Shown: one piece after another, positions 1 to 64,000 of the stretch
How the letters are laid out: each line of letters opens with the position of its first letter
How positions within the stretch are numbered: the stretch's first letter is position 1
Source: Escherichia coli
Lineage (GTDB): Bacteria; Pseudomonadota; Gammaproteobacteria; Enterobacterales; Enterobacteriaceae
Assembly: GCF_009931435.1 (NCBI RefSeq)
Contig: NZ_CP043414.1
Strand: one strand, 5' to 3'
Length of the DNA: 64,000 bases
Notes under the pieces: model-generated
The model's input: the letters and a program-made list of their open reading frames with translations, nothing else
Told to the model about the DNA's origin: nothing
Databases searched by the model: none
Position numbers and translations under genes: made by a program

Positions 1-638
1 TCGCTAAGCTGGAATGACTGTTTTTCTTCGGTGTTGGTATTGCACAGGTTGTTGTTATCGCTAACAAAAAACCAGCACAGAATCCCCAACAAGATGTAAA
101 CCACACTATAGATGATAATGACCGTTTTCAGGCTGGCGCTGTCATCCGGTGCAAAGCGAGAAAAGACCCACATGGTAAACACCGCCAGCGACATTACACC
201 GACGCCGCGCAGCCCTTCCATCCAGCCCATAATTTTCCCTTGCTCGCTATGATCGCCAAGCAACGATGCGGCTTTAATCGACACCGACCACAGCATTAAA
301 ATCGTCGTTATCGCAAAGGCGACCTGAATACAGAGCATTACCCACAGCGGTGGATACGTTGCCATTAACAGACCCAGCAATCCGGTAATGATCATCGCGG
401 AAGTAATCATTTTGCGATGCGAAAATTTATCGGCAATAACGCCGCTGGGGGCATAAAGAATAATAGCCGCAATACCAAAGGTACTCATTATTAAACCTAT
501 CTCGGTATTGCTGAATCCCATAAATTTCGCCATGGGAATTTGATAAATATAACGTAAATAAGCCAGATCAAAACTAACGCCGCCACTAAAACTAATTATC
601 GCTAGGGTTATCCAACGGCGATATGAGTTGTGTTGCAT
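1..638 (-). CDS. yqcE: MFS-type transporter, N-terminal part only (gene continues past window start)
   Basis: Reverse-strand frame opens at ATG (complement of 636-638) and runs to position 1 without a stop; absent from the ORF track for that reason. N-terminus MQHNSYRRWITLAIISFSGG... is hydrophobic and transporter-like. Symbol assigned by synteny with ygcW, from memory. Confidence 0.55.
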   Translation of the reverse strand, partial: MQHNSYRRWITLAIISFSGGVSFDLAYLRYIYQIPMAKFMGFSNTEIGLIMSTFGIAAIILYAPSGVIADKFSHRKMITSAMIITGLLGLLMATYPPLWVMLCIQVAFAITTILMLWSVSIKAASLLGDHSEQGKIMGWMEGLRGVGVMSLAVFTMWVFSRFAPDDSASLKTVIIIYSVVYILLGILCWFFVSDNNNLCNTNTEEKQSFQLS

Positions 639-816
639 ATCGTATTCCCATTTGTAATAGACAAAAAAAAGAGAAAAGTAAGCCGCCCTTTCAGGTGGAT
701 TACTTTTCTCAGGTCTCTAGTAATTGCAATAAGAAATAACATGGAAAGCAGGGGGGTTGTGTGAGAGTAGTCACGCTTCTGCTTTTTAAAATTATTTGAT
801 AATACGAATATCACAC

Positions 817-832
817 TGTGATTACGATCACA
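817..832. promoter_or_regulatory. Candidate CRP-type operator (TGTGA-N6-TCACA)
   Basis: Sequence tgtgattacgatcaca is a perfect inverted repeat matching both CRP half-sites, in the divergent intergenic region between the MFS gene and ygcW. Confidence 0.4.
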
Positions 833-886
833 TTAGCGCTTATGCCCTTATGCTAAAAATTATCTCCAGTTACCAGAGATAATGAG

Positions 887-932
887 AAAGGTAACTTCCC
901 TCTCGCGGGGGAAGTTACCTTTCTTTTTTTTT
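887..932 (+). terminator. Intrinsic-terminator-like hairpin followed by a T9 run, about 25 nt upstream of the ygcW start
   Basis: aaaggtaacttccc / gggaagttaccttt form a 14-bp stem around an 8-nt loop, followed by c + ttttttttt. Lies in the leader of ygcW, not after a gene. Confidence 0.4.
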
Positions 933-956
933 GCCTTACGGAAATTGGAGCTAACT

Positions 957-1742
957 ATGTCAATCGAATCTCTCAATGCGTTCTCAATGGATCTTTTCTC
1001 CCTGAAAGGTAAAACCGCAATTGTTACCGGCGGGAATAGCGGTTTAGGCCAGGCATTTGCCATGGCGCTGGCAAAAGCAGGCGCAAATATCTTTATTCCA
1101 AGTTTCGTTAAAGATAATGGCGAAACAAAGGAAATGATTGAAAAACAGGGTGTTGAGGTGGACTTCATGCAGGTGGATATCACCGCAGAAGGCGCGCCGC
1201 AGAAGATAATTACCGCCTGTTGTGAACGTTTCGGCACCGTCGATATTCTGGTTAACAATGCCGGTATATGTAAGCTGAATAAGGTGCTGGATTTCGGTCG
1301 TGCCGACTGGGACCCGATGATTGACGTGAACCTGACCGCCGCATTCGAGTTAAGCTATGAAGCGGCAAAAATTATGATCCCGCAGAAAAGCGGTAAAATC
1401 ATTAATATCTGTTCATTATTCTCTTACTTAGGTGGTCAATGGTCACCTGCTTATTCTGCCACTAAACACGCCCTTGCCGGATTTACCAAAGCCTATTGCG
1501 ATGAATTAGGTCAATATAATATTCAGGTAAATGGTATTGCCCCAGGATATTACGCTACCGATATCACCCTGGCGACACGCAGTAATCCAGAAACCAATCA
1601 GCGCGTTCTTGATCATATTCCAGCAAACCGTTGGGGCGATACTCAGGATTTAATGGGCGCAGCCATATTTCTCGCAAGTCCGGCATCGAATTATGTCAAC
1701 GGGCATTTATTAGTGGTTGATGGCGGTTATTTAGTGCGCTAA
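957..1742 (+). CDS. ygcW: Short-chain dehydrogenase/reductase family oxidoreductase (261 aa)
   Basis: ORF-track frame 882..1742; start taken at ATG 957 with GGAG about 8 nt upstream. TGGNSGLG Rossmann motif and YSATK catalytic motif present. Confidence 0.85.
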   Translation: MSIESLNAFSMDLFSLKGKTAIVTGGNSGLGQAFAMALAKAGANIFIPSFVKDNGETKEMIEKQGVEVDFMQVDITAEGAPQKIITACCERFGTVDILVNNAGICKLNKVLDFGRADWDPMIDVNLTAAFELSYEAAKIMIPQKSGKIINICSLFSYLGGQWSPAYSATKHALAGFTKAYCDELGQYNIQVNGIAPGYYATDITLATRSNPETNQRVLDHIPANRWGDTQDLMGAAIFLASPASNYVNGHLLVVDGGYLVR

Positions 1743-1811
1743 TCCATAACGGTGGTTTCTGATTTCTTTTATTAATGACTATTCCATTTTTATTATCAGG
1801 AAGGAATTACT

Positions 1812-3266
1812 ATGTCTTTATCTCGCGCAGCGATTGTCGACCAGCTAAAGGAAATTGTTGGTGCAGATCGCGTAATTACCGATGAAACGGTATTGAAGAA
1901 AAACAGTATTGATCGTTTTCGTAAATTTCCGGATATTCATGGTATTTATACTTTGCCTATTCCGGCAGCGGTCGTAAAACTCGGTTCCACTGAGCAAGTG
2001 TCCCGTGTGCTGAATTTTATGAATGCACACAAAATTAACGGCGTACCACGTACCGGTGCTTCCGCTACCGAAGGCGGGCTGGAAACCGTTGTGGAAAACT
2101 CGGTGGTGCTTGATGGCTCTGCAATGAATCAAATCATTAATATTGATATAGAGAATATGCAGGCGACGGCGCAATGTGGCGTTCCGCTGGAAGTGCTGGA
2201 AAACGCGTTGCGTGAAAAAGGTTACACCACGGGGCACTCTCCGCAGTCAAAACCGTTGGCACAGATGGGGGGACTGGTGGCGACCCGTAGTATCGGGCAG
2301 TTCTCCACACTCTACGGCGCAATCGAGGATATGGTCGTTGGCCTGGAAGCAGTACTGGCTGATGGCACCGTGACACGCATTAAAAACGTGCCACGACGCG
2401 CGGCGGGTCCGGACATTCGTCACATCATCATCGGCAACGAAGGCGCATTGTGCTATATCACTGAAGTTACTGTGAAAATCTTTAAATTCACCCCGGAAAA
2501 CAACCTCTTCTACGGCTATATCCTGGAAGACATGAAAACCGGCTTCAACATCCTGCGTGAAATCATGGTGGAAGGATATCGTCCGTCGATCGCTCGTTTG
2601 TATGACGCTGAAGATGGCACCCAACACTTCACCCATTTTGCCGACGGAAAATGCGTGCTGATCTTTATGGCTGAAGGTAACCCTCGCATTGCGAAGGCGA
2701 CGGGCGAAGGGATTGCTGAAATCGTGGCACGTTACCCGCAATGCCAGCGCGTGGACAGCAAGCTGATCGAAACCTGGTTTAACAACCTGAACTGGGGACC
2801 GGATAAAGTGGCTGCCGAACGTGTGCAGATCCTCAAAACCGGCAACATGGGCTTTACCACCGAAGTCTCCGGCTGCTGGAGCTGCATCCACGAAATCTAC
2901 GAAAGTGTTATTAACCGTATTCGTACCGAGTTCCCACATGCCGACGACATCACTATGCTGGGCGGTCACTCTTCCCACAGCTATCAGAACGGCACCAACA
3001 TGTATTTTGTCTACGACTACAACGTTGTTGACTGTAAGCCGGAAGAGGAAATCGACAAATACCACAATCCGCTCAACAAAATCATCTGCGAAGAAACCAT
3101 TCGCCTCGGCGGTTCGATGGTACACCATCACGGTATCGGTAAACATCGTGTTCACTGGAGCAAACTGGAACACGGCAGCGCGTGGGCGTTGCTGGAAGGG
3201 CTGAAAAAGCAGTTCGATCCTAACGGCATTATGAATACGGGTACTATCTATCCGATTGAAAAATAA
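1812..3266 (+). CDS. ygcU: FAD-linked oxidase (PCMH-type FAD-binding domain, 484 aa)
   Basis: ORF track 1812..3266; full-length relative to the E. coli YgcU family as I recall it. Confidence 0.85.
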   Translation: MSLSRAAIVDQLKEIVGADRVITDETVLKKNSIDRFRKFPDIHGIYTLPIPAAVVKLGSTEQVSRVLNFMNAHKINGVPRTGASATEGGLETVVENSVVLDGSAMNQIINIDIENMQATAQCGVPLEVLENALREKGYTTGHSPQSKPLAQMGGLVATRSIGQFSTLYGAIEDMVVGLEAVLADGTVTRIKNVPRRAAGPDIRHIIIGNEGALCYITEVTVKIFKFTPENNLFYGYILEDMKTGFNILREIMVEGYRPSIARLYDAEDGTQHFTHFADGKCVLIFMAEGNPRIAKATGEGIAEIVARYPQCQRVDSKLIETWFNNLNWGPDKVAAERVQILKTGNMGFTTEVSGCWSCIHEIYESVINRIRTEFPHADDITMLGGHSSHSYQNGTNMYFVYDYNVVDCKPEEEIDKYHNPLNKIICEETIRLGGSMVHHHGIGKHRVHWSKLEHGSAWALLEGLKKQFDPNGIMNTGTIYPIEK

Positions 3267-3359
3267 TGTGTCAGGTAGCGTTTCGCGATGACGGGACGTT
3301 GCCTTTTCGGCTTCTCAACCGGGAAGCCGTTCTTATTACCGGACAATGAAGGGGTAAAG

Positions 3360-4697
3360 ATGAACACTTCACCGGTGCGAATGGATGATTTACCACTTAA
3401 CCGTTTTCACTGTCGAATTGCTGCGCTGACTTTCGGCGCACACCTGACCGACGGTTATGTTCTCGGCGTCATTGGTTACGCCATAATTCAGCTTACTCCA
3501 GCCATGCAACTGACGCCGTTTATGGCGGGAATGATCGGCGGCTCGGCGCTACTTGGCCTGTTTATCGGCAGCCTGGTTTTGGGCTGGATCTCCGACCATA
3601 TCGGGCGGCAAAAAATCTTCACCTTCAGCTTTATGCTGATTACACTCGCCTCGTTCCTGCAATTTTTTGCCACCACGCCAGAGCATCTTATTGGACTGCG
3701 CATTTTGATCGGCATTGGGCTGGGAGGCGATTACTCAGTAGGCCACACCTTGCTGGCTGAATTTTCTCCGCGCCGCCATCGCGGTATTTTGCTGGGCGCA
3801 TTCAGCGTGGTGTGGACCGTAGGCTATGTGCTGGCAAGTATTGCCGGACATCACTTTATTAGCGAAAGCCCCGAAGCCTGGCGATGGTTACTTGCATCGG
3901 CGGCATTTCCTGCCCTGTTGATTACGTTGTTACGTTGGGGAACGCCAGAATCGCCACGCTGGCTACTGCGCCAGGGGCGTTTTGCAGAAGCTCACGCTAT
4001 CGTGCATCGCTATTTTGGTCCCCATGTTTTACTGGGCGATGAAGTGGCAACGGCGACCCATAAACACATCAAAACCTTGTTCTCTTCGCGCTACTGGCGG
4101 CGCACGGCGTTTAACAGTGTCTTCTTTGTCTGCCTCGTAATCCCATGGTTTGTAATTTACACCTGGCTGCCAACTATCGCCCAGACTATTGGACTGGAAG
4201 ATGCGCTGACTGCCAGCCTGCTGCTTAACGCGTTATTAATTGTGGGTGCGCTGCTGGGATTATTTCTGACGCACCTGCTGGCACATCGCAAATTTTTACT
4301 TGGCAGTTTTTTGTTGCTGGCGGCAACGCTGGTAGTGATGGCCTGTTTGCCTTCTGGCTGTTCATTAACGCTGCTGCTTTTTGTTCTCTTCAGTACCACC
4401 ATTTCGGCAGTCAGTAATCTGGTGGGCATTTTGCCTGCGGAAAGTTTTCCTACTGACATTCGCTCGCTGGGCGTCGGTTTTGCCACCGCCATGAGTCGGT
4501 TGGGCGCGGCGGTAAGTACTGGCCTGCTGCCGTGGGTGCTGGCACAGTGGGGAATGCAAGTCACCTTATTGCTCCTGGCGGCAGTGTTGTTGGTTGGTTT
4601 TGTTGTGACCTGGCTATGGGCGCCAGAAACCAAAGCACTCCCGCTGGTGGCGGCGGGAAATGTAGGAGGTGTGAATGAACATTCTGTTAGCGTTTAA
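3360..4697 (+). CDS. ygcS: MFS transporter (445 aa)
   Basis: ORF-track frame 3288..4697; start taken at ATG 3360 (MNTSPVRMDDL...) behind AAGGGG. Multiple TM segments and GR(Q/K) MFS signatures. Confidence 0.8.
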   Translation: MNTSPVRMDDLPLNRFHCRIAALTFGAHLTDGYVLGVIGYAIIQLTPAMQLTPFMAGMIGGSALLGLFIGSLVLGWISDHIGRQKIFTFSFMLITLASFLQFFATTPEHLIGLRILIGIGLGGDYSVGHTLLAEFSPRRHRGILLGAFSVVWTVGYVLASIAGHHFISESPEAWRWLLASAAFPALLITLLRWGTPESPRWLLRQGRFAEAHAIVHRYFGPHVLLGDEVATATHKHIKTLFSSRYWRRTAFNSVFFVCLVIPWFVIYTWLPTIAQTIGLEDALTASLLLNALLIVGALLGLFLTHLLAHRKFLLGSFLLLAATLVVMACLPSGCSLTLLLFVLFSTTISAVSNLVGILPAESFPTDIRSLGVGFATAMSRLGAAVSTGLLPWVLAQWGMQVTLLLLAAVLLVGFVVTWLWAPETKALPLVAAGNVGGVNEHSVSV

Positions 4698-5454
4698 AGC
4701 CGAACCGGATGCCGGAATGCTGGCGGAAAAAGAGTGGCAGGCGGCGGCTCAGGGTAATAGCGGACCGGATGTTTCGCTGCTGCGAAGTTTACTCGGTGCT
4801 GATGAACAGGCCGCTGCCGCGCTTCTGTTAGCGCAGAGAAAAAACGGTACGCCGATGTCTTTAACCGCGTTGAGCATGGGGGATGAACGGGCGTTGCACT
4901 GGCTGCGCTATCTCATGGCTCTTGGGTTTGAGGAAGCTGTATTGCTGGAGACGGCGGCAGATCTGCGCTTTGCGCCGGAATTTGTCGCTCGCCATATTGC
5001 CGAATGGCAGCGCCAGAATCCGCTGGATCTGATCATTACTGGCTGCCAGAGCAGCGAAGGGCAGAACGGGCAAACGCCATTTTTGCTGGCGGAAATGCTG
5101 ACCTGGCCCTGTTTTACCCAGGTGGAGCGTTTTACTCTCGACGCACCGTTTATCTCGCTCGAACAGCGTACTGAACATGGATTACGCTGTTGTCGGGTTC
5201 GCTTGCCTGCGGTGATTGCCGTGCGCCAGTGTGGCGAGGTGGCCTTGCCAGTACCGGGAATGCGCCAGCGAATGGCTGCGGGGAAAGCTGAAATTATCCG
5301 CAAAACTGTTACTGCTGAATCGTCAGCGATGCAGTGCCGGCAACTGGAAAGGCCAGAGCAACGACGCGGTGCAACGCTTCTTGATGGGCAAACGGTAGCA
5401 GAAAAAGCGCAAAAGCTATGGCAGGACTATTTACGCCAAAGGATGCAGCCATGA
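4675..5454 (+). CDS. ygcR: Electron-transfer flavoprotein beta-subunit-like protein (FixA family, 259 aa)
   Basis: ORF track 4675..5454; its stop overlaps the ygcQ start (ATGA). Confidence 0.8.
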   Translation: MNILLAFKAEPDAGMLAEKEWQAAAQGNSGPDVSLLRSLLGADEQAAAALLLAQRKNGTPMSLTALSMGDERALHWLRYLMALGFEEAVLLETAADLRFAPEFVARHIAEWQRQNPLDLIITGCQSSEGQNGQTPFLLAEMLTWPCFTQVERFTLDAPFISLEQRTEHGLRCCRVRLPAVIAVRQCGEVALPVPGMRQRMAAGKAEIIRKTVTAESSAMQCRQLERPEQRRGATLLDGQTVAEKAQKLWQDYLRQRMQP

Positions 5455-6311
5455 ATATCGCCATTGTGACAATAAATCAGGAACATGCCGCAATAGCGGG
5501 CTGGCTGGCGGAGCAGGATTTCAGCGGCAGCACATTAACGCACTGGCAAATCGAGCCGCAGCCGATGGTCGCGGAACAGGTGCTGGATGCGCTGGTAGAA
5601 CAGTGGCAGCGAACGCCTGCGGACGTTGTTCTCTTTCCGCCGGGAACGTTTGGCGATGAACTGGCTACCCGCCTGTCCTGGCGTTTACATGGTGCCAGTA
5701 TATGCCAGGTGACTTCATTAAATATTCCAACCGGAAGCGTACGCAAATCCCAGTGGGGAAATGCGCTAACGGCGACGCTGCAAACAGAAAAACGCCCGCT
5801 ATGCCTTTCCCTTGCCCGCCAGGCGGGAGCAGTGAAAAATGCCACGTTGCCCTCTGGTATGCAGCAACTGAACATTGTCCCCGGCGCGCTTCCCGACTGG
5901 CTGGTTAGCACAGAGGATCTGAAAAATGTTACCCACGACCCATTAGCTGAGGCCAGACGGGTGCTGGTGGTGGGGCAGGGCGGAGAGGCAGATAACCAGG
6001 AAATCGCTATGCTGGCAGAAAAGCTGGGAGCCGAAGCGGGCTACAGTCGGGCGCGAGTAATGAACGGTGGCGTTGATGCCGAAAAAGTGATTGGTATTTC
6101 CGGACATCTGCTGGCACCTGAGGTGTGTATTGTTGTTGGCGCTTCCGGCGCAGCAGCGTTAATGGCGGGCGTCCGCAATAGCAAGTTTGTGGTGGCGATT
6201 AATCATGACGCCAGCGCGGCGGTATTTTCACAGGCAGATGTTGGCGTGGTAGATGACTGGAAAGCGGTGCTGGAGGCACTGGTGACAACCATTCACGCAG
6301 ATTGCCAATAA
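5451..6311 (+). CDS. ygcQ: Electron-transfer flavoprotein alpha-subunit-like protein (FixB family, 286 aa)
   Basis: ORF-track frame 5418..6311; start taken at ATG 5451 (MNIAIVT...) behind AAGGA, overlapping the ygcR stop. Confidence 0.8.
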   Translation: MNIAIVTINQEHAAIAGWLAEQDFSGSTLTHWQIEPQPMVAEQVLDALVEQWQRTPADVVLFPPGTFGDELATRLSWRLHGASICQVTSLNIPTGSVRKSQWGNALTATLQTEKRPLCLSLARQAGAVKNATLPSGMQQLNIVPGALPDWLVSTEDLKNVTHDPLAEARRVLVVGQGGEADNQEIAMLAEKLGAEAGYSRARVMNGGVDAEKVIGISGHLLAPEVCIVVGASGAAALMAGVRNSKFVVAINHDASAAVFSQADVGVVDDWKAVLEALVTTIHADCQ

Positions 6312-6317
6312 CGTGCT

Positions 6318-6423
6318 GCCGGATGATCCTGTCTACGGTTCTGGGCTGGGGACTGTAGGCCTGATAAGACGCGTCAAGCGTCGTATCAGGCGCTGAATGC
6401 CGGATTTGGCATGTGGCCTACAA
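6318..6423. repeat. REP/BIME cluster (repetitive extragenic palindromes)
   Basis: Contains tgtaggcctgataagacgcgtcaagcgtcgtatcaggcg and a second gccggat...ggcctaca unit, typical E. coli REP sequences, between convergent ygcQ and ygcP. Confidence 0.7.
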
Positions 6424-6456
6424 ATCAGACAAATTCAACTCGTTACGAGTATCCCG

Positions 6457-7032
6457 TCAAAGCAATTTTTTCGCTAACGTCCAGACCCCGGTATTCGTGG
6501 TGGAAAGCGCCACGACACCGGCGTTAATCGCATTACGCGCATCTTCTTCATCGCACACCAGCCCGCCAGCAATCAGCGGCTGGTGGATTTTCTCCGTTAC
6601 CCAGCCCAGCACTTTAGGCATACAGCCTGGCAGAATTTCAATACAATCAGGATTCGATTGCGCAACCTGCTTATCAATGTTGTGAAAAGAAATCGAGTCG
6701 ACAATAAACAAGCGATGAATACAGAAAAAGCCTTCCGCTCTCGCCGCTTTTAGCATTGACGCTTTGGTACTGATAATGCCGTCCGCCTCGGTCACCAGTT
6801 TCAGAAACTGAATTACTACTTCTTTATTTGATGCGCCTTCCAGCAAATCGACATGAATAAAGGCATATTTCCCGGCACTTTTAATCTTTTTGACGATATG
6901 ACTGATGGTGCAGATATTGCCGTATAACACGGAAATAAACTGGCATTCAGAATCGATTGCCAACTGCAGGCTGGCATTATCTTTAACGGCAGCAATCACC
7001 GGATTCTGGCGGAGCAGGTGTAAGAGGGGCAT
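6457..7032 (-). CDS. ygcP: GlpP-like glycerol-3-phosphate-responsive antiterminator family protein (191 aa)
   Basis: ORF track 6457..7032. Confidence 0.8.
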   Translation of the reverse strand: MPLLHLLRQNPVIAAVKDNASLQLAIDSECQFISVLYGNICTISHIVKKIKSAGKYAFIHVDLLEGASNKEVVIQFLKLVTEADGIISTKASMLKAARAEGFFCIHRLFIVDSISFHNIDKQVAQSNPDCIEILPGCMPKVLGWVTEKIHQPLIAGGLVCDEEDARNAINAGVVALSTTNTGVWTLAKKLL

Positions 7033-7048
7033 AAATTATCCTTATTAT

Positions 7049-7309
7049 TTATCCAAAGCGGTAGGTGATGCCGAATCCGGAAGGCGGATAGCGCCACTGT
7101 TGTAGGTTTTTTTCATCACACAGTAAACGGCAGGTGCCACACTCCAGGCAGCCGCGATAATCAACGCGTAAGTCGCCTTCCGGCGTGAGCGAAAAAAGAC
7201 CAGCCGGACAAGCGTTAATCAACCGTTCTGCCGTCTGGCGCTCAACGGAGTCTGCCGGAACAATATGTGGCGCATCAGCAGCGCGCCAGAGATTACGGGC
7301 TACAGACAT
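7049..7309 (-). CDS. ygcO: Ferredoxin-like protein (FixX family, 86 aa)
   Basis: ORF-track frame 7049..7345; start taken at internal ATG (MSVARNLW...) with AGGAG upstream. C-terminal CxxCxxC cluster (GCLECGTCRLLC). Confidence 0.75.
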   Translation of the reverse strand: MSVARNLWRAADAPHIVPADSVERQTAERLINACPAGLFSLTPEGDLRVDYRGCLECGTCRLLCDEKNLQQWRYPPSGFGITYRFG

Positions 7310-8571
7310 CGAATACTCCTGACAACATCGCCCGCCAGATGCCACAGGCCATGACGACGTAAATGACGCCAGAGCAACTGACGCAGCGGCGGAACAGGTT
7401 TATCACCCTGATCCCATAAATCACGGGAAATATCCTGCATTAACACAGGCCACTTACGGTACCATCCAGGGCGTTGCAAAAGCGCCGGAACATGCTGATA
7501 GCGCTGTAGAACATCCCACAGCAGGCTGCGCTCTACGTTGTAATGATAAAGCGGAAACAGATTTTGCGGCTCGCGGTGCTGGCAGGCGCTTATCAGCGTT
7601 TGTGCCGCCGCCTGTGCGCCAGCCAGCGCCATATCCATGCCGCGCACGGAAATTCCGGTATTGACGCAACTGCGCAACGTATCGCCCACCAGCAGCCAGC
7701 CGTTACCGGCGTATTGCACCGGCATACTGTGCAAGCCACCTTCTGGCACCAGATGCGCACCATACTCCAGTGATTCCGTGTTTTTGATAAGCGGGCGCAC
7801 TGCCGGATGCGTTTTAAAGCGAGCCAGCAGCTCGCTTGCCGGAACACGACTTTGCGTAAGTGAAGAGAGCGGGCAAACAATCCCTAACGAGAGCGTTTGT
7901 TGATTAGTATAAAGAAATGCGCCGCCGGGTAAGTCATCACAGATTCCGCCGCTGAACAGCAACGCTGCGCCTTCGTTATTCTCCAGATGAAAACGTTCTT
8001 CAATAGCGGATGTTTCCAGTGAAAGAACTTCTTTGATCCCCAACGCCATCGCTTCGCCAGCAGGACGAGTCACTAACCCGTGACGCTCAGCCAGGACGCT
8101 GTTGGCACCTTCTGCCAGCGCCACATAACGGGCGCGGAGAATATCGTCACCGCAAATGACACCACACACCCTGCCGTTTTCTTCATACAGCGCATCTACC
8201 GTCGCACCAGGGATGCATTCGACACCTTCTTTTTCGGCTTCGGCAACCAGCCACGGATCGAACCGTGCACGTAATACGCTCCAGGATTCACCGCCGGGCT
8301 GTAAGCTGGAAAACGTCGTTGCGCCATCCGGCGTTAGCAGAGAAAGACTTTCGTGAGTGATGCGTCGTTCAAGAGGCGCGGTCAGGTGAAACTGAGGGAG
8401 GAGTTCCGCGAGCGCATGGGTGTATAAACGCCCGCCGGAAAGGTTTTTACTGCCGGGAATTTCAGCGCGTTCCAGTAACAGAACGGATAAACCTGCCCGC
8501 GCGCAGCGTAAAGCACAAGCGGTGCCTGCTATACCCGCACCAATAATAATAATGTCGCAGTCGTCTTCCAT
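7300..8571 (-). CDS. ygcN: FAD-dependent oxidoreductase (FixC family, 423 aa)
   Basis: ORF-track frame 7300..8601 (GTG); start taken at ATG 8571 (MEDDCDIIIIGAGIAG... dinucleotide-binding motif). Confidence 0.8.
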   Translation of the reverse strand: MEDDCDIIIIGAGIAGTACALRCARAGLSVLLLERAEIPGSKNLSGGRLYTHALAELLPQFHLTAPLERRITHESLSLLTPDGATTFSSLQPGGESWSVLRARFDPWLVAEAEKEGVECIPGATVDALYEENGRVCGVICGDDILRARYVALAEGANSVLAERHGLVTRPAGEAMALGIKEVLSLETSAIEERFHLENNEGAALLFSGGICDDLPGGAFLYTNQQTLSLGIVCPLSSLTQSRVPASELLARFKTHPAVRPLIKNTESLEYGAHLVPEGGLHSMPVQYAGNGWLLVGDTLRSCVNTGISVRGMDMALAGAQAAAQTLISACQHREPQNLFPLYHYNVERSLLWDVLQRYQHVPALLQRPGWYRKWPVLMQDISRDLWDQGDKPVPPLRQLLWRHLRRHGLWHLAGDVVRSIRCL

Positions 8572-8648
8572 GTCATGCCCCAGATATCCAGAGCGCAACA
8601 CCCTAACATAGCGTTACTTAAGGGAAATTGACCGCCGACACACTCTTA

Positions 8649-9014
8649 TCATTCGCCGCGATAGATGCAACCTGCGGTGCAGGTTTCTTTCACCATAACC
8701 GCACTTAACAGCGGAACAACCGGTTTAACCTGATTCCAAATCCATTTTGCTAAAACCTCGCTGGTCGGGTTTTCCAGGCCAGGAATATCATTGAGATAAT
8801 AGTGATCGAGGCGATCATAGGTTGGTTTAAATGCCGCTTTCAGTTCAGCGAAATCGATAATCCAGCCCGTATGCGGATCGACTTCCCCGGTAATTTCCAG
8901 TCGCACCATAAAGGAATGCCCGTGCAGGCGACCACATTTATGTCCTTCCGGGACGTGTGGTAAGCGGTGAGCGGCTTCGAAGGTGAAATCTTTAAATAAC
9001 GTGGTGGACATCAT
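8649..9014 (-). CDS. queD: 6-carboxy-5,6,7,8-tetrahydropterin synthase (121 aa)
   Basis: ORF-track frame 8649..9098; start at [20 protein letters not shown]... matches the QueD N-terminus as I recall it. Confidence 0.9.
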
Positions 9015-9329
9015 AATTTCTCTACATGACGATAAAACCGCCGTAGAGTACCGGAAAGGCTTTTTTTTCGCATTATCTAAAACGACTTTGTTGCGCAAAA
9101 TCGCTGATTTATCTTAATGATTGGCTAAATTCATTTGTTTTTCATTGGGTTGGTTAATCTGTTTTGTTGTTAAAGACTATTGCTAAAACAGGTTAGTCGA
9201 TTTGGTTATTAGTTATCGCTATCCCGTCTTTAATCCACACCGTTCACCCCGTTAACCTTACCTTCTCTTCTGTTTTATGGGCGCTGACAGGGCGCAGAAA
9301 CAGCTTTGCTTACTGGAACATAACGACGC

Positions 9330-11135
9330 ATGACGACACAGGTCCCACCTTCCGCGTTGCTTCCGTTGAACCCGGAGCAACTGGCACGCCTTCAGGCGGC
9401 CACGACCGATTTAACTCCCACCCAGCTTGCCTGGGTTTCTGGCTATTTCTGGGGCGTGCTCAACCAACAGCCTGCTGCGCTTACAGCGACGCCAGCGCCC
9501 GCCCCCGCCGCAGAAATGCCGGGTATAACTATTATCTCCGCTTCGCAAACCGGCAATGCGCGCCGGGTTGCTGAAACATTACGCGATGATTTATTAGCGG
9601 CAAAACTGAACGTTAAGCTGGTGAACGCGGGCGACTATAAATTCAAACAAATCGCCAGCGAAAAACTGCTCATCGTGGTGACGTCAACGCAAGGTGAAGG
9701 GGAACCGCCGGAGGAGGCCGTCGCGCTGCATAAGTTCCTGTTCTCCAAAAAAGCGCCGAAGCTGGAAAACACCGCGTTTGCTGTGTTTAGTCTCGGCGAT
9801 AGCTCTTATGAATTTTTCTGCCAGTCCGGGAAAGATTTTGACAGCAAGCTGGCGGAACTGGGCGGTGAACGCCTGCTCGACCGTGTCGATGCCGACGTTG
9901 AATACCAGGCTGCTGCCATCGAGTGGCGCGCCCGCGTGGTTGATGTTCTGAAGTCCCGTACGCCTGTCGCGGCACCTTCGCAATCCGTCGCTACTGGCGC
10001 GGTAAATGAAATCCACACCAGCCCGTACAGCAAAGACGCGCCGCTGGTGGCGAGCCTCTCTGTTAACCAGAAAATTACCGGGCGTAACTCTGAAAAAGAC
10101 GTTCGCCATATCGAAATTGACTTAGGTGACTCGGGCCTGCGTTACCAGCCGGGTGACGCGCTGGGCGTCTGGTATCAGAACGATCCGGCACTGGTGAAAG
10201 AACTTGTCGAACTGCTGTGGCTGAAAGGCGATGAACCTGTCACCGTCGAGGGCAAAACGTTACCTCTGAACGAGGCCCTACAGTGGCACTTCGAACTGAC
10301 CGTCAACACCGCCAACATCGTTGAGAACTACGCCACGCTTACCCGCAGTGAAACGCTGCTGCCGCTGGTGGGCGATAAAGCGAAGTTACAGCATTACGCC
10401 GCGACGACGCCGATTGTCGATATGGTGCGTTTCTCTCCGGCACAGCTTGACGCTGAAGCCCTCATTAACTTGCTGCGCCCGCTGACGCCGCGCCTGTATT
10501 CCATCGCCTCCTCGCAGGCGGAAGTCGAGAACGAAGTACACGTCACCGTTGGTGTCGTTCGTTATGACATTGAAGGCCGCGCCCGTGCCGGTGGTGCCTC
10601 TAGTTTCCTCGCGGATCGTGTGGAAGAAGAGGGCGAAGTCCGCGTCTTTATCGAACATAACGACAACTTCCGTCTGCCAGCCAACCCGGAAACGCCGGTG
10701 ATTATGATTGGTCCAGGCACCGGCATCGCGCCGTTCCGCGCCTTTATGCAGCAACGTGCTGCTGACGAAGCGCCGGGTAAAAACTGGCTGTTCTTTGGCA
10801 ACCCACACTTTACGGAAGATTTCCTCTATCAGGTGGAGTGGCAGCGCTACGTCAAAGAGGGCGTGCTGACACGTATCGATCTTGCCTGGTCGCGCGATCA
10901 AAAAGAAAAAATTTACGTACAAGACAAACTGCGCGAACAGGGCGCAGAGCTGTGGCGCTGGATCAATGACGGAGCCCACATTTATGTCTGCGGCGACGCT
11001 AATCGCATGGCGAAAGACGTTGAACAGGCACTTCTGGAAGTGATTGCCGAATTTGGTGGCATGGACACCGAAGCGGCGGATGAATTTTTAAGTGAGCTGC
11101 GCGTAGAGCGCCGTTATCAGCGAGATGTCTACTAA
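9330..11135 (+). CDS. cysJ: Sulfite reductase [NADPH] flavoprotein alpha subunit
   Basis: ORF track 9330..11135; N-terminus [24 protein letters not shown]... is CysJ, with flavodoxin and FAD/NADPH domains. Confidence 0.95.
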
Positions 11136-12847
11136 TGAACGAAAAACATCCAGGGCCTTTAGTGGTCGAAGGAAAACTGACAGACGCCGAGCGCATGAAG
11201 CTTGAGAGCAACTACCTGCGCGGGACCATTGCGGAAGATTTAAACGACGGTCTGACCGGCGGCTTTAAGGGCGACAACTTCCTGCTGATCCGTTTCCACG
11301 GTATGTATCAGCAGGATGACCGCGATATCCGCGCCGAACGTGCTGAACAGAAGCTGGAACCGCGTCATGCGATGCTGCTGCGCTGCCGTCTGCCGGGTGG
11401 GGTGATCACCACTAAACAGTGGCAGGCAATTGATAAATTCGCCGGTGAAAACACCATTTATGGCAGCATTCGCCTGACCAACCGCCAGACGTTCCAGTTC
11501 CACGGCATTCTGAAAAAGAACGTCAAACCGGTGCACCAGATGCTGCACTCGGTCGGTCTTGATGCGCTGGCGACCGCCAACGACATGAACCGTAATGTAC
11601 TCTGCACCTCGAACCCATTTGAATCTCAGTTGCACGCGGAAGCGTATGAGTGGGCGAAGAAAATCTCTGAACATCTGCTGCCGCGAACCCGCGCCTATGC
11701 GGAGATCTGGCTCGATCAGGAGAAAGTCGCCACTACTGACGAAGAACCGATCCTCGGTCAGACCTATCTGCCGCGTAAATTCAAAACCACGGTAGTGATC
11801 CCGCCGCAGAACGATATCGATCTGCACGCCAACGACATGAACTTTGTGGCGATCGCGGAAAACGGCAAGCTGGTGGGCTTCAACCTGCTGGTGGGCGGTG
11901 GGCTTTCTATCGAACACGGCAACAAGAAAACCTACGCCCGCACGGCGAGTGAGTTTGGTTATCTGCCGCTGGAGCATACGCTGGCGGTGGCGGAAGCCGT
12001 CGTGACAACTCAGCGCGACTGGGGTAACCGAACCGATCGTAAAAATGCCAAAACCAAATACACGCTGGAGCGCGTGGGGGTCGAGACGTTTAAAGCAGAA
12101 GTGGAACGTCGCGCGGGGATCAAATTTGAGCCGATCCGTCCATATGAATTTACCGGGCGCGGCGATCGTATCGGCTGGGTAAAAGGGATCGACGACAAAT
12201 GGCACCTGACGCTGTTTATCGAAAATGGCCGAATTCTTGATTATCCGGGGCGTCCGCTGAAAACCGGCCTGCTGGAGATCGCGAAGATCCACAAAGGTGA
12301 TTTCCGCATTACGGCGAACCAGAATCTGATCATCGCTGGTGTACCGGAAAGCGAGAAAGCGAAGATTGAGAAGATCGCCAAAGAGAGCGGATTGATGAAT
12401 GCCGTCACGCCGCAGCGCGAAAACTCAATGGCCTGCGTGTCATTCCCGACTTGCCCGTTGGCGATGGCGGAAGCGGAGCGTTTCCTGCCGTCGTTTATCG
12501 ATAACATCGATAATTTAATGGCGAAACATGGTGTCAGCGATGAGCACATCGTGATGCGTGTAACAGGCTGCCCGAACGGTTGTGGTCGCGCGATGCTGGC
12601 GGAAGTTGGCCTGGTGGGTAAAGCGCCGGGTCGCTACAACCTGCATCTTGGTGGCAACCGCATTGGGACACGTATCCCACGGATGCATAAAGAAAACATC
12701 ACCGAGCCGGAAATCCTGGCGACGCTTGATGAACTGATAGGGCGCTGGGCGAAAGAACGTGAAGCGGGTGAAGGCTTCGGCGACTTTACGGTGCGTGCGG
12801 GCATCATTCGCCCGGTGCTCGATCCGGCGCGTGATTTGTGGGATTAA
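11135..12847 (+). CDS. cysI: Sulfite reductase [NADPH] hemoprotein beta subunit
   Basis: ORF track 11135..12847; start overlaps the cysJ stop (TAATG). Confidence 0.95.
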
Positions 12848-12861
12848 CCATCAGTCCAGTC

Positions 12862-12900
12862 TTGTAGGCCTGATAAGACGCGTAAGCGTCGCATCAGGCA
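12862..12900. repeat. REP element
   Basis: tgtaggcctgataagacgcgtaagcgtcgcatcaggca between cysI and cysH. Confidence 0.7.
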
Positions 12901-12920
12901 AGGCAAACAGTGAGGAATCT

Positions 12921-13655
12921 ATGTCCAAACTCGATCTAAATGCCCTGAACGAACTGCCGAAGGTAGATCGCATTCTGGCGCTGGCGGAAACTAACGCCGA
13001 GCTTGAAAAACTGGATGCTGAAGGCCGTGTTGCCTGGGCGCTGGATAATCTGCCCGGTGAATATGTGCTTTCTTCCAGCTTCGGTATCCAGGCGGCGGTT
13101 AGTCTGCATCTGGTGAATCAGATTCGCCCGGATATTCCGGTGATCCTCACCGATACCGGTTATCTGTTTCCGGAAACCTACCGCTTTATTGACGAGTTAA
13201 CGGACAAACTCAAGCTCAACCTGAAAGTGTACCGCGCTACCGAAAGCGCCGCCTGGCAGGAAGCACGCTACGGCAAACTGTGGGAGCAGGGCGTTGAAGG
13301 CATTGAAAAGTACAACGATATCAACAAAGTCGAACCGATGAACCGGGCGCTGAAAGAACTGAACGCACAAACGTGGTTTGCTGGCCTGCGCCGTGAACAA
13401 TCCGGCAGCCGCGCTAATTTACCGGTGTTGGCAATTCAGCGTGGCGTATTTAAAGTGCTGCCGATTATCGACTGGGATAACCGAACTATTTATCAGTATC
13501 TGCAAAAACATGGCCTGAAATATCACCCATTATGGGACGAAGGATATTTATCGGTTGGTGATACCCATACAACCCGTAAATGGGAACCTGGTATGGCGGA
13601 AGAAGAAACGCGTTTCTTTGGCTTAAAAAGGGAATGTGGGCTGCACGAAGGGTAA
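12921..13655 (+). CDS. cysH: Phosphoadenosine phosphosulfate (PAPS) reductase (244 aa)
   Basis: ORF-track frame 12759..13655 runs through the REP element; start taken at ATG 12921 ([15 protein letters not shown]...) behind GAGGAA. Confidence 0.95.
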
Positions 13656-13672
13656 ATATTGCCGGATAAAAT

Positions 13673-13710
13673 AAACGCCTCTGTCAGAAATGATGGGGGC
13701 GTTTTTATTT
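13673..13710 (+). terminator. Candidate intrinsic terminator after cysH
   Basis: aaacgcc...ggcgttt stem followed by tttattttg. The loop is long, so confidence is modest. Confidence 0.4.
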
Positions 13711-13918
13711 TGCGAGCCGCATTCCGGCATTTAAACATGAATATAGCAGGGGAAATCAACAGTTATAGAATGGCGTCGGGTGCTTGAGGCTGTCTGGCGT
13801 TGAGCATTCGCGAGGTTCCAGATGGACAAAAGCCCCGGGCGATATTTCTATCAACCTGAGGCTCGCGTTCGAACGTAGCAATTCGAATGTTAGTCTCTTC
13901 TTTGCAGGGAGGCAAGAC

Positions 13919-14071
13919 ATGCTGACAAAATATGCCCTTGTGGCAATCATCGTACTGTGTTGTACAGTACTGGGATTCACGCTGATGGTAGGCGACTCGT
14001 TGTGTGAGTTGAGTATCAGAGAACGTGGTATGGAGTTTAAGGCAGTTCTCGCTTACGAACCGAAGAAGTAG
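13919..14071 (+). CDS. Hok/Gef-family type I toxin (50 aa, HokE-like); likely the hok of a hokX/sokX-type locus
   Basis: [50 protein letters not shown] has a single TM helix and the Hok signature SLCE...AYE. GGGAGG sits 6 nt before the ATG. Confidence 0.7.
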
Positions 14072-14076
14072 CCACC

Positions 14077-14098
14077 ACGCGGGGGTAAAACCCCGCGT
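14077..14098 (+). other. GC-rich stem-loop at the 3-prime end of the hok transcript
   Basis: acgcgggg gtaaaa ccccgcgt, an 8-bp perfect stem immediately after the hok stop. Confidence 0.4.
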
Positions 14099-14109
14099 AT
14101 TGAATTGTG

Positions 14110-14309
14110 ATGGTTTGGTCTCCTGCACCCTTTTTTTCATTTATATTGTTTTTGTGAATATTATGCCTGTGTTTATTATTTATATATATCACAGATGAAA
14201 ATCATTGAATTATTCATAATGTAAATATTTTATTGAACGATATATATCACAGATAATTTTTAATATATGCGTAAATATCCTTTAAGTTTTACTGAAGGAT
14301 AAAAACATT
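14110..14309 (+). promoter_or_regulatory. AT-rich cas3 upstream region with a tandem direct repeat
   Basis: About 200 bp of very AT-rich sequence; atatatatcacagat occurs twice about 60 bp apart (near 14182 and 14242). Confidence 0.35.
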
Positions 14310-16967
14310 GTGACTTTCTTTGATTTCTGGGGAAAAACCCGACGTGGCGAGAAAGAGGGTGGCGACGATTATCACCTTCTTTGCTGGCATTCGCTGGATG
14401 TAGCCGCGATAGGCTATTTAATGGTCAAAAACAACTGTTTCGGGCTGGCTGACTATTTTCGTCAATTAGGTTTCGCTGACACGGATCAGGCAGCACAATT
14501 TTTCGCCTGGTTGTTGTGCTGGCACGATACTGGAAAATTTGCCCGCTCATTTCAGCAACTTTACCTGCACCCACAACTCAAGGTTCCGGAAGGCGCAAGA
14601 AAGAATTACGAAAAGATCTCTCATTCAACGCTGGGTTACTGGTTGTGGCATCATTATTTAATTGAATGTGAAGAGTTGCTTCCTTCATCTTCACTCTCTT
14701 TGCGCAAACTTAAACGAGTAATAGATATGTGGATGCCCGTGACGACCGGGCATCATGGTCGGCCTCCTGACCGTATCGATGAACTGGACAACTTTCTGCC
14801 TGAAGACAAAGCTGCCGCACGGGATTTTCTCCTTGAAATCAAGGTACTGTTTCCGCTCATCGAGATCCCTACATTCTGGGATGATGACGAGGGCGTTGAA
14901 CTTATAAAACATTTTTCCTGGTATATCTCTGCAACCGTCGTACTCGCAGACTGGACGGGATCGTCAACGCGGTTTTTTCCACGCGTTGCACAGGCAATGG
15001 ATATTAAAGATTACTGGCAGAAGGCTTTAGTTCAGGCTCAAAACGCATTAACCGTCTTTCCCCCAAAAGCAGAAAGCGCGCCTTTCACTGGAATTAATAC
15101 GCTGTTTCCTTTTATTGAGAACCCAACACCGTTACAGCAAAAGGTGTTGGATCTGGATATCAGCCAGCCAGGACCACAGTTGTTTATTCTGGAAGATGTG
15201 ACTGGCGCAGGTAAAACAGAAGCGGCGCTTATCCTGGCGCACAGGTTGATGTCTGCGGGGAAAGCACAGGGTTTGTTTTTTGGCCTGCCAACAATGGCAA
15301 CGGCCAATGCCATGTACGATAGGCTGGTAAAAACCTGGCTTGCTTTCTATTCGCCACAATCCCGCCCCAGCCTGGTGCTGGCACACAGCGCTCGTTCGCT
15401 AATGGATCGCTTTAACGCATCGCTGTGGTCTGGTGATTTTGTGGGGTCAGAAGAACCGGATGAACAAGCGTTCAGTCAGGGATGTGCGGCCTGGTTTGCT
15501 GACAGTAACAAGAAGGCGTTGCTGGCTGAAATTGGCGTCGGCACGCTGGATCAGGCGATGATGGCGGTGATGCCGTTCAAACATAATAATCTGCGGCTTC
15601 TGGGGCTGAGTAACAAAATCCTGCTAGCCGATGAGATCCACGCCTGTGACGCTTATATGTCGTGCATTCTTGAAGGGCTGATCGAGCGGCAGGCGCGTGG
15701 CGGAAACAGCGTTATTTTGCTTTCTGCTACGTTGTCTCAACAGCAGCGTGACAAACTCGTCGCCGCCTTTGCGCGTGGTGCAGAGGGCCAGCAAGAAGCT
15801 CCGTTGCTGGAAAAAGATGATTATCCCTGGCTGACGCATGTCACGAAATCCGATGTGCATTCGCACCGGGTAGCGACGCGCAAAGACGTTGAGCGCAGCG
15901 TGAGTGTGGGTTGGCTTCATAGCGAACAAGAGTGTATTGCGCGTATCGAATCGGCGGTAAGTCAGGGGAAATGCATCGCCTGGATTCGGAATTCTGTCGA
16001 TGACGCCATCCAGGTTCATCGTCAGCTGCTTGCCCGCGGCGTCATTCCTGCTTCCAGCCTTTCACTTTTTCATAGCCGCTTTGCTTTCAGCGATCGCCAG
16101 CGAATTGAAACGGAGACGCTGGCACGCTTTGGTAAAGAAGACTGTTCACAGCGTGCCGGAAAAGTCCTCATTTGTACTCAGGTCCTGGAGCAGAGCGTCG
16201 ACTGCGACCTGGACGAAATGATTTCCGACCTTGCCCCTGTTGATTTACTGATCCAGCGAGCAGGGCGATTACAGCGACATATCCGCGATATTAATGGTCA
16301 GTTAAAGCGTGACGGTAAAGACGAGCGTCACCCTCCTGTATTGCTGATTCTGGCCCCCGTCTGGAACGACTCTCCGGGTGAAGAATGGTTTGGCTGTGCC
16401 ATGCGTAACAGTGCATTTGTCTATCCCGATCATGGGCGAATCTGGTTGACGCAGCGTGTGCTGCGTGAACAAGGCGCGATTCAGATGCCACACTCAGCCC
16501 GGCTTCTGATTGAATCAGTCTACGGTGAGGACGTGGTAATGCCGGAAGGGTTTGCCCGCAGCGAGCAGGAGCAAGTGGGCAAATACTACTGCGATCGTTC
16601 AATGGCTAATAAGTTTGTGCTGAACTTCAGGCCCGGCTATGCCGCCAATATCAACGATTACCTCCCGGAAAAACTGTCGACACGTCTGGCTGAAGAGTCT
16701 GTTTCCCTGTGGCTGGCTAGCTGTATTGGCGGTGTGGTGAAGCCTTATGCCACCGGTGCACACGCATGGGAAATGAGCGTTGTCAGAGTGCGCCAAAGCT
16801 GGTGGAAAAAACATCGGGATAAGTTTTCTTTACTGGAAGGGGATGCGTTCAGGCAGTGGTGCGTTGAACAGCGGCAAGATCCGGAGATGGCAAACGTGAT
16901 TTTGGTCACCGATGACGAAAGTTGTGGATATTCGGCTACGGAGGGATTGATTGGCAAGGTTGGTTGA
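14310..16967 (+). CDS. cas3: Type I-E CRISPR-associated nuclease/helicase Cas3 (885 aa)
   Basis: ORF track 14310..16967 (GTG start). HD motifs (LLCWHSLDVAA, WHDTGKF), Walker A (GAGKTEAAL) and DExH (DEIH) present. N-terminus resembles Salmonella-type Cas3 rather than K-12 YgcB (from memory). Confidence 0.9.
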   Translation: MTFFDFWGKTRRGEKEGGDDYHLLCWHSLDVAAIGYLMVKNNCFGLADYFRQLGFADTDQAAQFFAWLLCWHDTGKFARSFQQLYLHPQLKVPEGARKNYEKISHSTLGYWLWHHYLIECEELLPSSSLSLRKLKRVIDMWMPVTTGHHGRPPDRIDELDNFLPEDKAAARDFLLEIKVLFPLIEIPTFWDDDEGVELIKHFSWYISATVVLADWTGSSTRFFPRVAQAMDIKDYWQKALVQAQNALTVFPPKAESAPFTGINTLFPFIENPTPLQQKVLDLDISQPGPQLFILEDVTGAGKTEAALILAHRLMSAGKAQGLFFGLPTMATANAMYDRLVKTWLAFYSPQSRPSLVLAHSARSLMDRFNASLWSGDFVGSEEPDEQAFSQGCAAWFADSNKKALLAEIGVGTLDQAMMAVMPFKHNNLRLLGLSNKILLADEIHACDAYMSCILEGLIERQARGGNSVILLSATLSQQQRDKLVAAFARGAEGQQEAPLLEKDDYPWLTHVTKSDVHSHRVATRKDVERSVSVGWLHSEQECIARIESAVSQGKCIAWIRNSVDDAIQVHRQLLARGVIPASSLSLFHSRFAFSDRQRIETETLARFGKEDCSQRAGKVLICTQVLEQSVDCDLDEMISDLAPVDLLIQRAGRLQRHIRDINGQLKRDGKDERHPPVLLILAPVWNDSPGEEWFGCAMRNSAFVYPDHGRIWLTQRVLREQGAIQMPHSARLLIESVYGEDVVMPEGFARSEQEQVGKYYCDRSMANKFVLNFRPGYAANINDYLPEKLSTRLAEESVSLWLASCIGGVVKPYATGAHAWEMSVVRVRQSWWKKHRDKFSLLEGDAFRQWCVEQRQDPEMANVILVTDDESCGYSATEGLIGKVG

Positions 16968-17063
16968 TATGCCTGCGACAGGATTCTCTGAATAGTTGAT
17001 ACACAAAAAAGGATGGAAGGATGGATAACCGACCTGGGATGGTCTTTTTACGAGAGGATGCGT

Positions 17064-18626
17064 ATGAACTCGTTTTCACTTCTGACAACCCCGTGGTTGC
17101 CCGTTCGTTATAAAGACGGAACGACAGGCAAACTGGCGCCAGTCGATCTGGCGGATGAAAATGTTGTCGATATCGCTGCGCCGCGGGCAGATCTCCAGGG
17201 TGCGGCATGGCAGTTTTTGCTGGGACTACTACAAACCAGCTTCGCGCCCAAAAATCACGGTCGTTGGGATGATATATGGGAAGACGGACTGGAAGCTGAA
17301 AAGCTAAGGGAAGCATTGCTGTCTTTAGAACATGCTTTCCAGTTTGGCCCAGATTCCCCTTCATTTATGCAGGATTTCGAGGCGCTTACGGGAGATAAAG
17401 TTCCTGTCGCTTCGTTACTGCCTGAAATTCCCGGCGCTCAAACAACGAAGTTCAATAAAGACCACTTTATTAAGCGTGGCGTGACTGAACACATATGCCC
17501 TCATTGTTCCGCGTTAGCGCTGTTTTCCCTACAGTTAAATGCGCCGTCAGGCGGCAAAGGCTATCGCACCGGTTTGCGCGGCGGTGGGCCAATGACGACG
17601 CTGATTGAATTACAGGAATATCAGGGCAATCAACAAACACCCTTGTGGCGCAAACTGTGGCTCAACGTGATGCCGCAGGATGAATCTGACTTACCGCTAC
17701 CCAAAAAATTTGGCGATCTGGTTTTCCCCTGGCTTGGCCCGACGCGTACCAGTGAACTGGCCGGTGCGGTGGTAACTGATGATCAGGTCAACAAACTCCA
17801 GGCGTACTGGGGAATGCCTCGGCGCATACGTGTTGATTTTAATACCACGACAGTCGGCAACTGCGATATTTGCGGTGAGCAGAGCGACGCGCTCCTGAGC
17901 CTGATGACGACCAAAAATTACGGTGCGAATTATGCCATGTGGCAGCATCCCTTAACGCCCTACCGTATACCACTTAAAGAGGGCGGCGAGCTTTACTCGG
18001 TTAAACCACAACCGGGCGGTTTAATCTGGCGCGACTGGCTAGGACTTATCGAAACGGGTAAGTCAGAAAACAATACGGAACTTCCCGCGCTGGTGGTGAA
18101 ACTCTTTAATGCCAGCAGTCTGAAACAGGCAAAAGTGGGCCTGTGGGGATTTGGCTATGATTTCGACAACATGAAAGCGCGCTGTTGGTACGAACACCAT
18201 TTCCCGCTACTGCTCAATAAAAAAGAAGGCCAGATACCAAAGCTGCGGCTGGCTGCGCAAACGGCTTCACGGATTCTAAGTCTGTTACGGAGTGCATTGA
18301 AAGAAGCATGGTTCTCCGATCCAAAAGGTGCACGGGGTGATTTCAGTTTTGTGGATATCGACTTCTGGAACAAAACTCAGCATCGCTTCCTGAGGTTAGT
18401 GCGTCAAATTGAAGAAGGTCAGGAGCCGGATGAATTACTCAGCAAATGGCAAAAGGAAATGTGGTTATTCGCGCGTCAGGATTTTGACGAGCGGGTATTC
18501 ACTAATCCTTATGAGCCCGTTGATTTGAAACGCGTCATGACCGCGCGCAAGAAATATTTTACAACATCGGCGGAGAAGCAAAGTGCTAAAGCCGCCAGGG
18601 AGAAAAAGCAGGAGGCTGCTGAATGA
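17064..18626 (+). CDS. casA: Type I-E Cascade large subunit Cse1/CasA
   Basis: ORF-track frame 17013..18626; start taken at ATG 17064 (MNSFSLLTTPWLPV...) with GAGG 6 nt upstream. ATG 17058 is an alternative. Confidence 0.8.
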   Translation: MNSFSLLTTPWLPVRYKDGTTGKLAPVDLADENVVDIAAPRADLQGAAWQFLLGLLQTSFAPKNHGRWDDIWEDGLEAEKLREALLSLEHAFQFGPDSPSFMQDFEALTGDKVPVASLLPEIPGAQTTKFNKDHFIKRGVTEHICPHCSALALFSLQLNAPSGGKGYRTGLRGGGPMTTLIELQEYQGNQQTPLWRKLWLNVMPQDESDLPLPKKFGDLVFPWLGPTRTSELAGAVVTDDQVNKLQAYWGMPRRIRVDFNTTTVGNCDICGEQSDALLSLMTTKNYGANYAMWQHPLTPYRIPLKEGGELYSVKPQPGGLIWRDWLGLIETGKSENNTELPALVVKLFNASSLKQAKVGLWGFGYDFDNMKARCWYEHHFPLLLNKKEGQIPKLRLAAQTASRILSLLRSALKEAWFSDPKGARGDFSFVDIDFWNKTQHRFLRLVRQIEEGQEPDELLSKWQKEMWLFARQDFDERVFTNPYEPVDLKRVMTARKKYFTTSAEKQSAKAAREKKQEAAE

Positions 18627-19159
18627 GTATTGTAAAAGAGGAGCACAAAGCCACGCTGCGCAAATGGCACGAGGAATTGCAGGAAAAACGCGGCAATCGT
18701 GCCAGTCTGCGGCGTAGTACGACGGTTAATGATGTTTGTTTGTCAGAAGGGTTTCGTTCTCTGCTGATGCAGACCCACACGTTGTGGAAAGTTGAAGCGC
18801 AAGAGTGGCGTTTTACCGCACTGGCACTGGTCGCTGCAGTTAGCGCCAATGTAAAAGCCATTGATGAACGGCAGCCTTTTGCCGCGCAGCTGGCGGCAGT
18901 AATGTCAGAAGGGCGGTTTTCGCGCCTGTCGGCAGTAAAAACGCCGGATGATTTACTGCGCCAGTTACGTCGCGCGGTCAAATTATTAAACGGTTCCGTC
19001 AATCTTATCTCTTTGGCAGACGATATTTTCCGCTGGTGCCAGGAGAGTGACGACCTGCTCAACCATCACCGCCGTCAGCAGCGGCCAACAGAATTTATCC
19101 GTATCCGCTGGGCGCTGGAATATTACCAGGCTGGCGACGCCGATAACGAACAAAATTAA
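18623..19159 (+). CDS. casB: Type I-E Cascade small subunit Cse2/CasB
   Basis: ORF track; start overlaps the casA stop (ATGA) behind AGGAGG. Confidence 0.85.
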   Translation: MSIVKEEHKATLRKWHEELQEKRGNRASLRRSTTVNDVCLSEGFRSLLMQTHTLWKVEAQEWRFTALALVAAVSANVKAIDERQPFAAQLAAVMSEGRFSRLSAVKTPDDLLRQLRRAVKLLNGSVNLISLADDIFRWCQESDDLLNHHRRQQRPTEFIRIRWALEYYQAGDADNEQN

Positions 19160-19173
19160 TAAAGGACTATCTC

Positions 19174-20229
19174 ATGACGACATTTATTCAGCTCCATTTG
19201 TTAACCGCTTACCCTGCAGCCAACCTTAACCGTGATGACACCGGTGCGCCGAAAACCGTGGTGCTGGGTGGAGCAACGCGTCTGCGCGTTTCCTCGCAAA
19301 GTCTGAAACGTGCGTGGCGCACTTCTGCACTTTTTGAACAGGCGCTGGCGGGCCATATTGGTATTCGTAGTGGGCGTATCGCGCGCGAGGCAGCAACTAT
19401 CATGATTGAGAAAGGAATCGAAGAAAAAAAAGCCATCGAATGGGCGGCAGATATTGCCGATTATCTTGGTAAAGCCAAAAAAGACAAAAAAACAAAAGAT
19501 CCGCTCACTAACGCTGAAACTGAACAGCTCGTCCATATCAGCCCTGCAGAATTTGACGCCGTAAAAGCGCTGGCCCATCAACTGGCAGAAGAAAAGCGCG
19601 CGCCAAAAGAGGACGATCTCGCTTTGTTACGTAAAGATCGTATGGCGGTAGATATCGCCATGTTTGGTCGTATGCTGGCGAATAAACCCGAGTTTAATGT
19701 TGAAGCCGCCTGTCAGGTCGCGCACGCGTTTGGTGTCAGTGAAACGATTGTCGAAGATGATTTTTTCACCGCCGTTGATGATTTGCGCCAGGCCTCTGAA
19801 GATGCTGGTGCAGGGCATCTTGGTGAAACTGGGTTTGGTTCTGCGCTGTTCTACACCTATATCTGCATTGATAAAGATCTGCTGGTCGAAAACCTCGGCG
19901 GTGACGAAGCATTAGCTAATCAGACCCTGCGCGCCTTTACGGAAGCAGCGTTTAAAGTTTCCCCAACCGGTAAACAAAACAGCTTTGCCAGCCGTGCCTA
20001 CGCCTCCTGGGCGCTGGCAGAAAAAGGCACCGAACAACCGCGTTCTCTGGCGGCGGCTTTCTATGAACCCATTAATGGCACACGTCAGTTAGATGTGGCA
20101 GTGCAGCGTATTACAACGCTTCGCGAAAACATGAATACGGTTTACGAACAGAAGACCGAATGCGCAAGTTTTGACGTGATGAACAAACAGGGAAGCATGA
20201 AGGACGTGCTGGACTTTATCTGCGCGTAA
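19174..20229 (+). CDS. casC: Type I-E Cascade backbone subunit Cas7e/CasC
   Basis: ORF track; 351 aa with N-terminal ...AANLNRDDTG... typical of Cas7e. Confidence 0.9.
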   Translation: MTTFIQLHLLTAYPAANLNRDDTGAPKTVVLGGATRLRVSSQSLKRAWRTSALFEQALAGHIGIRSGRIAREAATIMIEKGIEEKKAIEWAADIADYLGKAKKDKKTKDPLTNAETEQLVHISPAEFDAVKALAHQLAEEKRAPKEDDLALLRKDRMAVDIAMFGRMLANKPEFNVEAACQVAHAFGVSETIVEDDFFTAVDDLRQASEDAGAGHLGETGFGSALFYTYICIDKDLLVENLGGDEALANQTLRAFTEAAFKVSPTGKQNSFASRAYASWALAEKGTEQPRSLAAAFYEPINGTRQLDVAVQRITTLRENMNTVYEQKTECASFDVMNKQGSMKDVLDFICA

Positions 20230-20239
20230 GGGGCGGCTT

Positions 20240-20986
20240 ATGAGCCAATATCTGATTTTTCAGCTTCATGGGCCAATGGCATCCTGGGGCGTTGATGCAC
20301 CCGGTGAGGTGCGTCATACCCATGAACTGCCTTCGCGTTCAGCATTGCTGGGGCTGCTGGCTGCCGGGTTAGGGATACGGCGTGATGACACCGAATGCTT
20401 AAACGCGTTTAATCGCCACTATTCACTGGTGGTTTGCGCCAGCCGTAACCCGCGCTGGGCACGGGATTATCACACGGTCCAGATGCCAAAAGAGGTGCGT
20501 AAAGCGCGTTATTTCAGCCGTCGCGAAGAGTTGAGCGACCCTGATCTTCTAAGCGCGATTATCTCCCGGCGCGACTACTACACCGATGCCTGGTGGATGG
20601 TGGCCGTGGCAACAACAGCTGATGCGCCTTACAGCCTCGAACAGTTGCAGGAAGGTTTACGCCATCCGGTTTTTCCGCTTTATCTGGGGCGAAAAAGCCA
20701 TCCGCTGGCGTTACCCCTTGCGCCGTTACTGCTCGAAGGCAACGCGTCTGATGCCTTACGTACCGCATATCAACAGTATCAGGATCGTTTCCACGAACTA
20801 AAAGTCTCACTCCCGAAACTTCAGGATGAATGCTGGTGGGAAGGGGAACACGACGGCCTGGTCGCGAGCAAAATATTACGCCGCCGGGATGTTCCTTTAA
20901 ATCGTCAGCAGTGGCTGTTTGGGGAACGCACTGTCAATCAGGGGCCGTGGCTCAGCAAGGAGGAACCATGTACCTCTCAAGAATAA
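20240..20986 (+). CDS. casD: Type I-E Cascade subunit Cas5e/CasD
   Basis: ORF track; ...LHGPMASWG...SALLGLLAAGLGIRRDD... matches the Cas5e pattern. Confidence 0.85.
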   Translation: MSQYLIFQLHGPMASWGVDAPGEVRHTHELPSRSALLGLLAAGLGIRRDDTECLNAFNRHYSLVVCASRNPRWARDYHTVQMPKEVRKARYFSRREELSDPDLLSAIISRRDYYTDAWWMVAVATTADAPYSLEQLQEGLRHPVFPLYLGRKSHPLALPLAPLLLEGNASDALRTAYQQYQDRFHELKVSLPKLQDECWWEGEHDGLVASKILRRRDVPLNRQQWLFGERTVNQGPWLSKEEPCTSQE

Positions 20987-21614
20987 CCTTACATACCGGC
21001 CAGCTTTCCCCAGCGCAGTTGCTGCATCTGGTGGATCGCGGTGAATATGTGATGCATCAGTGGCTGTGGGATCTTTTCCCTGGCGGCAAAGAAAGGCAAT
21101 TTCTTTATCGTCGGGAAGAACTCCAGGGCGCGTTTCGCTTTTTTGTCCTGTCGCAGGAACGCCCGGCGGAAAGTGAAACGTTCACCATCGAATGCCGGTC
21201 ATTTGCGCCGGAGCTGCGTACCGGACAATCCCTTTTTTTCAACCTGCGAGCGAATCCAACAGTCTGTAAAGCGGGTAAGCGCCACGATCTGCTGATGGAG
21301 GCGAAACGGCAGGTGAGGGGGCAGGCGGAAGGAAGTGATGTCTGGTTGCATCAACAACAGGCGGCGCTGGGCTGGCTGGCTGCGCAGGGAGAGAGAAGTG
21401 GTTTTACACTGCTGGATACCTCGGTCGATGCCTACCGACAACAGCAACTGCGGCGGGAAAATGCCCGGCAACTGATCCAGTTCAGTAGCGTGGATTATAC
21501 GGGGATGCTGACGGTCACCGAGCCAGGGTTATTTCTGCAACGTCTCTGCCTGGGGTATGGCAAAAGCCGGGCGTTCGGCTGTGGTCTGATGTTAATCAAA
21601 CCCGGAGCAGAGGC

Positions 21615-21618
<4 letters not shown>
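20968..21618 (+). CDS. casE: CRISPR repeat endoribonuclease Cas6e/CasE (216 aa)
   Basis: ORF-track frame 20830..21618; start taken at ATG 20968 (MYLSRITL...) behind AAGGAGG, overlapping the casD 3-prime end. C-terminal GKSRAFGCGLM motif. Confidence 0.85.
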
Positions 21619-22828
<1,210 letters not shown>

Positions 22829-22924
22829 GTTACCCGTTCTTTAAAAATAAGGAAATGTTTGAATTTAGTTGGTAGATTGTTGATGTGGAATAAAATTGTT
22901 TAAAAACAGATACGTATGCTTAGT
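22829..22924 (+). promoter_or_regulatory. CRISPR leader (AT-rich, between cas2 and first repeat)
   Basis: About 96 bp of AT-rich sequence between the cas2 stop and repeat 1; position and composition fit a type I-E leader carrying the array promoter. Confidence 0.6.
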
Positions 22925-24051
22925 GTGTTCCCCGCGCCAGCGGGGATAAACCGTGGATTATGACGCCAGAGAGCTTCCTGTTTGCGTGTTCCCCGCGCCA
23001 GCGGGGATAAACCGCTGGCTAATAACATCCCACTGAATATTATTTCGTGTTCCCCGCGCCAGCGGGGATAAACCGAGGTGTGGCATGCGGGGAATTATGA
23101 TCCGGTAGTGTTCCCCGCGCCAGCGGGGATAAACCGTGACAACGGCCGGCCGCTCTTTTTGCGGTCATGTGTTCCCCGCGCCAGCGGGGATAAACCGATC
23201 ATCGGCATCATCTCGTGATACTCATCCGGCGTGTTCCCCGCGCCAGCGGGGATAAACCGCCCAGGCTTTACGTGAGCTGGCGGATGTGGCCGTGTTCCCC
23301 GCGCCAGCGGGGATAAACCATACGGTCAAGCGATATCAGGGGTACTGTGTCGTGTTCCCCGCGCCAGCGGGGATAAACCGGGCGCCGCATCTTTATCGTA
23401 AAGCATGTAAAGGTGTTCCCCGCGCCAGCGGGGATAAACCGACCGCTCACACCCAGACAAGCGCCACTAACGTGTGTTCCCCGCGCCAGCGGGGATAAAC
23501 CGAACGCCGCATCAGCTAAATACGCTAAAAAAATGTGTTCCCCGCGCCAGCGGGGATAAACCGCGGCTGATACTCAGGAGCAGGCCAGAGAGCGTGTGTT
23601 CCCCGCGCCAGCGGGGATAAACCGTACCACCTGTGTATTGAGTTACGTCGCCGGGGGTGTTCCCCGCGCCAGCGGGGATAAACCGGAGCTTCATCGGTGG
23701 TTCTGGGAGCAACGGGAGTGTTCCCCGCGCCAGCGGGGATAAACCGGCACAAGTGACTACATCAAGGATGGGGAATGGGTGTTCCCCGCGCCAGCGGGGA
23801 TAAACCGATTAACATTGCAATTGAATTGACGCGTATGAGGTGTTCCCCGCGCCAGCGGGGATAAACCGCAGGCAGCACGGCGGGTTTTGCCCGGATATTT
23901 GTGTTCCCCGCGCCAGCGGGGATAAACCGCAAAACCAATAGGTGCTTTCCACATTGCAGAAGTGTTCCCCGCGCCAGCGGGGATAAACCGCTCTCGGTTC
24001 TGGGGTACTGTTACCCATAACTGAGCTCCCCCGCGTCAGCGGGGGAACTCC
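22925..24051 (+). CRISPR. Type I-E CRISPR array: 19 repeats (18 canonical plus one degenerate terminal repeat), 18 spacers
   Basis: 29-nt repeat gtgttccccgcgccagcggggataaaccg at a 61-nt period from 22925; spacers 31-33 nt. Terminal repeat gagctcccccgcgtcagcgggggaactcc is degenerate; one internal repeat near 23292 ends in A instead of G. Confidence 0.95.
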
Positions 24052-24072
24052 CAGCTCCCATTTTCAAACGCC

Positions 24073-25110
24073 TCATGACGCCTTCACCAGCTCCTTCACC
24101 AGCGGTAGCATTATCCGCATAACGTCACGGCAGCGACGTTCTATTCTTCCAGGAAGCGCCTTATCAATATGCTGTTGATTATCAAGCCTTACATCATGCC
24201 AGCTATTTCCCGCCGGGAAGGCCGGTGTTTTTGCGCGTTGCTGATAACCATCCTTATTTCCAAGATTCCAGTTGGTCGCCTCCACCGAAAGTACCGCAAT
24301 ACCGGCTTTGTCGAAAACTTCTGCATCATTACAACACCCGGTGCCTTTCGGATAGTTTTTATTCAAACCTGGATTTGTTGTCGCTGCAATCCCATGATTA
24401 CGCGCAATTGCCAGCGCTCGATCACGGGTTAATTTCCTGACAGCCTCTGGTGTATTTACACCACTATTAAAATACAATTTATCGCCAACAATTAAGTTAT
24501 CGAGATTAATCACCAGCAGCGTATTTTTCTTTTCGGTGTCACTCATCCGTTTGAGTAAATTCTCAGCGCCTAATTTTCCTTCCTCTTCGCCGCTGGTCGC
24601 CACAAATCGAATACCATACTCGGTAGGCGTATTTTTCAGGCGTTCAGCCAGTTCCAGCATGACACCTAAACCTGCGGCGTTATCATCCATTCCTTGTAAC
24701 GTTAGCCCGCCGAGATTGGCATCGGCGTCAGCATCGCTCAGCGGGGCGTAAGTATCCAGATGCGCCATAATGATGATCTGCTGCGGCGCTTTGCCTTCAT
24801 GAGCGGCAATCACCGTACTTCCCGTCACGTTATGCCAGCTCTTGCGATTATCGCGGGCGGTGTAAATATATCGGCTATTAAATGTCCGAATATCACTGCG
24901 ATAACCCATCTGTTGAAACTGTTGGCGAATATAATCGGCAGATAACATTTCTGCAGGAGTTCCGGTCATGCGTCCCGGAAAGAAAGTAGCAATATGTCGT
25001 GCCTGTGTATTAGCAAAATCACCAGGTTTAGGTGACGAGGCGTGTACGGGGAGAATAAAGCATACGCCGAGCGCCAGGGCAGCGGTACGGTGGCGCAATG
25101 CGGAAAACAT
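24073..25110 (-). CDS. iap: Alkaline phosphatase isozyme conversion aminopeptidase
   Basis: ORF track; 345 aa with N-terminal signal peptide (MFSALRHRTAALALGVCFILPVHA) and M28-peptidase-like body. Confidence 0.9.
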   Translation of the reverse strand: MFSALRHRTAALALGVCFILPVHASSPKPGDFANTQARHIATFFPGRMTGTPAEMLSADYIRQQFQQMGYRSDIRTFNSRYIYTARDNRKSWHNVTGSTVIAAHEGKAPQQIIIMAHLDTYAPLSDADADANLGGLTLQGMDDNAAGLGVMLELAERLKNTPTEYGIRFVATSGEEEGKLGAENLLKRMSDTEKKNTLLVINLDNLIVGDKLYFNSGVNTPEAVRKLTRDRALAIARNHGIAATTNPGLNKNYPKGTGCCNDAEVFDKAGIAVLSVEATNWNLGNKDGYQQRAKTPAFPAGNSWHDVRLDNQQHIDKALPGRIERRCRDVMRIMLPLVKELVKAS

Positions 25111-25361
25111 AGTGAGTCCTTAAATACCATGCAAATTTTTTTACCGCCATAGTATGAAACTGCCGCTGCGCTAAAACAATTTCAAATCTTCCTAAACGCC
25201 CGAAATCCGGTGCCTTAAGCACTTTTTGATATTAGCTTTGCCAAATCGTTATTCCGTTAAGGAACTACTCATTCTAATTGGTAATTTCATTCGTTCTCTT
25301 ACGCTCCCTATAGTCGAAACATCTGATGGCAAGAAAATAGCGGTATTGCAAAGGAACGGTT

Positions 25362-26270
25362 ATGGATCAAAAACGACTTACTCACCTGCGGCAACTGGAG
25401 GCGGAAAGCATCCACATTATTCGCGAGGTGGCGGCAGAATTCTCAAATCCGGTGATGCTCTACTCTATCGGTAAAGATTCCAGCGTCATGCTGCATCTGG
25501 CGCGCAAGGCGTTTTATCCGGGTACGCTGCCTTTCCCTCTGCTGCATGTTGATACTGGCTGGAAATTCCGCGAGATGTATGAGTTTCGCGATCGTACGGC
25601 TAAAGCCTATGGCTGCGAGTTGCTGGTGCATAAAAACCCGGAAGGCGTGGCGATGGGGATTAATCCATTCGTACACGGCAGCGCAAAACATACCGATATT
25701 ATGAAAACCGAAGGTTTGAAGCAGGCGTTGAACAAGTACGGTTTTGATGCCGCCTTCGGTGGCGCACGTCGTGACGAAGAGAAATCCCGCGCTAAAGAGC
25801 GTATCTACTCTTTCCGTGATCGCTTCCATCGCTGGGACCCGAAAAATCAGCGCCCGGAACTGTGGCACAACTACAACGGGCAAATTAACAAAGGCGAAAG
25901 TATTCGTGTCTTCCCGCTCTCTAACTGGACCGAGCAGGATATCTGGCAATACATCTGGCTGGAAAATATTGACATTGTCCCACTGTATCTCGCCGCTGAA
26001 CGTCCGGTTCTGGAACGCGACGGTATGTTGATGATGATTGATGACAACCGTATCGACCTGCAACCGGGCGAAGTGATTAAAAAACGGATGGTGCGTTTCC
26101 GTACGCTGGGCTGCTGGCCGCTGACCGGCGCGGTGGAGTCAAATGCGCAAACACTGCCGGAAATCATCGAAGAGATGCTGGTTTCCACCACCAGTGAACG
26201 TCAGGGGCGCGTGATTGACCGCGACCAGGCGGGATCCATGGAGCTGAAAAAACGTCAGGGGTATTTTTAA
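25362..26270 (+). CDS. cysD: Sulfate adenylyltransferase subunit 2
   Basis: ORF track; 302 aa, PAPS-reductase-like fold ([13 protein letters not shown]). Confidence 0.95.
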
Positions 26271-26271
26271 G

Positions 26272-27699
26272 ATGAACACCGTACTTGCACAACAAATCGC
26301 CAACGAAGGCGGCGTCGAAGCCTGGATGATTGCGCAACAACATAAAAGCCTGCTGCGTTTTCTGACCTGTGGTAGCGTCGATGACGGCAAAAGTACCCTG
26401 ATTGGTCGCCTGCTGCACGATACCCGCCAAATCTACGAAGATCAGCTCTCATCACTGCATAACGACAGTAAACGTCACGGCACCCAGGGCGAAAAACTGG
26501 ATCTGGCCCTGCTGGTGGACGGCCTGCAAGCTGAGCGTGAACAGGGCATCACCATTGATGTGGCTTACCGCTATTTCTCCACCGAGAAGCGTAAATTTAT
26601 CATTGCCGACACTCCCGGGCACGAGCAGTACACCCGCAATATGGCGACTGGCGCATCGACATGCGAACTGGCGATCTTACTGATCGATGCCCGTAAAGGC
26701 GTGCTCGATCAAACCCGTCGTCACAGTTTTATCTCCACGCTGTTGGGTATCAAACATCTGGTCGTGGCGATCAACAAAATGGATCTGGTGGGTTACAGCG
26801 AAGAGACGTTCACCCGCATTCGTGAAGATTATCTGACCTTTGCCGGGCAGCTGCCGGGTAATCTGGATATCCGCTTTGTGCCGCTCTCCGCACTGGAAGG
26901 CGACAACGTGGCTTCGCAAAGTGAAAGTATGCCGTGGTACAGCGGTCCGACACTGCTCGAAGTGCTGGAAACCGTGGAAATCCAGCGAGTGGTGGATGCT
27001 CAGCCAATGCGCTTTCCGGTGCAGTACGTTAACCGCCCGAATCTCGATTTTCGTGGCTACGCCGGAACGCTGGCATCCGGTCGCGTGGAAGTCGGGCAAC
27101 GTGTCAAAGTGCTGCCCTCTGGTGTGGAATCAAACGTCGCGCGGATCGTGACCTTTGATGGCGATCGCGAAGAAGCCTTTGCCGGAGAAGCGATCACCCT
27201 GGTGCTGACGGATGAGATCGACATCAGCCGTGGCGATCTGCTGCTGGCGGCAGACGAAGTGTTACCGGCTGTGCAGAGTGCGTCGGTGGATGTGGTGTGG
27301 ATGGCGGAACAGCCGCTTTCCCCGGGCCAGAGTTACGACATCAAAATTGCCGGTAAGAAGACGCGTGCTCGTGTTGATGGCATTCGTTATCAGGTTGATA
27401 TCAATAACCTTACCCAACGCGAAGTTGAAAACCTACCGCTGAACGGCATCGGCCTGGTAGATCTCACCTTTGACGAGCCACTGGTGTTAGATCGTTATCA
27501 GCAAAACCCGGTTACCGGTGGGCTGATTTTTATCGATCGCCTGAGTAATGTGACCGTAGGTGCCGGTATGGTGCACGAGCCAGTTAGCCAGGCAACTGCT
27601 GTGCCATCTGAATTCAGTGCATTCGAACTGGAATTGAATGCCCTGGTCCGTCGTCATTTCCCGCACTGGGGCGCTCGCGATTTACGGGGAGATAAATAA
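26272..27699 (+). CDS. cysN: Sulfate adenylyltransferase subunit 1 (GTPase)
   Basis: ORF track; G1 motif [15 protein letters not shown]. Confidence 0.95.
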
Positions 27700-28304
27700 T
27701 GGCGCTGCATGACGAAAACGTCGTCTGGCATAGCCATCCGGTCACAGTGCAACAACGCGAGCAACACCACGGTCATCGTGGTGTTGTGTTGTGGTTTACC
27801 GGCCTATCCGGGTCCGGTAAATCCACGGTCGCCGGGGCGCTGGAGGAGGCGTTACATAACCTTGGTGTCAGTACGTATTTGCTGGATGGCGACAACGTCC
27901 GCCACGGCTTATGCAGCGATCTCGGTTTTAGCGATGCCGATCGTAAAGAGAATATCCGTCGCGTCGGTGAAGTGGCGAATTTAATGGTTGAAGCTGGACT
28001 GGTGGTGCTGACCGCTTTTATCTCGCCACACCGCGCCGAACGCCAGATGGTTCGCGAACGCGTAGGAGAAGGGCGTTTTATCGAAGTGTTTGTCGATACG
28101 CCGCTGGCGATTTGCGAGGCCCGCGATCCAAAAGGCTTATATAAGAAAGCACGTGCCGGTGAACTGCGTAACTTTACGGGAATAGATTCCGTTTACGAAG
28201 CACCTGAATCGGCAGAAATTCATCTCAATGGTGAACAATTAGTAACAAATTTGGTACAGCAATTATTAGATCTGTTGAGACAGAACGATATTATCAGATC
28301 CTGA
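27699..28304 (+). CDS. cysC: Adenylyl-sulfate (APS) kinase
   Basis: ORF track; P-loop GLSGSGKST; start overlaps the cysN stop. Confidence 0.95.
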
Positions 28305-28353
28305 GACACCACCGGGTTTCCATGCCCGGTCCGTCAAAGTTACAGGATCAAAT

Positions 28354-28677
28354 ATGCGTAATAGCCATAACATTACACTAACAAATAACGACAGCCTTAC
28401 TGAGGATGAAGAAACCACATGGTCACTGCCAGGTGCTGTGGTCGGTTTTGTCTCCTGGTTATTTGCGCTGGCGATGCCGATGTTGATTTATGGCTCTAAC
28501 ACGCTGTTCTTCTTTATCTACACCTGGCCTTTCTTTCTGGCACTGATGCCTGTCGCGGTGGTGGTGGGGATTGCACTGCATTCATTGATGGACGGAAAGC
28601 TACGCTACAGTATTGTTTTCACCCTGGTGACAGTCGGCATTATGTTTGGCGCACTGTTTATGTGGCTACTGGGCTAA
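28354..28677 (+). CDS. ygbE: Small inner-membrane protein (DUF3561 family, 107 aa)
   Basis: ORF track; three predicted TM helices; conserved position between cysC and ftsB. Confidence 0.8.
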   Translation: MRNSHNITLTNNDSLTEDEETTWSLPGAVVGFVSWLFALAMPMLIYGSNTLFFFIYTWPFFLALMPVAVVVGIALHSLMDGKLRYSIVFTLVTVGIMFGALFMWLLG

Positions 28678-28870
28678 TTTGTACTTTCCCGTCTCCTCTG
28701 TTCATAATTCAAACCGTAACGAATAATGAGATTATGTTCTGCACGCCCTGGGTATACGTAACAATGGACAAATGTGGTACATTTGCCCGCGTTGTCGCGG
28801 TATCCCCAACAGAGGATGTAGAGTCGTCTTCGGATGCATGGGATGATGATGCCGTTTTTCAGGGGGCAGG

Positions 28871-29182
28871 ATGGGTAAACTAACGCTGCTGTTGCTGGCT
28901 ATTCTGGTCTGGCTACAGTATTCGCTGTGGTTCGGTAAGAACGGTATACATGACTATACCCGCGTCAATGATGATGTGGCGGCACAGCAAGCTACAAACG
29001 CGAAACTTAAAGCGCGAAACGATCAACTTTTTGCCGAAATTGACGATCTCAATGGCGGCCAGGAGGCGCTCGAAGAGCGTGCGCGTAATGAACTCAGCAT
29101 GACCAGGCCGGGCGAAACTTTTTATCGTCTGGTGCCTGACGCGTCGAAACGCGCACAGTCTGCGGGGCAAAACACTCGATAA
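28871..29182 (+). CDS. ftsB: Cell division protein FtsB
   Basis: ORF track; 103 aa, N-terminal TM helix then coiled coil; AGGGGG before the ATG. Confidence 0.9.
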
Positions 29183-29200
29183 ATCAGCCCGGGAATTAAC

Positions 29201-29911
29201 ATGGCAACCACTCATTTGGATGTTTGCGCCGTGGTTCCGGCGGCCGGATTTGGCCGTCGAATGCAAACGGAATGTCCTAAGCAATATCTCTCAATCGGTA
29301 ATCAAACCATTCTTGAACACTCGGTGCATGCGCTGCTGGCGCATCCCCGGGTGACTCGTGTCGTCATTGCCATAAGTCCTGGCGATAGCCGCTTTGCACA
29401 ACTTCCTCTGGCGAATCATCCGCAAATTACCGTTGTAGATGGCGGTAATGAGCGTGCCGATTCCGTGCTGGCAGGTCTGAAAGCCGCTGACGGCGCGCAG
29501 TGGGTATTGGTGCATGACGCCGCTCGTCCTTGTCTGCATCAGGATGACCTTGCGCGATTGTTGGCGTTGAGCGAAACCAGTCGCACAGGGGGGATCCTCG
29601 CCGCACCGGTGCGCGATACCATGAAACGTGCCGAACCTGGCAAAAATGCCATTGCTCATACCGTTGATCGCAACGGCTTATGGCACGCGCTGACGCCGCA
29701 ATTTTTCCCTCGTGAGCTGTTACATGACTGTCTGACGCGCGCTTTAAATGAAGGTGCGACTATTACCGACGAAGCCTCGGCGCTGGAATATTGCGGATTC
29801 CATCCGCAGTTGGTCGAAGGCCGCGCGGATAACATTAAAGTCACGCGTCCGGAAGATTTGGCACTGGCCGAGTTTTACCTCACCCGAACCATCCATCAGG
29901 AGAATACATAA
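29201..29911 (+). CDS. ispD: 2-C-methyl-D-erythritol 4-phosphate cytidylyltransferase
   Basis: ORF track; [21 protein letters not shown]... Confidence 0.95.
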
Positions 29912-30390
29912 TGCGAATTGGACACGGTTTTGACGTACACGCCTTTGGCGGTGAAGGCCCAATTATCATTGGTGGCGTACGCATTCCTTACGAAAAAGGG
30001 TTGCTGGCGCATTCTGATGGCGACGTGGCGTTACATGCGCTGACCGATGCATTGCTTGGTGCAGCGGCGTTGGGGGATATCGGCAAGCTGTTCCCGGATA
30101 CCGATCCATCATTTAAAGGGGCCGACAGCCGCGAATTGCTGCGCGAAGCCTGGCGTCGTATTCAGGCGAAGGGGTATACCCTCGGTAACGTCGATGTCAC
30201 TATCATCGCTCAGGCACCGAAGATGTTGCCGCATATTCCACAAATGCGCGTGTTTATTGCCGAAGATCTCGGCTGCCATATGGATGATGTTAACGTGAAA
30301 GCCACTACTACGGAAAAATTAGGATTTACCGGGCGTGGGGAAGGGATTGCCTGTGAAGCGGTGGCGCTACTCATTAAGGCAACAAAATGA
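29911..30390 (+). CDS. ispF: 2-C-methyl-D-erythritol 2,4-cyclodiphosphate synthase
   Basis: ORF track; [14 protein letters not shown]...; start overlaps the ispD stop. Confidence 0.95.
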
Positions 30391-31416
30391 TTGAGTTTGA
30401 TAATCTCACTTACCTCCACGGTAAACCGCAAGGTACCGGGCTGCTGAAAGCCAATCCGGAAGACTTTGTGGTGGTGGAAGATTTGGGCTTTGAGCCTGAT
30501 GGTGAAGGTGAGCATATTCTGGTTAGAATCCTCAAAAACGGCTGTAATACCCGTTTTGTGGCGGATGCACTGGCGAAATTCCTGAAAATTCATGCCCGTG
30601 AAGTCAGCTTCGCTGGGCAAAAAGACAAACATGCTGTTACGGAACAGTGGTTATGCGCTCGCGTGCCAGGCAAAGAGATGCCCGATCTCAGTGCTTTTCA
30701 ACTGGAAGGTTGTCAGGTGCTGGAGTATGCGCGGCACAAGCGTAAGCTGCGTTTAGGGGCGCTGAAAGGTAACGCTTTTACCCTGGTACTCCGCGAAGTG
30801 AGCAATCGTGATGACGTTGAACAACGTCTGATCGATATTTGCGTAAAAGGTGTACCGAACTACTTTGGTGCCCAACGTTTTGGTATTAGCGGCAGCAACT
30901 TGCAGGGTGCGCTGCGCTGGGCGCAAACCAATACTCCGGTGCGTGATCGCAATAAACGGAGTTTTTGGTTGTCGGCAGCCCGCAGTGCGTTGTTTAATCA
31001 GATTGTTGCTGAGCGCCTCAAAAAAGCAGACGTTAATCAAGTTGTTGACGGCGATGCGCTACAATTAGCCGGACGTGGCAGCTGGTTTGTTGCCTCCAAT
31101 GAAGAACTGGCGGAATTACAGCGTCGCGTCAACGATAAAGAGCTGATGATTACTGCTGCATTGCCGGGCAGTGGCGAATGGGGAACTCAGCGTGAAGCGC
31201 TGGCATTCGAACAAGCAGCTGTCGCCGAAGAAACTGAATTGCAAGCCTTACTGGTGCGCGAAAAAGTTGAAGCCGCGCGCAGAGCGATGCTGCTGTATCC
31301 GCAACAATTAAGCTGGAACTGGTGGGATGACGTCACCGTAGAAATCCGTTTCTGGCTTCCGGCAGGCAGTTTTGCGACCAGCGTTGTCAGGGAACTTATC
31401 AACACAACAGGTGATT

Positions 31417-31436
<20 letters not shown>
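30387..31436 (+). CDS. truD: tRNA pseudouridine(13) synthase
   Basis: ORF track; 349 aa; overlaps the ispF stop. Confidence 0.9.
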
Positions 31437-32798
<1,362 letters not shown>

Positions 32799-32937
32799 AA
32801 CGTGAGGAAATACCTGGATTTTTCCTGGTTATTTTGCCGCAGGTCAGCGTATCGTGAACATCTTTTCCAGTGTTCAGTATGGTGCCTTGCACGGTAATTA
32901 TGTCACTGGTTATTAACCAATTTTTCTTGGGGGATAA

Positions 32938-34077
32938 ATGAGCGCGGGAAGCCCAAAATTCACCGTTCGCCGCATTGCGGCTTTGTCACTGGTTTCGCTA
33001 TGGCTGGCAGGCTGTTCTGACACTTCAAATCCACCGGCACCGGTCAGCTCCGTTAATGGCAATGCGTCTGCAAACACCAATTCTGGTATGTTGATTACGC
33101 CGCCGCCGAAAATGGGGACGACGTCTACAACGCAGCAACCGCAAATTCAGCCGGTACAGCAGCCACAAATTCAATCTGCACAACAACCGCAAATCCAGCC
33201 GGTGCAGCCAGTTGCTCAGCCGCCGGTACAGATGGAAAACGGACGCATCGTCTACAACCGTCAGTATGGGAACATTCCGAAAGGCAGTTATAGCGGCAGT
33301 ACATACACCGTGAAAAAAGGCGACACACTTTTCTATATCGCCTGGATTACTGGCAATGATTTCCGTGACCTTGCTCAGCGCAACAATATTCAGGCACCAT
33401 ACGCGCTGAATGTAGGTCAGACCTTACAGGTGGGTAATGCTTCCGGTACGCCAATCACTGGTGGAAATGCCATTACCCAGGCCGATGCAGCAGAGCAAGG
33501 AGTTGTGATCAAGCCTGCACAAAATTCCACCGTTGCTGTTGCGTCGCAACCGACAATTACGTATTCTGAGTCTTCGGGTGAACAGAGTGCTAACAAAATG
33601 TTGCCGAACAACAAGCCAACTGGGACCACGGTCACAGCGCCTGTAACGGTACCAACAGCAAGCACAACCGAGCCGACTGTCAGCAGTACATCAACCAGTG
33701 CGCCTATCTCCACCTGGCGCTGGCCGACTGAGGGCAAAGTGATCGAAACCTTTGGTGCTTCTGAGGGGGGTAACAAGGGGATTGATATCGCAGGCAGCAA
33801 AGGACAGGCAATTATCGCGACCGCAGATGGCCGCGTTGTTTATGCCGGTAACGCGCTGCGCGGCTACGGTAATCTGATTATCATCAAACATAATGATGAT
33901 TACCTGAGTGCCTACGCCCATAACGACACAATGCTGGTCCGGGAACAACAAGAAGTGAAGGCGGGGCAAAAAATAGCGACTATGGGTAGCACCGGAACCA
34001 GTTCAACACGCTTGCATTTTGAAATTCGTTACAAGGGGAAATCCGTAAACCCGCTGCGCTATTTGCCGCAGCGATAA
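32938..34077 (+). CDS. nlpD: Murein hydrolase activator lipoprotein NlpD (LysM + M23 domains)
   Basis: ORF track; lipobox LAGC; Q/P-rich linker; LysM and C-terminal M23 domain. The rpoS promoters are known to lie within nlpD (established knowledge). Confidence 0.9.
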
Positions 34078-34139
34078 ATCGGCGGAACCAGGCTTTTGCT
34101 TGAATGTTCCGTCAAGGGATCACGGGTAGGAGCCACCTT

Positions 34140-44162: not shown

Positions 44163-44819
44163 CTACTTTATTTTATAAAATGACAGCCGCCCGCTTTTCG
44201 GCGATCCGGTATCAATATAAATCTGGTTTGCGAACGTCTGGATGTTATCAAACATCATATGTCCGAAGATAAAGCAGTCGGCGCCGTTTATTTCCTGTAA
44301 CTCGCCTTTGAGCGATTTCAGTACGCGATCAACAGGCCAGAGTAATTCTCTCTCCGCTATTTCTTTGCCAAACTGATATTCAGCACCAGGATAATCAGCA
44401 TGTGCAATGACATATTTTATAATGTCGTTGGTAATTTCAATAATATGCGGAAGGTGATGGAATTTCAGCAACAGATCTATTGCCTCTTGTTGCTCTGAAT
44501 CATTTAAATCGAAAAACCAGTCACCACCGCTGGCAAGCCACATATTTCCATCGCCAGTTTCGAATGCCTCAAGCGCCATCGCTTCATGGTTGCCTTTAAC
44601 GGAGATAAACCAGGGCTGGTTTAACAGGCGTAGCACGTTAAGACTCTCCGGCCCACGATCAATATTATCGCCGACAGAAATAAGTAAGTCGGTTTCAGGA
44701 CAAAAAGATAATTGGTGCAGGCGGGATTGCAATAATTGATAATCTCCATGAATGTCACCTACCACCCAGATATGGCGATAATGAGTGGTTTCAATTTTAC
44801 GATAACGAATATCTGGCAT
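44163..44819 (-). CDS. pphB: Serine/threonine protein phosphatase 2 (218 aa)
   Basis: ORF-track frame 44163..44957; start taken at ATG 44819 (MPDIRYRKIETTHY...); metallophosphatase motifs GDIHGD and GNHE. Confidence 0.85.
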   Translation of the reverse strand: MPDIRYRKIETTHYRHIWVVGDIHGDYQLLQSRLHQLSFCPETDLLISVGDNIDRGPESLNVLRLLNQPWFISVKGNHEAMALEAFETGDGNMWLASGGDWFFDLNDSEQQEAIDLLLKFHHLPHIIEITNDIIKYVIAHADYPGAEYQFGKEIAERELLWPVDRVLKSLKGELQEINGADCFIFGHMMFDNIQTFANQIYIDTGSPKSGRLSFYKIK

Positions 44820-44841
44820 TGATCGCGCTCCGTAAAAAGAA

Positions 44842-45696
44842 TTATTCCGGCTTATGAAACAGAATGGTGTTAATCTCGACATCAGTGATTGCGCCAGCTG
44901 CTTCTGCTTTATGTAACCAGTATAGCGCTTTGTCTTTATCCACACCGTTCTCATCAATGCCCCAGGCGTAAATGCGGCCTAAGGATATTTGGGCATGAGG
45001 TAAATCTTGTGCGGCAGCTTTTTCAAACCAGTATTTAGCCTGTTTAATATCAGCGGGTACACCATCGCCCGTTAAAAAGAGCGTACCATAATTATACTGA
45101 CCAATTTTGTCGCCTTTTTCTGCGGCAAACTTAAGATATGTCGCAGCCTGGAGATAATTCTTTTCCTCGGCTGCGAGGAGCCCTAAATTAGCATGTGCAA
45201 TGGGGTTTCCCTTTTGCGCCGCTTTAACGAGCCAGGATTTTGCTTTATCGATATCATGGAACTTCTCTGGACCAAACTGATAGATATTGGCACAGTTTAT
45301 CTGTGCCTGAAGATTCCCCTGTCTGGCTGATTTCTCATACCAGTGAATGGCATTCTGGTAATCCGGCGGTGTGTCTTCATCTCCCTGATGATATAAAAGC
45401 CCGACATAAAATTGCGCAATGTCATCTCCCTGACTGGCTGCCAGATTAAACCAGTAAAATGCTTTATCGCGGTTTTTAACCCCCGTTACCCCTTCCTGGT
45501 AAACAATTCCCAATCCTTTTTGCGCAGATTTATCGCCGCCTTGTGCCCTTGCGATGATATTTTTCAGGTTTTCCTGTTTGTTTTTAGAATAACGTTGTTC
45601 AGCCTGGATAAGATCATCAAGCGAGGGTTCTTTGGCACAATAACCTGTTAGAGGAAAATGCAAAATTAGTAGAGTAAATAAAATTAACTTTTTCAT
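44842..45696 (-). CDS. Secreted Sel1-like repeat protein
   Basis: ORF-track frame 44842..45705; signal peptide (MKKLILFTLLILHFPLTGYCA) followed by tandem Sel1-type repeats (A..W..KAA.QG..AQ..LG.Y). AT-rich relative to flanking genes. Confidence 0.75.
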   Translation of the reverse strand: MKKLILFTLLILHFPLTGYCAKEPSLDDLIQAEQRYSKNKQENLKNIIARAQGGDKSAQKGLGIVYQEGVTGVKNRDKAFYWFNLAASQGDDIAQFYVGLLYHQGDEDTPPDYQNAIHWYEKSARQGNLQAQINCANIYQFGPEKFHDIDKAKSWLVKAAQKGNPIAHANLGLLAAEEKNYLQAATYLKFAAEKGDKIGQYNYGTLFLTGDGVPADIKQAKYWFEKAAAQDLPHAQISLGRIYAWGIDENGVDKDKALYWLHKAEAAGAITDVEINTILFHKPE

Positions 45697-45769
45697 ACAT
45701 TCCATGAATTAATTGTTGAGTCCTGATTTTAATTATACTCCATCTGTTATTGAGCCAATAATAATTAAT

Positions 45770-45797
45770 AATCCCCGATGGGAAGGCCATCGGGGAT
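45770..45797 (-). terminator. mutS intrinsic terminator
   Basis: atccccgatgg gaaggc ccatcggggat, an 11-bp stem 8 nt after the mutS stop with AT-rich flank. Confidence 0.5.
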
Positions 45798-45804
45798 TAT
45801 GCCA

Positions 45805-48366
45805 TTACAGCAAACTCTTCAAGCGGTAAATCCACTCCAGCGCCTGACGCGGGGTAAGTGAATCCGGGTCGAGATTTTCCAGTGCTTCGACCGCTGGCGA
45901 GGTTTCTTCCGGTACTGACAGCAAAGACATTTGCGTACCATCCACTTGCGTAGCGGCGGCGTTCGGCGAAATGCTTTCCAGTTCACGCAGTTTTTGCCGT
46001 GCGCGCTTAATCACCTCTTTTGGCACGCCCGCCAGAGCAGCAACCGCCAGGCCGTAGCTTTTGCTCGCCGCGCCATCCTGCACACTGTGCATAAAGGCAA
46101 TGGTATCGCCGTGCTCCAGCGCATCAAGATGCACGTTGGCGACGCCTTCCATTTTCTCCGGCAGTTGAGTCAGTTCAAAGTAGTGGGTAGCAAACAACGT
46201 CAACGCTTTAATCTTATTCGCCAGATTTTCAGCGCACGCCCATGCCAGCGACAGACCATCGTAAGTGGACGTTCCGCGCCCAATCTCATCCATCAACACC
46301 AGGCTGTACTCCGTGGCGTTATGCAGAATATTAGCGGTTTCGGTCATCTCCACCATAAAGGTTGAACGCCCGGATGCCAGATCGTCAGCCGCGCCCACAC
46401 GGGTAAAGATACGGTCAATCGGGCCAATCTCGACTTTTTGCGCCGGTACGTAGCTGCCGATATAGGCCATCAGCGCAATCAGTGCAGTCTGGCGCATATA
46501 GGTACTTTTACCGCCCATGTTCGGACCGGTGATGATCAACATGCGACGCTGCGGCGACAGGTTCAGCGGGTTAGCGATAAACGGCTCATTCAGTACCTGT
46601 TCAACCACCGGATGGCGACCTTCGGTAATGCGAATGCCCGGTTTATCAATGAAGGTCGGGCAGGTGTAGTTCAGGGTATAGGCCCGTTCCGCCAGGTTCA
46701 CCAGTACGTCGAGTTCTGCCAGTGCGCTCGCGCTCTGTTGCAACGCCTCCAGATGCGGCAACAGCAGGTCGAACAACTCTTCATAAAGCTGTTTTTCGAG
46801 TGCCAGTGCTTTACCTTTCGAGGTGAGTACTTTGTCTTCATACTCTTTTAGCTCTGGAATAATGTAGCGTTCGGCGTTTTTCAGCGTCTGACGACGCATA
46901 TAGTTGATGGGTGCCAGATGGCTTTGTCCACGGCTGATCTGAATGTAATAACCATGCACCGCGTTAAAGCCGACTTTCAGCGTGTCCAGGCCGGTACGTT
47001 CACGCTCGCGAACTTCCAGACGCTCCAGATAATCTGTCGCGCCGTCAGCCAGCGCTCGCCACTCATCCAGCTCTTCGTTATAGCCTGATGCGATAACACC
47101 ACCGTCGCGTACCAGCACCGGCGGTGTGTCGATGATTGCTCGCTCCAGCAGATCGCGCAGCTCGGCAAACTCGCCCATTTTCTCACGCAGCGCCTGTACC
47201 GGTGCACTATCGACACTTTCTAACTGCGCGCGTAGTTCTGGCAGTTGCTGGAAAGCGTGACGCATACGGGCCAGATCGCGTGGGCGAGCAGTCCGTAAAG
47301 CCAGACGTGCCAGAATACGTTCCAGGTCGCCGACCTGACGCAGTACCGGCTGCAGCTCAGCGGTGAAATCCTGCAATGCGCCAATAGTTTGCTGGCGCTC
47401 AAGCAACACGCGGGTATCGCGCACTGGCATATGCAGCCAGCGTTTCAGCATTCGACTCCCCATCGGCGTTACAGTGCAGTCGAGCACGGAAGCCAGCGTG
47501 TTTTCCGCACCGCCCGCCAGGTTCTGGGTAATTTCCAGGTTACGACGCGTCGCGGCATCCATAATGATGCTGTCCTGCTCACGTTCCATAGTGATAGAAC
47601 GAATATGCGGCAGTGTCGTACGTTGCGTATCTTTCGCATACTGCAACAGACAACCGGCGGCACAAAGTCCGCGCGGCGCGTTCTCGACGCCAAAACCGAC
47701 CAGATCGCGAGTGCCAAATTGTAGATTCAACTGCTGGCGCGCGGTGTCGATTTCAAACTCCCACAGCGGACGACGGCGCAAGCCGCGACGACCTTCAATC
47801 AGCGACATTTCAGCAAAATCTTCTGCATACAGCAGTTCCGCCGGATTAGTGCGTTGCAGTTCTGCCGCCATCGTTTCGCGGTCAGCCGGTTCACTCAGGC
47901 GAAAACGACCAGAACTGATATCCAGCGTCGCATAGCCGAATCCTTTGCTGTCCTGCCAGATAGCAGCCAGCAGGTTGTCCTGACGTTCCTGCAATAGCGC
48001 TTCATCGCTGATGGTGCCCGGCGTAACGATACGCACAACTTTGCGCTCGACCGGCCCTTTGCTGGTCGCCGGATCGCCAATCTGTTCACAAATAGCAACG
48101 GACTCGCCCTGATTCACCAGTTTGGCGAGATAGTTTTCCACCGCATGGTAGGGAATCCCCGCCATCGGGATCGGCTCTCCCGCTGAAGCGCCGCGTTTGG
48201 TCAGTGAAATATCCAGCAGTTGTGACGCACGTTTTGCGTCGTCATAAAACAGTTCGTAAAAGTCACCCATCCGGTAGAACAGCAGGATCTCGGGATGCTG
48301 GGCTTTCAGCTTGAGATACTGCTGCATCATTGGCGTATGGGCGTCAAAATTTTCTATTGCACTCAT
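45805..48366 (-). CDS. mutS: DNA mismatch repair protein MutS
   Basis: ORF track; 853 aa; Walker [10 protein letters not shown]. Confidence 0.95.
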
Positions 48367-48612
48367 GGGGTTATGTCCGGTTCCCTGATATTAAATGGGG
48401 TGTGATGGTTTTTATTTTCGTTGTAATCACATAAGGCGCACATGATACCGGAGTTAATCATTTCAGGGGAAGAAGCGAACGGCGAGTTCTTGATGGTGAT
48501 TCCGGGAAAGATGCTGTTTTGCAGCTTTTGCGTGATGCTTATGAAGCAAGTACGCAAAATTGTATCAGTTGGCGAACCCTTCTTCTTCAGAGCCATAGTC
48601 CCCTTTCAAATT

Positions 48613-48635
48613 AAGTTGTAATATAAATACATCTT
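48613..48635. promoter_or_regulatory. Candidate NsrR operator upstream of ygbA
   Basis: aagttgtaatataaatacatctt resembles the NsrR 11-1-11 inverted repeat; ygbA is a known NsrR-regulon member (established knowledge). Confidence 0.4.
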
Positions 48636-48652
48636 AATGAGGTGGAGGCAGC

Positions 48653-49006
48653 ATGTCCGGCAAGCGTATCTCTCGTGAAAAATTGACGATTAAAAAAATG
48701 ATCGATCTTTATCAAGCGAAATGCCCGCAGGCGTCAGCGGAGCCGGCGCATTACGAGGCATTGTTTGCTTATGCGCAAAAACGGCTGGATAAATGTGTGT
48801 TCGGCGAAGACAAACCCGCCTGTAAGCAGTGTCCGGTGCACTGTTACCAGTCTGCAAAGCGTGAAGAGATGAAACAGATTATGCGTTGGGCCGGGCCGCG
48901 CATGCTGTGGCGTCATCCGATCCTAACCGTACGCCATCTCATTGATGACAAGCGTCCGGTGCCGGAGTTGCCAGAAAAATATCGCCCGAAAAAACCTCGT
49001 GAATAG
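48653..49006 (+). CDS. ygbA: Nitrosative-stress-associated protein YgbA (117 aa)
   Basis: ORF track; GAGGTGGAGG before the ATG; Cys-rich N-terminal half. Confidence 0.85.
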   Translation: MSGKRISREKLTIKKMIDLYQAKCPQASAEPAHYEALFAYAQKRLDKCVFGEDKPACKQCPVHCYQSAKREEMKQIMRWAGPRMLWRHPILTVRHLIDDKRPVPELPEKYRPKKPRE

Positions 49007-49045
49007 TATACCGGACAGGCAGATCTGTCCGGCACCTCAATGCAG

Positions 49046-51124
49046 TTAAACCAATGCCGATTTATCAATCCCCAGTCGTTTCATCCGTGATAGCAGTGTG
49101 GTGCGTTTTAGTCCCAGACGTTGCGCCGCGCCTTTCGGCCCGGCAACCACGCCGTTAGTCTCTTTTAATACACGCACAATTAGCTGATATTCATCTTCGC
49201 CCTCCTGAGCGACGACCGTTGCAGTCGGCGGCGTTTTAGGTTCCGGTAAAGCAATATCAGGCAATGACAGCTGCAGCACGTTGCCACGTGTCAGCAATAC
49301 CGCGCGCTCAATGACGTTTTCCAGCTCGCGTACGTTACCCGGCCACTCCATATTGCTCAACGCGCGCAACGTTTCGGCAGGAATGCTGTCGATATTACGC
49401 CCCAGACGGCGGGCAATTTTAAAAGTAAAGGCTTTTGCCAGCAGCGGAATATCTTCCGGACGCTCGCGTAGTGGCGGCAGGTGGATCGGGAATACGTTCA
49501 GGCGATAATAGAGATCGCTACGGAACTCGCGGTCGGCAACCATTTTTTTCAGATCGCGGTTAGTCGCGGCAATTAAACGCACGTCCGTCTGTATAATTTT
49601 ATTACTGCCGAGACGTTCAAACTCCTGTTCCTGTAATACACGCAGCAACTTCGGTTGTAACTCCAGCGGCATATCACCCACTTCATCGAGGAACAGGGAG
49701 CTTTTATCCGCCAGTTCAAAACGACCGATACGCTGGGCGCTGGCTCCGGTAAACGCACCACGCTCATGACCAAACAGATCGCTTTCCAACAATCCGGCAG
49801 GCATCGCCGCGCAGTTCATTTTTACCATGCGGCGATTATTACGCCCACTGAGATTATGGATCGCGCGGGCAATCAGCTCTTTACCAGTGCCAGTTTCACC
49901 GAGAATCAGCACGGTACTGTCACTTTGTGCCACCATTTCAACTTGTTTAAGCACGCTGTACATGGCTTCACTGCGACCAATAATCTCGCCAAATTCACTA
50001 TCAACATTGTTGAGCTGCTCGGTCAGGGCGAGATTTTCATCAACCAGTCGTTCTTTCAGACGATGAATTTCCTGATAGGCAAGGGCGTTATCGACAGCGA
50101 TTGCCACACGTTCGGCAATCTGGCGCAGTAAATTCAGATTGGTCGTGGTAAACACTTTCTCTTCGCATTGCGCCAGTTTCAGCACGCCCAGCATGGTGTC
50201 GCCAGACATCAGCGGTAACAGGCACAAGGTTTGAATCTGGTTGCCCCAGGTGTCGAACAACATGCGTTCGTAGGGGGCTAAATTATCTCGCTCGTGGAGA
50301 TTAATCAGCAGCATCTCTTTGCTTTTAAACACGCGTTCGGTGAGGGTTCCAGCTTCATCGACTTCGCTCTGTTCGTGAGCGGGATGCTGTTTATCAAGAT
50401 AGTGAGTGGAGTAGATGTTGAGTTTGTTTTTACGGTGGCTGCGTAAGACGATGCTGATATCGTCAATGTCGAAATAGTAATGGATTTCTTTGGCGACTTC
50501 GCTGACCAGTTCGTCCATATCCAGGCGAGAAAGCACCGCGTTGGTGATGGCAACCAGGATGCGGAAGTTATCGCGTTCCCGGCATAACAACTCATAGTCG
50601 ACATTATTGACGACGCGGCTCTGGATTTGTTCGGTGACGACAGAAATGATCTGCGTAAAAGTTTGCAGGCGATTGAACTCTTTTTCACTCCACGGGCGAT
50701 CGTCATAACGAATAAATTCACAGCCACCAAAAATATGCCCTTCCGCCGCCAGTGGCATCAGGCAATAGTGACCAAATTTGGGGTATAGCCCACCAGCGGC
50801 CAGCTGCGGCCAGGTTTCACAAAATTCTTCGTAACTGCAATGTAGTGTATCAGGGCGCGACAAAATGCTGCGCACTGGACCGTGTGCCAGAACAGTTTCG
50901 TCTTCATAATTTATGGGGGTGTCTTTTTCACGCGACGCGTAATAAGACGCACGTTGAGTCTGCGCTTGCCACAACACAATAGCTGCATTGTCGGCGAGCG
51001 CAGAACGCTTTACCAATTGCGAAAGAGCCTCACACAGCGAGGCCAGATCGGGCTGCTGCAATAGTGTCCGAGTGATGTCGAACAACCCTTGTTGTCCGAG
51101 ATCACTCATCGGTGTATATGACAT
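49046..51124 (-). CDS. fhlA: Formate hydrogenlyase transcriptional activator (sigma-54-dependent, 692 aa)
   Basis: ORF-track frame 49046..51160; start taken at MSYTPMSDLGQQ...; GAF domains, AAA+ Walker A GETGTGKE, GAFTGA motif, C-terminal HTH. Confidence 0.9.
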   Translation of the reverse strand: MSYTPMSDLGQQGLFDITRTLLQQPDLASLCEALSQLVKRSALADNAAIVLWQAQTQRASYYASREKDTPINYEDETVLAHGPVRSILSRPDTLHCSYEEFCETWPQLAAGGLYPKFGHYCLMPLAAEGHIFGGCEFIRYDDRPWSEKEFNRLQTFTQIISVVTEQIQSRVVNNVDYELLCRERDNFRILVAITNAVLSRLDMDELVSEVAKEIHYYFDIDDISIVLRSHRKNKLNIYSTHYLDKQHPAHEQSEVDEAGTLTERVFKSKEMLLINLHERDNLAPYERMLFDTWGNQIQTLCLLPLMSGDTMLGVLKLAQCEEKVFTTTNLNLLRQIAERVAIAVDNALAYQEIHRLKERLVDENLALTEQLNNVDSEFGEIIGRSEAMYSVLKQVEMVAQSDSTVLILGETGTGKELIARAIHNLSGRNNRRMVKMNCAAMPAGLLESDLFGHERGAFTGASAQRIGRFELADKSSLFLDEVGDMPLELQPKLLRVLQEQEFERLGSNKIIQTDVRLIAATNRDLKKMVADREFRSDLYYRLNVFPIHLPPLRERPEDIPLLAKAFTFKIARRLGRNIDSIPAETLRALSNMEWPGNVRELENVIERAVLLTRGNVLQLSLPDIALPEPKTPPTATVVAQEGEDEYQLIVRVLKETNGVVAGPKGAAQRLGLKRTTLLSRMKRLGIDKSALV

Positions 51125-51197
51125 TTTGTTCTTCCAGGAAAGCACCGCAAAGCGGTGCAAAAGGTCATTGACTAACTATAGGAGATTTAGAATTTTA

Positions 51198-52208
51198 TTA
51201 GCATATACGCGGAAGCGGTTCGGCGTGTGGTAAATCGAGGGTTCGTTTCACGCCATACAGACCGGCAAGACGAACACCTTTACGTTCCACCACTTCACCA
51301 ATCAGCGCCGCGTCTTTCCCCAGTGGATGGGAATGTAACGCCGCCAGCACTTGCTCTGCTGCGTTGCGTTCAACGGCGATCACCAGTTTGCCTTCGTTGG
51401 CAAAGTTAAGGGCGTCCAGCCCCAGCAGTTCGCAAACGCCGCGCACGGCAGGTTTAACCGGCAGTGCCGCTTCTGAAATTTCAATACCACAACCGCAGGC
51501 TGCCGCGAACTCATGAACTACCGCGTTCACTCCACCACGGGTGGCGTCACGCAGTGCCTTCACACCGGGAATATCACGCAGCGTCTGGATGAGCGGCGTC
51601 AGCACTGCGCAGTCGCTGACCAGTTCGCCATCCAGCCCCAGTTGCTCGCGCAGATTAAGAATAGTTGCTCCGTGGTCGCCGAGAGTTCCACTCACCAGCA
51701 GAACATCGCCTGCGGTTAGCGTCTGTGCGCCCCAGTGAATATTCGCCGGGATCGCGCCCATGCCAGCGGTGTTGATAAACAGTTTATCTGCCGCGCCGCG
51801 TTGCACCACTTTAGTGTCGCCAGTAACGATGGCAATGCCTGCCGCGCGGGCGGTTTCTGCCATGCTGGTCACCACGGCTTTTAGCGTCTCCATCGGCAAT
51901 CCCTCTTCGAGGATAAAGCCACAAGAGAGATAGCGCGGAATAGCGCCACTGACCGCAACGTCATTCGCGGTGCCACAAATCGCCAACTTGCCAATATTGC
52001 CACCAGGAAAGAACAGCGGGTCGATGACGTAGCTGTCGGTGGAGAACGCCAGACGGTCGCCTTCTGCCACCAGCTGCGCCAGCTCAAGGCGCGCCTGGTC
52101 TTCCTGTTCTGCCAGCCACGGATTGGCAAAAGCTTCCATAAACAGGCTGTTGATTAATTGCTGCATCGCCTGGCCGCCGCTGCCGTGGGCGAGTTGGATA
52201 TTATTCAC
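51198..52208 (-). CDS. hypE: [NiFe]-hydrogenase maturation protein HypE
   Basis: ORF track; C-terminal ...PRIC. Confidence 0.9.
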   Translation of the reverse strand: MNNIQLAHGSGGQAMQQLINSLFMEAFANPWLAEQEDQARLELAQLVAEGDRLAFSTDSYVIDPLFFPGGNIGKLAICGTANDVAVSGAIPRYLSCGFILEEGLPMETLKAVVTSMAETARAAGIAIVTGDTKVVQRGAADKLFINTAGMGAIPANIHWGAQTLTAGDVLLVSGTLGDHGATILNLREQLGLDGELVSDCAVLTPLIQTLRDIPGVKALRDATRGGVNAVVHEFAAACGCGIEISEAALPVKPAVRGVCELLGLDALNFANEGKLVIAVERNAAEQVLAALHSHPLGKDAALIGEVVERKGVRLAGLYGVKRTLDLPHAEPLPRIC

Positions 52209-53326
52209 GCTTCACTCTCCTGCTGACGATACTGATACCACGCGGCGCATGCTCCCTCGGAGGAAACCATCAGCGCGCCAAACGCGGTTTGAGGATTACA
52301 GGTGTTACCAAACAGCGGGCATTGATGCGGCTTACATTTGCCCGTCAATACTTCGCCACAACGTGCGCGCGGGTCATCGCAAACCTGCTGCGGTGCCGGG
52401 CGGAAATGCGCTTCGGCGTCAAATCGTTGATAGTCTGGCGTCAGGTGTACACCAGAAGATTCAATCACGCCTAAGCCGCGCCATTCGCTGTCGCCGTTGA
52501 CGCAGAAGACATCCGCAATCGCCTGTTGCGCCAGCAGGTTACCGGCATCCGGCACCACGCGCCGATACTGATTTTCTACCTTGCTGTGGGCCGCTATTTT
52601 CTGCTCCACCAGCATGACCACACCTTGTAGTAGATCAAGCGGTTCGAATCCAGCAACCACCAGAGGACGATGAAAATCACTGGCGATAAAATTATAGGCG
52701 TCGGTGCCGATAACCATACTGACGTGGCCCGGCGCGAGGAACGCATCGATACCGTTATCCGGCTGTTCCAGCAAACTGCGTAGCGTTGGGATCAGCGTAA
52801 TATGCTGGCAGAAAAAGTAAAAATTTTGCACATCGCGGGCTTTCGCCTGTTGCAGAGTGATGGCCGTCGTCGGCATGGTGGTTTCAAACCCTAAGCCGAA
52901 GAACACCACTTTACGAGTTGGATTCTCCTGCGCCAGTTTCAACGCATCCATTGGCGAGTAAACGATGCGAACATCGGCACCGCGCGCTTTTGCCTGTAAC
53001 AGCGACCCTTGTTTCCCTGGTACGCGCATGGCGTCGCCAAAGGTACAGAAGATGACTTCCGGATGGCTGGCAATCTCCACGCAGGTGTCGATTCTTCCCA
53101 TCGGCAGTACACATACCGGGCAACCCGGACCGTGGATAAACTCAACGTTTTCCGGCAGTAACTGGTCGAGGCCGAATTTAAAAATGGCGTGGGTATGACC
53201 GCCGCACACTTCCATAATCCGCAGAGGGCGTTCAGCGGTGTAAGAGAGATGTGAAGCACGTTCGCGTAGATGCTCAATTAACTGCATCACCTGTTCCGGC
53301 GCGCGATATTCATCAACAAAACGCAT
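52205..53326 (-). CDS. hypD: [NiFe]-hydrogenase maturation protein HypD
   Basis: ORF track; conserved Cys motifs (CGGHTH, GPGCPVC). Confidence 0.9.
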   Translation of the reverse strand: MRFVDEYRAPEQVMQLIEHLRERASHLSYTAERPLRIMEVCGGHTHAIFKFGLDQLLPENVEFIHGPGCPVCVLPMGRIDTCVEIASHPEVIFCTFGDAMRVPGKQGSLLQAKARGADVRIVYSPMDALKLAQENPTRKVVFFGLGFETTMPTTAITLQQAKARDVQNFYFFCQHITLIPTLRSLLEQPDNGIDAFLAPGHVSMVIGTDAYNFIASDFHRPLVVAGFEPLDLLQGVVMLVEQKIAAHSKVENQYRRVVPDAGNLLAQQAIADVFCVNGDSEWRGLGVIESSGVHLTPDYQRFDAEAHFRPAPQQVCDDPRARCGEVLTGKCKPHQCPLFGNTCNPQTAFGALMVSSEGACAAWYQYRQQESEA

Positions 53327-53598
53327 TATTTTTCCTCGCCATACAACAGCGCGCCGACATCCGGCTCAACGTCAAACATGTTTTGTAAGGCGTCGAGGGT
53401 GTCGCGCGCTTCGGCTTCATTAATTACGCTCATGGCAAAGCCAACGTGAACCAGTACCCACTGGCCCACGCGTGGCTGACCGTTTTCATCGCAGCTGCCG
53501 ACTAACGTTAGGTCGACGTCGCGTTGAATACCGCAGACGTCGACTTTCGCCTGGTTGCCGTCAATGGTGCGGATCTGGCCGGGAACGCCTATGCACAT
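53326..53598 (-). CDS. hypC: [NiFe]-hydrogenase maturation chaperone HypC (90 aa)
   Basis: ORF-track frame 53326..53625; start at MCIGVPGQI... (HypC begins Met-Cys). Confidence 0.9.
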
Positions 53599-54461
53599 CG
53601 CTGTGTCTCCAGCCAGTTCAGCCACTGGTCCATCCCTTCGCCGCTGGTGGCGGAAATAAGGATGATTTCAATTTCTGGATTGACTTCGCGGGCGCAGGCG
53701 ATGCACTTCTCAACGTCGAAATTGAGATACGGCAGCAGGTCAACTTTGTTGAGCAGCATCAGCGAGGCGGCGGCAAACATATGTGGATATTTCAGCGGTT
53801 TGTCTTCACCTTCGGTAACGGAAAGCACCGCCACTTTGTGTTTTTCACCGAGATCGAAGCTCGCCGGACATACGAGGTTGCCAACGTTTTCGATAAACAG
53901 AATACCGTTATCGTCCAGTGGCAGGCGCGGTGCGGCGTCGGCAATCATCTGTGCGTCAAGATGGCAGCCTTTACCGGTATTCACCTGAATCGCTGGTGTG
54001 CCGGTAGCGCGAATGCGTGCGGCATCGTTCACGGTTTGCTGGTCACCTTCAATAACTGCGCACGGAACGCTGTCTTTCAGGCGCATCAAGGTTTCCGTCA
54101 GCAGGGTGGTTTTACCGGAACCAGGGCTGGAAACCAGGTTGAGCACCAGTTGCTTACGGGCAGCAAAGCGCGCGCGGTTGCGTTCAGCCAGACGGTTGTT
54201 TTTGTCCAGCACGTCAATTTCGACTTCCAGCATCCGACGCTGGCTCATGCCCGGCGCGTGAGTGCCCGCTTCGCCATGACCGTAATGCAGGTCGCCTTCT
54301 TCAGTCTGGCTGGGGGTAAATTCAGGCGCTTTAATGCCGGTGATTTTCATCTTCGGGCGTGCCGCCGGGGCAAATGGCGCGCTACGAAACGCGGAATGAG
54401 GGTTATGTTCATCACCCTCGATATACAGGTTGCCTTCACCGCAACCGCATGTTGTACACAT
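53589..54461 (-). CDS. hypB: [NiFe]-hydrogenase nickel-incorporation GTPase HypB
   Basis: ORF track; N-terminal [10 protein letters not shown] and His-rich stretch; P-loop SSPGSGKTT. Confidence 0.9.
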
Positions 54462-54464
54462 CGC

Positions 54465-54815
54465 TCACTCCTGGTCTATTTCTATCCGCCGAATCTGTAA
54501 ACCGTCGTCTGCCACAATCTGTAGCATGTCACCATGACACTGTGGACAGCGGCGGACGCGCTGGGTCAGTAGCGTCACATATTGTTGGCATGTTTCGCAC
54601 CAGCATTCGGCCTCTTGTTCTTCGAGGTGCAGTTTACAACCTTCCGCTACGCTGCCGCGGCAAACCAGATCAAAACAAAAGGCAAGAGAGCTGGTTTCGA
54701 CACAAGAAAATGCGCCAATTTTGAGCCAGACCCCAGTTACGCGTTTTGCACCGTGTTTTGCGGCCTGCTGTTCGATCAATTCCAGTGCCCGTTGGCAGAG
54801 GGTTATTTCGTGCAT
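54465..54815 (-). CDS. hypA: [NiFe]-hydrogenase nickel insertion protein HypA (116 aa)
   Basis: ORF-track frame 54465..54827; start at MHEITLCQRALE... behind GGGAGG; zinc-finger Cys pairs. Confidence 0.9.
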   Translation of the reverse strand: MHEITLCQRALELIEQQAAKHGAKRVTGVWLKIGAFSCVETSSLAFCFDLVCRGSVAEGCKLHLEEQEAECWCETCQQYVTLLTQRVRRCPQCHGDMLQIVADDGLQIRRIEIDQE

Positions 54816-54845
54816 ATCGCCTCCCATTAACTATTGCCAGCTACA

Positions 54846-54861
54846 AGCAATAATTGTGCCA
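54846..54861 (-). promoter_or_regulatory. Sigma-54 promoter for hypA (-24/-12)
   Basis: Reverse complement reads TGGCACAATTATTGCT, matching GG-N10-GC; about 30-45 nt upstream of the hypA ATG. Confidence 0.55.
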
Positions 54862-54888
54862 GTGTTGATTATCCCTAAAGTGAATAAT

Positions 54889-54927
54889 GTCGATGATGTC
54901 GAAATGACACGTCGACACGGCGACGAA
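54889..54927. promoter_or_regulatory. Candidate FhlA upstream activating sequence
   Basis: Repeated TGTCGA / TCGACA elements (tgtcgatgatgtcgaaatgacacgtcgacacggcgacg) between the two divergent sigma-54 promoters. Confidence 0.35.
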
Positions 54928-54974
54928 ATTCACCAGAATCCTAAAAATCTCTTTTATAACAATAAATTAAAAGT

Positions 54975-54990
54975 TGGCACAAAAAATGCT
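54975..54990 (+). promoter_or_regulatory. Sigma-54 promoter for the hyc operon (-24/-12)
   Basis: TGGCACAAAAAATGCT matches GG-N10-GC; about 35-50 nt upstream of the hycA ATG. Confidence 0.55.
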
Positions 54991-55026
54991 TAAAGCTGGC
55001 ATCTCTGTTAAACGGGTAACCTGACA

Positions 55027-55488
55027 ATGACTATTTGGGAAATAAGCGAGAAAGCCGATTACATCGCACAGCGGCATCGTCGCCTACAGGACCAGTGGCA
55101 TCTCTACTGCAATTCGCTGGTTCAGGGGATCACGTTATCGAAAGCGCGCCTGCATCACGCCATGAGCTGTGCGCCAGACAAAGAACTCTGTTTCGTCCTT
55201 TTTGAACATTTTCGCATTTACGTCACCCTGGCGGATGGCTTTAACAGCCACACCATCGAGTATTACGTCGAAACGAAAGAGGGTGAAGAAAAACAGCGGA
55301 TTGCGCAGGCACAATTGAGCATTGACGGAATGATAGATGGCAAGGTCAACATCCGCGATCGCGAACAGGTACTGGAACACTATCTCGAAAAAATCGCTGG
55401 CGTTTACGACAGCTTATACACCGCCATTGAAAACAATGTACCGGTGAATTTAAGCCAACTGGTAAAGGGACAAAGCCCGGCGGCATGA
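55027..55488 (+). CDS. hycA: Formate hydrogenlyase regulatory protein HycA
   Basis: ORF track; 153 aa. Confidence 0.9.
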   Translation: MTIWEISEKADYIAQRHRRLQDQWHLYCNSLVQGITLSKARLHHAMSCAPDKELCFVLFEHFRIYVTLADGFNSHTIEYYVETKEGEEKQRIAQAQLSIDGMIDGKVNIRDREQVLEHYLEKIAGVYDSLYTAIENNVPVNLSQLVKGQSPAA

Positions 55489-55612
55489 GCTGAGGCTTTG
55501 CCCGTTTTGCAGGCGTTACGCCTGTTTGGGGATGGGCGTGTCGATGAGTGTCGAAAATGACATTTCATCGGCATGTTTTCGTCAAAAATGACAATCACCT
55601 GAGGAATGCCTG

Positions 55613-56224
55613 GTGAATCGTTTTGTAATTGCTGACTCCACACTCTGTATCGGCTGCCACACCTGTGAGGCCGCCTGTTCAGAGACGCATCGCCAGCACG
55701 GCCTGCAATCAATGCCGCGCCTGCGAGTGATGCTAAATGAAAAAGAATCTGCGCCGCAGCTCTGTCACCACTGTGAAGATGCACCCTGTGCGGTGGTCTG
55801 CCCGGTTAACGCTATCACCCGCGTTGATGGGGCAGTGCAGCTGAATGAAAGCCTGTGCGTAAGCTGCAAACTGTGCGGCATCGCCTGCCCGTTTGGCGCA
55901 ATCGAATTTTCCGGCAGCCGTCCGCTGGATATTCCGGCAAACGCCAATACCCCGAAAGCACCACCGGCACCGCCTGCTCCGGCGCGTGTCAGCACGTTGC
56001 TTGACTGGGTGCCGGGTATTCGCGCGATCGCCGTCAAATGTGACCTCTGTAGCTTTGATGAACAAGGTCCAGCCTGCGTGCGGATGTGCCCAACCAAAGC
56101 CCTGCATCTGGTGGATAACACCGATATCGCCCGCGTCAGCAAGCGTAAGCGTGAGCTGACCTTTAACACGGACTTTGGCGATCTCACCTTGTTTCAGCAG
56201 GCTCAAAGTGGAGAGGCTAAATGA
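55613..56224 (+). CDS. hycB: Formate hydrogenlyase Fe-S subunit HycB
   Basis: ORF track (GTG start, GAGGAA upstream); four CxxCxxCxxxCP ferredoxin motifs. Confidence 0.9.
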   Translation: MNRFVIADSTLCIGCHTCEAACSETHRQHGLQSMPRLRVMLNEKESAPQLCHHCEDAPCAVVCPVNAITRVDGAVQLNESLCVSCKLCGIACPFGAIEFSGSRPLDIPANANTPKAPPAPPAPARVSTLLDWVPGIRAIAVKCDLCSFDEQGPACVRMCPTKALHLVDNTDIARVSKRKRELTFNTDFGDLTLFQQAQSGEAK

Positions 56225-58047
56225 GCGCAATTTCCCTGATCAATAGCGGCGTGGCGTGGTTTGTTGCCGCCGCTGTTCTGGCATTTCTCTTTTCTTTTCA
56301 AAAGGCGTTAAGCGGCTGGATTGCCGGAATTGGCGGCGCGGTGGGTAGCCTGTATACGGCAGCCGCAGGCTTCACTGTGCTGACTGGCGCGGTTGGCGTG
56401 AGCGGCGCGTTGTCGCTGGTAAGCTACAATGTGCAAATCTCTCCGCTTAATGCGATTTGGCTGATAACCCTCGGCCTGTGCGGTCTGTTTGTCAGCCTTT
56501 ACAACATTGACTGGCATCGCCATGCGCAGGTGAAATGCAACGGTTTGCAAATCAATATGTTGATGGCTGCTGCCGTCTGTGCCGTCATTGCCAGCAATCT
56601 GGGCATGTTCGTAGTAATGGCAGAAATCATGGCCCTGTGTGCGGTGTTCCTCACCAGCAACAGCAAAGAGGGCAAACTGTGGTTTGCGCTGGGGCGTCTT
56701 GGCACTTTGCTGCTGGCGATTGCTTGCTGGCTGCTGTGGCAACGTTACGGCACGCTGGATCTGCGCCTGCTGGATATGCGCATGCAACAGCTGCCGCTTG
56801 GTTCCGATATCTGGCTGCTCGGTGTGATTGGTTTTGGCCTGCTGGCCGGGATTATCCCGCTGCACGGCTGGGTGCCACAGGCTCATGCTAACGCCTCTGC
56901 GCCAGCTGCCGCGCTGTTTTCCACGGTGGTGATGAAAATTGGCCTGCTGGGTATTTTAACCCTGTCTCTGCTGGGCGGTAATGCGCCGCTGTGGTGGGGA
57001 ATTGCACTTCTGGTACTCGGCATGATCACCGCGTTCGTCGGCGGTTTGTATGCGCTGATGGAGCACAACATTCAGCGTCTGCTGGCTTACCACACTCTGG
57101 AAAATATCGGCATCATCCTGCTGGGGCTGGGCGCTGGCGTAACGGGTATCGCGCTTGAACAACCGGCGCTGATTGCCCTTGGCCTGGTCGGTGGTCTGTA
57201 CCATCTGCTTAACCATAGCCTGTTCAAGAGCGTACTGTTCCTCGGGGCTGGGAGCGTCTGGTTCCGTACCGGTCATCGCGATATCGAAAAACTCGGCGGT
57301 ATTGGCAAAAAAATGCCGGTTATCTCCATCGCCATGTTGGTCGGTCTGATGGCAATGGCTGCGCTGCCACCGCTGAACGGTTTTGCCGGGGAATGGGTTA
57401 TCTATCAATCCTTCTTCAAACTGAGCAATAGTGGCGCGTTTGTTGCCCGTCTTCTCGGGCCGCTGCTCGCCGTGGGGCTGGCAATTACCGGTGCGCTGGC
57501 AGTGATGTGTATGGCGAAAGTTTATGGCGTCACGTTCCTCGGCGCGCCGCGTACCAAAGAAGCCGAAAACGCCACCTGTGCGCCGCTCCTGATGAGCGTA
57601 AGCGTAGTGGCACTGGCGATTTGCTGCGTGATTGGCGGTGTTGCTGCGCCGTGGTTGCTGCCGATGTTGTCTGCTGCCGTACCTCTGCCGCTGGAGCCTG
57701 CTAATACAACCGTTTCTCAACCAATGATCACGTTGCTGCTGATTGCCTGCCCGCTGCTGCCATTCATCATTATGGCGATTTGCAAAGGCGATCGTTTGCC
57801 GTCGCGTTCCCGCGGCGCGGCCTGGGTGTGCGGCTACGACCATGAAAAATCAATGGTGATTACTGCTCACGGTTTTGCCATGCCGGTGAAACAGGCGTTT
57901 GCGCCGGTGCTGAAACTGCGCAAATGGCTGAATCCGGTGTCGCTGGTACCAGGCTGGCAGTGCGAGGGGAGTGCGTTGCTGTTCCGCCGGATGGCGCTGG
58001 TTGAACTGGCGGTGCTGGTGGTGATTATTGTTTCACGAGGAGCCTGA
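56221..58047 (+). CDS. hycC: Formate hydrogenlyase membrane subunit HycC (NuoL-like)
   Basis: ORF track; 608 aa polytopic. Confidence 0.9.
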   Translation: MSAISLINSGVAWFVAAAVLAFLFSFQKALSGWIAGIGGAVGSLYTAAAGFTVLTGAVGVSGALSLVSYNVQISPLNAIWLITLGLCGLFVSLYNIDWHRHAQVKCNGLQINMLMAAAVCAVIASNLGMFVVMAEIMALCAVFLTSNSKEGKLWFALGRLGTLLLAIACWLLWQRYGTLDLRLLDMRMQQLPLGSDIWLLGVIGFGLLAGIIPLHGWVPQAHANASAPAAALFSTVVMKIGLLGILTLSLLGGNAPLWWGIALLVLGMITAFVGGLYALMEHNIQRLLAYHTLENIGIILLGLGAGVTGIALEQPALIALGLVGGLYHLLNHSLFKSVLFLGAGSVWFRTGHRDIEKLGGIGKKMPVISIAMLVGLMAMAALPPLNGFAGEWVIYQSFFKLSNSGAFVARLLGPLLAVGLAITGALAVMCMAKVYGVTFLGAPRTKEAENATCAPLLMSVSVVALAICCVIGGVAAPWLLPMLSAAVPLPLEPANTTVSQPMITLLLIACPLLPFIIMAICKGDRLPSRSRGAAWVCGYDHEKSMVITAHGFAMPVKQAFAPVLKLRKWLNPVSLVPGWQCEGSALLFRRMALVELAVLVVIIVSRGA

Positions 58048-58049
58048 GA

Positions 58050-58973
58050 ATGAGTGTTTTATATCCGTTAATTCAGGCGCTGGTGTTATTTGCCGTTGCG
58101 CCGCTGCTCTCCGGTATTACCCGCGTGGCGCGCGCCCGCTTGCATAACCGTCGCGGGCCGGGCGTGTTGCAGGAGTATCGCGACATTATCAAACTGCTGG
58201 GTCGTCAGAGCGTTGGTCCCGATGCCTCCGGCTGGGTGTTCCGCCTGACACCGTACGTAATGGTTGGCGTCATGTTGACTATCGCTACCGCGCTGCCGGT
58301 AGTGACTGTCGGTTCTCCGCTGCCGCAGCTGGGGGATTTGATCACTTTACTGTATCTCTTTGCCATTGCGCGTTTCTTCTTTGCCATTTCTGGTCTGGAT
58401 ACCGGTAGTCCGTTTACTGCTATTGGCGCGAGCCGTGAAGCGATGCTGGGCGTGCTGGTTGAACCGATGCTGCTGCTTGGTCTGTGGGTCGCCGCGCAGG
58501 TGGCTGGTTCCACCAACATCAGCAACATCACCGACACCGTTTATCACTGGCCGCTGAGCCAGAGCATTCCGCTGGTGCTGGCGCTCTGTGCCTGCGCATT
58601 CGCCACCTTTATCGAAATGGGCAAACTGCCGTTCGACCTGGCGGAAGCCGAGCAGGAGCTGCAGGAAGGTCCGCTCTCTGAGTACAGCGGCAGCGGCTTT
58701 GGCGTCATGAAATGGGGTATCAGCCTGAAACAGCTGGTGGTGTTACAGATGTTCGTCGGGGTGTTTATTCCGTGGGGACAAATGGAAACCTTCACTGCCG
58801 GTGGGCTGCTGCTGGCGCTGGTGATTGCCATTGTCAAACTGGTGGTCGGCGTACTGGTTATCGCGCTGTTCGAAAACAGCATGGCCCGTCTGCGTCTTGA
58901 TATTACTCCACGCATTACCTGGGCTGGTTTTGGCTTTGCATTTTTAGCGTTCGTCTCCTTGCTGGCGGCGTGA
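58050..58973 (+). CDS. hycD: Formate hydrogenlyase membrane subunit HycD (NuoH-like)
   Basis: ORF track; 307 aa. Confidence 0.9.
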   Translation: MSVLYPLIQALVLFAVAPLLSGITRVARARLHNRRGPGVLQEYRDIIKLLGRQSVGPDASGWVFRLTPYVMVGVMLTIATALPVVTVGSPLPQLGDLITLLYLFAIARFFFAISGLDTGSPFTAIGASREAMLGVLVEPMLLLGLWVAAQVAGSTNISNITDTVYHWPLSQSIPLVLALCACAFATFIEMGKLPFDLAEAEQELQEGPLSEYSGSGFGVMKWGISLKQLVVLQMFVGVFIPWGQMETFTAGGLLLALVIAIVKLVVGVLVIALFENSMARLRLDITPRITWAGFGFAFLAFVSLLAA

Positions 58974-58990
58974 TTAAAGAGAGTTTGAGC

Positions 58991-60700
58991 ATGTCTGAAG
59001 AAAAATTAGGTCAACATTATCTCGCCGCGCTGAATGAGGCATTTCCGGGCGTCGTGCTGGACCACGCCTGGCAGACCAAAGATCAGCTGACTGTCACCGT
59101 GAAGGTGAACTATCTGCCGGAAGTGGTGGAGTTCCTCTACTACAAGCAGGGGGGCTGGCTGTCGGTGCTGTTTGGTAACGATGAACGCAAACTGAATGGT
59201 CATTACGCCGTTTATTACGTGCTGTCGATGGAGAAGGGCACCAAGTGTTGGATTACGGTTCGCGTCGAAGTTGACGCCAACAAACCAGAATATCCGTCCG
59301 TGACGCCGCGCGTTCCGGCGGCGGTGTGGGGCGAGCGTGAAGTGCGCGATATGTACGGTTTGATTCCGGTAGGGCTTCCGGATGAACGCCGTCTGGTGCT
59401 GCCGGATGACTGGCCGGATGAACTCTACCCGCTGCGTAAAGACAGCATGGATTATCGTCAACGTCCGGCACCAACTACTGATGCTGAAACCTACGAGTTC
59501 ATCAACGAACTAGGCGACAAGAAAAACAACGTCGTGCCGATTGGTCCACTGCACGTCACTTCTGACGAACCGGGCCACTTCCGTCTGTTCGTCGATGGCG
59601 AAAACATTATCGACGCCGACTACCGCCTGTTCTATGTCCATCGCGGCATGGAAAAACTGGCGGAAACCCGCATGGGTTACAACGAAGTGACCTTCCTCTC
59701 CGACCGTGTGTGCGGGATCTGCGGCTTCGCCCACAGCACCGCTTACACCACGTCGGTGGAAAACGCGATGGGTATTCAGGTGCCAGAACGTGCGCAGATG
59801 ATTCGCGCCATTTTGCTGGAAGTGGAACGCCTGCACTCGCATCTGCTCAACCTTGGCCTTGCTTGCCACTTCACTGGCTTTGACTCCGGTTTTATGCAGT
59901 TCTTCCGCGTGCGTGAAACCTCCATGAAAATGGCGGAGATCCTTACCGGTGCGCGTAAAACCTACGGCCTGAACCTGATCGGCGGGATTCGTCGCGATCT
60001 GCTGAAAGATGACATGATCCAGACCCGTCAACTGGCGCAGCAGATGCGTCGTGAAGTGCAGGAACTGGTGGATGTGCTGCTGAGCACACCGAACATGGAA
60101 CAGCGCACCGTTGGCATTGGTCGTCTGGACCCGGAAATTGCCCGCGATTTCAGTAACGTTGGCCCGATGGTCCGTGCCAGCGGTCACGCCCGCGATACCC
60201 GTGCCGATCACCCGTTTGTTGGTTATGGCCTGCTGCCAATGGAAGTCCACAGCGAGCAGGGCTGCGACGTGATTTCCCGTCTGAAAGTGCGTATCAACGA
60301 AGTCTATACCGCGCTGAACATGATCGACTACGGTCTGGATAACCTGCCGGGTGGCCCACTGATGGTGGAAGGCTTTACCTACATTCCACACCGTTTTGCG
60401 CTGGGCTTTGCCGAAGCGCCGCGTGGCGATGATATCCACTGGAGCATGACCGGCGACAACCAGAAGCTGTACCGCTGGCGCTGCCGTGCCGCGACCTACG
60501 CGAACTGGCCGACCCTGCGCTACATGCTGCGCGGCAACACCGTTTCTGATGCGCCGCTGATTATTGGTAGCCTGGACCCTTGCTACTCCTGTACCGACCG
60601 CATGACCGTGGTCGATGTGCGTAAGAAGAAGAGCAAAGTGGTGCCGTACAAAGAACTTGAGCGCTACAGCATTGAGCGTAAAAACTCGCCGCTGAAATAA
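58991..60700 (+). CDS. hycE: Hydrogenase 3 [NiFe] large subunit HycE (569 aa)
   Basis: ORF-track frame 58970..60700; start at MSEEKLGQHYLAAL...; C-terminal DPCYSCTDR nickel-ligand motif. Confidence 0.9.
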   Translation: MSEEKLGQHYLAALNEAFPGVVLDHAWQTKDQLTVTVKVNYLPEVVEFLYYKQGGWLSVLFGNDERKLNGHYAVYYVLSMEKGTKCWITVRVEVDANKPEYPSVTPRVPAAVWGEREVRDMYGLIPVGLPDERRLVLPDDWPDELYPLRKDSMDYRQRPAPTTDAETYEFINELGDKKNNVVPIGPLHVTSDEPGHFRLFVDGENIIDADYRLFYVHRGMEKLAETRMGYNEVTFLSDRVCGICGFAHSTAYTTSVENAMGIQVPERAQMIRAILLEVERLHSHLLNLGLACHFTGFDSGFMQFFRVRETSMKMAEILTGARKTYGLNLIGGIRRDLLKDDMIQTRQLAQQMRREVQELVDVLLSTPNMEQRTVGIGRLDPEIARDFSNVGPMVRASGHARDTRADHPFVGYGLLPMEVHSEQGCDVISRLKVRINEVYTALNMIDYGLDNLPGGPLMVEGFTYIPHRFALGFAEAPRGDDIHWSMTGDNQKLYRWRCRAATYANWPTLRYMLRGNTVSDAPLIIGSLDPCYSCTDRMTVVDVRKKKSKVVPYKELERYSIERKNSPLK

Positions 60701-60709
60701 GGAATCGCC

Positions 60710-61252
60710 ATGTTTACCTTTATCAAAAAAGTCATCAAAACCGGCACGGCGACCTCGTCTTACCCGCTGGAGCCGATTGCGGTTGATAAAAACTTCCGTG
60801 GTAAGCCAGAGCAGAACCCGCAGCAGTGCATCGGCTGTGCAGCCTGCGTCAATGCCTGCCCGTCAAACGCCTTAACGGTTGAAACTGACCTCGCCACCGG
60901 TGAGCTGGCGTGGGAGTTCAATCTTGGACGCTGCATCTTCTGTGGACGCTGCGAAGAAGTCTGCCCGACGGCGGCGATCAAACTGTCGCAAGAGTACGAA
61001 CTGGCGGTGTGGAAGAAAGAAGATTTCCTGCAACAGTCTCGCTTCGCGCTGTGCAACTGCCGCATCTGTAATCGTCCTTTCGCCGTCCAGAAAGAGATCG
61101 ACTACGCCATTGCGCTGCTTAAGCACAATGGTGACAGCCGTGCGGAAAACCACCGCGAAAGCTTTGAGACTTGCCCGGAATGTAAGCGCCAGAAATGCCT
61201 GGTGCCGTCCGACCGTATTGAACTGACTCGCCATATGAAAGAGGCCATCTGA
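60710..61252 (+). CDS. hycF: Formate hydrogenlyase Fe-S subunit HycF
   Basis: ORF track; 2 x [4Fe-4S] motifs. Confidence 0.9.
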
Positions 61253-62019
61253 TGAGCAATTTATTAGGCCCCCGTGACGCCAACGGCATTCCGGTCCCGA
61301 TGACGGTGGATGAATCCATCGCCAGTATGAAGGCGTCGTTACTGAAAAAAATCAAACGTTCTGCCTACGTTTACCGCGTGGACTGCGGCGGCTGCAACGG
61401 CTGCGAAATTGAAATTTTCGCAACCTTATCGCCGCTGTTCGATGCAGAACGCTTCGGCATTAAAGTCGTTCCGTCTCCGCGTCATGCGGATATTTTACTG
61501 TTTACCGGCGCGGTCACCCGTGCAATGCGATCCCCTGCGCTGCGTGCGTGGCAGTCCGCGCCGGACCCGAAAATCTGTATCTCCTACGGTGCCTGCGGTA
61601 ACAGCGGCGGGATCTTCCACGATCTCTACTGCGTGTGGGGGGGTACGGATAAAATCGTCCCGGTGGATGTCTACATTCCGGGGTGCCCGCCAACGCCAGC
61701 CGCCACGCTGTACGGCTTTGCAATGGCGCTCGGCCTGCTGGAGCAGAAAATTCACGCCCGTGGGCCGGGTGAACTGGATGAACAACCGGCAGAGATCCTG
61801 CATGGCGATATGGTGCAGCCGCTGCGTGTAAAAGTAGATCGCGAAGCACGCCGCCTGGCGGGTTATCGTTACGGTCGCCAGATTGCCGATGATTTCCTGA
61901 CGCAGTTAGGGCAGGGTGAAGAGCAGGTTGCACGCTGGCTGGAAGCGGAAAACGATCCGCGTCTGAACGAGATTGTCAGCCATCTGAATCATGTTGTTGA
62001 AGAGGCGCGTATTCGATGA
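61252..62019 (+). CDS. hycG: Hydrogenase 3 small subunit HycG
   Basis: ORF track; [10 protein letters not shown] and GCPP motifs. Confidence 0.9.
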
Positions 62020-62426
62020 GTGAAAAGGTGGTGTTCAGTCAACTGAGCCGTAAATTTATTGATGAGAACGATGCTACGCCCGCCGAGGCGCAGCAGGTGG
62101 TCTATTACAGCCTGGCGATTGGTCACCACCTTGGGGTTATCGATTGCCTGGAAGCCGCGCTCACCTGCCCGTGGGATGAATATCTGGCATGGATTGCCAC
62201 TCTGGAGGCGGGCAGCGAAGCCCGCCGCAAAATGGAAGGCGTGCCAAAATATGGTGAGATCGTTATCGACATTAACCATGTGCCGATGCTGGCCAACGCA
62301 TTCGATAAAGCCCGGGCAGCGCAAACTTCGCAGCAGAAGGAATGGAGTACCATGCTGTTAAGTATGCTGCATGATATTTATCAGGAAAATGCCATCTATT
62401 TGATGGTGAGGAGACTGCGTGACTGA
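62016..62426 (+). CDS. hycH: Formate hydrogenlyase maturation protein HycH
   Basis: ORF track; 136 aa. Confidence 0.9.
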
Positions 62427-62889
62427 CGTTTTACTCTGTGTTGGCAATAGCATGATGGGCGATGATGGCGCAGGTCCGCTGCTGGCGGAAAAGTGCGCCG
62501 CCGCGCCGAAAGGTAACTGGGTGGTGATTGACGGCGGAAGCGCACCGGAAAACGACATTGTCGCCATCCGCGAACTGCGCCCGACGCGACTGCTGATTGT
62601 CGACGCTACGGATATGGGGCTAAACCCCGGCGAGATCCGCATCATCGACCCGGATGACATCGCTGAGATGTTTATGATGACTACCCATAACATGCCGCTG
62701 AACTACCTTATCGACCAGTTAAAAGAAGACATTGGCGAAGTGATTTTCCTCGGCATCCAGCCGGATATCGTCGGTTTTTACTACCCGATGACCCAGCCGA
62801 TTAAAGATGCGGTAGAAACCGTTTATCAACGACTTGAAGGCTGGGAAGGGAATGGTGGATTTGCGCAGTTAGCGGTGGAAGAAGAGTAG
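62419..62889 (+). CDS. hycI: Hydrogenase 3 maturation endopeptidase HycI
   Basis: ORF track; 156 aa. Confidence 0.9.
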   Translation: MTDVLLCVGNSMMGDDGAGPLLAEKCAAAPKGNWVVIDGGSAPENDIVAIRELRPTRLLIVDATDMGLNPGEIRIIDPDDIAEMFMMTTHNMPLNYLIDQLKEDIGEVIFLGIQPDIVGFYYPMTQPIKDAVETVYQRLEGWEGNGGFAQLAVEEE

Positions 62890-62913
62890 TTTTTCAGTAA
62901 GGAATTCAGGGAA

Positions 62914-63687
62914 TTGAAAATCAGAACAGGGATGTGCGCTTTTTTATTTTGCTTAGTGCTTCCTGCGCAGGCTACCAGCTTTACCGAATATCTGCCAATG
63001 AGTGACAGCGAATACGCGCAAAAGCGGGCGCTGAAACCTCTCCTGACTATGCCTTATTATACCGAGCAAACCTGGCATTTTAGAAAAGTGGGCGTTGCTG
63101 GCGTGACGCTTGAGAAGATGCCAAATGAAGAGGATTACTGGCAATTAACTGCTAAAGACCGCGCCGGTAAATCCTGGAAGGTGCCTGTGGGTATGCTGGC
63201 AAATATGGCGGGCAAAGGGCAACTCTATCGCGCCGATCTGGATCGTAACGGCATTCAGGATCTGGTTATCTGGTTACCAAGTGCTGGTAATGGTCTGGCT
63301 CCTTATGCACATTTAATCCTTATGACGTTCACGCGCGATGGTCGTCCCTGTGTCTTTGAACCCTGGGGATTCTACACCGCAAGCAAAACTGGCGTAGATG
63401 ATTTGCTGGATTTGCAAGGCAATGGCCACACACAATTGCTGGATATGCAGTTTAATTCTGGTTACTGGATAACCAGTCTGTATCAGGTAAAAGACGCCAA
63501 ATGGCAACGTGTTCACGGCTGGTTTGGCAAGTTAAGCTATCCCGCGCTCACGCGTTTTACTTATACCCCCAACCGTAAACTCGTCCTCAAACCCATTGCC
63601 GGGCGTGACCCGCAAACGGAAGATTTAGCGCTGACGCAGCGTTGTTTGAGAACAGGGGATATGCTTGAAGGGGTGAATCAGAACTGA
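62914..63687 (+). CDS. Hypothetical exported protein with N-terminal signal peptide (257 aa if TTG 62914; ATG 62932 is an alternative start)
   Basis: ORF track 62914..63687; MKIRTGMCAFLFCLVLPAQA-TSF... fits a Sec signal peptide with an AQA cleavage site. No recognised family. Confidence 0.6.
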   Translation: MKIRTGMCAFLFCLVLPAQATSFTEYLPMSDSEYAQKRALKPLLTMPYYTEQTWHFRKVGVAGVTLEKMPNEEDYWQLTAKDRAGKSWKVPVGMLANMAGKGQLYRADLDRNGIQDLVIWLPSAGNGLAPYAHLILMTFTRDGRPCVFEPWGFYTASKTGVDDLLDLQGNGHTQLLDMQFNSGYWITSLYQVKDAKWQRVHGWFGKLSYPALTRFTYTPNRKLVLKPIAGRDPQTEDLALTQRCLRTGDMLEGVNQN

Positions 63688-63849
63688 CTTTTTGCAGAGT
63701 GGGTATGAGGATTTTGGGGGAGAATTATATCGCGCGCAAGTGTTTACATATTGTGAACTTGGATTTGGTGAGCTATAGTTTCTGAACACATAAGGATAGA
63801 ACTCGCAGATGTGGCTGTTTACTTACTATAAGGAAGTTAAAACTTAAAA

Positions 63850-64000
63850 ATGCACATCATTTCGAAAGCGCCATTTGAAGAGTCTGCGCGCAAATATCCT
63901 AACGACGCTCTGGCTCTACACTCATTGTATCGGGTTATTAAGGAAACGGATTTTTCTACGCCAGAAGAAATGCGAACGGCGTTTCCCAACCTCGACAATT
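63850..64000 (+). CDS. HigB-like type II toxin (RelE/ParE superfamily), 5-prime part only; continues past window end
   Basis: ATG 63850 behind AAGGAAG; MHIISKAPFEESARKYPNDALALHSLYRVIKETDFSTPEEMRTAFPNLDN aligns with the E. coli HigB N-terminus as I recall it (MH.I..KA...A.KYP...L......F..PE....FP.LDN). Confidence 0.55.
   Translation, partial: MHIISKAPFEESARKYPNDALALHSLYRVIKETDFSTPEEMRTAFPNLDN

Follow-up and report, generated by a model that had tools for sequence, protein, structure and literature searches.

Organization of the type I-E locus

The window (the whole 64,000-nt stretch of DNA analysed here) comes from Escherichia coli, and one housekeeping stretch in it shares 99.3% identity with many E. 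coli genomes. cysI and cysH are followed by a hok/sok module, which precedes a full type I-E cas cluster on the (+) strand; next come a CRISPR array of 29-nt repeats and iap. The signature set of the subtype (cas3, cse1/cas8e, cse2, cas7, cas5, cas6e, cas1e and cas2e) lies in a single orientation at 14310-22828 (+), with all eight genes scoring above cut-off in I-E-specific NCBIfam models, in that order. The first of them, cas3 (14310-16967, +), is an open reading frame of 885 aa with a GTG start and a TGA stop at 16965-16967; its product matched the NCBIfam profiles cas3_core (7e-63) and cas3_HD (2e-24), and residues 1-884 align to the Cas3 of relatives. It is followed by cse1 (casA/cas8e; 17064-18626, +), encoding 520 aa that matched TIGR02547 at 2.7e-183 and are 74-77% identical to the Cse1 of Citrobacter and Salmonella. 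The remaining genes, placed by the list of open reading frames together with NCBIfam, are cse2 (18623-19159), cas7 (19174-20229), cas5 (20240-20986), cas6e (about 20968-21618), cas1 (21615-22538) and cas2 (22535-22828), all on the (+) strand and, from cse2 to cas2 (18623-22828), overlapping or tightly packed. The adjacent CRISPR array (22925-23990, +) is built of 29-nt repeats (GTGTTCCCCGCGCCAGCGGGGATAAACCG) at a 61-nt period, a spacing of about 61 nt being characteristic of I-E repeats. Its leader occupies 22829-22924, a variant-specific CRISPR2.1 leader (L1) being among the marks of the cas-E1 variant (Almendros et al. 2014).

Several features of this region varied between genomes. An in-frame TAA (14300-14302, within the stretch 14268-14312) stands just before the cas3 GTG at 14310; in another E. 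coli genome of the same cas variant (L086), the cas3 call begins 14 codons further upstream, giving 899 aa, and the RefSeq annotation of the closest genome (NZ_CP027579.1) lists cas3 as a pseudogene with a frameshift. The hok/sok-type module (13778-14071, +) between cysH and cas3 comprises an Rfam sok match (RF01794, 103 bits) at 13778-13934 and a Hok/Gef coding sequence at about 13919-14071, and the closest genome has a Hok/Gef family protein at the corresponding position in its RefSeq annotation. The module looks intact; the cysH terminator precedes it and the cas3 upstream region follows, a site at which K-12 keeps only sokX. Inside cse1 (17356-17625), pairwise diversity among the Escherichia copies of this variant reached 0.2-0.27, compared to about 0.06 in the flanks, a peak driven by the sub-variant of L086 and L087 (Cse1 83% identical). 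This looks like a recombination mosaic, which fits the divergent cse1-cse2-cas7 block reported for B171 and E22.

The cas module of the window is the known cas-E1 variant, one of the two I-E variants described in E. coli; cas3-cse1 junctions of this kind have been seen before, and the locus does not represent a new system type. Under the cas-E1/E2 nomenclature, K-12 carries E2 (Almendros et al. 2014, PMC3903273). Of the two cas3 primers whose sequences are given in the same paper, the E1-specific cas3E1-R matched 14349-14368 with 2 mismatches, where 0 matches are expected by chance, and the E2 primer cas3E2-R had no match in the window within 3 mismatches. The site and gene order are likewise those described for cas-E1, namely cysH-hok/sok-cas3...cas2-CRISPR2.1-iap (PMC3903273; Diez-Villasenor et al. 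2013, PMC3737337). Over cas3-cse1, however, most other E1 genomes are only about 94% identical to the window, the best match reaching 98.7%.

The cas3-cse1 junction and the start of cse1

The distance between the cas3 stop and the cse1 start, put at about 96 bp in the earlier note, proved to be 96 nt exactly, the intercistronic gap (16968-17063, +; 44.8% GC) extending from the cas3 TGA at 16965-16967 to the cse1 ATG at 17064. A Shine-Dalgarno sequence, GAGAGGA (17052-17058, +), is positioned 5 nt before this ATG; it is invariant in all Escherichia copies, present in locus L010 and one base off in locus L084 (GAGAGGT). The Cse1 N-terminus MNSFSLLTTPWLPVR is kept in homologues from Citrobacter, Salmonella and Phytobacter, and in the closest genome RefSeq uses the start equivalent to 17064, leaving a gap of 97 nt there. 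Since the spacing of GAGAGGA, the cross-genus N-terminus, the boundary of the Cse1 profile and the RefSeq start agree, cse1 was taken to start at 17064.

A second in-frame ATG (17013-17015, +), at which the longest open reading frame begins and just upstream of which lies AAAAAAGG, would give a 537-aa Cse1 and a true gap of 45 nt, turning most of the 'intergenic' sequence into coding sequence. We rejected this start, which we regard as barely credible. Between the two ATGs, 8 nt are missing from E. albertii and Escherichia sp. MOD1, an indel that breaks the frame, and the start of the longest reading frame differs widely among close relatives. The TIGR02547 profile, moreover, aligns only from residue 22 of the longer protein onwards (21 residues downstream), and both the choice of RefSeq and the conservation of the N-terminal MNSFSLLT across genera favour the shorter protein. 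In the alignments, the E. coli copies carry an 8-nt tandem duplication (GGATGGAA followed by GGATGGAT; 17011-17026, +) of a unit that E. albertii and Escherichia sp. MOD1 have only once; this duplication accounts for gaps of 96 or 97 nt in E. coli versus 89 nt in the other two. The remaining difference between 96 and 97 nt stems from a run of five thymines (T5) in the window versus six (T6) in most E. coli.

Among seven Escherichia copies, nucleotide diversity in the gap was about 0.06, like that of the flanking cas3, and dropped to 0.02 only over the translation-initiation region (17027-17115). The most conserved part of the gap also holds a weak hairpin, GACC-TGGGAT-GGTC followed by T5 (17031-17049, +), with a 4-bp stem, a predicted energy of -6.0 kcal/mol and a position 15-20 nt before the Shine-Dalgarno sequence. 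The hairpin and its T5/T6 run are conserved in Escherichia and partly so in L084 and L010, and the gap's 3' half can be recognised in part in L084 (81-nt gap) and in Intestinirhabdus (176-nt gap).

Regulatory signals within and upstream of the junction

A consensus scan detected no sigma-70-like and no terminator-like site in or near the gap. With a position-weight matrix, the best promoter score in the 563 nt before cse1 was 5.85, compared to 8.61 +/- 1.77 in shuffled sequence (96% of the shuffles scored at least as well), whilst the K-12 gap, used as a positive control, scored 10-11 on both strands; scans of both kinds overlook promoters that are non-canonical or depend on an activator, and coding sequence often contains internal promoters. 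Nothing in the gap qualified as an intrinsic terminator (a G+C-rich stem of >=5 pairs with a T-run), the sole candidate being the 4-pair stem (-6 kcal/mol, T5), which falls below the 5-pair threshold. Predicted folding of the gap was unremarkable (z = 0.61), and Rfam gave no match within it, its only hits, sok and a ctRNA below threshold at the cysH terminator, lying upstream of cas3. The closest approach to a CRISPR repeat in the gap was a match of 12/29. A search for a CreR-type mini-array across 13601-22900 returned 11 repeat-like matches (at least 16/29) versus 10.98 in shuffles, none of them intergenic. Residual homology to the 414-nt gap of K-12 was likewise lacking, with no blastn match at E below 0.1 and only chance-level and CRISPR-repeat matches. 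The window junction therefore does not contain an AT-rich regulatory region of the K-12 type with sigma-70 promoters on both strands.

Such a composition does occur immediately upstream of cas3, where 14100-14309 (+) forms the only strongly AT-rich segment of the locus (24% GC over 14100-14299; 16% in the lowest 100-nt window) and is a candidate promoter and H-NS-type regulatory region. The top sigma-70-like sites of 13.6-17.3 kb cluster in this tract, for example TTGTGA-16-TATTAT at 14152-14179, and two identical 15-nt direct repeats (ATATATATCACAGAT; 14182-14196 and 14240-14254), 58 nt apart, could form a pair of regulator-binding sites. Base composition favours H-NS nucleation upstream of cas3 and disfavours it at the junction, and from these features we infer that 14100-14309 acts as the promoter and H-NS-type control region of the whole cas3-to-cas2 operon.

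A comparable tract precedes cas3 in loci with a tight junction (Escherichia E1, Citrobacter, Phytobacter, Salmonella and Klebsiella grimontii), where the lowest 100-nt GC is 16-27%. Loci with gaps of 151-414 nt (Klebsiella indica, Intestinirhabdus and K-12) have no such tract, and their minimum GC upstream of cas3 is 38-45%. Within this small sample of 12-14 loci (L004-L014, L082 and L086 versus L010, L066 and K-12), the pattern suggests that an AT-rich control region sits either before cas3 or between cas3 and cse1, but not both.

Distribution of junction types in E. coli and across type I-E systems

The window-type junction was found in 2431 of 5426 complete E. coli genomes (about 45%), at 93-98.5% identity and with a gap of 96-97 nt, and the K-12-type junction in 1128 of the 5426 (about 21%). 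On these counts (2431 versus 1128 complete genomes), the short gap is the commoner state within E. coli. Beyond the species, we used a Cse1 alignment as query, with one genome per species, and measured the cas3-cse1 distance in each of the 79 loci recovered. cas3 was co-oriented and upstream in 57 loci and divergent in 6, and a further 16 had no cas3 within 4 kb upstream. The co-oriented loci had a median gap of 97 nt: cas3 and cse1 overlapped or abutted (0 to -20 nt) in 12, lay 1-100 nt apart in 17 and 101-200 nt apart in 3, and were separated by more than 200 nt (up to about 3 kb) in 25 of the 57. A gap of at most 100 nt was accordingly present in 29 of the 57 co-oriented loci, and junction length was very labile overall, ranging from -20 nt to over 3 kb in the sampled loci. 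In a published survey of type I-E systems, cas3-cas8e gaps above 200 bp occurred in only 20% of loci and the short form was called 'typical' (PMC10120712). The long gap of K-12 is therefore the exception among type I-E systems, belonging to that 20% minority. The earlier note had presented the short gap as a deviation from a K-12 norm, a framing that these distributions invert, as the short form is both the commoner one in E. coli and the typical I-E layout. The window gap is short relative to K-12, but not relative to other I-E systems.

The closest relatives outside Escherichia (Citrobacter youngae, Citrobacter sedlakii, Phytobacter, Klebsiella grimontii and S. enterica) have gaps of 10-11 nt and a Cse1 69-76% identical to that of the window; in more distant relatives, cas3 and cse1 overlap. 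A Logan contig (SRR22859383; L083), with a Cse1 80% identical to that of the window, has a 479-nt cas3-cse1 gap (3522-4000) containing two degenerate I-E repeats, CTTATCCCCGCTGACGCGAGGAACGAC and TGGTTCATCCCCTCTGAATGAGAGGACAGG, antisense to the cas genes and with about 32 nt between them, in addition to a 52-aa open reading frame placed by the gene caller. These repeats are likely to form a mini-array of the CreR type, in a locus closely related to the E1 module. A 7-kb contig (JAIJJM010000114.1; L003) in a MAG assigned to Collinsella sp., carries an E. coli E1 cas3-cse1 region with a 97-nt gap and a Cse1 96% identical to that of the window; this E1 region in an actinobacterial MAG is probably a binning contaminant.

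Transcription of the cas genes

We consider it probable that the window carries a standard cas-E1 junction within a single cas3-to-cas2 operon that would be driven from upstream of cas3. RNA polymerase would start at the AT-rich region just upstream of cas3 (about 14100-14309) and produce one transcript spanning cas3-cse1-cse2-cas7-cas5-cas6e-cas1-cas2. The 96 nt would serve as an intercistronic spacer and as the 5' leader of cse1, containing its ribosome-binding site and the small conserved hairpin with a T-run, and would be devoid of a promoter, an efficient terminator or an H-NS-type AT-rich tract. A plausible consequence is that any silencing or activation of this AT-rich region would affect Cas3 together with Cascade, as opposed to the separate Pcas of K-12. 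The anatomy, prevalence and comparative layout of the junction are direct observations, from which we infer the single transcript and the location of its promoter. Co-transcription of cas3 with the Cascade genes, as the earlier note had proposed, is consistent with the sequence because the gap has no terminator, a promoter score below chance and 45% GC, and because relatives have 10-11-nt or overlapping junctions. That proposal is partly supported. The searchable literature yielded no usable transcript mapping for any E1 strain or EHEC cas, and neither of the two papers that describe cas-E1 (PMC3903273 and PMC3737337) takes up the gap between cas3 and cse1 or how E1 genes are transcribed.

Two other accounts of the junction were weighed against this operon. 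cse1 may have its own promoter, in the gap or at the 3' end of cas3 and perhaps dependent on a LeuO-like activator, with cas3 transcripts attenuated at the hairpin and T-run and with Cas3 and Cascade regulated separately. The conserved GACC-N6-GGTC hairpin with T5/T6 (17031-17049) could attenuate read-through, but its stem of only 4 base pairs fails the terminator criteria. Within the junction, diversity is lowest (0.02 versus about 0.06) over the last 35 nt of the gap plus the initial 50 nt of cse1, but the ribosome-binding site and start codon lie here and explain the conservation without a promoter. TTGATA hexamers are present at 16964 and 16996, although neither has a -10-like partner, the best score of 5.85 is reached by 96% of shuffles and the junction region is not AT-rich. 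In K-12 and S. Typhi, cas3 and cse1 are known to form separate units, whereas the 10-11-nt or overlapping junctions of the relatives of the window leave no space for one. Taken together, an independent cse1 unit appears unlikely.

The second account concerns origin, and is compatible with co-transcription: the 96 nt would be the decayed remnant of a longer regulatory spacer, with a Cascade promoter and a CreR mini-array, and functionless beyond the ribosome-binding site. Relatives of the L083 type (Cse1 80% identical) do have a 479-nt gap with two degenerate repeats around a spacer of about 32 nt, the K-12 gap also has a degenerate repeat and a published mini-array (PMC10120712), and junction length is labile from -20 nt to over 3 kb. 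The sampled loci, however, do not resolve insertion versus deletion, the best repeat match in the gap is 12/29 and locus-wide matches are at chance (11 versus 10.98). A resemblance between the window gap and the second L083 repeat region (CTCTGAAT-N11/12-AAAAAAG) is too weak to establish homology. We would give such a remnant little chance of being correct.

A more speculative extension of the single operon concerns the roughly 45 conserved nt before cse1 (hairpin, T5/T6 and Shine-Dalgarno sequence). This stretch is common to L084 and partly to Intestinirhabdus, and is absent from the 11-nt junctions of Salmonella and Citrobacter. Only three divergent lineages carry the hairpin, and alternative pairings exist for it. 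The stretch might be a regulatory device of Escherichia-type E1 modules that adjusts the ratio of Cas3 to Cascade in a single H-NS-silenced operon, through attenuation, RNase processing or the binding of a protein; we hold this to be improbable. If true, interference in the commoner E. coli variant would run under a different logic from that of K-12.

Comparison with known systems

A layout close to that of the window is the 'cas-STM'-type of S. enterica, shared with Citrobacter, Phytobacter and Klebsiella grimontii, in which cas3 and cse1 are co-oriented and an AT-rich tract lies upstream of cas3. Their Cse1 is 72-77% identical to that of the window, the cas3-cse1 spacing is too small to accommodate a regulatory region, and cas3 has been treated as a member of the cas operon. 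Their gap is 10-11 nt as opposed to 96 nt here, the Escherichia copies having about 85 extra nt that include the hairpin and T-run. Experiments on this Salmonella type lend the single operon indirect support: in S. Enteritidis, deletion of cas3 raised expression of cse1 20-fold and of the other cas genes 7-9-fold (PMC7168661). Authors working on S. [quoted passage not shown] Enteritidis as read-through from the constitutively expressed cassette replacing cas3. The effect may instead reflect Cas3-dependent regulation; in either case, the data come from a relative whose Cse1 is only about 75% identical to that of the window.

The 'cas-STY'-type of S. Typhi shares with the window a type I-E system, a cse1-to-cas2 operon and a host within Enterobacteriaceae. 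Unlike in the window, its cas3 lies on the opposite strand, an arrangement seen in six sampled loci, and in S. Typhi cas3 is an independent, divergent transcription unit (PMC8039139). The S. Typhi transcription data were considered as the nearest experimental analogue and dropped: because cas3 is divergent there, those experiments are not transferable to the window layout. S. enterica as a whole has two I-E architectures at one cysH-linked site, one with cas3 co-oriented and an 11-nt gap (L082) and the other with cas3 inverted and about 357 nt of shared divergent sequence between it and cse1 (L088), in keeping with what is published for S. Typhi. This pair of architectures parallels the E1/E2 split of E. 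coli.

The cas-E2 locus of K-12 has the same subtype, gene order, orientation and chromosomal site as the window, and a nearly identical CRISPR repeat. From cas3 to cas6e, between the sok region and cas1, the two nevertheless have no detectable DNA homology, and the window Cse1 is only 21% identical to K-12 CasA. The several-hundred-bp cas3-cse1 region that the earlier note gave for K-12 was confirmed as 414 nt in MG1655 (NC_000913.3; end of cas3 at 2884553, start of casA at 2884138), with 29.5% GC compared to 44.8% over the 96 nt of the window. The K-12 gap has a degenerate repeat and, on each strand, strong promoter-like sites, all of which are absent from that of the window, and conversely K-12 has no AT-rich tract upstream of cas3. 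The degenerate CRISPR repeat of MG1655 (CGGTTTATCCCTACTTAAGTAGGGAAGGTG; gap positions 43-72 in the cas direction) is antisense to the cas genes, with the repeat stem replaced by a different palindrome, and corresponds to the published regulatory mini-array of the K-12 gap (PMC10120712).

The region between cas3 and casA in K-12 combines Pcas, an H-NS/LeuO-controlled promoter, with anti-Pcas, H-NS, LeuO and CRP sites and the regulatory mini-array. Regulation of CRISPR-Cas in E. coli is known mostly from this strain, in which Pcas is silenced by H-NS and LeuO, CRP and LrhA act as activators, and in which the mini-array and Cas3 as a limiting factor form part of the same picture. Caution on extending K-12 regulation has been raised in general terms (Almendros et al. 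2014, PMC3903273). The Pcas/H-NS/LeuO/mini-array region is physically absent in the E1 layout, which calls for the same caution when K-12 regulation is transferred to natural isolates. Because the K-12 circuitry is physically absent at the E1 junction, regulation of E1 needs separate study. Ultimately, where K-12 places a dedicated control region between cas3 and casA, the E1 layout probably couples expression of Cas3 with that of Cascade.

Follow-up and report, generated by a model that had tools for sequence, protein, structure and literature searches.

Genes and features of the locus

The window, that is, the whole 64-kb stretch of DNA analyzed here, contains a CRISPR array of 18 full repeats and 18 spacers (Table 1). 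Beside the array, cas3, cse1, cse2, cas7e, cas5e, cas6e, cas1e and cas2e are found in one operon, and together make up the type I-E gene set. All eight cas ORFs are uninterrupted, and the type I-E models of NCBIfam pass for 8/8 of the Cas proteins, which bears out the subtype given to the array in a preliminary description of this DNA. Downstream of the array, iap lies on the opposite strand and is followed by cysDNC. In comparison with E. coli 24A16CRGN010, in which the cas genes are annotated, DNA identity is 99.5% over the cas genes and 96.7% over iap-cysDNC. Because its position between cas2 and iap-cysDNC matches that in annotated E. coli genomes, the array is the iap-side (CRISPR2.1) array of an E. 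coli type I-E system. A promoter-like site (TTGGTA-16-TAAAAT, positions 22869–22896) points into the array; it is a single consensus match, of a frequency no higher than in shuffled sequence.

Table 1. Coordinates of the cas operon, the leader, the array and its individual units, with the best protospacer found for each spacer (matching positions/length; PAM, the three bases directly 5' of the protospacer).
Feature	Coordinates	Strand	Remarks
cas3 (885 aa)	14310–16967	+	Passes the NCBIfam models for the Cas3 core and the HD domain
Cascade genes cse1/casA, cse2/casB, cas7e, cas5e, cas6e	17013–21618	+	5/5 type I-E NCBIfam models pass
cas1e	21615–22538	+	TIGR03638, E = 1.5e-114; 84% identical to K-12 Cas1
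cas2e	22535–22828	+	TIGR01873, E = 3.2e-39; 86% identical to K-12 Cas2
Leader, 96 nt	22829–22924	+	AT-rich; separates cas2 from repeat 1; same sequence as the L001 leader
CRISPR array	22925–24051	+	18 full repeats, 18 spacers, degenerate terminal repeat
Spacer 1 (newest)	22954–22985	+	No target found
Spacer 2	23015–23046	+	No target found
Spacer 3	23076–23107	+	Tail-fibre gene, lambdoid prophage of E. coli STEC384; 30/32; PAM ATG
Spacer 4	23137–23168	+	No target found
Spacer 5, 33 nt	23198–23230	+	Tail-sheath (DUF3383) gene, STEC384 prophage; 31/33; PAM ATG
Spacer 6	23260–23291	+	TerB/TciA-like gene, SSU5-like phage-plasmids (p09EL50); 32/32; PAM ATG
Repeat 7	23292–23320	+	Terminal A in place of G
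Spacer 7, 31 nt	23321–23351	+	Minor tail protein M gene, SSU5-like phage-plasmids (Cyrano, p09EL50); 31/31; 5' flank TCA
Spacer 8	23381–23412	+	Coupling-protein (type IV secretion DNA transfer) gene, 31-kb conjugative plasmid pGF47-C; 30/32; PAM ATG
Spacer 9	23442–23473	+	ardC gene, 31-kb plasmid pGF47-C; 30/32; PAM ATG
Spacer 10	23503–23534	+	Gene without known function, prophage-like IMG/VR viral contig; 32/32; PAM ATG
Spacer 11	23564–23595	+	No target found; common to the E. coli N96 array
Spacer 12	23625–23656	+	Replication protein P (helicase loader) gene, STEC384 prophage; 32/32; PAM ATG; also in N96
Spacer 13	23686–23717	+	No target found; also in N96
Spacer 14	23747–23778	+	DUF551 gene, lambdoid phages and prophages; 32/32; PAM ATG (phage 611R6); also in N96
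Spacer 15	23808–23839	+	TraE/TraK-family transfer gene, IncHI-type 221-kb plasmid; 32/32; PAM ATG
Spacer 16	23869–23900	+	Tail gene, P2-like prophage of E. coli 40EC; 32/32; PAM ATG
Spacer 17	23930–23961	+	DUF551 gene, lambdoid phages, e.g. 611R6; 32/32; PAM AAG
Spacer 18 (oldest, anchor)	23991–24022	+	SSU5-like phage-plasmid p09EL50; 28/32, mismatch at position 1; PAM AAG
Degenerate terminal (19th) repeat	24023–24051	+	Hairpin kept, -22.2 kcal/mol
iap	24073–25110	-	NF007568, E = 2e-211; annotated iap in L001; defines the chromosomal site of the array

The operon was compared with that of E. coli K-12. The Cascade proteins are just 8–32% identical to their K-12 counterparts, and the leader is unlike that of K-12. 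Both equivalog models for K-12 CasA and Cas3 (PRK09693 and PRK09694) fall below their cutoffs, with PRK09694 scoring 420.9 on cas3 against a cutoff of 569. The duplicon GGTTTATCCCCGCTGGCGCGGGGAACAC, with A at its variable position, is present as the reverse complement of the repeat. This 'CRISPR-A' duplicon has been tied to 'leader-A' and to O157:H7-type cas genes (Diez-Villasenor et al. 2013, PMC3737337). Because the repeat begins with GTGTT, the Cascade proteins are so distant from K-12, the K-12 models stay below their cutoffs and the leader differs, the system is, as judged from its sequence, the non-K12 E. coli variant, which combines O157-type cas genes with a 'CRISPR-A' repeat and a leader of its own. 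The cas genes are distinct from the K-12 set, and the O157-type label is based on the comparison with K-12 together with the published definition.

Organization of the array

The repeat GTGTTCCCCGCGCCAGCGGGGATAAACCG occurs in 18 full copies from position 22925 to position 23990, as determined by an exact and a fuzzy re-parse of the region, and two repeat finders agree on this read-out. Seventeen of the 18 copies are identical; the seventh is the sole variant and ends in A. No further copy of the repeat was found on either strand of the 64-kb window, and Rfam at its gathering thresholds returned no family for the repeats. The repeat folds into a 7-bp GC hairpin with a centroid energy of -15.1 kcal/mol (z = -3.2). 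The degenerate terminal repeat GAGCTCCCCCGCGTCAGCGGGGGAACTCC is conserved across E. coli strains and differs from the L001 copy by 1 nt in a G-run. Given the hairpin that it retains, the last spacer is probably still processable.

With the 28-nt duplicon convention set aside, 16/18 units consist of a 29-nt repeat and a 32-nt spacer and are exactly 61 nt long. The two exceptions are unit 5 (62 nt), in which the spacer is 33 nt, and unit 7 (60 nt), in which the repeat with the terminal A is followed by a spacer of just 31 nt. The preliminary description had counted 18 spacers, a 33-nt spacer 5, a seventh repeat ending in A and a degenerate end repeat, and had seen the regular 29/32 pattern broken near 23198–23230 and 23292–23320. 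The exact re-parse reproduces all of these features. Both oddities were thus rightly noted, while the short spacer 7 and the 60-nt unit that it produces had been missed.

Spacer targets

Queries consisting of the array and of the concatenated spacers were compared with phages, plasmids and 5,426 complete E. coli genomes, and additionally with IMG/VR. The plasmid query with the whole array was swamped by plasmid-borne CRISPR arrays, and the concatenated spacers were therefore used. Matched elements were fetched and every spacer was re-aligned locally together with its flanks. Gene assignments were taken from the annotation of the records themselves and from PHROGs.

Protospacers were found for 13/18 spacers, and all of them lie in mobile DNA of E. 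coli: a phage-plasmid, prophages, plasmids and a viral contig. The targets, given as unknown at the outset, are thereby resolved for the greater part of the array, which constitutes a readable history of the encounters of the strain with mobile DNA. For two spacers more than one kind of element had to be weighed. Spacer 14 matches the DUF551 gene of the phage-plasmid at 30/32 positions with the flank ACG, and spacer 17 matches it at 31/32 with AAG; the lambdoid phages are the better match for both.

Spacers 1, 2, 4, 11 and 13 had no target in the E. coli genomes (sensitive mode), phages, plasmids or IMG/VR (with every sixth base free), and the 22-nt core of spacer 1 had no match in metagenomes. 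A candidate target of spacer 1 in p09EL50 was rejected, as the similarity is partial (22/32) and the site has no AWG flank. Within the 64-kb window no spacer matches a second site, and just chance similarities of 11–12 nt were seen, so no self-targeting was found there.

Motif flanking the protospacers

All 12 protospacers in direct orientation carry AWG directly at their 5' side, with ATG in 10 cases and AAG in two, and the G falls at the position of the last repeat base. The tally covers the spacers for which a target was found and is to that extent incomplete. The chance of AWG is 1/32 per site, and that of 12/12 is (1/32)^12. The published acquisition motif of the non-K12 variant is CWT (AWG), and natural leader-A arrays show 34 CAT against 9 CTT (PMC3737337). 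The predominance of ATG over AAG in the present array, at 10:2, agrees with these counts.

In K-12, by contrast, the acquisition motif is AAG only (PMC3737337), whereas here it is AWG with ATG in 10/12 protospacers. The check for AAG that had been proposed for this array therefore applied the K-12 rule, and what it brought to light is the motif published for the non-K12 cas variant. The predominance of ATG is a reminder that the K-12 'AAG' rule fails for the commoner non-K12 variant of E. coli.

Polarity of the array and grouping of spacers by element

Spacer 18 is common to E. coli 24A16CRGN010 and N96. The conservation of this spacer and of the terminal repeat across strains supports the usual polarity, with the oldest spacers far from the leader. 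This is in line with the preliminary description, which took the leader-proximal spacers to be the newest: the leader adjoins cas2, spacer 18 and the degenerate repeat at the far end are shared across strains, and the spacers at the near end differ. Among the 5,426 complete E. coli genomes, N96 is the sole one to share the internal spacers 11–14, in addition to the anchor spacer 18. Recombination between arrays was considered as the source of this pattern, in which N96 shares spacers 11–14 and 18 but not 15–17. It is not needed, since differential deletion from a longer ancestor fits equally well.

Several elements are matched by more than one spacer. The SSU5-like phage-plasmid (109 kb) is matched by spacers 6, 7, 14, 17 and 18, the STEC384 lambdoid prophage by spacers 3, 5 and 12, and the 31-kb conjugative plasmid by spacers 8 and 9. 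The IncHI plasmid (spacer 15), the P2-like prophage (spacer 16) and the prophage-like viral contig (spacer 10) are each matched by a single spacer.

This clustering could mean that several spacers per element arose by primed adaptation from older, imperfect spacers such as spacer 18, and not by independent naive acquisitions. The five spacers on one 109-kb phage-plasmid would fit such an origin, as the four in direct orientation match the same strand and the protospacers of spacers 6 and 18 are separated by 2.1 kb. The ancestral spacer 18 is itself an imperfect match to the phage-plasmid (28/32, with the mismatch at position 1), and three spacers fall on one prophage and two on one 31-kb plasmid. 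In the same direction, the protospacers of spacers 14 and 17 lie in one DUF551 gene on one strand, 13 nt apart and spanning 77 bp, with that of spacer 17 upstream. However, four spacers would all fall on one strand by chance with a probability of 1/8, and the strands are mixed on both the prophage (spacer 3 -, spacer 5 +, spacer 12 -) and the plasmid (spacer 8 -, spacer 9 +). The DUF551 gene, moreover, is present in many unrelated phages, so that spacers 14 and 17 need not derive from the phage-plasmid, and repeated exposure to common elements would look alike. Primed adaptation is thus a possible source of the clusters, but on balance a rather unlikely one.

Spacer 5 is one base too long

The protospacer of spacer 5 has ATG immediately at its 5' side, and the 33rd base of the spacer matches the protospacer, which reads …CCGGC followed by gat. 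Because the ATG directly upstream places the PAM-proximal end in the normal register, the extra base lies at the PAM-distal end. E. coli spacers are 33–34 nt long under the 28-nt duplicon convention, with those of 33 nt making up about 95% and the longer class about 5% (PMC3737337). Spacer 5 is therefore a fragment one base longer at its PAM-distal end, and a member of this known minority class.

Spacer 7 and the variant repeat 7

In unit 7 the match to the phage-plasmids does not stop at the boundary of the spacer. It runs through the terminal A of repeat 7 and the C preceding it, and is contiguous over 33/33 positions; the A at 23320 is thus the base of the protospacer and not the G of the repeat. 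In the normal register the 5' flank of this protospacer is TCA, which is the sole non-AWG flank of the set. At its far end, in Cyrano as in p09EL50, the protospacer has GTGTC and then tt, so that the opposite strand reads AAG and then ACACAG…. With TCA upstream and, at the 3' end, a C and TT that spell AAG in the complementary strand, spacer 7 is best read as a fragment that was selected beside AAG and integrated in reverse orientation.

The preliminary description had suggested that the deviant units record atypical acquisitions, and this part of it holds. It had also taken the terminal A of repeat 7 for the PAM-proximal base of the protospacer. This does not hold, as the A corresponds to the PAM-distal end of a reversed spacer, whose other end has the AAG in the opposite strand.

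Reverse insertion has been shown experimentally (PMC4027179; PMC3737337). The 'flipped' spacers of the adaptation experiments (Shmakov et al. 2014, PMC4027179; PMC3737337) resemble spacer 7 in having the motif at the leader-distal side on the other strand, a PAM-derived C at the 3' end, and an upstream repeat that ends in a base of the protospacer. They differ from it in two respects: spacer 7 is natural and fixed, and its unit is 60 nt and not 61 nt. The standard length of a reverse insert (a 28-nt duplicon plus 33 nt, i.e., a 61-nt unit) is therefore not reached, and unit 7 can be divided as 28+32 or as 27+33. The experimental analyses took 33-bp inserts only, and shorter ones are not described there. 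A regular reverse insertion would be expected to read …ATAAACC+CATACGG…, and the actual sequence has one C fewer. Reverse insertion thus needs a further event or an error to account for the missing base, which may reflect a 32-nt fragment, a second cut that was one base off, a later deletion of one C in the CCC run, or a read error in the homopolymer. No second copy of the junction between repeat 7 and spacer 7 was found in complete E. coli genomes or, with either a 60- or a 61-nt form allowed, in GTDB representative genomes and metagenomes.

A comparable unit is found in the array of E. coli N96. The sole A-ending repeat of that array precedes a spacer with a 33/33 protospacer in the chromosomal gene rlmM, and the unit has the normal length of 61 nt. 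Upstream of the rlmM protospacer stands GCA, and its far end is a C with AT behind it, so that the complementary strand reads ATG. The A-ending repeat of N96 is thus an independent parallel that supports reverse insertion.

Other origins of unit 7 were considered. Spacer 7 could have been taken in direct orientation from a site without the motif (TCA), so that the AAG at the far end would be a coincidence. Acquisitions from non-AAG sites occur at a few percent in experiments (PMC4027179), and the 60-nt unit shows that the event was imprecise in any case. However, the prior chance that AWG should fall in exact register in the complementary strand is about 3%, N96 would need the same coincidence again, and the 3' base of spacer 7 is C, as reverse insertion needs. 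We give this reading little credence. Slippage of the PAM does not account for the flank either, as there is no AWG within a few bases upstream and the nearest ATG is 10 nt away.

Least probable of all is that unit 7 holds no acquisition record, being a canonical acquisition that later underwent a G-to-A change and a 1-nt deletion, or that both differences are sequencing errors: the unit lies beside a short C-run in which the loss of 1 nt is plausible, the junction has no second copy in the collections searched and the terminal repeat likewise has a 1-nt G-run difference from another strain, but the A is the exact base of the protospacer in the contiguous 33/33 match, the direct flank is TCA against AWG in all 12 other protospacers, the opposite strand has AAG at exactly the far end (the chance of AWG being 1/32), and N96 shows the same pattern in a unit of normal length. 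Sequencing error had been named early on as a possible source of the variant bases. Because the protospacers match both variant bases, namely the terminal A of repeat 7 and base 33 of spacer 5, random error is unlikely for either.

With reverse insertion as the preferred origin, the crRNA of spacer 7 (TCA flank, 31-nt guide) probably does not direct interference, and at most could prime acquisition. A broader proposition is that fixation of reverse spacers in natural E. coli arrays is commoner than has been assumed, and that the integrase treats them differently, with a second cut one base off that yields 60-nt units. This seems improbable. If true, it would mean that reversed spacers are tolerated as harmless or priming-only memories, of which the rlmM spacer of N96, which would be lethal if correctly oriented, would be an example. 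The fixed reverse spacers of the present array and of N96 could provide a starting point for asking how often non-functional memories persist.

Interpretation and comparison with known type I-E systems

Taken together, the locus is very probably an ordinary non-K12 E. coli type I-E array that records mobile DNA, with two irregular units that represent inaccuracies of insertion, namely the long spacer 5 and the reversed spacer 7. By analogy with characterized systems, transcription of the array would start from the leader and run along the + strand, and Cas6e would cut at each repeat hairpin to give 61-nt crRNAs. These crRNAs would be loaded into Cascade, and targets flanked by AWG (ATG or AAG) would be passed to Cas3. 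New spacers would enter beside the leader, and the G of the motif would supply the final base of the repeat upstream of each. In the reversed spacer 7, this PAM-derived base would accordingly appear as C on the side away from the leader, and the repeat upstream would end in the A of the protospacer. Type I-E systems of E. coli are often silenced by H-NS.

The analysis yields a corrected description of the array (a 31-nt spacer, ATG in place of AAG, a reversed spacer) and a target list for 13/18 spacers, and adds nothing beyond described biology. Two imprecisions known from type I-E spacer integration are cleanly illustrated by this natural array.

The closest known counterpart is CRISPR2.1 of the non-K12 (O157:H7-type, 'cas-EO / leader-A / CRISPR-A') variant (PMC3737337). 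The two are alike in site (cas2-array-iap) and gene set, in the repeat (a 28-nt duplicon with A at the variable position) and the 61-nt period, in the AWG (CWT) motif with ATG (CAT) predominant, and in a minority (about 5%) of spacers that are one base longer. CRISPR I of K-12 with its cas-EK genes is alike in locus, architecture and mechanism, and its Cas1 and Cas2 are 84% and 86% identical to those found here. It differs in the leader and in the Cascade subunits (8–32% identity), and its repeat begins with GAGTT where GTGTT is found here, the two being one base apart. Every tested feature of the array falls within the non-K12 type I-E family save the length of the reverse insert. With respect to the published non-K12 arrays, the spacer content of the present one is strain-specific.

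Repeats ending in A in other arrays

The CRISPR array of E. coli N96 (NZ_CM169999.1) has a single repeat ending in A, located directly before a spacer that matches rlmM. The match to this housekeeping gene is complete (33/33) and recurs in essentially every one of 5,425 E. coli genomes. Its flanks mark the spacer as a reverse-oriented insertion, picked next to an ATG. The spacer is thus self-derived, and its backward placement would be the sole reason for its harmlessness.

The array of E. coli 24A16CRGN010 likewise contains one A-ending repeat, here followed by a 32-nt spacer whose last base is A, not C, and it also includes one 33-nt spacer. A search for protospacers of these two spacers found none, and the final A of this repeat may, therefore, have a different origin.

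Coordinates of the array features and their counterparts
Feature	Window	Other locus
A-ending repeat with the rlmM-matching spacer, N96		L009 (N96 array locus) 2350-2410; L014
A-ending repeat with its 32-nt spacer, 24A16CRGN010		L001 (24A16CRGN010 locus) 4487-4547
Spacer 1 partial match		L004 (phage-plasmid p09EL50) 45412-45443
Region with spacers 11-14 and 18	23564-24022	L009 2472-3052
Spacer 14	23747-23778	L003 1502-1578 (protospacers of spacers 14 and 17 in a DUF551 gene)
Spacer 17	23930-23961	same stretch of L003
Degenerate terminal repeat	24023-24051	L001 5098-5125
cas operon	18500-22924 (compared stretch)	
iap-cysDNC segment	24026-28400	

Spacer targets and spacer sharing

Spacers 14 and 17 have their protospacers on one strand of a DUF551 gene, with only 13 nt between them; the gene is common to lambdoid prophages and SSU5-like phage-plasmids. 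This arrangement could be the trace of primed adaptation, or it could be an acquisition hotspot. Spacer 1 partially matches (22/32) an intergenic region of p09EL50, with 20/22 identities over its 3' 22 nt, no match in its 5' part, and CAC as the flank. This match is probably due to chance, or to a relative that has diverged strongly from the true target.

Spacers 11–14 and 18 are common to the window and N96, which carries five other spacers in place of spacers 15–17. Either recombination between arrays or differential deletion from a longer ancestor would account for this pattern.

Terminal repeat and flanks of the array

In its G-run, the degenerate terminal repeat reads GGGGG in the window versus GGGG in 24A16CRGN010. 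This one-G difference could be genuine, or one of the assemblies could carry a homopolymer error. Compared with 24A16CRGN010, the cas operon shows 99.5% identity, whereas the adjoining iap-cysDNC segment reaches only 96.7%, which suggests that the two sides of the array have not shared the same history.

Follow-up and report, generated by a model that had tools for sequence, protein, structure and literature searches.

In a 64,000-nucleotide stretch of Escherichia coli DNA (RefSeq assembly GCF_009931435.1, contig NZ_CP043414.1), referred to here as the window, a gene for a Sel1-like repeat protein is found between mutS and pphB, which raises the question of what kind of protein it encodes and how a gene came to occupy this place. 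The initial annotation described an exported Sel1-repeat protein as a candidate strain-specific factor and suggested that its gene had been acquired horizontally. The analysis leads to a reading to which we assign a probability of about two in three: the product would be a Sec-exported, non-enzymatic binding scaffold that is co-transcribed with pphB, and the gene would occupy a slot behind mutS whose content is moved by recombination through the flanks. The term binding scaffold is used at the level of the protein family.

The coding sequence is located at 44842..45696 on the minus strand (855 bp including the stop codon, 284 amino acids), as follows from the list of open reading frames, the Pfam match and the starts of the orthologues. 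The frame is open over 44842..45705 on the minus strand and contains an in-frame ATG at 45705, three codons before the one at 45696. The second ATG, which begins the sequence MKK, is the start conserved in all orthologues (MK(K/R) across the alignment), and the upstream ATG is probably not used as the start. This 855-bp coding sequence is likewise annotated by RefSeq in related genomes. The product scores 143.5 bits on the Pfam Sel1 profile, for which the cut-off is 30.7 (E=9.7e-43, five scored stretches), which places the protein in the Sel1-like repeat (SLR) family PF08238 of tandem repeats of about 36-44 amino acids that score above the gathering threshold. At the DNA level, repeats inside the coding sequence are spaced by 111 and 219 nt. 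The exact protein is already present in NCBI and UniRef, where it is labelled as a sel1 repeat family protein or a tetratricopeptide repeat protein, and a literature search found no paper that mentions its RefSeq accessions. The Sel1 gene beside mutS is a real, intact and ordinary accessory gene of a family that is already well known. The possibility of a spurious reading frame was considered and rejected on the basis of conservation, dN/dS ratio and Pfam score.

Export of the protein is suggested by its N-terminus. Residues 1-20 (MKKLILFTLLILHFPLTGYC; 45637..45696, minus strand) form a predicted Sec signal peptide according to a heuristic reading of the sequence, with a predicted signal peptidase I site after MKKLILFTLLILHFPLTGYC and before AKEP. 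The region is composed of MKK, the stretch LILFTLLILHFPL and TGYC, followed by the alanine after the cleavage site, and thus displays a basic n-region, a 13-residue hydrophobic core and small residues at positions -3 and -1. In the orthologues of the MK type the same alignment columns are occupied by small residues as well (G or C at -3; C, S or A at -1), whereas the c-region is spaced differently in a group formed by a second E. coli allele (allele B, see below) and Pseudocitrobacter. All orthologues have kept an N-terminus that resembles a signal peptide. We infer that the Sel1 protein is exported and cleaved, and the predicted mature form has 264 amino acids (29.5 kDa) with one cysteine. 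A lipoprotein was considered as well and rejected: a search of the 11 aligned sequences with a regular expression for a slightly widened lipobox ([LVI][ASTVI][GAS]C) gave no match, and the signal peptide encoded by allele B contains no cysteine. Sec export followed by signal peptidase I cleavage would yield a soluble protein of 264 residues, which would act in the periplasm or possibly on the cell surface, as reported for the Sel1 protein EsiB.

Six tandem Sel1-like repeats, encoded at 44890..45531 on the minus strand, were delimited with an AlphaFold model and Foldseek, each corresponding to a helix pair. The model, which was built from 11 orthologues, has a mean pLDDT of 88.5 and a pTM of 0.79 and contains 15 helices, arranged as an N-terminal capping helix pair, the six Sel1-like helix pairs and a C-terminal cap helix; residues 1-23 of the 287-residue open frame are disordered (pLDDT < 50). 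The stacked helix-turn-helix repeats of an alpha-solenoid are thus present in the predicted model. The top 14 Foldseek matches are all crystal structures of Sel1-repeat proteins (E 5e-12 to 8e-9), and the best matches among solved structures, as found with Foldseek and HMMER, are EsiB/c5321, the Oxalobacter Sel1 proteins, LceB, LpnE, SEL1L and HcpC. The description of the product as an exported Sel1-repeat protein at exactly these coordinates is therefore borne out by profile and predicted fold, and for export by the heuristic signal reading. The alignment of 11 sequences contains 81 invariant residues. Conservation is highest in repeats 3-5, each of which has 15-18 invariant residues, and these repeats harbor motifs that do not belong to the repeat consensus (NCANIYQFGP, PIAHANLG and GQYNY). 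This pattern indicates purifying selection and a conserved central surface. If the alpha-solenoid of six repeats serves as a non-enzymatic binding scaffold, a partner protein or peptide would be held in a groove that presumably is formed by these most conserved central repeats.

The upstream neighbour is mutS (45805-48366, minus strand), which is followed by an intrinsic terminator (45768..45800, minus strand) found in the terminator scan and as an inverted repeat, consisting of a hairpin with a 14-bp stem and a T-rich tail; an equivalent hairpin exists in K-12. Between this terminator and the Sel1 start lies an AT-rich leader of 70 nt with a candidate promoter at 45732..45758 (minus strand), composed of a perfect -10 sequence TATAAT (45737-45732) and a weak -35-like sequence TTGGCT (45758-45753) with a spacer of only 15 nt. 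A consensus promoter scan made no call at this position. TATAAT or TAAAAT recurs about 30-40 nt past the mutS terminator in Citrobacter, Pseudocitrobacter, allele B and the mutS-pphB spacer of K-12, and we infer a promoter just after the mutS terminator.

On the downstream side, a spacer of 22 nt (44820..44841, minus strand) separates the Sel1 gene from pphB; it contains GGAG (44831-44828) 8 nt before the pphB ATG, and the terminator scan detected no terminator in it. The corresponding spacers of allele B and Pseudocitrobacter are similarly short (26-28 nt as read from the sequence segments, 22-24 nt by annotated coordinates). The pphB gene (44163..44819, minus strand; Pfam Metallophos) encodes the lambda-type Ser/Thr phosphatase PphB, also called PrpB. 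A terminator hairpin with a 10-bp stem is located in the convergent gap between ygbI and pphB (44136..44161); the scan reported it on the plus strand only, and, being palindromic, it likely ends the Sel1-pphB transcript as well if it works in both directions. Because no terminator lies between the two genes, a two-gene transcript is likely, which would run from just past the mutS terminator to the shared hairpin next to ygbI. The Citrobacter orthologues have no adjacent pphB, and the operon link is therefore not general.

In K-12 the order is mutS, a spacer of 105 bp and pphB, with no gene in between, in agreement with the suspicion in the initial annotation that K-12 lacks a gene at this position. 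The segment of the window without a K-12 counterpart is 945 bp long (44820..45764) and is replaced in K-12 by 66 unrelated bp; the blastn alignment stops at 44819 and picks up again at 45765. A search of the K-12 mutS-pphB spacer for a gene remnant (blastn-short, word size 7) returned chance 8-10-mers and the shared TATAAT only. As the K-12 spacer contains neither remnant nor deletion scar, insertion and deletion are not separable by spacer comparison. The genome 2017-02-2CC, which belongs to the same lineage as the window, likewise has no Sel1 gene and a K-12-type spacer, and its mutS is 98.4% identical to that of the window over the whole gene and 99.0% over a 2.3-kb query.

A Sel1 homologue was found in 193 of 5426 complete E. 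coli genomes (~4%), as compared to 5417 for mutS. The gene thus does not belong to the E. coli core genome, which consists of genes present in nearly all strains, and the earlier description as strain-specific holds. Two alleles can be distinguished: allele A, at least 99% identical to the window copy, occurs in 11 of the 5426 genomes, and allele B in 182. The alleles share 65% identity in DNA and 54% in protein sequence. The allele B copies are at least 99% identical among their carriers, and 180 of the 182 are full length. Outside Escherichia, close relatives (54-68% identity) were found only in Citrobacter (C. enshiensis, C. werkmanii and one multispecies entry), in Pseudocitrobacter and in some metagenomic or other assemblies; the next matches beyond these are generic Sel1 proteins with at most 38% identity. 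A scan of about 100,000 species-representative genomes with two exact peptide patterns, which divergent orthologues could escape, identified only two carriers, C. werkmanii and one Pseudocitrobacter MAG.

In Escherichia, Citrobacter and Pseudocitrobacter alike, all orthologous loci examined have the Sel1 gene directly 3' of mutS; these are the loci of allele A, allele B and C. enshiensis, three loci with the Citrobacter multispecies protein, and those of P. corydidari and two further assemblies. On the downstream side the gene is followed by pphB, whose place in Citrobacter is taken by a different small gene or left empty, and then by the decarboxylase genes, a MarR-family gene and rpoS. Cargo of a classical genomic island or mobile element was considered as an origin and rejected: the list of open reading frames contains no integrase or transposase among the neighbours of the Sel1 gene, no tRNA gene is present between 30 and 55 kb of the window, no direct repeats flank the gene, and no orthologues were found on phages or true plasmids. 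The only matches above 40% identity in the plasmid collection are two records of 4.9 Mb, which evidently are chromosomes.

The low GC content had been taken as a sign of horizontal acquisition. With a GC content of 0.430 and a GC3 of 0.396 the Sel1 gene indeed deviates from the 49 other genes of the window (mean ± SD 0.531 ± 0.029 for GC and 0.560 ± 0.056 for GC3; z = -3.5 and -2.9, respectively) and from its neighbour mutS (GC 0.553, GC3 0.600). The other neighbour, pphB, does not fit the claim that the gene is lower in GC than its surroundings, as it is just as AT-rich (GC 0.426, GC3 0.429), and the low-GC tract is formed by the Sel1-pphB pair (about 44163-45765). All orthologues in Citrobacter and Pseudocitrobacter have GC contents of 0.37-0.43. 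Since pphB, which is present in nearly all E. coli, and all orthologues are equally AT-rich, the low GC content is a trait of this Sel1 family and of the two-gene tract and not evidence for a recent event.

Further evidence on the history of the gene comes from divergence. The core genes of the window are 94-95% identical to K-12 and 99% to strain RMDEC465; on the basis of this divergence, and because one member of the protein cluster is labelled only 'Escherichia sp.', the lineage may represent a cryptic clade. Allele B and the Pseudocitrobacter (P. corydidari) gene share 92.8% nucleotide identity with a dS of 0.22, far below the dS of 0.83 for the adjacent mutS, and 109 of 110 bases are shared by their upstream spacers. 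Allele B has therefore been exchanged between genera. Between alleles A and B the synonymous sites of the Sel1 gene are saturated, whereas mutS shows a dS of 0.29, and the two alleles thus cannot be simple vertical variants. The neighbouring pphB is 88.6% identical to K-12, below the 94-95% of the core genes on its flanks. It is a recombination mosaic in which the first 180 nt are identical to other allele A genomes and the rest is mixed. Horizontal transfer as such is thus supported for the sister allele, whereas the composition argument for it is weak, and a new insertion at a new site is contradicted by the identical position behind mutS in three genera. Because this position recurs at every locus examined, the Sel1 gene is best regarded as an old, patchily kept resident of a variable region. 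The slot after mutS would thus have an old, fast-evolving and dispensable occupant, which is kept in a few Escherichia, Citrobacter and Pseudocitrobacter lineages and whose gain, replacement or loss would proceed through homologous recombination in the conserved flanks rather than through a mobile element. The mutS-rpoS region is described as a recombination mosaic in PMC7232297 and in PMC4209514 (Ewers 2014), and its polymorphism was reported by Herbelin 2000 and Kotewicz 2002, as cited in PMC7232297. In the window the slyA/decarboxylase block occurs together with the ygb block, a combination that corresponds to pattern IV of PMC4209514. The typing scheme of that study concerns the o454-nlpD side, and its retrieved passages name no gene between mutS and pphB.

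Whether the gene is of use to its carriers has to be judged from opposing signals. An allele A variant with a 1-bp deletion in an A-run (nucleotides 453-456 of the coding sequence), which splits the frame into ORFs of 170 and 87 amino acids, occurs on at least 54 public contigs, as compared to 17 contigs read with the exact intact protein; the gene is therefore dispensable. This frameshift and the absence of the gene from more than 96% of E. coli fit a weak or conditional usefulness. Together with the loss or lack of the gene in a relative with a near-identical mutS and the mosaic nature of its flanks, they would also agree with a functionless passenger that is heading for loss and is carried only by its place beside mutS in a recombination hot spot. 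We consider this unlikely, as the decay that it implies is countered by the selection signal: the frame has remained open in orthologues down to 54% identity despite saturated synonymous divergence, the dN/dS ratio is 0.09-0.20 in four comparisons, the 81 invariant residues include the motifs NCANIYQFGP and PIAHANLG, and nearly all allele B copies are intact. These values indicate purifying selection; the dN/dS ratio of mutS is 0.004-0.05, and dN of the Sel1 gene is about ten times that of mutS. The occurrence of synonymous-only differences among six loci was rejected as a sign of selection, since these loci had been picked by exact protein identity and the argument would be circular. Such fast protein evolution would suit a host-facing protein, for example a surface Sel1 protein that, like EsiB, binds SIgA or a different host protein and attenuates the effector functions of the immune system. 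The comparison with characterised Sel1-repeat proteins that the initial annotation had called for does return EsiB/c5321 as the best PDB match, both by sequence (E=1.5e-53) and by fold. EsiB also carries a signal sequence of 23 residues, is not stabilised by disulfides and is reported on the cell surface, and one source names the Pseudocitrobacter orthologue EsiB. Moreover, residues 81-97 (YWFNLAASQGDDIAQFY) align on the SIgA-binding peptide of EsiB (244-VLFSQSAEQGNSIAQFR-260) with 9 of 17 positions identical. The aligned peptide is, however, largely repeat consensus, the generic stretch that links the B helix of a repeat to the A helix of its successor, and residue E251 of EsiB is replaced by serine. 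The overall identity is only ~31% and mostly due to repeat consensus, the protein has 6 repeats in 284 amino acids as opposed to 11 repeats in 490 for EsiB, its gene is found at a different locus, and with dN/dS below 0.2 positive selection is not seen at the whole-gene level. An EsiB-like role is on balance slightly less likely still than a gene with no function.

A role defined by the neighbouring gene was considered as well. A periplasmic Sel1 protein could sense or sequester a partner, similar to ExoR, a Sel1-repeat protein of the periplasm that inhibits the sensor kinase ExoS, while the cytoplasmic phosphatase adjusts the Cpx or a related envelope-stress response; PrpA and PrpB were reportedly linked to Cpx and htrA signalling by Missiakas and Raina in 1997. 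The Sel1 gene precedes pphB by 22-24 nt (annotated coordinates) in allele A, allele B and Pseudocitrobacter, the window spacer contains no terminator, and the initial 180 nt of pphB are co-inherited with allele A. The two proteins would nevertheless reside in different compartments and are connected through gene adjacency, which is lacking in Citrobacter, and in nearly all E. coli pphB is present while the Sel1 gene is not; we regard such joint signalling as quite improbable. A more specific version, a two-compartment module in which the Sel1 protein in the periplasm would trap a signal from the envelope or a sensor domain, again as in ExoR, and co-transcribed PphB would reset the phospho-relay, is by analogy conceivable and slightly more doubtful still; if true, it would give the enigmatic PrpB/PphB a physiological context that most E. 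coli have since lost. The lowest probability is given to an orphan type VI immunity protein of the Tli5b kind, i.e. a periplasmic Sel1 protein that neutralises an incoming phospholipase effector. Such proteins share the signal peptide, about six repeats and a length of roughly 260-290 amino acids, Foldseek does find PA5086, PA5087 and PA5088 (E 3e-5 to 2e-4), a patchy distribution and fast evolution fit immunity genes, and C. enshiensis carries type VI genes upstream of mutS, at a distance of a few kb. In fold, PA5086-PA5088 (TM 0.46-0.50, 17-19% identity) are matched far less well than generic Sel1 proteins, the Sel1 gene is single and not part of an array, and no effector or type VI gene adjoins it in the window or in any Escherichia locus, where the neighbours are mutS and pphB.

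With an exported binding scaffold in a recombining slot behind mutS as the preferred reading, the practical value of the findings is modest, as the Sel1 gene is an accessory gene whose product is already listed in databases as a TPR/Sel1 repeat protein. With its two deeply diverged alleles it does add a further marker, by presence or absence and by allele, to the mutS-rpoS region, which has already been used for typing E. coli lineages. It also illustrates cleanly that Pseudocitrobacter-like bacteria and E. coli can exchange a gene through recombination in the flanks, with no mobile element involved. If binding of a host molecule or action together with PphB were true, the protein would be a lineage-specific factor for colonisation or envelope signalling.

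Among characterised proteins, EsiB/c5321 from uropathogenic E. coli CFT073 (PDB 4BWR), a binder of secretory IgA, has the same SLR solenoid, a signal sequence and the status of an accessory gene in E. coli. An orthologue of EsiB would be expected to have about 490 amino acids, 11 SLRs and high identity to c5321, and in these respects the shorter and more divergent Sel1 protein is a different member of the family. HcpC (PDB 1OUV; Foldseek E=2.9e-9, 22% identity) is likewise of the secreted Sel1-repeat type and similar in size, with 267 residues after signal-peptide cleavage. The repeats of the Helicobacter cysteine-rich (Hcp) proteins are cross-linked by disulfides (PMC3851747), whereas the single cysteine of the mature Sel1 protein does not allow such pairs.

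More distantly related solenoids are found in the Tli5b-type proteins PA5086-PA5088 of P. aeruginosa (PDB 6LCH, 5JKP, 5JJO; chains of 260-264 residues, TM about 0.5), which are periplasmic Sel1-repeat proteins. PA5087 and PA5088 are described in the PDB as immunity proteins; a gene of this type would be expected beside a Tle5/PldB-type effector or in a type VI cluster, whereas the Sel1 gene is located between mutS and pphB. LpnE (6DEH) and LceB (8SXQ) of Legionella and the Sel1 proteins of Oxalobacter formigenes (6OK3, 6ORK, 6UR7) share the fold at 27-34% identity. These are not orthologous to the Sel1 protein described here and differ in secretion route (Dot/Icm in Legionella) and genomic context. 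The Legionella and Oxalobacter Sel1 proteins exert their action on or inside host cells, an illustration of what Sel1 proteins exported by bacteria are capable of.

The Sel1-repeat gene between mutS and pphB also occurs in a disrupted form of the window's own allele, termed A. In loci from other assemblies (L015-L017, nt 7001-7854) a 1-bp deletion in an A-run at CDS nt 453-456 causes a frameshift, by which the gene is divided into two ORFs of 170 and 87 amino acids. This frameshifted allele is present on at least 54 public contigs, versus 17 contigs on which the exact intact protein was read. The other E. coli allele, B, which encodes a protein of 54% identity to that of A, was found in the PLSDB records NZ_CP134663.1 and NZ_CP141089.1; both are E. 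coli sequences of 4.9 Mb and evidently represent chromosomes, not plasmids.

The adjacent pphB gene (44163-44819) is a recombination mosaic. Nucleotides 1-180 are the same as in allele-A genomes, nucleotides 240-360 differ very little from K-12, and the remainder agrees with neither. Over its whole length pphB shares 88.6% identity with K-12, less than the background level of 94-95%. The haplotype lacking the Sel1 gene may likewise have spread through recombination, as suggested by strain 2017-02-2CC, a genome of the same lineage as the window, which carries the K-12-type mutS-pphB spacer despite a mutS gene that differs by 6% from that of K-12. In K-12 this spacer contains an inverted repeat (CCCTGTA...TACAGGG) around a TATAAT hexamer (L003 3690-3760).

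Gene content also varies elsewhere near mutS. In allele-B E. coli genomes a TOBE-domain gene, absent from both the window and K-12, is located between fhlA and ygbA (L002 9880-10308; L026 4237-4665). The slot upstream of mutS differs among genera too: in C. enshiensis it holds genes for type VI secretion and one encoding a Fic-domain protein (L004 1-1283), and in P. corydidari genes for a phage-type integrase and for an HNH-domain protein (L008 1712-3169). Between mutS and ygbA the window has a 59-amino acid ORF (48442-48621, + strand), which corresponds to a small RefSeq 'hypothetical protein' of 44-59 amino acids in related genomes; in one of these RefSeq marks the counterpart as frameshifted. 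Further away lies a type I-E-like CRISPR-Cas locus (14310-23990), whose cas1 and cas2 genes share only about 73% identity with their K-12 counterparts, with an array at ca. 22925-23990 (61-bp period, repeat GTGTTCCCCGCGCCAGCGGGGATAAACCG).

The 6.1-kb ygb block (ygbN to ygbI, 38087-44163) is 98.3-99.6% identical to K-12, the flanking core genes 94-95%, and strain RMDEC465 lacks the block though it is elsewhere 99% identical to the window. Within it, ygbK (40982-42244) encodes 420 amino acids versus 388 in K-12, which together with a 1-nt gap in the blastn alignment suggests a frameshift that would lengthen the C-terminus up to or slightly past the ygbL start. Among the retrieved loci having a Sel1 gene, none showed ygbI adjoining pphB. 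The ygb block looks like an introgressed K-12-type segment. The window thus harbors both this block and the MarR/decarboxylase block (35179-38086), a combination that corresponds to pattern IV of PMC4209514.

Follow-up and report, generated by a model that had tools for sequence, protein, structure and literature searches.

The window analysed here is a stretch of 64 kb (64,000 nucleotides) from an Escherichia coli genome. The region of interest lies between mutS (45805-48366, - strand) and fhlA (49046-51160, - strand), which flank ygbA (48653-49006, + strand), the regulated gene of this analysis; the order mutS-ygbA-fhlA is that of K-12. The 117-aa product of ygbA matches the Pfam family YgbA_NO (PF11756, E = 1.8e-40) and is 96% identical to E. 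coli YgbA. Its residue 67, in the segment CPVHCYQ[S]AK, is Ser, and 13 of the 14 orthologues in a 15-sequence alignment have Pro at this position. This is a minor allelic difference beside the conserved Cys/His cluster.

Among 5420 matching records, 5044 show 90-95% identity to positions 48300-49100 of the window (801 bp), and only one, from strain RMDEC465, reaches an identity of at least 99%. In the nearby hyc-hyp region, by comparison, every complete E. coli genome shows 95-99% identity, which marks the window as E. coli. Mosaic structure around mutS is known, and the divergence of the mutS-ygbA-fhlA junction, as judged by these identities, is consistent with it.

The mutS-ygbA intergenic region contains several other features. 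An open reading frame of 59 aa (48442-48621, + strand) ends with a TAA stop inside the NsrR operator described below. In some E. coli genomes PGAP lists it as a hypothetical protein, but no Pfam match was found for it. In-frame stop codons interrupt it in both K-12 and Escherichia sp. MOD1-EC7003, and the frame is broken in E. albertii and in Escherichia sp. E1V33. Since the frame is interrupted in these ways in the relatives examined, it was rejected as a gene and is probably a spurious gene call. Further upstream, nested inverted repeats are present at 48510-48566, namely TTTTGCGT/ACGCAAAA, perfect over 8 nt with 18 nt between the arms, and GATGCTGTTTTGC/GCAAAATTGTATC. The same segment includes a terminator-like hairpin, GCTGTTTTGCAGC, followed by a T-run, at 48513-48525, and a loose FNR-like sequence, GTGAT-N4-ATGAA, at 48532-48545. 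A search of 48200-49200 for structured RNAs found none, and no Rfam family matches there.

An inverted repeat of the NsrR type upstream of ygbA

The 23-mer AAGTTGTAATATAAATACATCTT occupies positions 48613-48635 of the window, in the mutS-ygbA intergenic region. Read on the + strand, aagttgtaatataaatacatctt is identified as an NsrR operator by its sequence, by its score with a position weight matrix (PWM) and by its orthology to the corresponding sites of CFT073 and K-12. The two halves, AAGTTGTAATA and AAATACATCTT, are separated by a single T and form an inverted repeat of 11-1-11 architecture, which is imperfect in that only 8 of the 11 positions are symmetric. At its outer extent, as delimited by a repeat finder, the palindrome can be written ATTAAGTTGTA-N7-TACATCTTAAT and covers 29 bp (48610-48638), its arms being 91% complementary. 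The 3′ end of the operator lies 8 nt before the GGAGG core of the ygbA Shine-Dalgarno sequence (48644-48648, + strand) and 17 nt before the ygbA ATG at 48653.

For a quantitative comparison, a symmetrised PWM was built from 25 NsrR sites in Table 4 of PMC5320621, with the ygbA entry excluded. The operator scores 22.5 bits, the highest value in the 64-kb window. The exact tail probability of such a score is 1.2e-8 per position, which corresponds to 0.0008 sites expected per 64 kb. With the AT-rich composition of its own intergenic region as background the probability is 1.2e-7, and against a background of 70% AT it is 1.3e-6. The 26 published sites, ygbA included, score between 12.5 and 31.9 bits, and the window site falls within this range. 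Moreover, when the degenerate core consensus AANNTGYATNNNNNATRCANNTT was searched with at most one mismatch, the operator was the sole match in the window (with one mismatch), and dinucleotide shuffles predict 0.06 matches. The preliminary description had proposed an imperfect 11-1-11 inverted repeat resembling the NsrR consensus at this place. Both parts of that proposal hold: the palindrome is real, and its likeness to the NsrR motif is the strongest in the window. The one error concerns the distance to the ribosome-binding site, which had been given as about 20 nt; the gap to the GGAGG core is only the 8 nt stated above.

Two further sequences in the window bear some likeness to NsrR sites. 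The second-best PWM match, 16.7 bits, is AAATGACATTTCATCGGCATGTT at 55555-55577, between hycA and hycB, with 35 nt separating it from the start of hycB at 55613. CFT073 has an identical NsrR site in front of its hycB gene, and a ChIP-seq peak was recorded there (PMC5320621, Table 4). The score of this match is not independent, because the identical CFT073 hycB sequence is among the 25 training sites. The sequence AAGATGCTGGTGCAGGGCATCTT at 19799-19821 has perfect outer NsrR-like arms (AAGATGC...GCATCTT) around a GC-rich centre, scores 8.7 bits and is probably a chance match.

The repeat could in principle be the operator of a regulator other than NsrR, for example another Rrf2 protein such as IscR, or Fur, FNR, NarL/NarP or CRP. 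Similar AT-rich palindromes are bound by Rrf2 proteins, ygbA is also induced by nitrate and nitrite, an effect that NarL/NarP could mediate, and 48628-48643 overlaps a loose match to a NarL-like 7-2-7 arrangement (3 mismatches in 14 positions). However, matches to the FNR, Fur, IscR type 1 and type 2, CRP and NarL heptamer consensus strings are no better than background, whereas the fit to the NsrR matrix is significant at the genome-wide level and NsrR regulation of the gene is documented. Assignment of the palindrome to a different regulator is therefore extremely improbable.

Indeed, ygbA is no newcomer to the NsrR literature. According to the part of PMC5320621 that deals with this gene, ygbA is a known NsrR-regulated gene, as established with reporter fusions; the same part cites a K-12 ChIP-chip study in which NsrR was bound at the ygbA promoter (Partridge et al. 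2009). Under conditions that generate nitric oxide (NO), ygbA is among the most up-regulated genes (PMC5320621). In a Salmonella nsrR mutant, ygbA mRNA is increased 31.8-fold (PMC2884951), and a communication from S. Spiro quoted by Rodionov et al. states that YjeB/NsrR represses hmp, ytfE and ygbA (PMC1274295). For CFT073, an 11-1-11 NsrR site was predicted at ygbA and printed as AAGGTGCATTTATATTACAACTT, which is the reverse complement of AAGTTGTAATATAAATGCACCTT, the CFT073 counterpart of the window operator (PMC5320621, Table 4). ChIP-seq in CFT073 detected no peak at ygbA, and the authors consider a false negative probable (PMC5320621).

The counterpart of the operator in K-12 MG1655, AAGATGTAATATAAATACATCTT, occupies the same place relative to the ygbA ATG and differs by 1 nt, at site position 4, and the CFT073 counterpart differs by 2 nt. 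The window site is thus orthologous to a promoter that has been shown by experiment to be bound and regulated by NsrR, being 1 nt away from the K-12 allele. The 71-nt stretch surrounding the site is rare: among 5426 complete E. coli genomes a single one has it in identical form, and most differ from it at 4-6 positions. Such rarity raises the question of a degenerate, non-functional promoter allele, in which NsrR control of ygbA has been weakened or lost. The substitutions argue against this. A4T (relative to K-12) and G17A and C20T (relative to CFT073) all fall at positions that are variable among published NsrR sites, and the right half AAATACATCTT shares 10 of its 11 positions with the corresponding half of the ytfE consensus. 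The score is essentially unchanged, with 22.5 bits for the window site, 22.65 for the K-12 allele and 21.8 for the CFT073 allele. Since substitutions at degenerate positions leave the score unchanged, loss of function in this allele can be regarded as most improbable.

Conservation of the site and its probable overlap with the core promoter

In a scan of a genome collection, ygbA loci were obtained from 80 species; most of these belong to the Enterobacteriaceae, and Hafnia and Rahnella are the outliers. When the 300 nt upstream of ygbA were searched, the best PWM match was found 12-21 nt before the ygbA start in 79 of the 80 species, and in 73 of the 80 it scored at least 14 bits. As a control, the best scores elsewhere in the same loci of about 3 kb had a median of 6.2 and a maximum of 14.3 bits. 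The sole exception in position is Hafnia paralvei, where 41 nt separate the best site, TACATGTATTATAAATATATATT (20.2 bits), from the ygbA start; this species may have a longer leader, or its start codon may be mis-set.

When the loci are lined up on the site, high information content is confined to positions 1-23 and the bases directly beside them. In these flanks, conservation amounts to 0.5-1.05 bits at positions -1, 0 and 24-26, and the T/A bases there are kept across species. Upstream of the site there is one further conserved island, yTG at positions -16 to -14, in which the G is present in 89% of the 80 species. Downstream, a G-rich island is conserved at positions +31 to +34, at the Shine-Dalgarno core. 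Within the site, 95% of species have A at position 19.

The left half of the site shows a peculiar pattern. At position 7, the ygbA orthologues have T in 100% of cases, compared with 62% C and 32% T in other NsrR sites. At position 11 they have A in 97%, and other NsrR sites have T in 82%. The central position 12 is T in 100% of the ygbA orthologues and has no preference in other NsrR sites. As a result, positions 7-12 read TAnnAT in 77 of 79 ygbA orthologues and in 0 of 25 other NsrR sites. The mirror positions of the right half follow the NsrR preferences; at position 17, for instance, 83% of the ygbA orthologues have G.

Because TAnnAT is nearly universal in the ygbA orthologues and missing from the other sites, the left half-site apparently serves as the -10 element as well. 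In the window, positions 7-12 correspond to a putative sigma-70 -10 hexamer, TAATAT, at 48619-48624 on the + strand. The yTG island and a spacer of 17 nt to the -10 point to a weak -35 hexamer, TAGTCC, at 48596-48601 on the + strand, which agrees with TTGACA at 3 of 6 positions. Transcription is predicted to start at 48631 (±2 nt, + strand), on the conserved A at position 19 of the site, which lies 7 nt downstream of the -10; the ygbA leader would then be about 22 nt long. The exact -10, -35 and +1 positions are thus predictions. A generic scan with the sigma-70 consensus called no promoter at ygbA, because both hexamers are sub-threshold in the window allele. A measured transcription start of ygbA was not found in the full texts searched, nor in the supplementary data published with the ROSE in-vitro transcription study and with two Salmonella transcription-start papers.

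The embedded hexamer also lends itself to a simpler reading, according to which the conserved block is the bare core promoter of ygbA, its palindromy and likeness to NsrR sites are coincidental, and NsrR acts indirectly or elsewhere. The invariant TAnnAT inside the block, the -35-like yTG at a spacing of 17 nt and the CFT073 ChIP-seq data with no ygbA peak would all fit. However, the symmetric invariant positions extend beyond what a -10 and a start site need, and include AA at 1-2 with TT at 22-23, G6 with C18, and A8 with T16. A score of 22.5 bits has a probability of about 1e-8, and still about 1e-6 when measured against 70% AT. In addition, upstream of ygbA there is no site of comparable score elsewhere, and both NsrR binding in K-12 by ChIP-chip and nsrR-dependent expression have been reported. 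A bare promoter is, on this evidence, a very unlikely explanation of the block.

The pattern instead favours a composite element, and the left half-site of the ygbA operator probably serves at the same time as the sigma-70 -10 hexamer, as far as can be judged from the comparison of orthologues. If so, the conserved departure of the ygbA sites from the NsrR consensus (T7, A11 and the central T) would be explained, and so would their intermediate affinity; the failure of ChIP-seq to detect ygbA in CFT073 might have the same cause. An operator that shares bases with the -10 is the standard architecture for a repressor acting by promoter occlusion. An explicit statement of this dual constraint at ygbA was not found in the literature examined.

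Proposed control of ygbA by NsrR and nitric oxide

Taken together, it is very likely that the sequence at 48613-48635 is the NsrR operator of the ygbA promoter; it would mediate repression by occlusion, relieved by NO. This reading builds on the observations that the site is present, scores far above chance, is orthologous to the published sites of K-12 and CFT073 and is deeply conserved. NsrR control, induction of ygbA by NO and the response of the Fe-S cluster to NO are drawn from the literature. NsrR is an Rrf2-family Fe-S repressor in which nitrosylation of the cluster lowers the affinity for DNA and derepresses the targets (PMC10783083). In the proposed mechanism, an NsrR homodimer carrying its Fe-S cluster would bind the 11-1-11 repeat. 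The repeat would contain both the putative -10 and the predicted start, so that NsrR, bound from about -18 to +5, would keep RNA polymerase off the promoter. This arrangement most naturally points to repression by promoter occlusion, which we infer from the predicted promoter positions. NO would nitrosylate the Fe-S cluster, NsrR would lose its affinity for the operator, and ygbA would be transcribed. The nsrR gene itself is outside the 64-kb window; of the 5426 complete genomes of E. coli, 5425 carry it.

The preliminary description had also placed the repeat over the ygbA promoter and predicted control by NsrR and NO. The former is supported by comparative evidence, through the conserved -10 hexamer that appears to be embedded in the site. 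The latter agrees with the K-12 ChIP-chip and reporter data, with the derepression in Salmonella and with the orthology of the site. The element is thus the already known NsrR operator of ygbA, and its identification is correct but ordinary. For this E. coli lineage, the sequence suggests that ygbA stays under NO control despite the locally divergent mutS-ygbA region. The gene also gains a precise annotation, comprising the operator, the putative -10 and -35 and the predicted leader. Apart from this, the added value is modest and consists of the comparative evidence for bases common to the operator and the -10; no new question is raised.

Comparison with known operators

The closest relatives of the window operator are the ygbA sites of K-12 and CFT073 (Bodenmiller & Spiro 2006; Partridge et al. 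2009; Mehta et al. 2015, PMC5320621), with which it shares the locus (mutS-ygbA-fhlA), the position relative to the ygbA start and the 11-1-11 architecture. It is identical to them at 22 of 23 and 21 of 23 positions, respectively, having T instead of A at position 4 in comparison with K-12, and A17 and T20 in comparison with CFT073. It differs from both in that the surrounding 71 nt represent a rare allele.

The operators of ytfE, hmp and hcp, which belong to the core NsrR regulon, have in common with the ygbA site the 23-bp palindromic motif AAGATGCATTT-n-AAATGCATCTT and the function, namely repression relieved by NO. In contrast to the core-regulon consensus, the left half of the ygbA site has T7, A11 and a fixed central T, giving TAnnAT. 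Its score of 22.5 bits is lower than that of hcp (26.9), which in turn is lower than that of ytfE (31.9). The IscR sites of type 1 and type 2 offer a more distant parallel. There, too, a dimeric winged-helix protein of the Rrf2 family binds an AT-rich palindrome of about 25 bp near a promoter. However, the ygbA operator has at least 9 mismatches to the IscR consensus strings, and IscR and NsrR differ in their effector logic.

Follow-up and report, generated by a model that had tools for sequence, protein, structure and literature searches.

The 211-bp spacer between hypA and hycA, at positions 54816-55026 of the stretch of Escherichia coli DNA analysed here (64 kb, hereafter the window), is almost certainly the divergent hyp-hyc control region of the Escherichia formate regulon. 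It is a real, strongly conserved and already known region, described since 1990. This assignment is carried by the elements found in the spacer, their orientation, their statistical excess over shuffled sequence, their identity to sites that sigma-54 occupies in E. coli K-12 and their retention across 80 species. The original description of the hyc-hyp divergent NtrA (sigma-54) promoters is said to be that of Lutz and colleagues in 1990, in which the transcription starts were reportedly mapped.

The genes around the spacer

The genes that frame the spacer, and the activator gene linked to them, are as follows.

54465..54815, minus strand: hypA coding sequence (NCBIfam HypA NF002979, 241.8 bits; annotated hypA in E. 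coli genomes), first gene of hypABCDE-fhlA
55027..55488, plus strand: hycA coding sequence (NCBIfam HycA NF007567, 298.9 bits), an antagonist of FhlA
55613..56224, plus strand: hycB coding sequence, GTG start (open reading frame list and E. coli annotation), the first structural gene 3' of the second array, UAS2, described below
49046..51160, minus strand: fhlA, formate hydrogenlyase transcriptional activator (NCBIfam NF011958, 1542.7 bits)

The true start of hypA is the ATG at 54815 (MHEITL), and the start at 54827 given in the open reading frame list is an in-frame ATG further upstream. The fhlA gene lies on the same strand as hypA, downstream of hypE, and it encodes the cognate enhancer-binding AAA+ activator for sigma-54 promoters found in the window. 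Its family match begins at residue 13 of the open reading frame, and its true start is probably near 51124.

A 1.3-kb segment around the region had a match, with the same annotations, in every one of 5426 complete E. coli genomes except one, the identity being 95-99.5%. Over positions 54400-55700 the identity to most E. coli genomes was 95-99%, and it reached at least 99% in 5 of them; the predominance of the 95-99% class points to a less common Escherichia lineage as the source of the window. The spacer in K-12 is equally long and lies between the same genes. K-12 and the window do not differ in either promoter 16-mer, in any part of UAS1 (the array between the promoters), in the hycA leader or in the entire hycA-hycB spacer, while the hypA-hycA spacer carries ten substitutions (54877-54879, 54933, 54935-54937, 54939, 54941 and 54955). 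All ten fall outside the conserved blocks, at positions unconserved between species, and represent strain-level variation only.

For comparison between species, 100,044 species genomes were scanned with HycA, which gave 80 loci (HycA identity 63-99%) and, together with the window, 81 sequences. The loci belong to Escherichia, Salmonella, Citrobacter, Enterobacter, Klebsiella, Raoultella, Kluyvera, Kosakonia and other genera. In every one of the 80, hypA is divergent from hycA, across a spacer of 188-223 bp. The closest HycA in this collection (99%) is carried on a contig binned as 'Citrobacter sp.' in the MAG HRGM_Genome_0066 (locus L002); with a true copy of the Citrobacter type (L023) in the same MAG, that contig appears to have been binned wrongly.

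Two back-to-back sigma-54 promoters

Two promoter elements were located in the spacer.

54846..54861, minus strand: hyp sigma-54 promoter TGGCACAATTATTGCT, -24 GG at 54859-54860, -12 GC at 54847-54848, predicted start ~54835
54975..54990, plus strand: hyc sigma-54 promoter TGGCACAAAAAATGCT, -24 GG at 54976-54977, -12 GC at 54988-54989, predicted start ~55001

A sequence-only reading of this DNA had proposed two -24/-12 elements with GG-N10-GC spacing, facing in opposite directions toward hypA and hycA, and their coordinates and orientation were confirmed. The gap from GG to GC is exactly 10 bases in both promoters, each of which points at its own gene, and the two stand back-to-back, 113 bp apart. 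When 127,970 positions of the window were scored with a sigma-54 matrix of 186 promoters (PMC7658346), the hyp promoter ranked first (19.0 bits) and the hyc promoter second (15.2 bits), and only 3 positions reached at least 13 bits. Both are of the TGGCAC-N5-TTGC type; compared with TGGCACNNNNNTTGC, the hyp promoter has no mismatch and the hyc promoter one. A match of at least 15.2 bits on each strand occurred in none of 5000 dinucleotide shuffles of the spacer, and on either strand in 10 of 5000.

The third-best match to the matrix in the window is TGGCACAGCAGTTGCC at 27591-27606 (minus strand, 15.05 bits). It lies antisense within the 3' end of cysN (26272-27699, plus strand) and is absent from the main-text tables of the K-12 sigma-54 ChIP-seq paper. 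A further sigma-54-like sequence, TGGCATCTCTACTGCA, reads in the sense direction within hycA at 55096-55111 (plus strand, 11.9 bits, rank 7). At that position K-12 has TGGCACATCTACTGCA, a closer sigma-54 match; TGGCATCTCTACTGCA may simply reflect the codons for Q-W-H-L-Y-C.

Evidence from K-12 bears directly on the promoter pair. Extended by one 5' base, the hyp promoter reads CTGGCACAATTATTGCT and the hyc promoter TTGGCACAAAAAATGCT, which are identical to the 17-mers bound at hypA and hycA, respectively, in K-12 ChIP-seq. The K-12 sigma-54 peaks have FAT scores (times threshold) of 201 for hypA and 91 for hycA (Bonocora et al. 2015), both promoters are flagged as experimentally confirmed in EcoCyc (Bonocora et al. 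2015), and in-vitro genomic SELEX (gSELEX) with the sigma-54 holoenzyme selects the hypA-hycA spacer. By identity to the bound K-12 17-mers, and with gSELEX selecting the same spacer, both promoters are predicted to be sigma-54-occupied sites. The control by FhlA and sigma-54 that the sequence-only reading had invoked for the formate regulon is supported, on the sigma-54 side by this identity and by the EcoCyc record. Under the rule that the start lies 19 nt downstream of the motif centre (Bonocora et al. 2015), transcripts would begin at ~54835 and ~55001 with leaders of 20 and 26 nt, in agreement with the distances tabulated for K-12.

The same arrangement is kept between species. The homologous promoter was the top sigma-54 matrix match on the correct strand in 81 of the 81 sequences, with minima of 15.4 bits (hyp) and 13.9 bits (hyc), and the distance from the motif end to the start codon was 28-34 nt for hypA (42 in one species) and 34-37 nt for hycA throughout. 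As a separate observation, the hyp (54830-54862, minus strand) and hyc (54974-55006, plus strand) promoters agree, between about -27 and +6, at 23 of 33 positions and have GCTGGCA at the predicted start site in common; outside Escherichia, the likeness beyond the -24/-12 elements is kept only in part.

It could be argued that the -24/-12 matches are silent sigma-54 sites, of a kind widespread in E. coli, and that sigma-70 promoters in the spacer drive the two operons, since most sigma-54 sites detected by ChIP-seq are inactive under any one condition (Bonocora et al. 2015) and a weak sigma-70-like scan gave 2 matches in the region. However, 1.3 such matches were expected, so that there is no excess, and K-12 hyc is without a sigma-70 ChIP peak. 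In Salmonella, moreover, transcription of hyc, hyp, hydN and fdhF depends on sigma-54, and in all 81 sequences the place and direction of both elements with respect to the start codons are the same. We consider sigma-70-driven operons extremely improbable, and treat the two elements as the sigma-54 promoters of hyp and hyc. Neither sigma-70 promoters nor intrinsic terminators exceeded the numbers in shuffled sequences between 54700 and 55700, and a search of 54300-55800 for Rfam families gave only a chance-level match to isrA (E = 0.89).

A phased array between the promoters

The segment between the two promoters holds a repeated element that we take as a candidate binding array for FhlA.

54885..54932, no strand: FhlA enhancer array UAS1 AATGTCGATGATGTCGAAATGACACGTCGACACGGCGACGAAATTCA, FhlA matrix 16.1 bits, rank 2 in the window
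Units within UAS1: TGTCGA at 54888 and 54897; TGTCGAAATGACA at 54897-54909; TCGACA at 54912-54917; CGACGAAATTCA at 54921-54932

The repeated TGTCGA/TCGACA motifs that had been noticed between the promoters are three in number, at 54888 and 54897 on the plus strand and at 54912 on the minus strand (TCGACA on the plus strand). At least three copies of TGTCGA in the spacer occurred in 3 of 5000 shuffles, and the FhlA matrix score of UAS1 was matched in none of 5000. A count of hexamers alone falls short of the full element: they belong to a longer phased array of ~45 bp, in which TG(T/A)CG-like units follow one another at intervals of about one helical turn. Relative to the predicted starts, the array runs from 113 to 71 bp upstream for hyc and from 53 to 95 bp upstream for hyp. 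An FhlA UAS is expected ~70-150 bp upstream of its promoter, and the position of UAS1 relative to hyc falls in this range.

With an FhlA matrix of 13 characterised sites (PMC7658346), the top two matches in the window were 55549-55562 (TGTCGAAAATGACA, 17.4 bits), in UAS2, and 54888-54901, in UAS1, scores that are partly circular because the K-12 counterparts of both arrays were very probably among the sites used to train the matrix. An FhlA consensus, CATTTCGTACGAAATG, is attributed to Leonhartsberger et al. 2000 in a Salmonella activator table; its CGAAATG half is found in UAS1 at 54899-54905, and the published consensus and the matrix have the CGAAATG / TGTCGAAAATGACA core in common. The earlier proposal that the repeats are candidate FhlA sites therefore agrees with the second-best matrix match and with the half-consensus that they contain. 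Independent support for the putative identity of the FhlA array is given by its conservation and by the comparison with fdhF and hydN: the core ATGTCGA..TGTCGAAATGACAYGTC is kept across the 80 species, and the upstream regions of K-12 fdhF and hydN carry phased YGTC/GACR arrays of the same motif class as UAS1.

Could the repeats and the promoter-like motifs have arisen by chance in an A/T-rich spacer? Short hexamers do recur by chance: TGTCGA is over-represented window-wide, with 49 copies against 29 expected (none of 100 shuffles reached 49), and another pair of copies 20 bp apart, at 35890/35910, lies inside a coding open reading frame (35807-36400, plus strand). Both the excess and this pair are probably codon-driven, and the pair was rejected as an FhlA site as it lies in a coding frame and has no FhlA matrix score. 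Against chance stand the shuffles, of which so few or none reproduced the promoter pair (0 of 5000), the hexamer cluster (3 of 5000) or the FhlA matrix score (0 of 5000), and the retention of the elements across 80 species while the surrounding spacer diverged. The shuffle and conservation results refute a chance origin, to which we give practically no probability.

A second question is whether a regulator other than FhlA binds the TGTCGA-type repeats, for example the FhlA paralogue HyfR, a GlrR-like protein or ModE, with FhlA acting elsewhere. TGTC/GACA half-sites also occur in the GlrR consensus (TGTC-N10-GACA, in the Salmonella activator table), and ModE has been described as a secondary activator of hyc. 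The spacing found here is TGTC-N5/N6-GACA, or direct repeats at 9-10 bp, and not the N10 of GlrR. In addition, the FhlA targets fdhF and hydN have the same type of array upstream, the published FhlA matrix scores the present sites highest in 64 kb, and fhlA is linked to the locus. It is thus highly unlikely that another regulator is the one that recognises the repeats, and FhlA is retained as the predicted ligand of UAS1.

A second array between hycA and hycB

Outside the hypA-hycA spacer, a related array was found beyond the 3' end of hycA.

55539..55593, no strand: FhlA enhancer array UAS2, composed of TGTCGATGAGTGTCGAAAATGACA (55539-55562) and TTTCGTCAAAAATGACA (55577-55593)

UAS2 holds the best FhlA matrix match in the window and, in addition, a match of 12.1 bits. 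With one more 5' base its first module reads GTGTCGATGAGTGTCGAAAATGACA (55538-55562), and its first 24-26 bases nearly repeat the beginning of UAS1. Of the 4 matches to the pattern YGTCRWNNWTGACR in the window, where 0.27 were expected, three are in UAS2. UAS2 is more constant between species than UAS1, with TTTCGTCAAAAATGAC present exactly in 76 of the 81 sequences, and its two modules are 25-29 or 35-38 bp apart. It lies ~700-760 bp upstream of the hyp start and ~550 bp into the hyc transcript.

Schlensog and colleagues reportedly obtained, in 1994, FhlA footprints on the hyp-hyc spacer and on a site between hycA and hycB, the distal site being said to act as the enhancer of the hyp promoter from ~700 bp away and the proximal site to serve hyc. 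We take UAS2 to be this enhancer, reportedly assigned to the hyp promoter in the primary literature. A full-text literature search turned up no passage that describes FhlA footprints or the site between hycA and hycB.

UAS2 lies within the hyc transcript, and a conserved RNA structure over it was considered and rejected: RNAalifold gave -5.6 kcal/mol with no compensatory pairs. A nested hairpin drawn by hand over UAS2 was rejected as well; some of its flanks covary, but a control with the partners slid by one column scores as high, and base pairs form in only 29% of the cells of its outer helix. On either side of TGTC-N6-GACA in UAS2 (55548-55565; columns 18-35 of alignment A2) the bases tend to remain complementary (AU, GC, GU, UA), which, given the slid control and the RNAalifold result, makes no case for an RNA structure. 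Between the hycA stop codon and UAS2 there is a hairpin at 55500-55537 (plus strand; core CAGGCG-TTA-CGCCTG, -23.8 kcal/mol, z = -2.65). Enterobacter, Klebsiella, Kluyvera and Kosakonia have shorter hycA-hycB spacers, which lack the segment of ~50 nt that contains this hairpin.

An A/T-rich block beside the hyc -24 element

One more element of the spacer adjoins the hyc promoter.

54957..54969, plus strand: IHF-like block TAACAATAAATTA, rich in A/T, immediately 5' of the hyc -24 element

The block has one mismatch to the IHF core WATCAANNNNTTR, and no exact copy of this core was found across the hypA-hycA spacer. In 26 of the 81 sequences the exact core occurs at the equivalent offset, 18-19 nt before TGGCA, and the block is A/T-rich in all 81. 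It is unusually near the hyc -24 element, with its centre at about -38. A block AATAACAnTAAATTAAAAnnTGGCA is common to the K-12 hydN promoter and hyc, and IHF is listed as an activator of both hyc and hyp (PMC2636881). From its sequence, TAACAATAAATTA is a probable IHF site. The longer phased array, UAS2 (outside the coordinates of the sequence-only reading) and this block abutting the hyc -24 element all go beyond what that reading had described.

A binding summit of FNR has been assigned to hyc by ChIP-seq, at K-12 position 2,848,688 (Myers et al. 2013). This position corresponds to ~54796 in the window, within the first part of hypA. Near the mapped summit no sequence came within 2 mismatches of an FNR box, and the only near-match to an FNR box in the spacer, TTTATAACAATAAA at 54953-54966, overlaps the IHF-like block.

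Conservation and spacing across genera

When the spacers were aligned, the bases kept in at least 95% of sequences fell into six blocks: the hypA ribosome site, the hyp -12/-24 elements, the UAS1 core, part of the A/T-rich block, the hyc -24/-12 elements and the hycA leader. Across the 80 species the spacers have diverged except for conserved islands, namely both promoters, the core of UAS1, the IHF-like block and UAS2.

Measured from the UAS1 core, in spacers aligned to 54862-54975 of the window, the hyp -24 element is 40-42 or 50-53 bp away and the hyc -24 element 49, 60-63 or 71-72 bp away. These classes cover 79 of the 81 spacers; one was not anchorable, and one Enterobacter is off-class at (49, 65). 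Their distribution is as follows.

Escherichia, Citrobacter amalonaticus/sedlakii, Intestinirhabdus: hyp side 42 bp, hyc side 71 bp
Salmonella: hyp side 40 bp, hyc side 71 bp
Enterobacter, Lelliottia, Huaxiibacter, Pseudenterobacter, RIT714: hyp side 42 bp, hyc side 72 bp
Citrobacter (other species), Enterobacter sp. ENT03: hyp side 41 bp, hyc side 60-61 bp
Kosakonia: hyp side 40 bp, hyc side 62 bp
Pseudescherichia: hyp side 42 bp, hyc side 49 bp
Klebsiella/Raoultella, Kluyvera, Pseudocitrobacter, Superficieibacter/UBA5654: hyp side 50-53 bp, hyc side 62-63 bp

Between genera the spacing from array to promoter differs in steps of 10-11 bp only, that is, in whole helical turns, a regularity that is only suggestive because it reflects few independent events (about five). 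In some genera a gain of ~10 bp on the hyp side goes with a loss of ~10 bp on the hyc side, and the total stays constant at 113-115 bp. The simplest cause of the steps is the gain or loss of one repeat unit of ~10 bp, which preserves phasing automatically. The 10-11 bp steps in the distance from the UAS1 core to the -24 elements are also a hint for a different arrangement, in which UAS1 would be a shared bidirectional enhancer, rotationally constrained to both promoters, and would cooperate with UAS2, ~650 bp off, through an FhlA-bridged loop enclosing hycA. We regard this arrangement as rather unlikely.

Comparison with related systems

A close parallel outside Escherichia is the locus of Salmonella. 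Salmonella Typhimurium has the same divergent layout, with the hycA and hypA promoters TGGCATGGAAAATGCTTA and TGGCATAAATATTGCTTT, and the Salmonella hyc and hyp promoters are ChIP-chip positive and sigma-54 dependent. In the locus of S. enterica subsp. diarizonae the UAS1 and UAS2 cores are kept. Salmonella differs in having T, not C, at the sixth position of the -24 element and TGACG, not TGTCG, in some half-sites.

The FhlA-dependent E. coli fdhF and hydN-hypF have, as here, a -24/-12 promoter with phased YGTC/GACR units ~60-140 bp upstream (CGTCAAAACTGACG and TTTTCGTCA in fdhF, TGTCATCACATGTCATCGTCACTAGTGTCGATGACATCG in hydN). However, they are single promoters and not a divergent pair, and both lack a second array within a neighbouring gene that is transcribed. 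In zraP / zraSR (hydHG), two sigma-54 promoters face away from each other in one short spacer, as they do here, and one activator serves both. That system differs in its activator, ZraR, and in its binding sites, and we know of no second distal array there.

Discussion

The elements described above fit a mechanism in which sigma-54 RNA polymerase would form closed complexes at both back-to-back -24/-12 promoters, one reading into hypABCDE-fhlA and the other into hycABCDEFGHI. FhlA, its ATPase stimulated by formate, would bind UAS1 and UAS2, reach the closed complexes by DNA looping and open them. On the hyc side, looping may be aided by a bend at the A/T-rich IHF-like block beside the -24 element. 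HycA, the first hyc product, would antagonise FhlA and so close a negative feedback, and the location of fhlA downstream of the hyp genes would provide a positive one. For the occupancy by FhlA and IHF, the response to formate, the exact starts and the assignment of each array to a promoter, we infer this scheme from the literature.

These results amount to a consistency check on the annotation and add no new biology. Taken together, they indicate that the annotation of the window is coherent, the hyp and hyc operons being accompanied by the control elements expected for formate- and sigma-54-dependent expression, and that these control elements are intact and the same as in K-12 at every functional position. 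The cross-species footprint provides a compact map of the constrained bases of the spacer, which could guide promoter engineering for hydrogen production.
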